Shown here: positions 1 through 5,553 of the stretch, piece by piece
Layout: each line of letters starts with the position of its first letter
Position numbering within the stretch: position 1 is the first letter of the stretch
Source: a virus
Virus record (IMG/VR): IMGVR_UViG_3300020182_000005
Span: 1 to 5,553 of that record
Reading direction: 5' to 3' (one strand)
Length of the DNA: 5,553 bases
Notes under the pieces: generated by a model
What the model was told of the DNA's origin: nothing
Databases searched by the model: none
What the model saw: only the letters and a program-made list of their open reading frames with translations
Translations under genes and position numbers: made by a program

Positions 1-24
1 CCTCGGCGTAGGTTCGCCGTCGTT
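1..24. repeat. Terminal direct repeat, copy 1 (circular-assembly overlap)
   Basis: cctcggcgtaggttcgccgtcgtt at 1-24 is identical to 5530-5553. The Rep reading frame runs straight through the junction, as expected for a circle opened inside a gene. Confidence 0.95.
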
Positions 25-1021
25 GTATTTGTTGTCCTTGTTTTATTGTTTTTATTACTTCTGGTCTTTTTTCGTGCCATTCGTCATTCTCCGTTAGTAT
101 TTGCAATCCTGTTTTATTTTTGTCTTCCCAATATACTATTGGTATTCCATCATATGTTGCTTCCACCATATGTATATCTTTAAATATTCCGTCTCCTTGT
201 CCTTCGATCCAAGGTTCTACATATTTTACTGGTTTATAATGTAGGCGTTCGTACATTTCCTCGTCGGTGTACTCTATTTCCGTTATATCGTCGTAGTAAT
301 CTGTTACTAATTCGGATAACGGTTCGTGTGAATATTTGTCTTCCCACTCGTTGACAAAAGTTTTCATGAAATTTTCTCTTGTTTTGCCTTGCATCATAAA
401 CCCTTTCTCTCTGTTTTTATAATCTCTCACATCCCCAAACTTATAAAAATATGTTTGCGGTGCGAGTGCTTGTTCAGCATATTGCTTCGCTAATTGTTGA
501 AAAAACTCGTGTCCTAATGGTGGTTTTTTGCTCATAGCCAAATGGCTATCGCTTTGCCTTGATGTTTGATCTTTCAGAACATATTTAAGGCAATATTCAA
601 AACCTTTCCAATCTGGCTCTTGAAAATATGCAAACCCATGTTTCCAATATTTCCAATCTACCCTTTTGTTTGACGTCACTTCTGGCCAATTATCCTGAAA
701 GAATAATATTATATGCCAATGTGATCGTCCTTTTGCGCTACCGTATTCTCCGGTAACGATGTAACGAACTTTATAATTTTTACGCAGTCTTTTGAGAAAA
801 TCTTGAACGTCTTTATAAACTAATGTTACTGCATGAACTTTTTCGTGCTCTTTTAATTTATCATCTCCATACGTTAATGTTACTGCGTAAGTTTTCTTTG
901 AAAACTTACTTTCGGCAATGCATCTTCCAACGTAATCGTTAACTCTACGTTTGCGGCATTGCCAGCATTCGCGACACCCAACTTCCGTACCATCATCTAA
1001 TTTTGTTGGTGCTATGCACAT
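1..1021 (-). CDS. Rolling-circle replication initiator (HUH endonuclease, phiX174 A / gokushovirus VP4 type), first 340 codons. The CDS continues across the circular junction to a stop at 5503-5501 (349 aa in total).
   Basis: Missing from the ORF track because it runs off the window edge. On the minus strand the ATG is at 1021-1019, with an in-frame stop upstream at 1051-1049. I read every in-frame triplet from 1021 to 2 and found no stop. Translation: MCIAPTKLDDGTEVGCRECWQCRKRRVNDYVGRC...KKTYAVTLTYGD...EYGSAKGRSHWHIILFFQ...WKGFEYCLKYVLKDQ... It carries an N-terminal Cys cluster (C-x13-C-x2-C-x2-C), RCR motif 1 (TLTY), an HUH motif (HWH followed by hydrophobic residues) and the two-tyrosine motif Y-C-L-K-Y. 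The SD is weak (AGGA, 12 nt upstream). Confidence 0.93.
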   Translation of the reverse strand, partial: MCIAPTKLDDGTEVGCRECWQCRKRRVNDYVGRCIAESKFSKKTYAVTLTYGDDKLKEHEKVHAVTLVYKDVQDFLKRLRKNYKVRYIVTGEYGSAKGRSHWHIILFFQDNWPEVTSNKRVDWKYWKHGFAYFQEPDWKGFEYCLKYVLKDQTSRQSDSHLAMSKKPPLGHEFFQQLAKQYAEQALAPQTYFYKFGDVRDYKNREKGFMMQGKTRENFMKTFVNEWEDKYSHEPLSELVTDYYDDITEIEYTDEEMYERLHYKPVKYVEPWIEGQGDGIFKDIHMVEATYDGIPIVYWEDKNKTGLQILTENDEWHEKRPEVIKTIKQGQQIQRRRTYAE

Positions 1022-1089
1022 ATTTACTGCTGTTCCTGTAGTTTGGTGTCACTAAATGCATATCTTAACAAGGGTAGGGATATCTGGTC

Positions 1090-1132
1090 GGCAAACGGAA
1101 CTCCAATACTTGGAGTTTCCGTTCCGTTTGCC
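1090..1132. other. Long imperfect stem-loop (~17 bp, 3-nt loop, 5-6 nt bulge) in the peptidase-Rep intergenic region
   Basis: GGCAAACGGAA(C) at 1090-1101 pairs with (G)TTCCGTTTGCC at 1121-1132. The inner stem is CTCCAA (1101-1106) with TTGGAG (1110-1115), loop TAC. The right arm contains a tandem TTCCG TTCCG (1117-1126) that allows two slipped alternative pairings. No U-tract follows on the coding strand. Confidence 0.7.
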
Positions 1133-1136
1133 TCGT

Positions 1137-1154
1137 GTAAGTTATTCAACTTAC
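1137..1154. other. Short AT-rich stem-loop just after the peptidase stop codon
   Basis: GTAAGTT (1137-1143) pairs with AACTTAC (1148-1154), 4-nt loop ATTC. On the plus strand TGTTTTTTATTTG follows. Confidence 0.5.
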
Positions 1155-1160
1155 TGTTTT

Positions 1161-1697
1161 TTATTTGATTTGGTCTTGCCAATTGTCTATTTCCCAATGT
1201 GCGGGATCGTAGAAATTCCAATCTCCGCCCCAATCTAATTTAATATTTCTTTTACGCGCTATTTCTTTGCCGACTGCTCCTATACAGTCCCATTCTTTTT
1301 TGCTTAATTGCCACGCGCGTGTGGCGTGAATTATATCCACGGCCATTCCATATTGATGCGCGCCAAATCCAGCAGAAGCTTTGCTTCTGCCTTTGTCATA
1401 TAACTCTTGTTGCCGTTCTGCAGATCGTACAAATTCAAACGCTCGAATTGGTATATTCCGTCGCTTCATTGCTTTGGAAAAGGCTTTCCAAAACTCGATT
1501 ATATCAGGGTGTACCCCTTGATAATCGTTTTCCGTCTGCTGAATTTTAACCCAGAGTGATTTTGATGCATTAGGTTCTGCTAATGATCTTGCCGCTTCTA
1601 CGTGTGTTCTATGCACAAATTCGTCCCTGTGCCAGAATTGGATACGGTCAATAAACCGTATCCATCGTAGAAACTTACTCGGGGGTTTCTCCTGCAT
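1161..1697 (-). CDS. Zinc metallopeptidase of the M15 family (VanY-like / phage L-alanyl-D-glutamate endopeptidase type); putative peptidoglycan hydrolase (endolysin or entry enzyme)
   Basis: 178-aa ORF. Signature blocks read directly from the translation are FVRSAERQQELY (R-S-x3-Q-x2-L-Y), SAGFGAHQYGMAVDI (H-x6-D zinc ligands) and KLDWGGDWNFYDPAHWE (WGGDW ... D-x-x-H-W-E, third ligand/catalytic pair). I know this arrangement from the T5 endolysin, the Ply500 catalytic domain and VanY relatives. There is no N-terminal signal peptide or TM segment. The ATG at 1697 has AGAGG 12 nt upstream and overlaps the preceding gene by 23 nt. Confidence 0.88.
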   Translation of the reverse strand: MQEKPPSKFLRWIRFIDRIQFWHRDEFVHRTHVEAARSLAEPNASKSLWVKIQQTENDYQGVHPDIIEFWKAFSKAMKRRNIPIRAFEFVRSAERQQELYDKGRSKASAGFGAHQYGMAVDIIHATRAWQLSKKEWDCIGAVGKEIARKRNIKLDWGGDWNFYDPAHWEIDNWQDQIK

Positions 1698-2202
1698 GTT
1701 CTGCTTCTGCCTCTAGTGGCGCTTCAACTACTGTTTCCGCTTCTGCTTTAATTTTTGCAACTTCAGCTCTTAATGCGGCTCTTTCGGCCTGTAGCTGTGC
1801 GTTGCGTTGCGTTTCATTATGTTTCATAAATGCTACCATTCGATCAAACTCAGTTGAGTTATTTATGCGTGGCTCTATCGATGTAAAACTTGGTTTATCA
1901 GTATTTTCTACTGCTTGATCCAAGTCTGGTATATTTACAAATATATCAGCTGATTTTTCAGCTTTGATTTGCACGTATGTTGTTGCAGGTGCTGTGTATT
2001 GAATCTGAGTTTTGCCTGGTAAAGTTGTTCCAACTAAAACTGAATCAGTCATTTTATTGTCGTTTGCTACCCAAACTTCAATATTGCTGTTTGCTGTTAC
2101 TTCAAATTTTACGTGTCTTGGTTTACTTGAGACAAATTTTAACACTTTGCCTGGTAAAGTTTTTGACCAGGTATTTATATTGCCGTGTTTTATTCTATTC
2201 AT
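1675..2202 (-). CDS. Hypothetical 175-aa protein in the position usually held by the internal scaffolding protein (VP3-like candidate; function unproven)
   Basis: ATG at 2202 preceded by AAAAAGGAAAATAGAAA (an SD-like AGGA 9 nt upstream). It lies immediately after the capsid gene and its hairpin. The N-terminal half looks beta-rich, with two TLPGK-containing segments. The C-terminal ~50 aa are Ala/Glu-rich, helical and acidic (AQLQAERAALRAEVAKIKAEAETVVEAPLEAEAEHAGETPE). PSFTSIEPR...EFDRMVAFMK only weakly recalls the gokushovirus VP3 motif. Confidence 0.7.
   Translation of the reverse strand: MNRIKHGNINTWSKTLPGKVLKFVSSKPRHVKFEVTANSNIEVWVANDNKMTDSVLVGTTLPGKTQIQYTAPATTYVQIKAEKSADIFVNIPDLDQAVENTDKPSFTSIEPRINNSTEFDRMVAFMKHNETQRNAQLQAERAALRAEVAKIKAEAETVVEAPLEAEAEHAGETPE
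2011..2026. repeat. 16-nt perfect direct repeat, copy A (TTTGCCTGGTAAAGTT), inside the 175-aa ORF
   Basis: Identical to 2146-2161. The copies are 135 nt (45 codons) apart and in the same reading frame. Each encodes T-L-P-G-K (residues 60-64 and 15-19). Confidence 0.9.
2146..2161. repeat. 16-nt perfect direct repeat, copy B (TTTGCCTGGTAAAGTT), inside the 175-aa ORF
   Basis: Identical to 2011-2026. Confidence 0.9.
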
Positions 2203-2219
2203 TTTCTATTTTCCTTTTT

Positions 2220-2257
2220 AAAATGAGCAGGGGAGGGGAGGGCTCCCCTGCTTTTTA
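2220..2257. terminator. GC-rich stem-loop between the capsid gene and the next gene; a bidirectional intrinsic-terminator-like element (probably leaky on the coding strand)
   Basis: The stem AGCAGGGGAG (2226-2235) pairs with CTCCCCTGCT (2243-2252), with a 7-nt loop GGGAGGG. On the coding (minus) strand the hairpin is followed by CAUUUUAAAAA. On the plus strand it is followed by TTTTTAT. It starts 5 nt after the VP1 stop. Confidence 0.6.
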
Positions 2258-3928
2258 TCACTTCGCGATACGTGAGGAATCAACTTGCGAAGTAATTGTG
2301 TCGTAATCGCTTGTTGCGTCAGTTTCTTGTAGTCCAGCACCGAATACGGTGTTTCCTACAATTTGCATGTCCGAAAGACATGTAATTTCAAAACTGTCGC
2401 TTATTTGGTCAGCAAATACTTTCTTGTGCAAATTTGAACAAAGATAGAAATCTTCGTTCAAACTCGGTGAGGTTTGCTCGGCAGTCCAAATTTTAGCCCT
2501 GTCCTCGTCAAATGCGTCATTTGCAGGGCGGTAATATTTACCACCTACGTTTACCGCATCTCTTTGCCACTCATGGTTAAGTGGTGCATAACCAAATGTA
2601 CCATCTGGTGTTGCATGGATTACGTCAGCGTGATCATTTTTTACAACTGCCACTTTTTCTGGGTCTAATACATCAGACAAATAGTTAGGTAACGTATCTG
2701 GATCTGTTGTGTATAAGAAATAATCTTTCTTACGTTCCCAGAGTTGCTCTGGCACAATTTCCATGGTCAGCATAATAATTCCACCTGTGTTTAAAGCGGG
2801 AGTTCTAAATGACATATCTACTGTAGCCATACCGTTTGTTGCTGACTTATCCAAATTTGCGCCATCTGTCGCATAACGTTGGTTAAATCCTATCATTGCA
2901 CGTTGACGACCCAATAGTATTGGTTGTTTTAATGATTCTTCAGGCACCCTGATTCCGCTCATAAGTAGGTCGATAATGTGCTCTGATTCCAAACCATCAT
3001 AACGTGCTCTTAATTTAGCAAAAGCCGCTGTTTTACGTGCTTGTTCAATGTCAGCTAATGACATTGTTGCGTTTCCGCCTGTTGTTAACTCTGCATATAT
3101 TTCATCAAATAGATACATATCGCCTTCGTCTATAAGCTCAGCACCAGACATTGCAGGTGAATAACCTAATGTATCTGTTGTTGTATTGTTTGCTGAAGCA
3201 GTTCCCGTAATACTATCACGAGAATATTTTGGTGCTTTTATTGGTGCTTGAAATGTTAATCCCGCAAGTGTGACTTGTCCGTCAATTAAATTCTGGTCAT
3301 AATCTGGTACAATATTTTGCATTCCGTTATTAATCCAAAACGCATCAGCTAATGTGTGATCAAATGCGTTTCTTAATGGTAACGATTTTGATCGTGCTTT
3401 GCGTCTATGGTTTACAATTGCATTATAAGATTCAACAATTGTTGTAGTTACATTACTTGTTGTTTGTGAATGTATACCCATTGTTTGATAAAATTGGGCA
3501 ATTCCACTTGCCGCTTCTGCATCTAAATCTTGGCCATATGTAGACAATGTATTTACTGTATCTGTAGGTACAGCATAAAATTTATTACTTTCAAAAAATG
3601 GTATTACACTACCTGCGGCGCCATTTTCTTTTTTATATGATCGGTTTAATTCGTCCATTGATCCGTTAAAACGGTCAAATGCAAGCATTGGTACGAAATG
3701 CGCGTAAAGAGTTACGCCTACACCATTCATTAACATTTCTGATGTTTCCATCATTTCAACGTTAACTCTAACTTTACCGCTTCGAACGCCGTCTTCGCGG
3801 TGTAACCATTCATACTTCAGTGGCAGGATTTTTCCTGCATCACCCGATGTTAACACTCGGCCTTTTGCACTACGTACAGATTTCTGTACTGCAATAGGTG
3901 AGTTTGGTATCATTTCAGTCATTCTCAT
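2258..3928 (-). CDS. Major capsid protein (Microviridae F / VP1 family)
   Basis: 556-aa ORF. It has a strong SD (AAGGAG, 9 nt upstream of the ATG at 3928). The N-terminal blocks SGDAGKILPLKYEWLHREDG and VTLYAHFVPMLAF match the conserved DAGxLIPI...(L)PGD... and FFVPxRL blocks of gokushovirus-type VP1, as I remember them. Size and genome context also fit. Confidence 0.92.
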   Translation of the reverse strand: MRMTEMIPNSPIAVQKSVRSAKGRVLTSGDAGKILPLKYEWLHREDGVRSGKVRVNVEMMETSEMLMNGVGVTLYAHFVPMLAFDRFNGSMDELNRSYKKENGAAGSVIPFFESNKFYAVPTDTVNTLSTYGQDLDAEAASGIAQFYQTMGIHSQTTSNVTTTIVESYNAIVNHRRKARSKSLPLRNAFDHTLADAFWINNGMQNIVPDYDQNLIDGQVTLAGLTFQAPIKAPKYSRDSITGTASANNTTTDTLGYSPAMSGAELIDEGDMYLFDEIYAELTTGGNATMSLADIEQARKTAAFAKLRARYDGLESEHIIDLLMSGIRVPEESLKQPILLGRQRAMIGFNQRYATDGANLDKSATNGMATVDMSFRTPALNTGGIIMLTMEIVPEQLWERKKDYFLYTTDPDTLPNYLSDVLDPEKVAVVKNDHADVIHATPDGTFGYAPLNHEWQRDAVNVGGKYYRPANDAFDEDRAKIWTAEQTSPSLNEDFYLCSNLHKKVFADQISDSFEITCLSDMQIVGNTVFGAGLQETDATSDYDTITSQVDSSRIAK

Positions 3929-3992
3929 TTGCGTTTTCTCCTTGCAATGATTTTGGTTATAATTTTTCTTATTTTCTTACACTTGGCGCACA

Positions 3993-4871
3993 TTAAAATT
4001 GTGCTTTCATGTAATTGACAAATTTCTTATCTTCTGGCGATAAATTACGTATAGTTCCTAAGGTTTTTTGAGATATTGCACCTGATTTATAATTCATCTG
4101 GCTTTGCAATTTTTTTAATTGCTCTATTGTATTTCCTTTGGTTTTCTTTTCAGCTTTGTAACCATACCAACCAAAAGTTTTTCCCAACTTTTCTCGTAAT
4201 GCTTTTCCTGTAATATCACCGACATGATATGAACCTGCCATTGTTTTAAGCATTCCACCTAATAATAAATTACCCCATTCCATTTCTTCTGTTGGTAATC
4301 TCCATTTTCGACCCCATGGATCAACCCACACATGATCAAGCGATTTTTGATTTGCAGAAAAAACGCTATTTCCATCAGTAACAAATTCATATGTAACTGG
4401 GTCTTGAACTACGTCATAGATTGCAGTGCTATGTTCTGAATTTAATTTTCCGTTTGATAATTTTACAGGTGCTGTTATATCTTTTCCTGTAATTGTAGGT
4501 TCTTCTATTACAGGTGCATTTTTGTTTTTGTGTTTATCATAAGCATCAAATGCATTGAAAAATGCATCTGAACTTAATCGCCCCATAGGAACCTGGTCTC
4601 TATAAAATCCTTGTCCACCTGTTGCTCTTAATACTGTTAACGGATTAAATCCGTTTGCAATTGCGTTGCGTCTTAATTTACCTAAATCTGTTCCAGTTTG
4701 TCGTGCTTGTAATTTTCTGTCGTCTAATGAACTACCTATTTGATAACCTGCGGCTGCACCTTGTGCACCTCCCATCATTGCGCCGCCTGCGGCTAATGTA
4801 TATTTAGCCATTCGTCTTGATTCATCTTCAAATGAACGCAATGCTTGTCTAAATTTTGTTCCAAAACCCAT
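3993..4871 (-). CDS. Minor capsid / DNA pilot protein (VP2- or H-like)
   Basis: 292-aa ORF with an SD (GGGAG, 9 nt upstream of the ATG at 4871). A Gly/Ala-rich hydrophobic segment (LAAGGAMMGGAQGAAAGYQIG) is followed by NGFNPLTVL. This resembles the G/A-rich region plus GLNP-type motif of microvirus VP2 proteins. It lies adjacent to the capsid gene. Confidence 0.78.
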   Translation of the reverse strand: MGFGTKFRQALRSFEDESRRMAKYTLAAGGAMMGGAQGAAAGYQIGSSLDDRKLQARQTGTDLGKLRRNAIANGFNPLTVLRATGGQGFYRDQVPMGRLSSDAFFNAFDAYDKHKNKNAPVIEEPTITGKDITAPVKLSNGKLNSEHSTAIYDVVQDPVTYEFVTDGNSVFSANQKSLDHVWVDPWGRKWRLPTEEMEWGNLLLGGMLKTMAGSYHVGDITGKALREKLGKTFGWYGYKAEKKTKGNTIEQLKKLQSQMNYKSGAISQKTLGTIRNLSPEDKKFVNYMKAQF

Positions 4872-4872
4872 A

Positions 4873-4968
4873 TTATATTACTCCCGCGTTTATCAACGTG
4901 TCCGAGAATAGGGCTAAACCCATTACTATTCCCGCTACTGTTGCAATAATGATGTCTTTTAATTTCAT
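4873..4968 (-). CDS. Small single-pass membrane peptide, 31 aa (MKLKDIIIATVAGIVMGLALFSDTLINAGVI); function unknown
   Basis: Below the ORF-track cutoff. It has an excellent SD (GGAGGTGGATTAA directly before the ATG at 4968). Its ATG overlaps the stop of the upstream small ORF (ATGA at 4968-4965). Its TAA (4875-4873) ends 1 nt before the VP2 ATG. The hydrophobic core IIIATVAGIVMGLALF is flanked by charged residues. Confidence 0.6.
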   Translation of the reverse strand: MKLKDIIIATVAGIVMGLALFSDTLINAGVI

Positions 4969-5144
4969 TTAATCCACCTCCGTGTTATGAGGTCAATCGA
5001 TACTCCCGCTAAAGCGGTAAATCCCAAAACGATACTTTCAGTTGTACCAACTGCAATTCCTGCGCCCGCAAGCGATGCGCCGAGCATTGTACCACATCTA
5101 GTGATAATAGGTTTTAAGATTTGTTTAATTAATAAGATTTGCAA
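4965..5144 (-). CDS. Small hydrophobic Gly/Ala-rich protein: 59 aa from TTG 5144, or 40 aa from ATG 5087 (MLGASLAGAGIAVGTTESIVLGFTALAGVSIDLITRRWIK); function unknown
   Basis: Open minus-strand frame from the stop at 5174-5172 down to TGA at 4967-4965. TTG at 5144 is preceded by GAAGGA plus eight A residues (good SD spacing). The internal ATG at 5087 has no clear SD. There are two short hydrophobic G/A-rich segments and a basic C-terminus (RRWIK). It is the first gene downstream of the non-coding region. The start codon is uncertain. Confidence 0.5.
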   Translation of the reverse strand: MQILLIKQILKPIITRCGTMLGASLAGAGIAVGTTESIVLGFTALAGVSIDLITRRWIK

Positions 5145-5182
5145 TTTTTTTTCCTTCTTATTTAGAAGGGTCTAACTGCTCA

Positions 5183-5210
5183 ATGGCCGATAATATATAT
5201 TATGATACCA
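5183..5210. promoter_or_regulatory. dif-like 28-nt site (candidate XerC/XerD recombination target) built around a perfect 14-nt palindrome
   Basis: ATGGCCGATAA-TATATA-TTATGATACCA. The palindrome ATAATATATATTAT is at 5190-5203. By my own position-by-position count it matches E. coli dif (GGTGCGCATAA TGTATA TTATGTTAAAT) at 18 of 28 positions. It matches B. subtilis dif (ACTTCCTAGAA TATATA TTATGTAAACT) at 19 of 28, including the whole central hexamer and the inner ATAA / TTATG arm ends. Both dif sequences are quoted from memory. The sequence is low-complexity and AT-rich, so chance resemblance is possible. Confidence 0.3.
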
Positions 5211-5242
5211 TTATGAGACTCATTGTGTTGACCCATACGTTT

Positions 5243-5272
5243 TTTATAGCTTTGTACATTTGTAAATGTAAA
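5243..5272 (-). promoter_or_regulatory. Candidate sigma70-type promoter for the structural operon
   Basis: On the minus strand: TTTACA (5272-5267), an 18-nt spacer, then TATAAA (5248-5243). An A/T-rich UP-like tract lies upstream (CTTTTTTAAAAAAAAGGGC). It sits ~100 nt upstream of the first gene. The spacer contains the near-palindrome TACATTT-GT-AAATGTA (5255-5270). Confidence 0.4.
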
Positions 5273-5470
5273 GCCCTTTTTTTAAAAAAGTTTCATTTTT
5301 TTACTTTTAACACCAAGGAACATATGTTTTTTTAGACCCTGACCCCCCAGTAGGGGTGTTATTCTTTGGTCTATCTTTGCACCTTATCCGCAAGTCCTTG
5401 ACCCTAAAGTTTTTGGGGGATTTTTTCCGCTTCGCTAGAGCCTGTTCAGGCGGTGCTGTAGCCGTTCGCT

Positions 5471-5486
5471 CCCGTTGTTCAACGGG
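5471..5486. other. Small GC-rich hairpin 15 nt downstream of the Rep stop
   Basis: CCCGTT (5471-5476) pairs with AACGGG (5481-5486), loop GTTC. No U-tract follows on the coding strand. Confidence 0.45.
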
Positions 5487-5500
5487 TGGACTGTATATTT

Positions 5501-5553
5501 CTATTCCCCGTCCAATTCCGCGTACTGTACCTCGGCGTAGGTTCGCCGTCGTT
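5501..5553 (-). CDS. C-terminal end of the same Rep CDS (5530-5553 duplicates 1-24; the unique part is 5501-5529)
   Basis: Position 1 equals 5530. Continuing the frame gives ...QRRRTYAE-VQYAELDGE, then TAG at 5503-5501. Confidence 0.85.
   Translation of the reverse strand, partial: RRRTYAEVQYAELDGE
5530..5553. repeat. Terminal direct repeat, copy 2 (circular-assembly overlap)
   Basis: Identical to 1-24. Confidence 0.95.

Follow-up and report, generated by a model that had tools for sequence, protein, structure and literature searches.

M15 peptidases were first described in microviruses, gokushoviruses included, in 2012, and those of gut gokushoviruses and alpaviruses were the first LAS-clan peptidases seen to have been acquired by these phages and were proposed to be endolysins (Roux et al. 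2012, PMC3394797). Those M15_3 genes (PF08291, where the gene described here matches PF13539 and VanY) are sporadic and independently acquired, whereas in Family 7/Occultatumvirinae the peptidase has a fixed position, in the order VP1-peptidase-VP4-VP2 on a small circular genome (PMC9239249), and is present in most of about 430 genomes, with subgroups 6 and 7 lacking it (PMC11499846). Cultured microviruses already carry the annotation, as “M15 family metallopeptidase” in Roseobacter phages and as “endolysin” in Rhizobium phages, and a lysis role has been proposed for these peptidases several times (PMC11499846, PMC9239249, PMC9512667, PMC3394797). In the searchable literature we found no enzymatic or other experiment on any microviral M15 protein, and Gp7 of the Tainavirinae microvirus Ebor is the one microviral peptidoglycan hydrolase with demonstrated activity that we found there (PMC11980548). 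Gp7 fills the same functional slot, between VP1 and VP4, in a related alphaproteobacterial microvirus, but it is not homologous to the peptidase described here (no Pfam M15 match; BLASTP E 0.23), so its activity does not validate the M15 type and we rejected it as experimental validation.

The window analysed here, a 5,553-nt stretch, holds a complete circular genome of 5,529 nt, with bases 1-24 recurring at 5530-5553. Occultatumvirinae are defined by a VP1 with at least 30% identity over at least 80% of its length plus a VP4 homologue (PMC11499846), and the window has both, which assigns it to this subfamily (Family 7) as a complete member. Three of its genes carry the comparison with relatives:

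2258..3928, minus strand: major capsid protein VP1, 556 aa (tblastn; IMG/VR relatives)
3993..4871, minus strand: VP2-like DNA pilot protein, 292 aa (assigned from where it lies and from its resemblance to the VP2 of relatives)
1..1021, minus strand, the ORF running over the circle junction to 5501-5529: replication initiator VP4 (Rep), 349 aa

By tblastn, VP1 is 75% identical to the major capsid protein of CRPss-155 over 100% of the query and 40% identical to that of Rhizobium microviruses; it is 67-89% identical to the best 80 of 157 IMG/VR contigs. Rep matches Pfam REP_ORF2-G2P (E 1.4e-17) and PHROG 942 (E 7.6e-41), and is 62% identical to its CRPss-155 counterpart. Round the circle, the minus strand reads VP2, VP1, ORF175, M15, Rep, ORFA, ORFB and VP2 again, in agreement with the published Family 7 order. 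Whole-genome megablast against GenBank phages returned only short capsid-gene matches of 75-81%, and the genome is not among the deposited phage records.

The peptidase gene starts with ATG and takes up 9.7% of the 5,529 nt, close to the tenth of the genome that the initial annotation had given. The features that define it are:

1161..1697, minus strand: M15C-type zinc peptidase gene, putative endolysin; 178 aa, 21.2 kDa, pI 9.5 (ORF, Pfam, PHROG, PDB, AF2, Foldseek)
1164..1517, minus strand: catalytic M15 core, codons 61-178 (alignment to CwlK-, ChiX- and LysECD7-type enzymes)
1425..1427, minus strand: R91 codon, conserved Arg of the R-S-x3-Q motif (invariant in 36 sequences)
1356..1358, minus strand: H114 codon, predicted first zinc ligand, H-x6-D (invariant; aligned to the H-x6-D His of 8q2g and 5opz)
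1335..1337, minus strand: D121 codon, predicted second zinc ligand (invariant; aligned with the 8q2g and 5opz motif)
1197..1208, minus strand: D164-P-A-H167, predicted catalytic Asp and third zinc ligand (invariant; aligned with D-x-x-H of 8q2g)

The full M15 signature claimed for this 178-aa ORF is indeed there, as R91-S-A-E-R-Q96-Q-E-L99-Y100, H114-x6-D121, W156-G-G-D-W160 and D164-P-A-H167-W-E, and R91, H114, D121, D164 and H167 are invariant in the 36 aligned homologues. H114 is presumably a zinc ligand, as established knowledge of M15/LAS enzymes would have it. The assignment to M15/VanY is borne out by Pfam, where both models score above the cut-off of 25 bits (Peptidase_M15_4, PF13539, 32.0 bits, E 2e-7; VanY, PF02557, 25.1 bits), and the protein also matches PHROG 465, “endolysin”, at E 1.6e-21; an NCBIfam scan of M15, ORF175, VP2, ORFA and ORFB gave no matches. 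Sequence matches in the PDB are to the L-Ala-D-Glu endopeptidases 8q2g (E 8.6e-11) and ChiX, 5opz (4e-9), and to Ply500, 2vo9 (E 8e-5). The AF2 model has a pLDDT of 87.2, exceeding 90 across most of the catalytic core, and its best Foldseek match is LysECD7, 8q2g (E 1.4e-8, target-normalised TM 0.76), with ChiX 5opz, RB49, Ply500 2vo9 and LysB4 6akv among the other top matches. Compared by Foldseek with Ply500 and the T5 endolysin type, as the initial annotation had proposed, the model matches at a probability of 1.0, which is also reached for 8q2g, 5opz, 6akv and structures of LdcB and VanY. Distant matches include Hedgehog N-terminal domains, in line with clan Peptidase_MD/LAS, and the modelled protein has the LAS fold.

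Purifying selection also acts on the gene over its full length: among 19 orthologues, nonsynonymous codon differences stand to synonymous ones in a ratio of 0.35. Because sequence, invariant catalytic residues, fold and selection agree, the ORF is predicted to encode an intact M15C (LAS-type) peptidoglycan peptidase, whose closest characterised relatives, judged by sequence and model, are L-alanyl-D-glutamate endopeptidases; we infer both its enzymatic activity and its bond specificity. These M15C enzymes (LysECD7 8q2g, RB49 and T5 EndoT5 (23ri, 2mxz), ChiX 5opz and CwlK) share the catalytic fold and motifs at about 25-28% identity, a Foldseek probability of 1.0 and target-normalised TM scores of 0.57-0.76. 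They differ in being about 125-137 aa long with no N-terminal extension, and in context, as genes of tailed dsDNA phages or bacteria that stand beside holins or holin-like partners.

Much closer are the orthologues of other microviruses. The M15 metallopeptidases of CRPss-151/152/153/155 (PP558214-PP558218; PMC11499846) are 58-60% identical over about 91-97%; they are 180 aa long, lie between an ORF175 homologue and Rep, have an N-terminal amphipathic helix and differ from the window’s protein by sequence divergence only. The genomes of these phages are alike in overall architecture as well. The endolysin of Rhizobium microviruses (RHph_Y2 and others; PMC9512667) and the tortoise and Flyfo orthologues belong to the same orthologous group at 33-50% identity; their genes likewise follow VP1 and precede Rep, and they share a structured N-terminal region, but most lack the N-terminal cationic amphipathic helix. 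Their genomes differ too, those of the Rhizobium phages being 6 kb and GC-rich (59-60%; PMC9512667) and the gut-associated ones (tortoise, bat) larger, at 5.7-6.5 kb. The RHph_Y2 peptidase falls below Pfam detection.

Among 36 near-complete relatives, 35 have M15, always in the order ORF175-M15-Rep, and the sole exception is a contig whose sequence stops just past ORF175; M15 also adjoins VP1 in prophage relatives in Alphaproteobacteria. The initial annotation had spoken of “sporadic reports” of microviral M15 genes, which undersells a gene that has been known since 2012 and holds a fixed place: its presence in nearly all Occultatumvirinae is already on record, and the finding is therefore real but ordinary. 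The different lysis or entry strategy that was suggested for this lineage stands in so far as lysis is favoured in the literature too, and falls as a novelty, since the gene was already annotated and proposed to cause lysis. The view that its role is uncharacterised holds for M15-type enzymes, for which we found no enzymatic test; it is too broad for the functional slot, given the activity of the non-homologous Gp7. For understanding lysis by microviruses outside the phiX174 group, a conserved endolysin in a marine subfamily that is abundant offers one clear way forward, a point already in the literature, to which the window adds one more member. Two ENA metagenome contigs, 5.4-5.6 kb long, encode an identical M15 protein.

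The N-terminal extension of about 60 aa, initially described as featureless, has two parts:

1518..1607, minus strand: structured N-terminal part of the domain, codons 31-60, with the motif H-V-E-A-A-R-S-L (AF2, alignment)
1632..1676, minus strand: cationic amphipathic helix KFLRWIRFIDRIQFW, codons 8-22, at the M15 N-terminus (hydrophobic moment, AF2)

In the first part, short helices are modelled with mean pLDDT values of 91, 77 and 83 for residues 31-40, 41-50 and 51-60, and the motif H-x-E-A-A-x-x-L is common to microviral homologues. Foldseek alignments to short stand-alone enzymes span only ~125-129 columns, whereas those to Ply500 and LysB4 span 162-164 and those to microvirus-type proteins in BFVD 158-185, so the longer alignments probably take in part of codons 31-60. 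The second part, rich in Arg, Trp and Phe, has a helical hydrophobic moment of 0.64 in the best 18-residue windows (starting at residues 2-3), which is the maximum of the protein and lies in the top 0.55% of 18-mers among this phage’s proteins, though 316 of 5000 shuffles of residues 1-30 (6%) reach it. AF2 predicts a helix at residues 8-22 with low confidence (pLDDT about 58-69). Moments of 0.62-0.69 are retained in most marine-subgroup homologues although the sequences change, and the helix is missing from most tortoise/Rhizobium-type homologues. We regard two points here as new, if modest. Selection on the extension equals that on the catalytic core (0.34 for codons 9-30, 0.35 for the core), which is evidence that the extension is functional, and the sequences give evidence that a conserved cationic amphipathic helix opens it in the marine subgroup. 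An internal start that would remove the extension was rejected because of this equal ratio and because the next ATG is codon 77, inside the domain.

The most likely role of M15, and one that we consider probable, is that of an endolysin for host lysis; as a phage-encoded protein with a predicted muralytic domain it falls within that class. A soluble zinc metallopeptidase of the M15C type would be made in the cytoplasm, from the strand of the structural genes, directly after and overlapping a conserved gene:

1675..2202, minus strand: ORF175, function not assigned, its last 23 nt overlapping the M15 start (ORF, relatives)

All 36 relatives have ORF175, in each case immediately before M15, and the two may be translationally coupled; it has no Pfam, PHROG or NCBIfam family match and matches nothing among solved structures at E up to 10. 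The absence of a signal peptide or transmembrane segment from M15, as initially noted, is confirmed by a highest 19-residue Kyte-Doolittle mean of 0.54, and the enzyme would reach the periplasm once the inner membrane had been breached. The most probable agents of that breach are two conserved small membrane proteins that would act in the manner of a holin:

4965..5144, minus strand: ORFA59, small protein, holin candidate (conservation, size, topology)
4873..4968, minus strand: ORFB31, single-pass membrane peptide, possible lysis accessory (hydrophobicity, orthologues)

M15 would then cut the stem peptides of peptidoglycan, so that the sacculus fails and the cell bursts, and in the marine subgroup the N-terminal helix may anchor M15 at a membrane or contribute to membrane disruption. 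We infer the timing, the export route and the lysis role itself.

ORFA59 has two hydrophobic segments rich in Gly and Ala, and its C-terminus is basic. It occurs in 35 of 36 relatives, with the TTG start kept in 34 of 35 and a nonsynonymous-to-synonymous ratio of 0.29, and the family reaches Rhizobium microviruses. The window’s copy has no family match in Pfam, PHROG or NCBIfam, and half of ten family members match Phage_holin_10 (PF23987) below threshold (best E 0.0035; cut-off 27 bits). A profile search of 5.8 billion proteins returned only unannotated proteins on microvirus-sized contigs. Since no family match is above threshold, ORFA59, holin-like in size and topology only, was not filed as a member of a holin family. 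The ATG of ORFB31 overlaps the ORFA stop (ATGA), its Kyte-Doolittle mean over 17 residues is 2.46, and all 33 distinct orthologues keep the ATG start and an open frame, with a ratio of 0.45; it is limited to the closest relatives (20 of 36) and is lacking in the CRPss-155 type. Identifying these two conserved small membrane-protein genes as possible holin partners is also new and modest, and both are tentative candidates. CRPss-154, the single related phage without M15, also lacks an ORFA homologue (n=1 genome); a profile-based locus search for co-occurrence of M15 and ORFA returned mostly close relatives again and one M15-less genome, too few to conclude.

In favour of the endolysin role we count, as a hint about expression, that the third-position GC of M15 (0.374) is near that of Rep (0.314) and unlike that of the abundant structural genes (0.19-0.27). 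Against it we count the lack of an export signal, the weak holin assignment, the position of ORFA and ORFB away from M15, the lack of any evident spanin-like (outer-membrane disruption) gene among the genome’s ORFs, a co-absence of ORFA seen in one genome, and the low confidence of the helix together with the shuffles that match its moment.

The peptidase might instead serve entry, or both entry and lysis, by opening peptidoglycan locally from in or on the virion, perhaps held there by its N-terminal extension, just as virion-associated lytic enzymes act at genome delivery in phi6 (P5) and PRD1. The extension, missing from stand-alone CwlK-type enzymes, is under purifying selection, and the gene lies within the structural block, after VP2-VP1-ORF175, but its third-position GC sets it apart from that block. 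Other microviruses deliver their DNA with no muralytic enzyme, as is established for phiX174; CRPss-154 lacks M15 yet infects the same host strain, and, among characterised enzymes, those nearest to M15 are endolysins or resemble endolysins. In Ebor, the unrelated Gp7 is found in virions in trace amounts, but the only proteins there in significant amounts are VP1, VP2 and Gp10, which is basic (PMC11980548). We consider a role in entry unlikely.

Another reading makes the enzyme a self-sufficient lysin, whose N-terminal helix would cross or destabilise membranes so that no holin is needed, or would replace a spanin. The helix persists through sequence divergence in most marine-subgroup members and is as constrained as the core, which would fit, as would the lack of an evident spanin-like gene. 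However, most terrestrial and gut members carry the peptidase without the helix, the moment is borderline for a surface-seeking helix and matched by the shuffles noted above, model confidence is low precisely there, and ORFA is conserved alongside M15; this too seems improbable.

A non-lytic or degenerate M15, be it for wall remodelling, host manipulation or an inactive remnant, with lysis left to another, unrecognised gene, could draw on CRPss-154 and subgroups 6 and 7, which presumably lyse without a peptidase (PMC11499846), and on small membrane proteins that could act alone, but hardly any relative lacks the gene even though genome size is under extreme pressure, and invariant catalytic residues with purifying selection led us to reject a remnant, making this very improbable.

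The endolysin role can be extended for the marine low-GC subgroup in a way that we consider doubtful: an endolysin with an acquired membrane-active helix would form, with ORFA59 and ORFB31, a complete three-part lysis system, or the helix would target the enzyme to the virion for dual entry and lysis. If true, membrane lesion, wall cleavage and outer-membrane disruption would be packed into <0.85 kb of a 5.5-kb ssDNA phage, a minimal version of the holin-endolysin-spanin pathway that tailed phages use. Such proposals are directly testable, as relatives infect Roseobacter RCA strains that are in culture.

Two hairpins, both read from the sequence, lie in the gaps on either side of ORF175 and M15:

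2226..2252, no strand: perfect 10-bp hairpin, lying after the VP1 stop and before the ORF175 start
1090..1132, no strand: compound hairpin whose outer arms are perfect over 12 nt, lying after the M15 stop and before the Rep start

The first might act as an attenuator ahead of ORF175 and M15.

The minus-strand gene at 1161-1697 encodes an intact, constrained M15C-type peptidase of 178 aa without an export signal. The initial annotation had read this ORF as a microviral M15 wall peptidase; the ORF, its coordinates and all the motifs listed for it are present in the window, and the identification is supported by family and structure matches, invariant residues and fold. The protein scores 32.0 bits against Pfam Peptidase_M15_4 (curated threshold 25), just reaches the VanY threshold, and matches PHROG 465, annotated "endolysin", at E 1.6e-21. 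Its sequence also matches solved L-alanyl-D-glutamate endopeptidases, namely LysECD7 (8q2g, E 8.6e-11), the RB49 enzyme (3.3e-10) and ChiX (4.2e-9), with LysB4 and Ply500 as further solved-structure matches. R91, H114, D121, D164 and H167 are conserved without exception in a 36-homologue alignment, from which the ligand geometry is predicted. The AlphaFold2 model built on this alignment has a mean pLDDT of 87.2, exceeding 90 through most of residues 60-178, and Foldseek returns the same enzymes with probability 1.0 (target-normalised TM 0.76 for LysECD7, 0.73 for ChiX, 0.66 for Ply500 and 0.65 for LysB4). Lower matches are LdcB/VanY carboxypeptidases and then, distantly, hedgehog N-terminal domains, as is expected for the M15 clan. 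No segment of the protein has the hydrophobicity of a signal peptide or a membrane span, in agreement with the earlier reading.

Bases 1-24 of the window are repeated at 5530-5553, so the genome is a closed circle of 5,529 nt. All of its genes lie on the minus strand, and the peptidase gene, whose start overlaps the preceding ORF175 by 23 nt, has a fixed place as the last gene of the structural block.

Features of the window genome, in order of transcription, with the junction-spanning ORF last
5144-4965, minus: ORFA59, 59 aa
4968-4873, minus: ORFB31, 31 aa
4871-3993, minus: VP2-like pilot protein, 292 aa
3928-2258, minus: major capsid protein VP1, 556 aa
2202-1675, minus: ORF175, 175 aa
1697-1161, minus: M15 ORF, 178 aa
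1021-1, then 5529-5501, minus: replication initiator VP4 (Rep), 349 aa
1-80 and 5307-5529, across the circle junction, minus: basic ORF, 100 aa, pI 11.5

Rep matches Pfam REP_ORF2-G2P (E 1.4e-17) and PHROG 942 (E 7.6e-41). Genome GC is 38.5%, and third-position GC is 0.19 in VP2, 0.24 in ORF175, 0.27 in VP1, 0.31 in Rep, 0.37 in M15 and 0.40 in the basic ORF, a strong contrast that may stem from expression level or from overlapping-frame constraints.

The N-terminal extension of the peptidase, previously described as featureless, proved otherwise, with modelled helices, a common motif, a cationic helix and signs of selection. Microviral M15 homologues are ~150-240 aa long; the next-best matches, CwlK-type proteins of bacteria and tailed phages, have ~126-136 aa and start near residue 53 of the window protein, so an extension of this kind characterises the microviral enzymes. 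In the model, residues 31-60 fold into short helices, with mean pLDDT values of 91, 77 and 83 for the successive ten-residue blocks, and they contain a motif common to the microviral versions, H-x-E-A-A-x-x-L. Residues 8-22 (KFLRWIRFIDRIQFW) form a cationic helix around which the helical hydrophobic moment in 18-residue windows reaches 0.64, the maximum for the protein and within the top 0.55% of 18-mers from this phage's proteins, yet a value reached by 6% of shuffles of residues 1-30. Most marine-subgroup homologues keep an equivalent helix (moment 0.62-0.69) even though its sequence has changed (for example RPLLRFLRLVRVLDRINR); it is missing from most tortoise- and Rhizobium-type proteins. 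Across 19 ungapped orthologues the nonsynonymous/synonymous ratio is 0.34 for codons 9-30, 0.31 for codons 31-60 and 0.35 for the core; these similar ratios indicate that the extension is translated and as constrained as the catalytic domain.

The peptidase had been put forward as a sign of a different lysis strategy, or of an entry strategy. Its novelty is not supported: the gene is known, annotated and near-universal in a described subfamily, with a lysis role already proposed. In tblastn searches of GenBank phages, the cultured Roseobacter phages CRPss-151, CRPss-152, CRPss-153 and CRPss-155 encode it at ~60% identity as "M15 family metallopeptidase", 27 Rhizobium microviruses carry it as "endolysin protein", and it is also found in CRPss-251 and in 18 tortoise and 11 bat microviruses. 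Of the 36 relatives' loci of at least 5 kb, 35 encode it, always between an ORF175 homologue and Rep, the sole exception being a contig that ends directly past ORF175. Peptidase identity drops broadly in parallel with VP1 identity, which fits vertical inheritance. Two ENA metagenome contigs (5.4-5.6 kb) encode the identical 178-aa protein. VP1 relatives followed by the peptidase lie inside larger contigs (L086-L091) from assemblies of Aquamicrobium, Agrobacterium, Devosia, Paracoccus and Cypionkella; these are probably prophages, in line with the Occultatumvirinae prophages already published for Rhizobiales and Rhodobacterales. M15_3 peptidases were described in 11 gut gokushoviruses and alpaviruses and proposed to be horizontally acquired endolysins (Roux et al. 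2012, PMC3394797). Lysis-associated accessory genes occupy a conserved VP1-VP4 slot, and Families 7 and 14 have the order VP1-peptidase/amidase-VP4-VP2 (Kirchberger et al. 2022, PMC9239249). The basic gene set of Rhizobium microviruses is mcp, rep and lys (PMC9512667), and the peptidase, to which a lysis role was given, occurs in most Occultatumvirinae, excepting subgroups 6 and 7 and CRPss-154 (PMC11499846).

The peptidase probably acts as an endolysin, most likely cleaving the L-Ala-D-Glu bond, as homology at 25-28% identity suggests. Because a cytoplasmic endolysin would require a breach of the inner membrane, we propose the small membrane proteins ORFA59 and ORFB31 as the best candidate partners. 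ORFA59 combines a basic tail with two hydrophobic segments rich in Gly and Ala, and 34 of 35 orthologues keep its TTG start. ORFB31, a peptide with one membrane span, has an ATG that overlaps the ORFA stop (ATGA) and a stop that lies 1 nt ahead of the VP2 ATG. Purifying selection acts on both (nonsynonymous/synonymous ratios 0.29 and 0.45, respectively). The ORFA family extends across the subfamily, always just upstream of VP2, as in CRPss-155 (CRPss155_02) and Rhizobium phage RHph_Y2 (EVB83_006), and is annotated in none of the databases searched. Five of ten family members match Pfam Phage_holin_10, and no other family, below threshold; the window copy has no match in Pfam, PHROG or NCBIfam, a profile search turned up unannotated microviral proteins only, and ORFA is co-absent with the peptidase in a single case, CRPss-154. 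We therefore set aside a holin assignment and call ORFA holin-like. In CRPss-154 (PP558217) the peptidase position holds a 191-aa ORF (5145-5720) with no Pfam match, and an HNH endonuclease gene lies between Rep and VP2; this phage may use a different, unrecognised lysis gene.

A perfect 10-bp hairpin 3' of the VP1 stop, and a third-position GC in M15 (0.374) nearer that of Rep (0.314) than those of VP1, VP2 and ORF175 (0.19-0.27), are weak hints of a low-abundance, non-structural protein. This codon usage speaks against the possible alternative that the enzyme is carried in the virion for entry, or serves both entry and lysis, with the N-terminal extension as a potential packaging signal. So do the infection of the same host strain by CRPss-154 and the virion proteomics of Ebor, a Tainavirinae microvirus whose zymogram-active wall hydrolase Gp7, non-homologous to the window protein, is found in virions in trace amounts only (PMC11980548). 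Our literature search found no other activity test of a microviral wall hydrolase and no biochemical work on any microviral M15 enzyme. In the marine subgroup the amphipathic helix could possibly make the enzyme a self-sufficient lysin, a reading whose basis is a borderline physicochemical signal. An inactive or non-lytic protein is unlikely, given the invariant catalytic residues and the retention of the gene in a 5.5-kb genome.

The window is a further member of Occultatumvirinae, the subfamily equated with Family 7 and enlarged to 433 genomes in the 2024 Roseobacter phage paper (PMC11499846); within that paper's scheme it fits the low-GC marine subgroup 11, given its GC content and the CRPss phages as its nearest cultured relatives. 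Over its full length, VP1 is 75% identical to the annotated CRPss-155 major capsid protein, and it is 40-47% identical to those of tortoise, bat, rat and Rhizobium microviruses. It nevertheless matched neither Pfam models nor PHROGs at E up to 0.01; profile libraries miss the VP1s of Occultatumvirinae. VP1 relatives are encoded on 157 IMG/VR contigs, the best 80 of which are 67-89% identical to the window VP1. VP2 is only 31-89% identical, often over just part of its length, to its counterparts in L003-L051, relatives with VP1 at 81-89% and M15 at 79-99%; its evolution or recombination appears much faster than elsewhere in the genome. Four IMG/VR contigs (L003, L005, L012 and L024) measure 8.7-12.2 kb, ~1.5 to 2 times the genome length. 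They have ORFA and other genes in duplicate, the two copies sometimes differing slightly, and seem to be concatemers or chimeras assembled from closely related strains, not larger genomes.

The basic ORF shares the final 108 nt of the Rep gene, read in a different frame; it is kept in 34 of 36 relatives and is unannotated in CRPss-155. Its C-terminal motif, C-K-x-R-P ... G-G-x-S ... [FY]-V-P-W-C, recurs in Ebor Gp10, a basic protein whose presence in virions was verified by mass spectrometry and whose gene likewise lies over the 3' end of rep (PMC11980548). The window ORF is probably the DNA-charge-neutralising internal protein of the subfamily. ORF175 occurs in every relative (for example CRPss155_05 and RHph_Y2 EVB83_002) and matched no family or solved structure; by eye, its N-terminal half looks beta-rich and its C-terminal tail helical, Ala/Glu-rich and acidic. 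Ebor Gp5 seems to share this layout and was not found in virions, which makes an internal scaffolding role for ORF175 plausible by analogy. Four short-looped, perfect inverted repeats of 10-12 nt also occur in the genome, at 1090-1132 (M15/Rep gap), 2226-2252 (VP1/ORF175 gap), 1639-1664 (within codons of the M15 N-terminal helix) and 887-909, where by rough estimate fewer than one such 10-bp repeat per 5.5 kb is expected by chance; they could be transcription attenuators, or structural or origin elements of the ssDNA.

What the first reader, a model, noticed from the sequence alone, without database searches (positions are those of the whole stretch)
4873..5144. Two unannotated, translationally coupled small membrane-protein ORFs at the head of the operon (candidate holin-like partners of the peptidase)
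Seen in sequence:
- Two minus-strand ORFs lie below the 60-aa cutoff.
- ORF A is 59 aa from an SD-preceded TTG at 5144, or 40 aa from ATG 5087. It is G/A-rich and hydrophobic with a basic RRWIK tail.
- ORF B is 31 aa, single TM, with a GGAGG SD.
- They are chained by an ATGA stop/start overlap (4968-4965). ORF B stops 1 nt before the VP2 start.

Inference: such tight coupling and good SDs argue that these are real genes. Small size, one or two TM segments and a charged C-terminus are the generic hallmarks of holins and pinholins. The genome encodes a signal-less peptidoglycan hydrolase that would need membrane access. A holin/endolysin-type two-component lysis system would be unusual for Microviridae.

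Alternatives: an amurin-like single-gene lysis protein, an infection or DNA-delivery accessory to VP2, or a superinfection-exclusion peptide.
Basis: partly seen in the sequence, partly recalled or inferred. Interest (0 to 1): 0.7.

Follow-up and report, generated by a model that had tools for sequence, protein, structure and literature searches.

The report
Candidate holin pair in a microvirus
Two tiny, conserved membrane-protein genes sit in front of the pilot-protein gene of this marine single-stranded-DNA phage, and the larger one is distantly related to a putative holin family of tailed phages, so it is probably the missing membrane partner of the phage's signal-less cell-wall peptidase.

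Summary
ORF A (5144-4965, 59 aa, TTG start) and ORF B (4968-4873, 31 aa) are there, share an ATGA overlap, and have SD sequences.

The window is a complete circular Occultatumvirinae microvirus, closest to Roseobacter phages CRPss-151 to -155.

- **Real genes.** Both ORFs lie upstream of VP2 in nearly all of about 100 related loci that cover the site. dN/dS is 0.05-0.34 in frame and 0.7-3.3 off frame.
- **Membrane proteins.** They are the only hydrophobic products in the genome. The M15 peptidase has no hydrophobic N-terminus here or in 57 relatives.
- **ORF A family.** It holds 421 clusters, and every member whose contig I examined was on a microvirus-sized contig. The only database family it hits consistently is Pfam PF23987 (Phage_holin_10, Pam3 gp28 putative holin): 22 of 149 representatives at E<=0.01, one above Pfam's cutoff. 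The window's own ORF A gives no hit, and profile-profile probability is only 4-5%.
- **Tailed phages.** There PF23987 genes directly follow PG_binding_1 lytic-enzyme genes; two of three also match Peptidase_M15_4.
- **ORF B.** A clade-restricted single-pass peptide with no database match.

Best reading: ORF A is the holin for the M15 endolysin and ORF B is an accessory. This is unproven. The papers searched describe no microvirus holin.

The parts
4965..5144 (-). ORF A: 59 aa, TTG start. Predicted two-helix hairpin (helices 2-27 and 32-58) with a Gly/Ala-rich first hydrophobic stretch, a more hydrophobic second stretch containing invariant D51-L52, and a basic tail (RRWIK). Candidate holin and a distant relative of Pfam Phage_holin_10.
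   Evidence: gapless family alignment; hydropathy; dN/dS 0.15-0.21 in frame against 0.9-3 off frame; 421 clusters; PF23987 hits; AlphaFold2, pLDDT 76.7.
4873..4968 (-). ORF B: 31 aa, a single clear TM segment (IIIATVAGIVMGLALF) with a K/D-rich N-terminus. It overlaps ORF A's stop (ATGA) and ends 1 nt before VP2. Clade-restricted accessory membrane peptide.
   Evidence: KD19 2.05; dN/dS 0.13 in the window-like clade, 0.05-0.34 overall; off frame 0.7-3.3; no Pfam family.
4977..4981 (-). GGAGG Shine-Dalgarno of ORF B, lying inside the ORF A codons for T54-R55-R56-W57 (ACA CGG AGG TGG, 4985-4974).
   Evidence: The same ..GGAGG..N8..ATG arrangement is seen in L008-L016.
5152..5156 (-). AAGGA Shine-Dalgarno of ORF A, 7-8 nt before the TTG.
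   Evidence: It reads AAGGAG in most relatives.
5153..5169 (-). Stem-loop CCTTCT-AAATA-AGAAGG whose 3' arm contains the ORF A Shine-Dalgarno. Possible translational control of ORF A, or an element of the ssDNA itself.
   Evidence: ViennaRNA folds. The stem is kept with different sequences in other lineages: CCTTCAT/ATGAAGG, TCCCT/AGGGA, CCCT/AGGG.
1161..1697 (-). M15-family peptidoglycan peptidase (178 aa) with no signal peptide or SAR domain. Presumed endolysin and functional partner of ORF A.
   Evidence: PHROG endolysin, 1.6e-21; Peptidase_M15_4 2e-07, VanY 1.7e-05; KD19 at most 0.54; at most 0.98 in 57 homologues.
3993..4871 (-). VP2 (DNA pilot protein) gene. It starts 1 nt after ORF B and is the constant downstream neighbour of the ORF A (and ORF B) genes.

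Best explanation
ORF A is the holin of a holin-endolysin lysis system in this microvirus. ORF B is a small single-pass membrane partner that modulates it, as a co-holin, an antiholin or a timing factor.

Proposed sequence of events:
1. ORF A, ORF B and VP2 are translated as a coupled unit. A stem-loop that sequesters ORF A's ribosome-binding site may limit how much ORF A is made.
2. ORF A inserts into the inner membrane. Its second helix is the membrane anchor, its Gly/Ala-rich first helix packs against it, and both charged ends stay in the cytoplasm.
3. ORF A accumulates during infection.
4. At a critical level it permeabilises the membrane. The cytoplasmic, signal-less M15 peptidase then reaches the peptidoglycan, cuts it, and progeny are released.

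Shown here: both genes are real, conserved and selected; both products are hydrophobic; the peptidase has no export signal; ORF A's family is distantly similar to a putative holin family of tailed phages.

Inferred: membrane topology, hole formation, the role of ORF B, and regulation by the hairpin.
For: 1. Both ORFs are conserved, coupled and under purifying selection across many lineages.
2. They are the only products of the genome with a 19-residue Kyte-Doolittle mean of 1.5 or more. ORF B scores 2.05 and ORF A 1.57; every other product scores 1.36 or less.
3. The M15 peptidase, here and in 57 homologues, has no hydrophobic N-terminus. It therefore needs a route across the membrane.
4. Pfam PF23987 Phage_holin_10 is the only family hit consistently by the ORF A family:
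   - 11 of 21 members at E<=1;
   - near full-length matches at 13-20 bits;
   - 22 of 149 representatives at E<=0.01;
   - the microviral member P0210 scores 27.5 bits, E 3.3e-6, above the 27-bit cutoff.
5. Shuffle and reversal controls show that the signal depends on residue order.
6. In Pam3, a Bosea prophage and a third contig, the PF23987 gene directly follows a PG_binding_1 lytic-enzyme gene. That gene also matches Peptidase_M15_4 in Pam3 and on the third contig (weak). This is the same Pfam peptidase family as the microvirus enzyme.
7. Two cases of joint absence. CRPss-154 lacks M15, ORF A and ORF B. Locus L055 has an M15 gene with an internal deletion and lacks ORF A.
8. M15-encoding relatives without an ORF A homologue (L105, L106) still carry a different small TM ORF at the same site.
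9. Ebor's analogous 45-aa membrane protein Gp1 was not detected in virions (PMC11980548).
Against: - The window's own ORF A has no Pfam or PHROG hit.
- Profile-profile probability against a Pam3-gp28 alignment is only 4-5.5%, with P about 0.01.
- PF23987 is a 'putative' holin family, named from annotation and gene position. The papers I found contain no experiment on it.
- The conserved C-terminal AGLVASAAALPEV extension of the Pam3 family is missing from ORF A.
- ORF A's hydrophobic stretches are short, about 15 residues each. The first is marginal for a membrane span.
- ORF A is never next to the M15 gene. It is always next to VP2, which fits a VP2-linked role equally well.
- The co-absence test rests on two genomes only.
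- ORF B has no detectable relative outside this clade.
- The structure search gave nothing significant.
Confidence: 0.55

Rival explanations
1. ORF A and ORF B are membrane factors that serve the pilot protein VP2. They could form a membrane platform or chaperone for VP2 during assembly, or help the DNA conduit during entry. Their link to the peptidase would then be coincidental.
For: - ORF A always lies directly upstream of VP2, usually overlapping its start, in every lineage examined. This includes distant lineages that lack ORF B.
- VP2 N-termini in this group are Gly-rich and moderately hydrophobic.
- The three genes are translationally coupled.
Against: - CRPss-154 has a normal VP2 but neither ORF A nor ORF B.
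- From general knowledge, gokushoviruses carry VP2 without such genes.
- In Ebor, only VP2, the capsid protein and the basic Gp10 were found in virions in significant amounts. The small membrane protein Gp1 was not found, although small hydrophobic peptides are hard to detect by mass spectrometry.
- All genes in this 5.5-kb genome are tightly packed, so adjacency is weak evidence.
- This reading does not explain the PF23987 similarity.
Confidence: 0.15
2. One of the two peptides is a single-gene lysis protein (an amurin, like phiX174 E) that blocks cell-wall synthesis independently of the M15 peptidase. The peptidase would then serve another purpose, such as entry.
For: - Single-gene lysis by a small membrane protein is the classical route in Microviridae (PMC3394797).
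- ORF B, with an N-terminal TM segment and 31 aa, is the sort of peptide that could act this way.
Against: - There is no similarity to any lysis family other than PF23987.
- The genes are free-standing rather than embedded in another gene as E is.
- A conserved, signal-less peptidoglycan hydrolase is present in nearly all genomes that carry ORF A.
- Ebor's hydrolase appeared only in trace amounts in virions.
Confidence: 0.1
3. The peptides are superinfection-exclusion or host-takeover membrane proteins and are not needed for lysis or assembly.
For: Small phage membrane proteins often have such roles (general knowledge). ORF B is clade-restricted and variable, and in some lineages it gains an extra soluble domain.
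Against: - ORF A is conserved across 421 sequence clusters, at a fixed position, with low dN/dS, in genomes of only about 5.5 kb. That argues for a core function.
- Accessory exclusion genes are usually patchy in distribution.
Confidence: 0.1

Closest known systems
Pfam PF23987 Phage_holin_10 (Pam3 gp28 family putative phage holin; cyanophage Pam3 and Bosea prophages)
   Same: - The core has a similar size and layout: N-terminal amphipathic helix with Arg, a Gly-containing stretch, a short polar turn, one strongly hydrophobic helix, then a basic cluster (RRK against RRWIK or ERTK).
- The similarity is weak but order-dependent, and one microviral family member scores above Pfam's cutoff.
- In Pam3 and on a third contig the type genes pair with a Peptidase_M15_4 endolysin, the same Pfam family as the microvirus enzyme; the Bosea enzyme shows only PG_binding_1 on record.
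   Different: - The window's ORF A does not hit the model, and hhalign probability is 4-5.5%.
- ORF A lacks the conserved 35-aa C-terminal extension AGLVASAAALPEV.
- ORF A is not adjacent to its endolysin gene.
- ORF A has the invariant P12, R16, G18, G29, D51-L52 signature, which the Pam3 family lacks.
- The two M15 enzymes show no pairwise BLASTP similarity.
- The Pam3 family's holin function is itself only an annotation.
Ebor Gp1 (45-aa 'membrane protein') and Gp2, upstream of VP2 in the Tainavirinae microvirus Ebor (PMC11980548)
   Same: - A small predicted membrane protein plus a second small ORF lie immediately upstream of the pilot-protein gene.
- The microvirus carries an experimentally verified peptidoglycan hydrolase (Gp7).
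- Gp1 was not detected in virions.
   Different: - I did not have Ebor's sequence, so homology to ORF A or ORF B was not tested.
- The sizes differ (45 and 84 aa against 59 and 31 aa).
- The paper assigns no function.
Two-component or class II holins and pinholins of tailed phages (for example S21-68; mycobacteriophage Ms6 Gp4/Gp5; PBSX XhlA/XhlB). Recalled from general knowledge.
   Same: - Small size.
- A weakly hydrophobic Gly/Ala-rich first helix followed by a firmer second helix.
- A charged C-terminus.
- A second small membrane protein encoded next door.
   Different: - Pinholins work with SAR endolysins, and the M15 enzyme here has no SAR domain.
- No sequence relationship to these families was detected.
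phiX174 lysis protein E (amurin)
   Same: A small membrane protein used by a microvirus to lyse its host.
   Different: - E is embedded in gene D, has one N-terminal TM segment and inhibits MraY; it needs no endolysin (PMC3394797).
- ORF A and ORF B are free-standing, unrelated in sequence, and occur together with an endolysin.

Membership tests
Pfam PF23987 Phage_holin_10 | Score at or above the curated gathering cutoff (27 bits) against the family model | tested here: not met
   - The window's ORF A gives no hit, even at E<=1.
- Close CRPss-type relatives score 12.5-19.9 bits.
- One distant family member, P0210, scores 27.5 bits.
- The link is therefore transitive and subthreshold for this protein.
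Pfam PF23987 Phage_holin_10 | Conserved C-terminal segment RRKAGLVASAAALPEV following the TM helix | tested here: not met
   The A6 alignment shows these residues invariant or nearly so in the Pam3/Bosea set. ORF A ends right after the basic cluster.
Pfam PF23987 Phage_holin_10 | Gene immediately adjacent to an endolysin gene | tested here: not met
   - In Pam3, Bosea and L145 the gene directly follows the lytic-enzyme gene.
- In the window, M15 (1697-1161) and ORF A (5144-4965) are separated by the Rep gene and an intergenic region.
Holin (functional class) | Small protein with at least one transmembrane segment and a charged, hydrophilic C-terminus | tested here: met
   - ORF A has 59 aa. 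Its second hydrophobic helix scores KD19 1.4-2.0 across lineages, and its tail is RRWIK, ERTK or similar.
- AlphaFold2 predicts a helical hairpin.
- The first segment is marginal (KD19 0.7-1.5).
Holin (functional class) | Occurs together with a cytoplasmic endolysin that lacks its own export signal | tested here: met
   - M15 is present in nearly every genome that carries ORF A.
- No hydrophobic N-terminus was found in 57 M15 homologues.
- CRPss-154 and L055 support joint loss.
Holin (functional class) | Forms lethal membrane lesions at a programmed time and releases the endolysin | not testable with these tools
   Needs expression and lysis assays.
Pinholin / SAR-endolysin system | Partner endolysin carries an N-terminal signal-anchor-release domain | tested here: not met
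   The maximum KD19 in the first 70 residues of 57 M15 homologues is 0.86. The window enzyme's N-terminal 89 residues peak at -0.1 and the whole protein at 0.54.
Spanin (considered for ORF B) | Periplasmic domain able to bridge the inner and outer membranes, or a lipoprotein signal | tested here: not met
   ORF B has 31 aa, with at most about 10 residues after the TM segment and no Cys lipobox.
Microvirus amurin (phiX174 E-like) | Lysis gene embedded out of frame in another gene, with sequence similarity to E | tested here: not met
   ORF A and ORF B are free-standing genes between the Rep region and VP2. Neither hits any lysis family in Pfam or PHROGs.

The most novel reading that the evidence does not exclude
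ORF A (59 aa) and ORF B (31 aa) together form a minimal two-component holin. ORF A would have been captured from a tailed-phage lysis cassette (Phage_holin_10 plus an M15 endolysin) by an ancestor of the Occultatumvirinae-like microviruses. A stem-loop that masks ORF A's ribosome-binding site would set the timing. A large, globally abundant branch of ssDNA phages would then lyse by a canonical but miniaturised holin-endolysin route instead of the single-gene lysis that is textbook for Microviridae.
Probability: 0.3. Interest if true: 0.7.

Novelty: new member of a known kind. Interest (0 to 1): 0.55.

Why it matters
**The open question.** Textbook lysis in Microviridae is single-gene lysis, as with phiX174 E. 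Peptidoglycan hydrolases in microviruses have been reported since 2012 and were verified biochemically for phage Ebor in 2025. None of the papers I could search says how a signal-less enzyme crosses the inner membrane.

**What this finding adds.**
- It names a specific, widespread candidate: the ORF A family, with 421 sequence clusters, found on microvirus-sized contigs wherever I checked.
- It ties that family, weakly, to a putative holin family that pairs with M15-type endolysins in tailed phages. This points to acquisition of a lysis module across the ssDNA/dsDNA divide.

**Why it is testable.** The question can be settled directly with three small genes.

**Practical uses.**
- Better annotation of thousands of marine and soil microvirus genomes.
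- A very small holin candidate that could serve as a tool.

Tried and rejected
- **Single-sequence family searches.** Pfam and PHROGs scans of ORF A and ORF B gave nothing. NCBIfam gave only scattered chance hits. A PDB sequence search gave only GxGxxG-type chance matches.
- **Structure search.** Foldseek of the ORF A model against viral structures gave no E-value below 0.37, only generic helical hairpins, two of them named 'holin'. I treat this as uninformative.
- **Looking for ORF A in tailed phages.** tblastn of a CRPss-type ORF A against 50,697 phage genomes found only microviruses.
- **Pam3 endolysin comparison.** BLASTP of the window's M15 against Pam3 gp27 was not significant. The two share only the Pfam family.
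- **Profile-profile comparison.** hhalign of ORF A alignments against a Pam3-gp28 alignment gave the same register as Pfam but a probability of only 4-5.5%. I do not claim membership.
- **Phylogenetic-profile test.** I wanted to know whether ORF A and ORF B disappear wherever M15 is absent. Relatives of the M15-less CRPss-154 could not be retrieved from IMG/VR, and the supplementary tables of PMC11499846 are not held. The test rests on two genomes.
- **Pinholin/SAR model.** Rejected, because the peptidase has no hydrophobic N-terminus.
- **Spanin role for ORF B.** Rejected, because it has no periplasmic domain.
- **The 40-aa ORF A from ATG 5087.** Rejected as the main product, because the upstream 19 residues are conserved.
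- **Promoter scan.** One weak sigma-70-like site at 5231-5202, no more than expected by chance.
Full report
**What the window is**

The 5553-nt window has a 24-nt terminal direct repeat, so it is a complete circular genome of about 5529 nt. All genes lie on the minus strand. In transcription order they are:
- ORF A, 5144-4965
- ORF B, 4968-4873
- VP2, 4871-3993
- a 22-aa basic ORF, 3993-3925
- the major capsid protein, 3928-2258
- a 175-aa protein, 2202-1675
- an M15 peptidase, 1697-1161
- Rep, starting near 1021 and wrapping round to 5504
- a basic ORF of about 100 aa that overlaps the 3' end of Rep and ends at 5310

The closest isolates are Roseobacter phages CRPss-151, -152, -153 and -155, at about 71% nucleotide identity. 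These phages are assigned to the proposed subfamily Occultatumvirinae (PMC11499846).

The exact positions are in the observation check.

**Both ORFs are real genes**

Conservation:
- In CRPss-151, -152, -153 and -155, a 61-aa ORF A homologue is annotated as hypothetical. It is followed, again with an ATGA overlap, by an unannotated 31-aa ORF B homologue that ends at the VP2 start.
- In CRPss-251 both genes are annotated, at 64 and 29 aa.
- Metagenomic relatives found through ORF A, VP2 and the capsid protein give more than 100 loci. HMM scans find ORF A and ORF B upstream of VP2 in nearly all that cover the site. The exceptions, CRPss-154 and L055, are discussed below.

Selection, by pooled Nei-Gojobori dN/dS:

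| Gene | Clade | In frame | Off frame |
|---|---|---|---|
| ORF A | window-like, 31 haplotypes | 0.15 | 1.2-3.1 |
| ORF A | CRPss-like | 0.21 | 0.9-2.3 |
| ORF B | three clades | 0.13, 0.34, 0.05 | 0.7-3.3 |

Eleven distinct nucleotide haplotypes encode one and the same ORF A protein.

The ORF A alignment is essentially gapless; its only gap is one column near the N-terminus. P12, R16, G18, L25, G29, D51 and L52 are invariant and K11 is nearly so. This supports the 59-aa form starting at the TTG. In relatives the start codon at that position alternates between TTG and ATG.

**They are membrane proteins, and the only ones in the genome**

- ORF B has one clear TM segment, with a 19-residue Kyte-Doolittle (KD19) mean of 1.9-2.5 across lineages.
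- ORF A has two short hydrophobic stretches of about 15 residues. The second scores 1.4-2.0. The first is Gly/Ala-rich and scores 0.7-1.5, which is marginal.
- AlphaFold2, run on a 21-sequence alignment, predicts a two-helix hairpin (helices 2-27 and 32-58) that turns at the invariant G29, with mean pLDDT 76.7.
- No other product of the genome exceeds 1.36. The M15 peptidase peaks at 0.54, and none of 57 homologues has a hydrophobic N-terminus.
- I had no dedicated topology predictor.

**How wide the ORF A family is**

- A profile search of 1.84 billion representative proteins finds 421 clusters at E<=1e-3. The best 150, which are the ones listed, are 57-123 aa long and match over nearly the whole profile.
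- The 14 distant members I examined sit on contigs of 6.5 kb or less, and five of them were read in context. The profile search found nothing on a contig longer than 12.5 kb.
- In distant microviruses, ORF A abuts or overlaps the VP2 start with no ORF B in between. Each of those genomes also has an M15-like gene.
- The family includes annotated hypothetical proteins of Rhizobium phages RHph_TM23 and TM24 and of tortoise microviruses 81 and 37.
- ORF B is confined to the marine clade.
  - In some lineages it carries an N-terminal soluble extension of about 55 aa.
  - In others that same domain is a separate ORF between ORF A and ORF B.

**The link to a holin family**

Single-sequence scans of the window's ORF A and ORF B found nothing. 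Scanning family members one by one gave a different picture: Pfam PF23987, Phage_holin_10 ('Bacteriophage holin Pam3 gp28 family'), is the only family hit consistently.
- 11 of 21 members hit it at E<=1.
- The matches are near full-length, at 12.5-19.9 bits.
- 22 of 149 representatives hit it at E<=0.01.
- P0210, a 63-aa member found at E 8e-10 by the ORF A profile, scores 27.5 bits (E 3.3e-6). That is above the 27-bit cutoff.
- P0210 lies in a typical microvirus contig with the order Rep, ORF A, VP2, capsid protein, a 184-aa gene, M15.

Controls and caveats:
- An HMM that I built from 112 Pam3-gp28 homologues scores real ORF A cores at a median of 4.6 bits. Shuffled cores score 0.0 and reversed cores 0.4. 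Of the real sequences, 85% exceed the 95th percentile of the shuffles.
- hhalign reproduces the same alignment register but gives a probability of only 4-5.5%, with P of 0.007-0.01.
- ORF A lacks the conserved C-terminal extension of the Pam3 family.

In cyanophage Pam3 (ON014755), gp28 'holin' directly follows gp27 'lytic enzyme'. gp27 consists of PG_binding_1 plus Peptidase_M15_4, the same Pfam peptidase family as the microvirus enzyme. The same holin-after-lytic-enzyme pairing occurs in a Bosea prophage (PG_binding_1 only on record) and on a third contig with a weak Peptidase_M15_4 hit. The two M15 enzymes are not similar by BLASTP. I found no experiment on gp28 in the papers searched. Its holin label is therefore an annotation.

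**Co-occurrence with the peptidase**

- Nearly every genome with ORF A has M15.
- CRPss-154, the one isolate without M15 (PMC11499846), also lacks ORF A and ORF B.
- L055 has an M15 gene with an internal deletion. By eye, the deletion removes the first His of the zinc motif. L055 lacks ORF A but keeps a 28-aa TM ORF like ORF B.
- Tortoise microvirus 70 and a rat microvirus have M15 and no ORF A homologue. Instead they carry a different small TM ORF at the same site.
- I could not retrieve more genomes without the peptidase, so this test is weak.

**Literature**

- Roux et al. 2012 proposed the microviral M15 peptidase as an endolysin and contrasted it with single-gene lysis.
- The Occultatumvirinae and Tainavirinae papers mention no holin and no transmembrane protein.
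- The Ebor paper verifies a peptidoglycan hydrolase. It also lists a 45-aa 'membrane protein', Gp1, upstream of VP2 that was not found in virions, and gives it no function.
- A full-text search for microviruses, holin and transmembrane together returned two papers, Roux 2012 (read here) and a karst-lake single-cell study I did not open. Neither title nor abstract describes a microviral holin.

**Interpretation**

The best-supported reading is a holin-endolysin system. ORF A is the holin, M15 is the endolysin, and ORF B is a clade-specific accessory membrane peptide. I put this at 0.55.

The main rival is a VP2-linked membrane role, which rests on the invariant synteny with VP2. I put that at 0.15. 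An independent amurin and a superinfection-exclusion protein are less likely, at 0.1 each.

I do not file ORF A as a member of PF23987. It fails the score test, the C-terminal motif test and the adjacency test. It is a probable distant relative that looks and is placed like a holin.

Novelty: a new member of a known kind (a holin) in a virus family where none has been described. The interest is moderate. The endolysin half is already published and the holin half is an expected corollary, but the candidate is specific, widespread and directly testable.

Noticed in passing
window 5153-5169 (minus strand): The stem-loop CCTTCT-AAATA-AGAAGG has a 3' arm that contains ORF A's Shine-Dalgarno. Other lineages keep a stem at the same place with different sequences (CCTTCAT/ATGAAGG, TCCCT/AGGGA, CCCT/AGGG, and a bulged version in CRPss phages). 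It could throttle ORF A translation, or it could be a structure of the ssDNA itself.
   Followed up: partly
window 5184-5203 (minus strand): The AT-rich motif ATAATATATATTATCGGCCA, about 40 nt upstream of ORF A, is nearly identical across the window-like, L008 and L011 lineages, while the flanking sequence varies. It may be the Rep nick site or origin.
   Followed up: no
window 3925-3993 (minus strand): A 22-aa very basic ORF (MCAKCKKIRKIITKIIARRKRK) bridges the end of VP2 and the start of the capsid gene. A CxKCKKIRK-type motif (regex C.[KR]C[KE]KIR[KR]) appears on the coding strand in 48 of 99 related loci, including L055. The M15-less CRPss-154 carries a near variant, CTKCEKIRK, seen by eye.
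   Followed up: partly
window about 80 down to 1, continuing at 5529-5310 (minus strand): A strongly basic ORF of about 100 aa (MARKKTRSNKNNK...) overlaps the 3' end of Rep in another frame. It is conserved in relatives and corresponds in position and charge to Ebor Gp10, a virion protein proposed as an analogue of the J/VP8 DNA-binding protein.
   Followed up: partly
window 1-24 and 5530-5553: A 24-nt exact terminal direct repeat (CCTCGGCGTAGGTTCGCCGTCGTT). The contig is a circular genome of about 5529 nt, and the Rep gene spans the junction.
   Followed up: yes
L005 495-1325 and L006 3001-3831, compared with window 3993-4871: In near-identical genomes, VP2 shares only its N-terminal 126 residues or so (78-88% identity). 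After that the sequence is unrelated, while ORF A and ORF B stay almost identical. The C-terminal half of the pilot protein seems to be swapped by recombination.
   Followed up: no
L077 4709-4984, L081 2086-2361, L084 4732-4959, L083 213-494, L092 250-435: Some lineages have an extra soluble domain of about 55-90 aa (DLPSDFDxKFAEQTxEAY...). It is either fused to the N-terminus of ORF B or encoded as a separate ORF between ORF A and ORF B. It has no family match. The fused form resembles, in architecture only, Pam3 gp29, a 70-aa tail-anchored protein encoded right after the Pam3 holin.
   Followed up: partly
L055 2971-3420 and 4780-5300: This relative has an M15 gene with an internal deletion of about 29 aa. 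By eye the deletion removes the first His of the zinc motif. The genome lacks ORF A but keeps a 28-aa TM ORF like ORF B just before VP2. It is a possible case of decay of the lysis module, or an assembly artefact.
   Followed up: partly
L105 4858-5091 and L106 4646-4834: Tortoise microvirus 70 and a rat microvirus have M15 but no ORF A homologue. A different small ORF with one strong TM segment (shared motif LPxMAGAxGxI) occupies the slot just upstream of VP2.
   Followed up: partly
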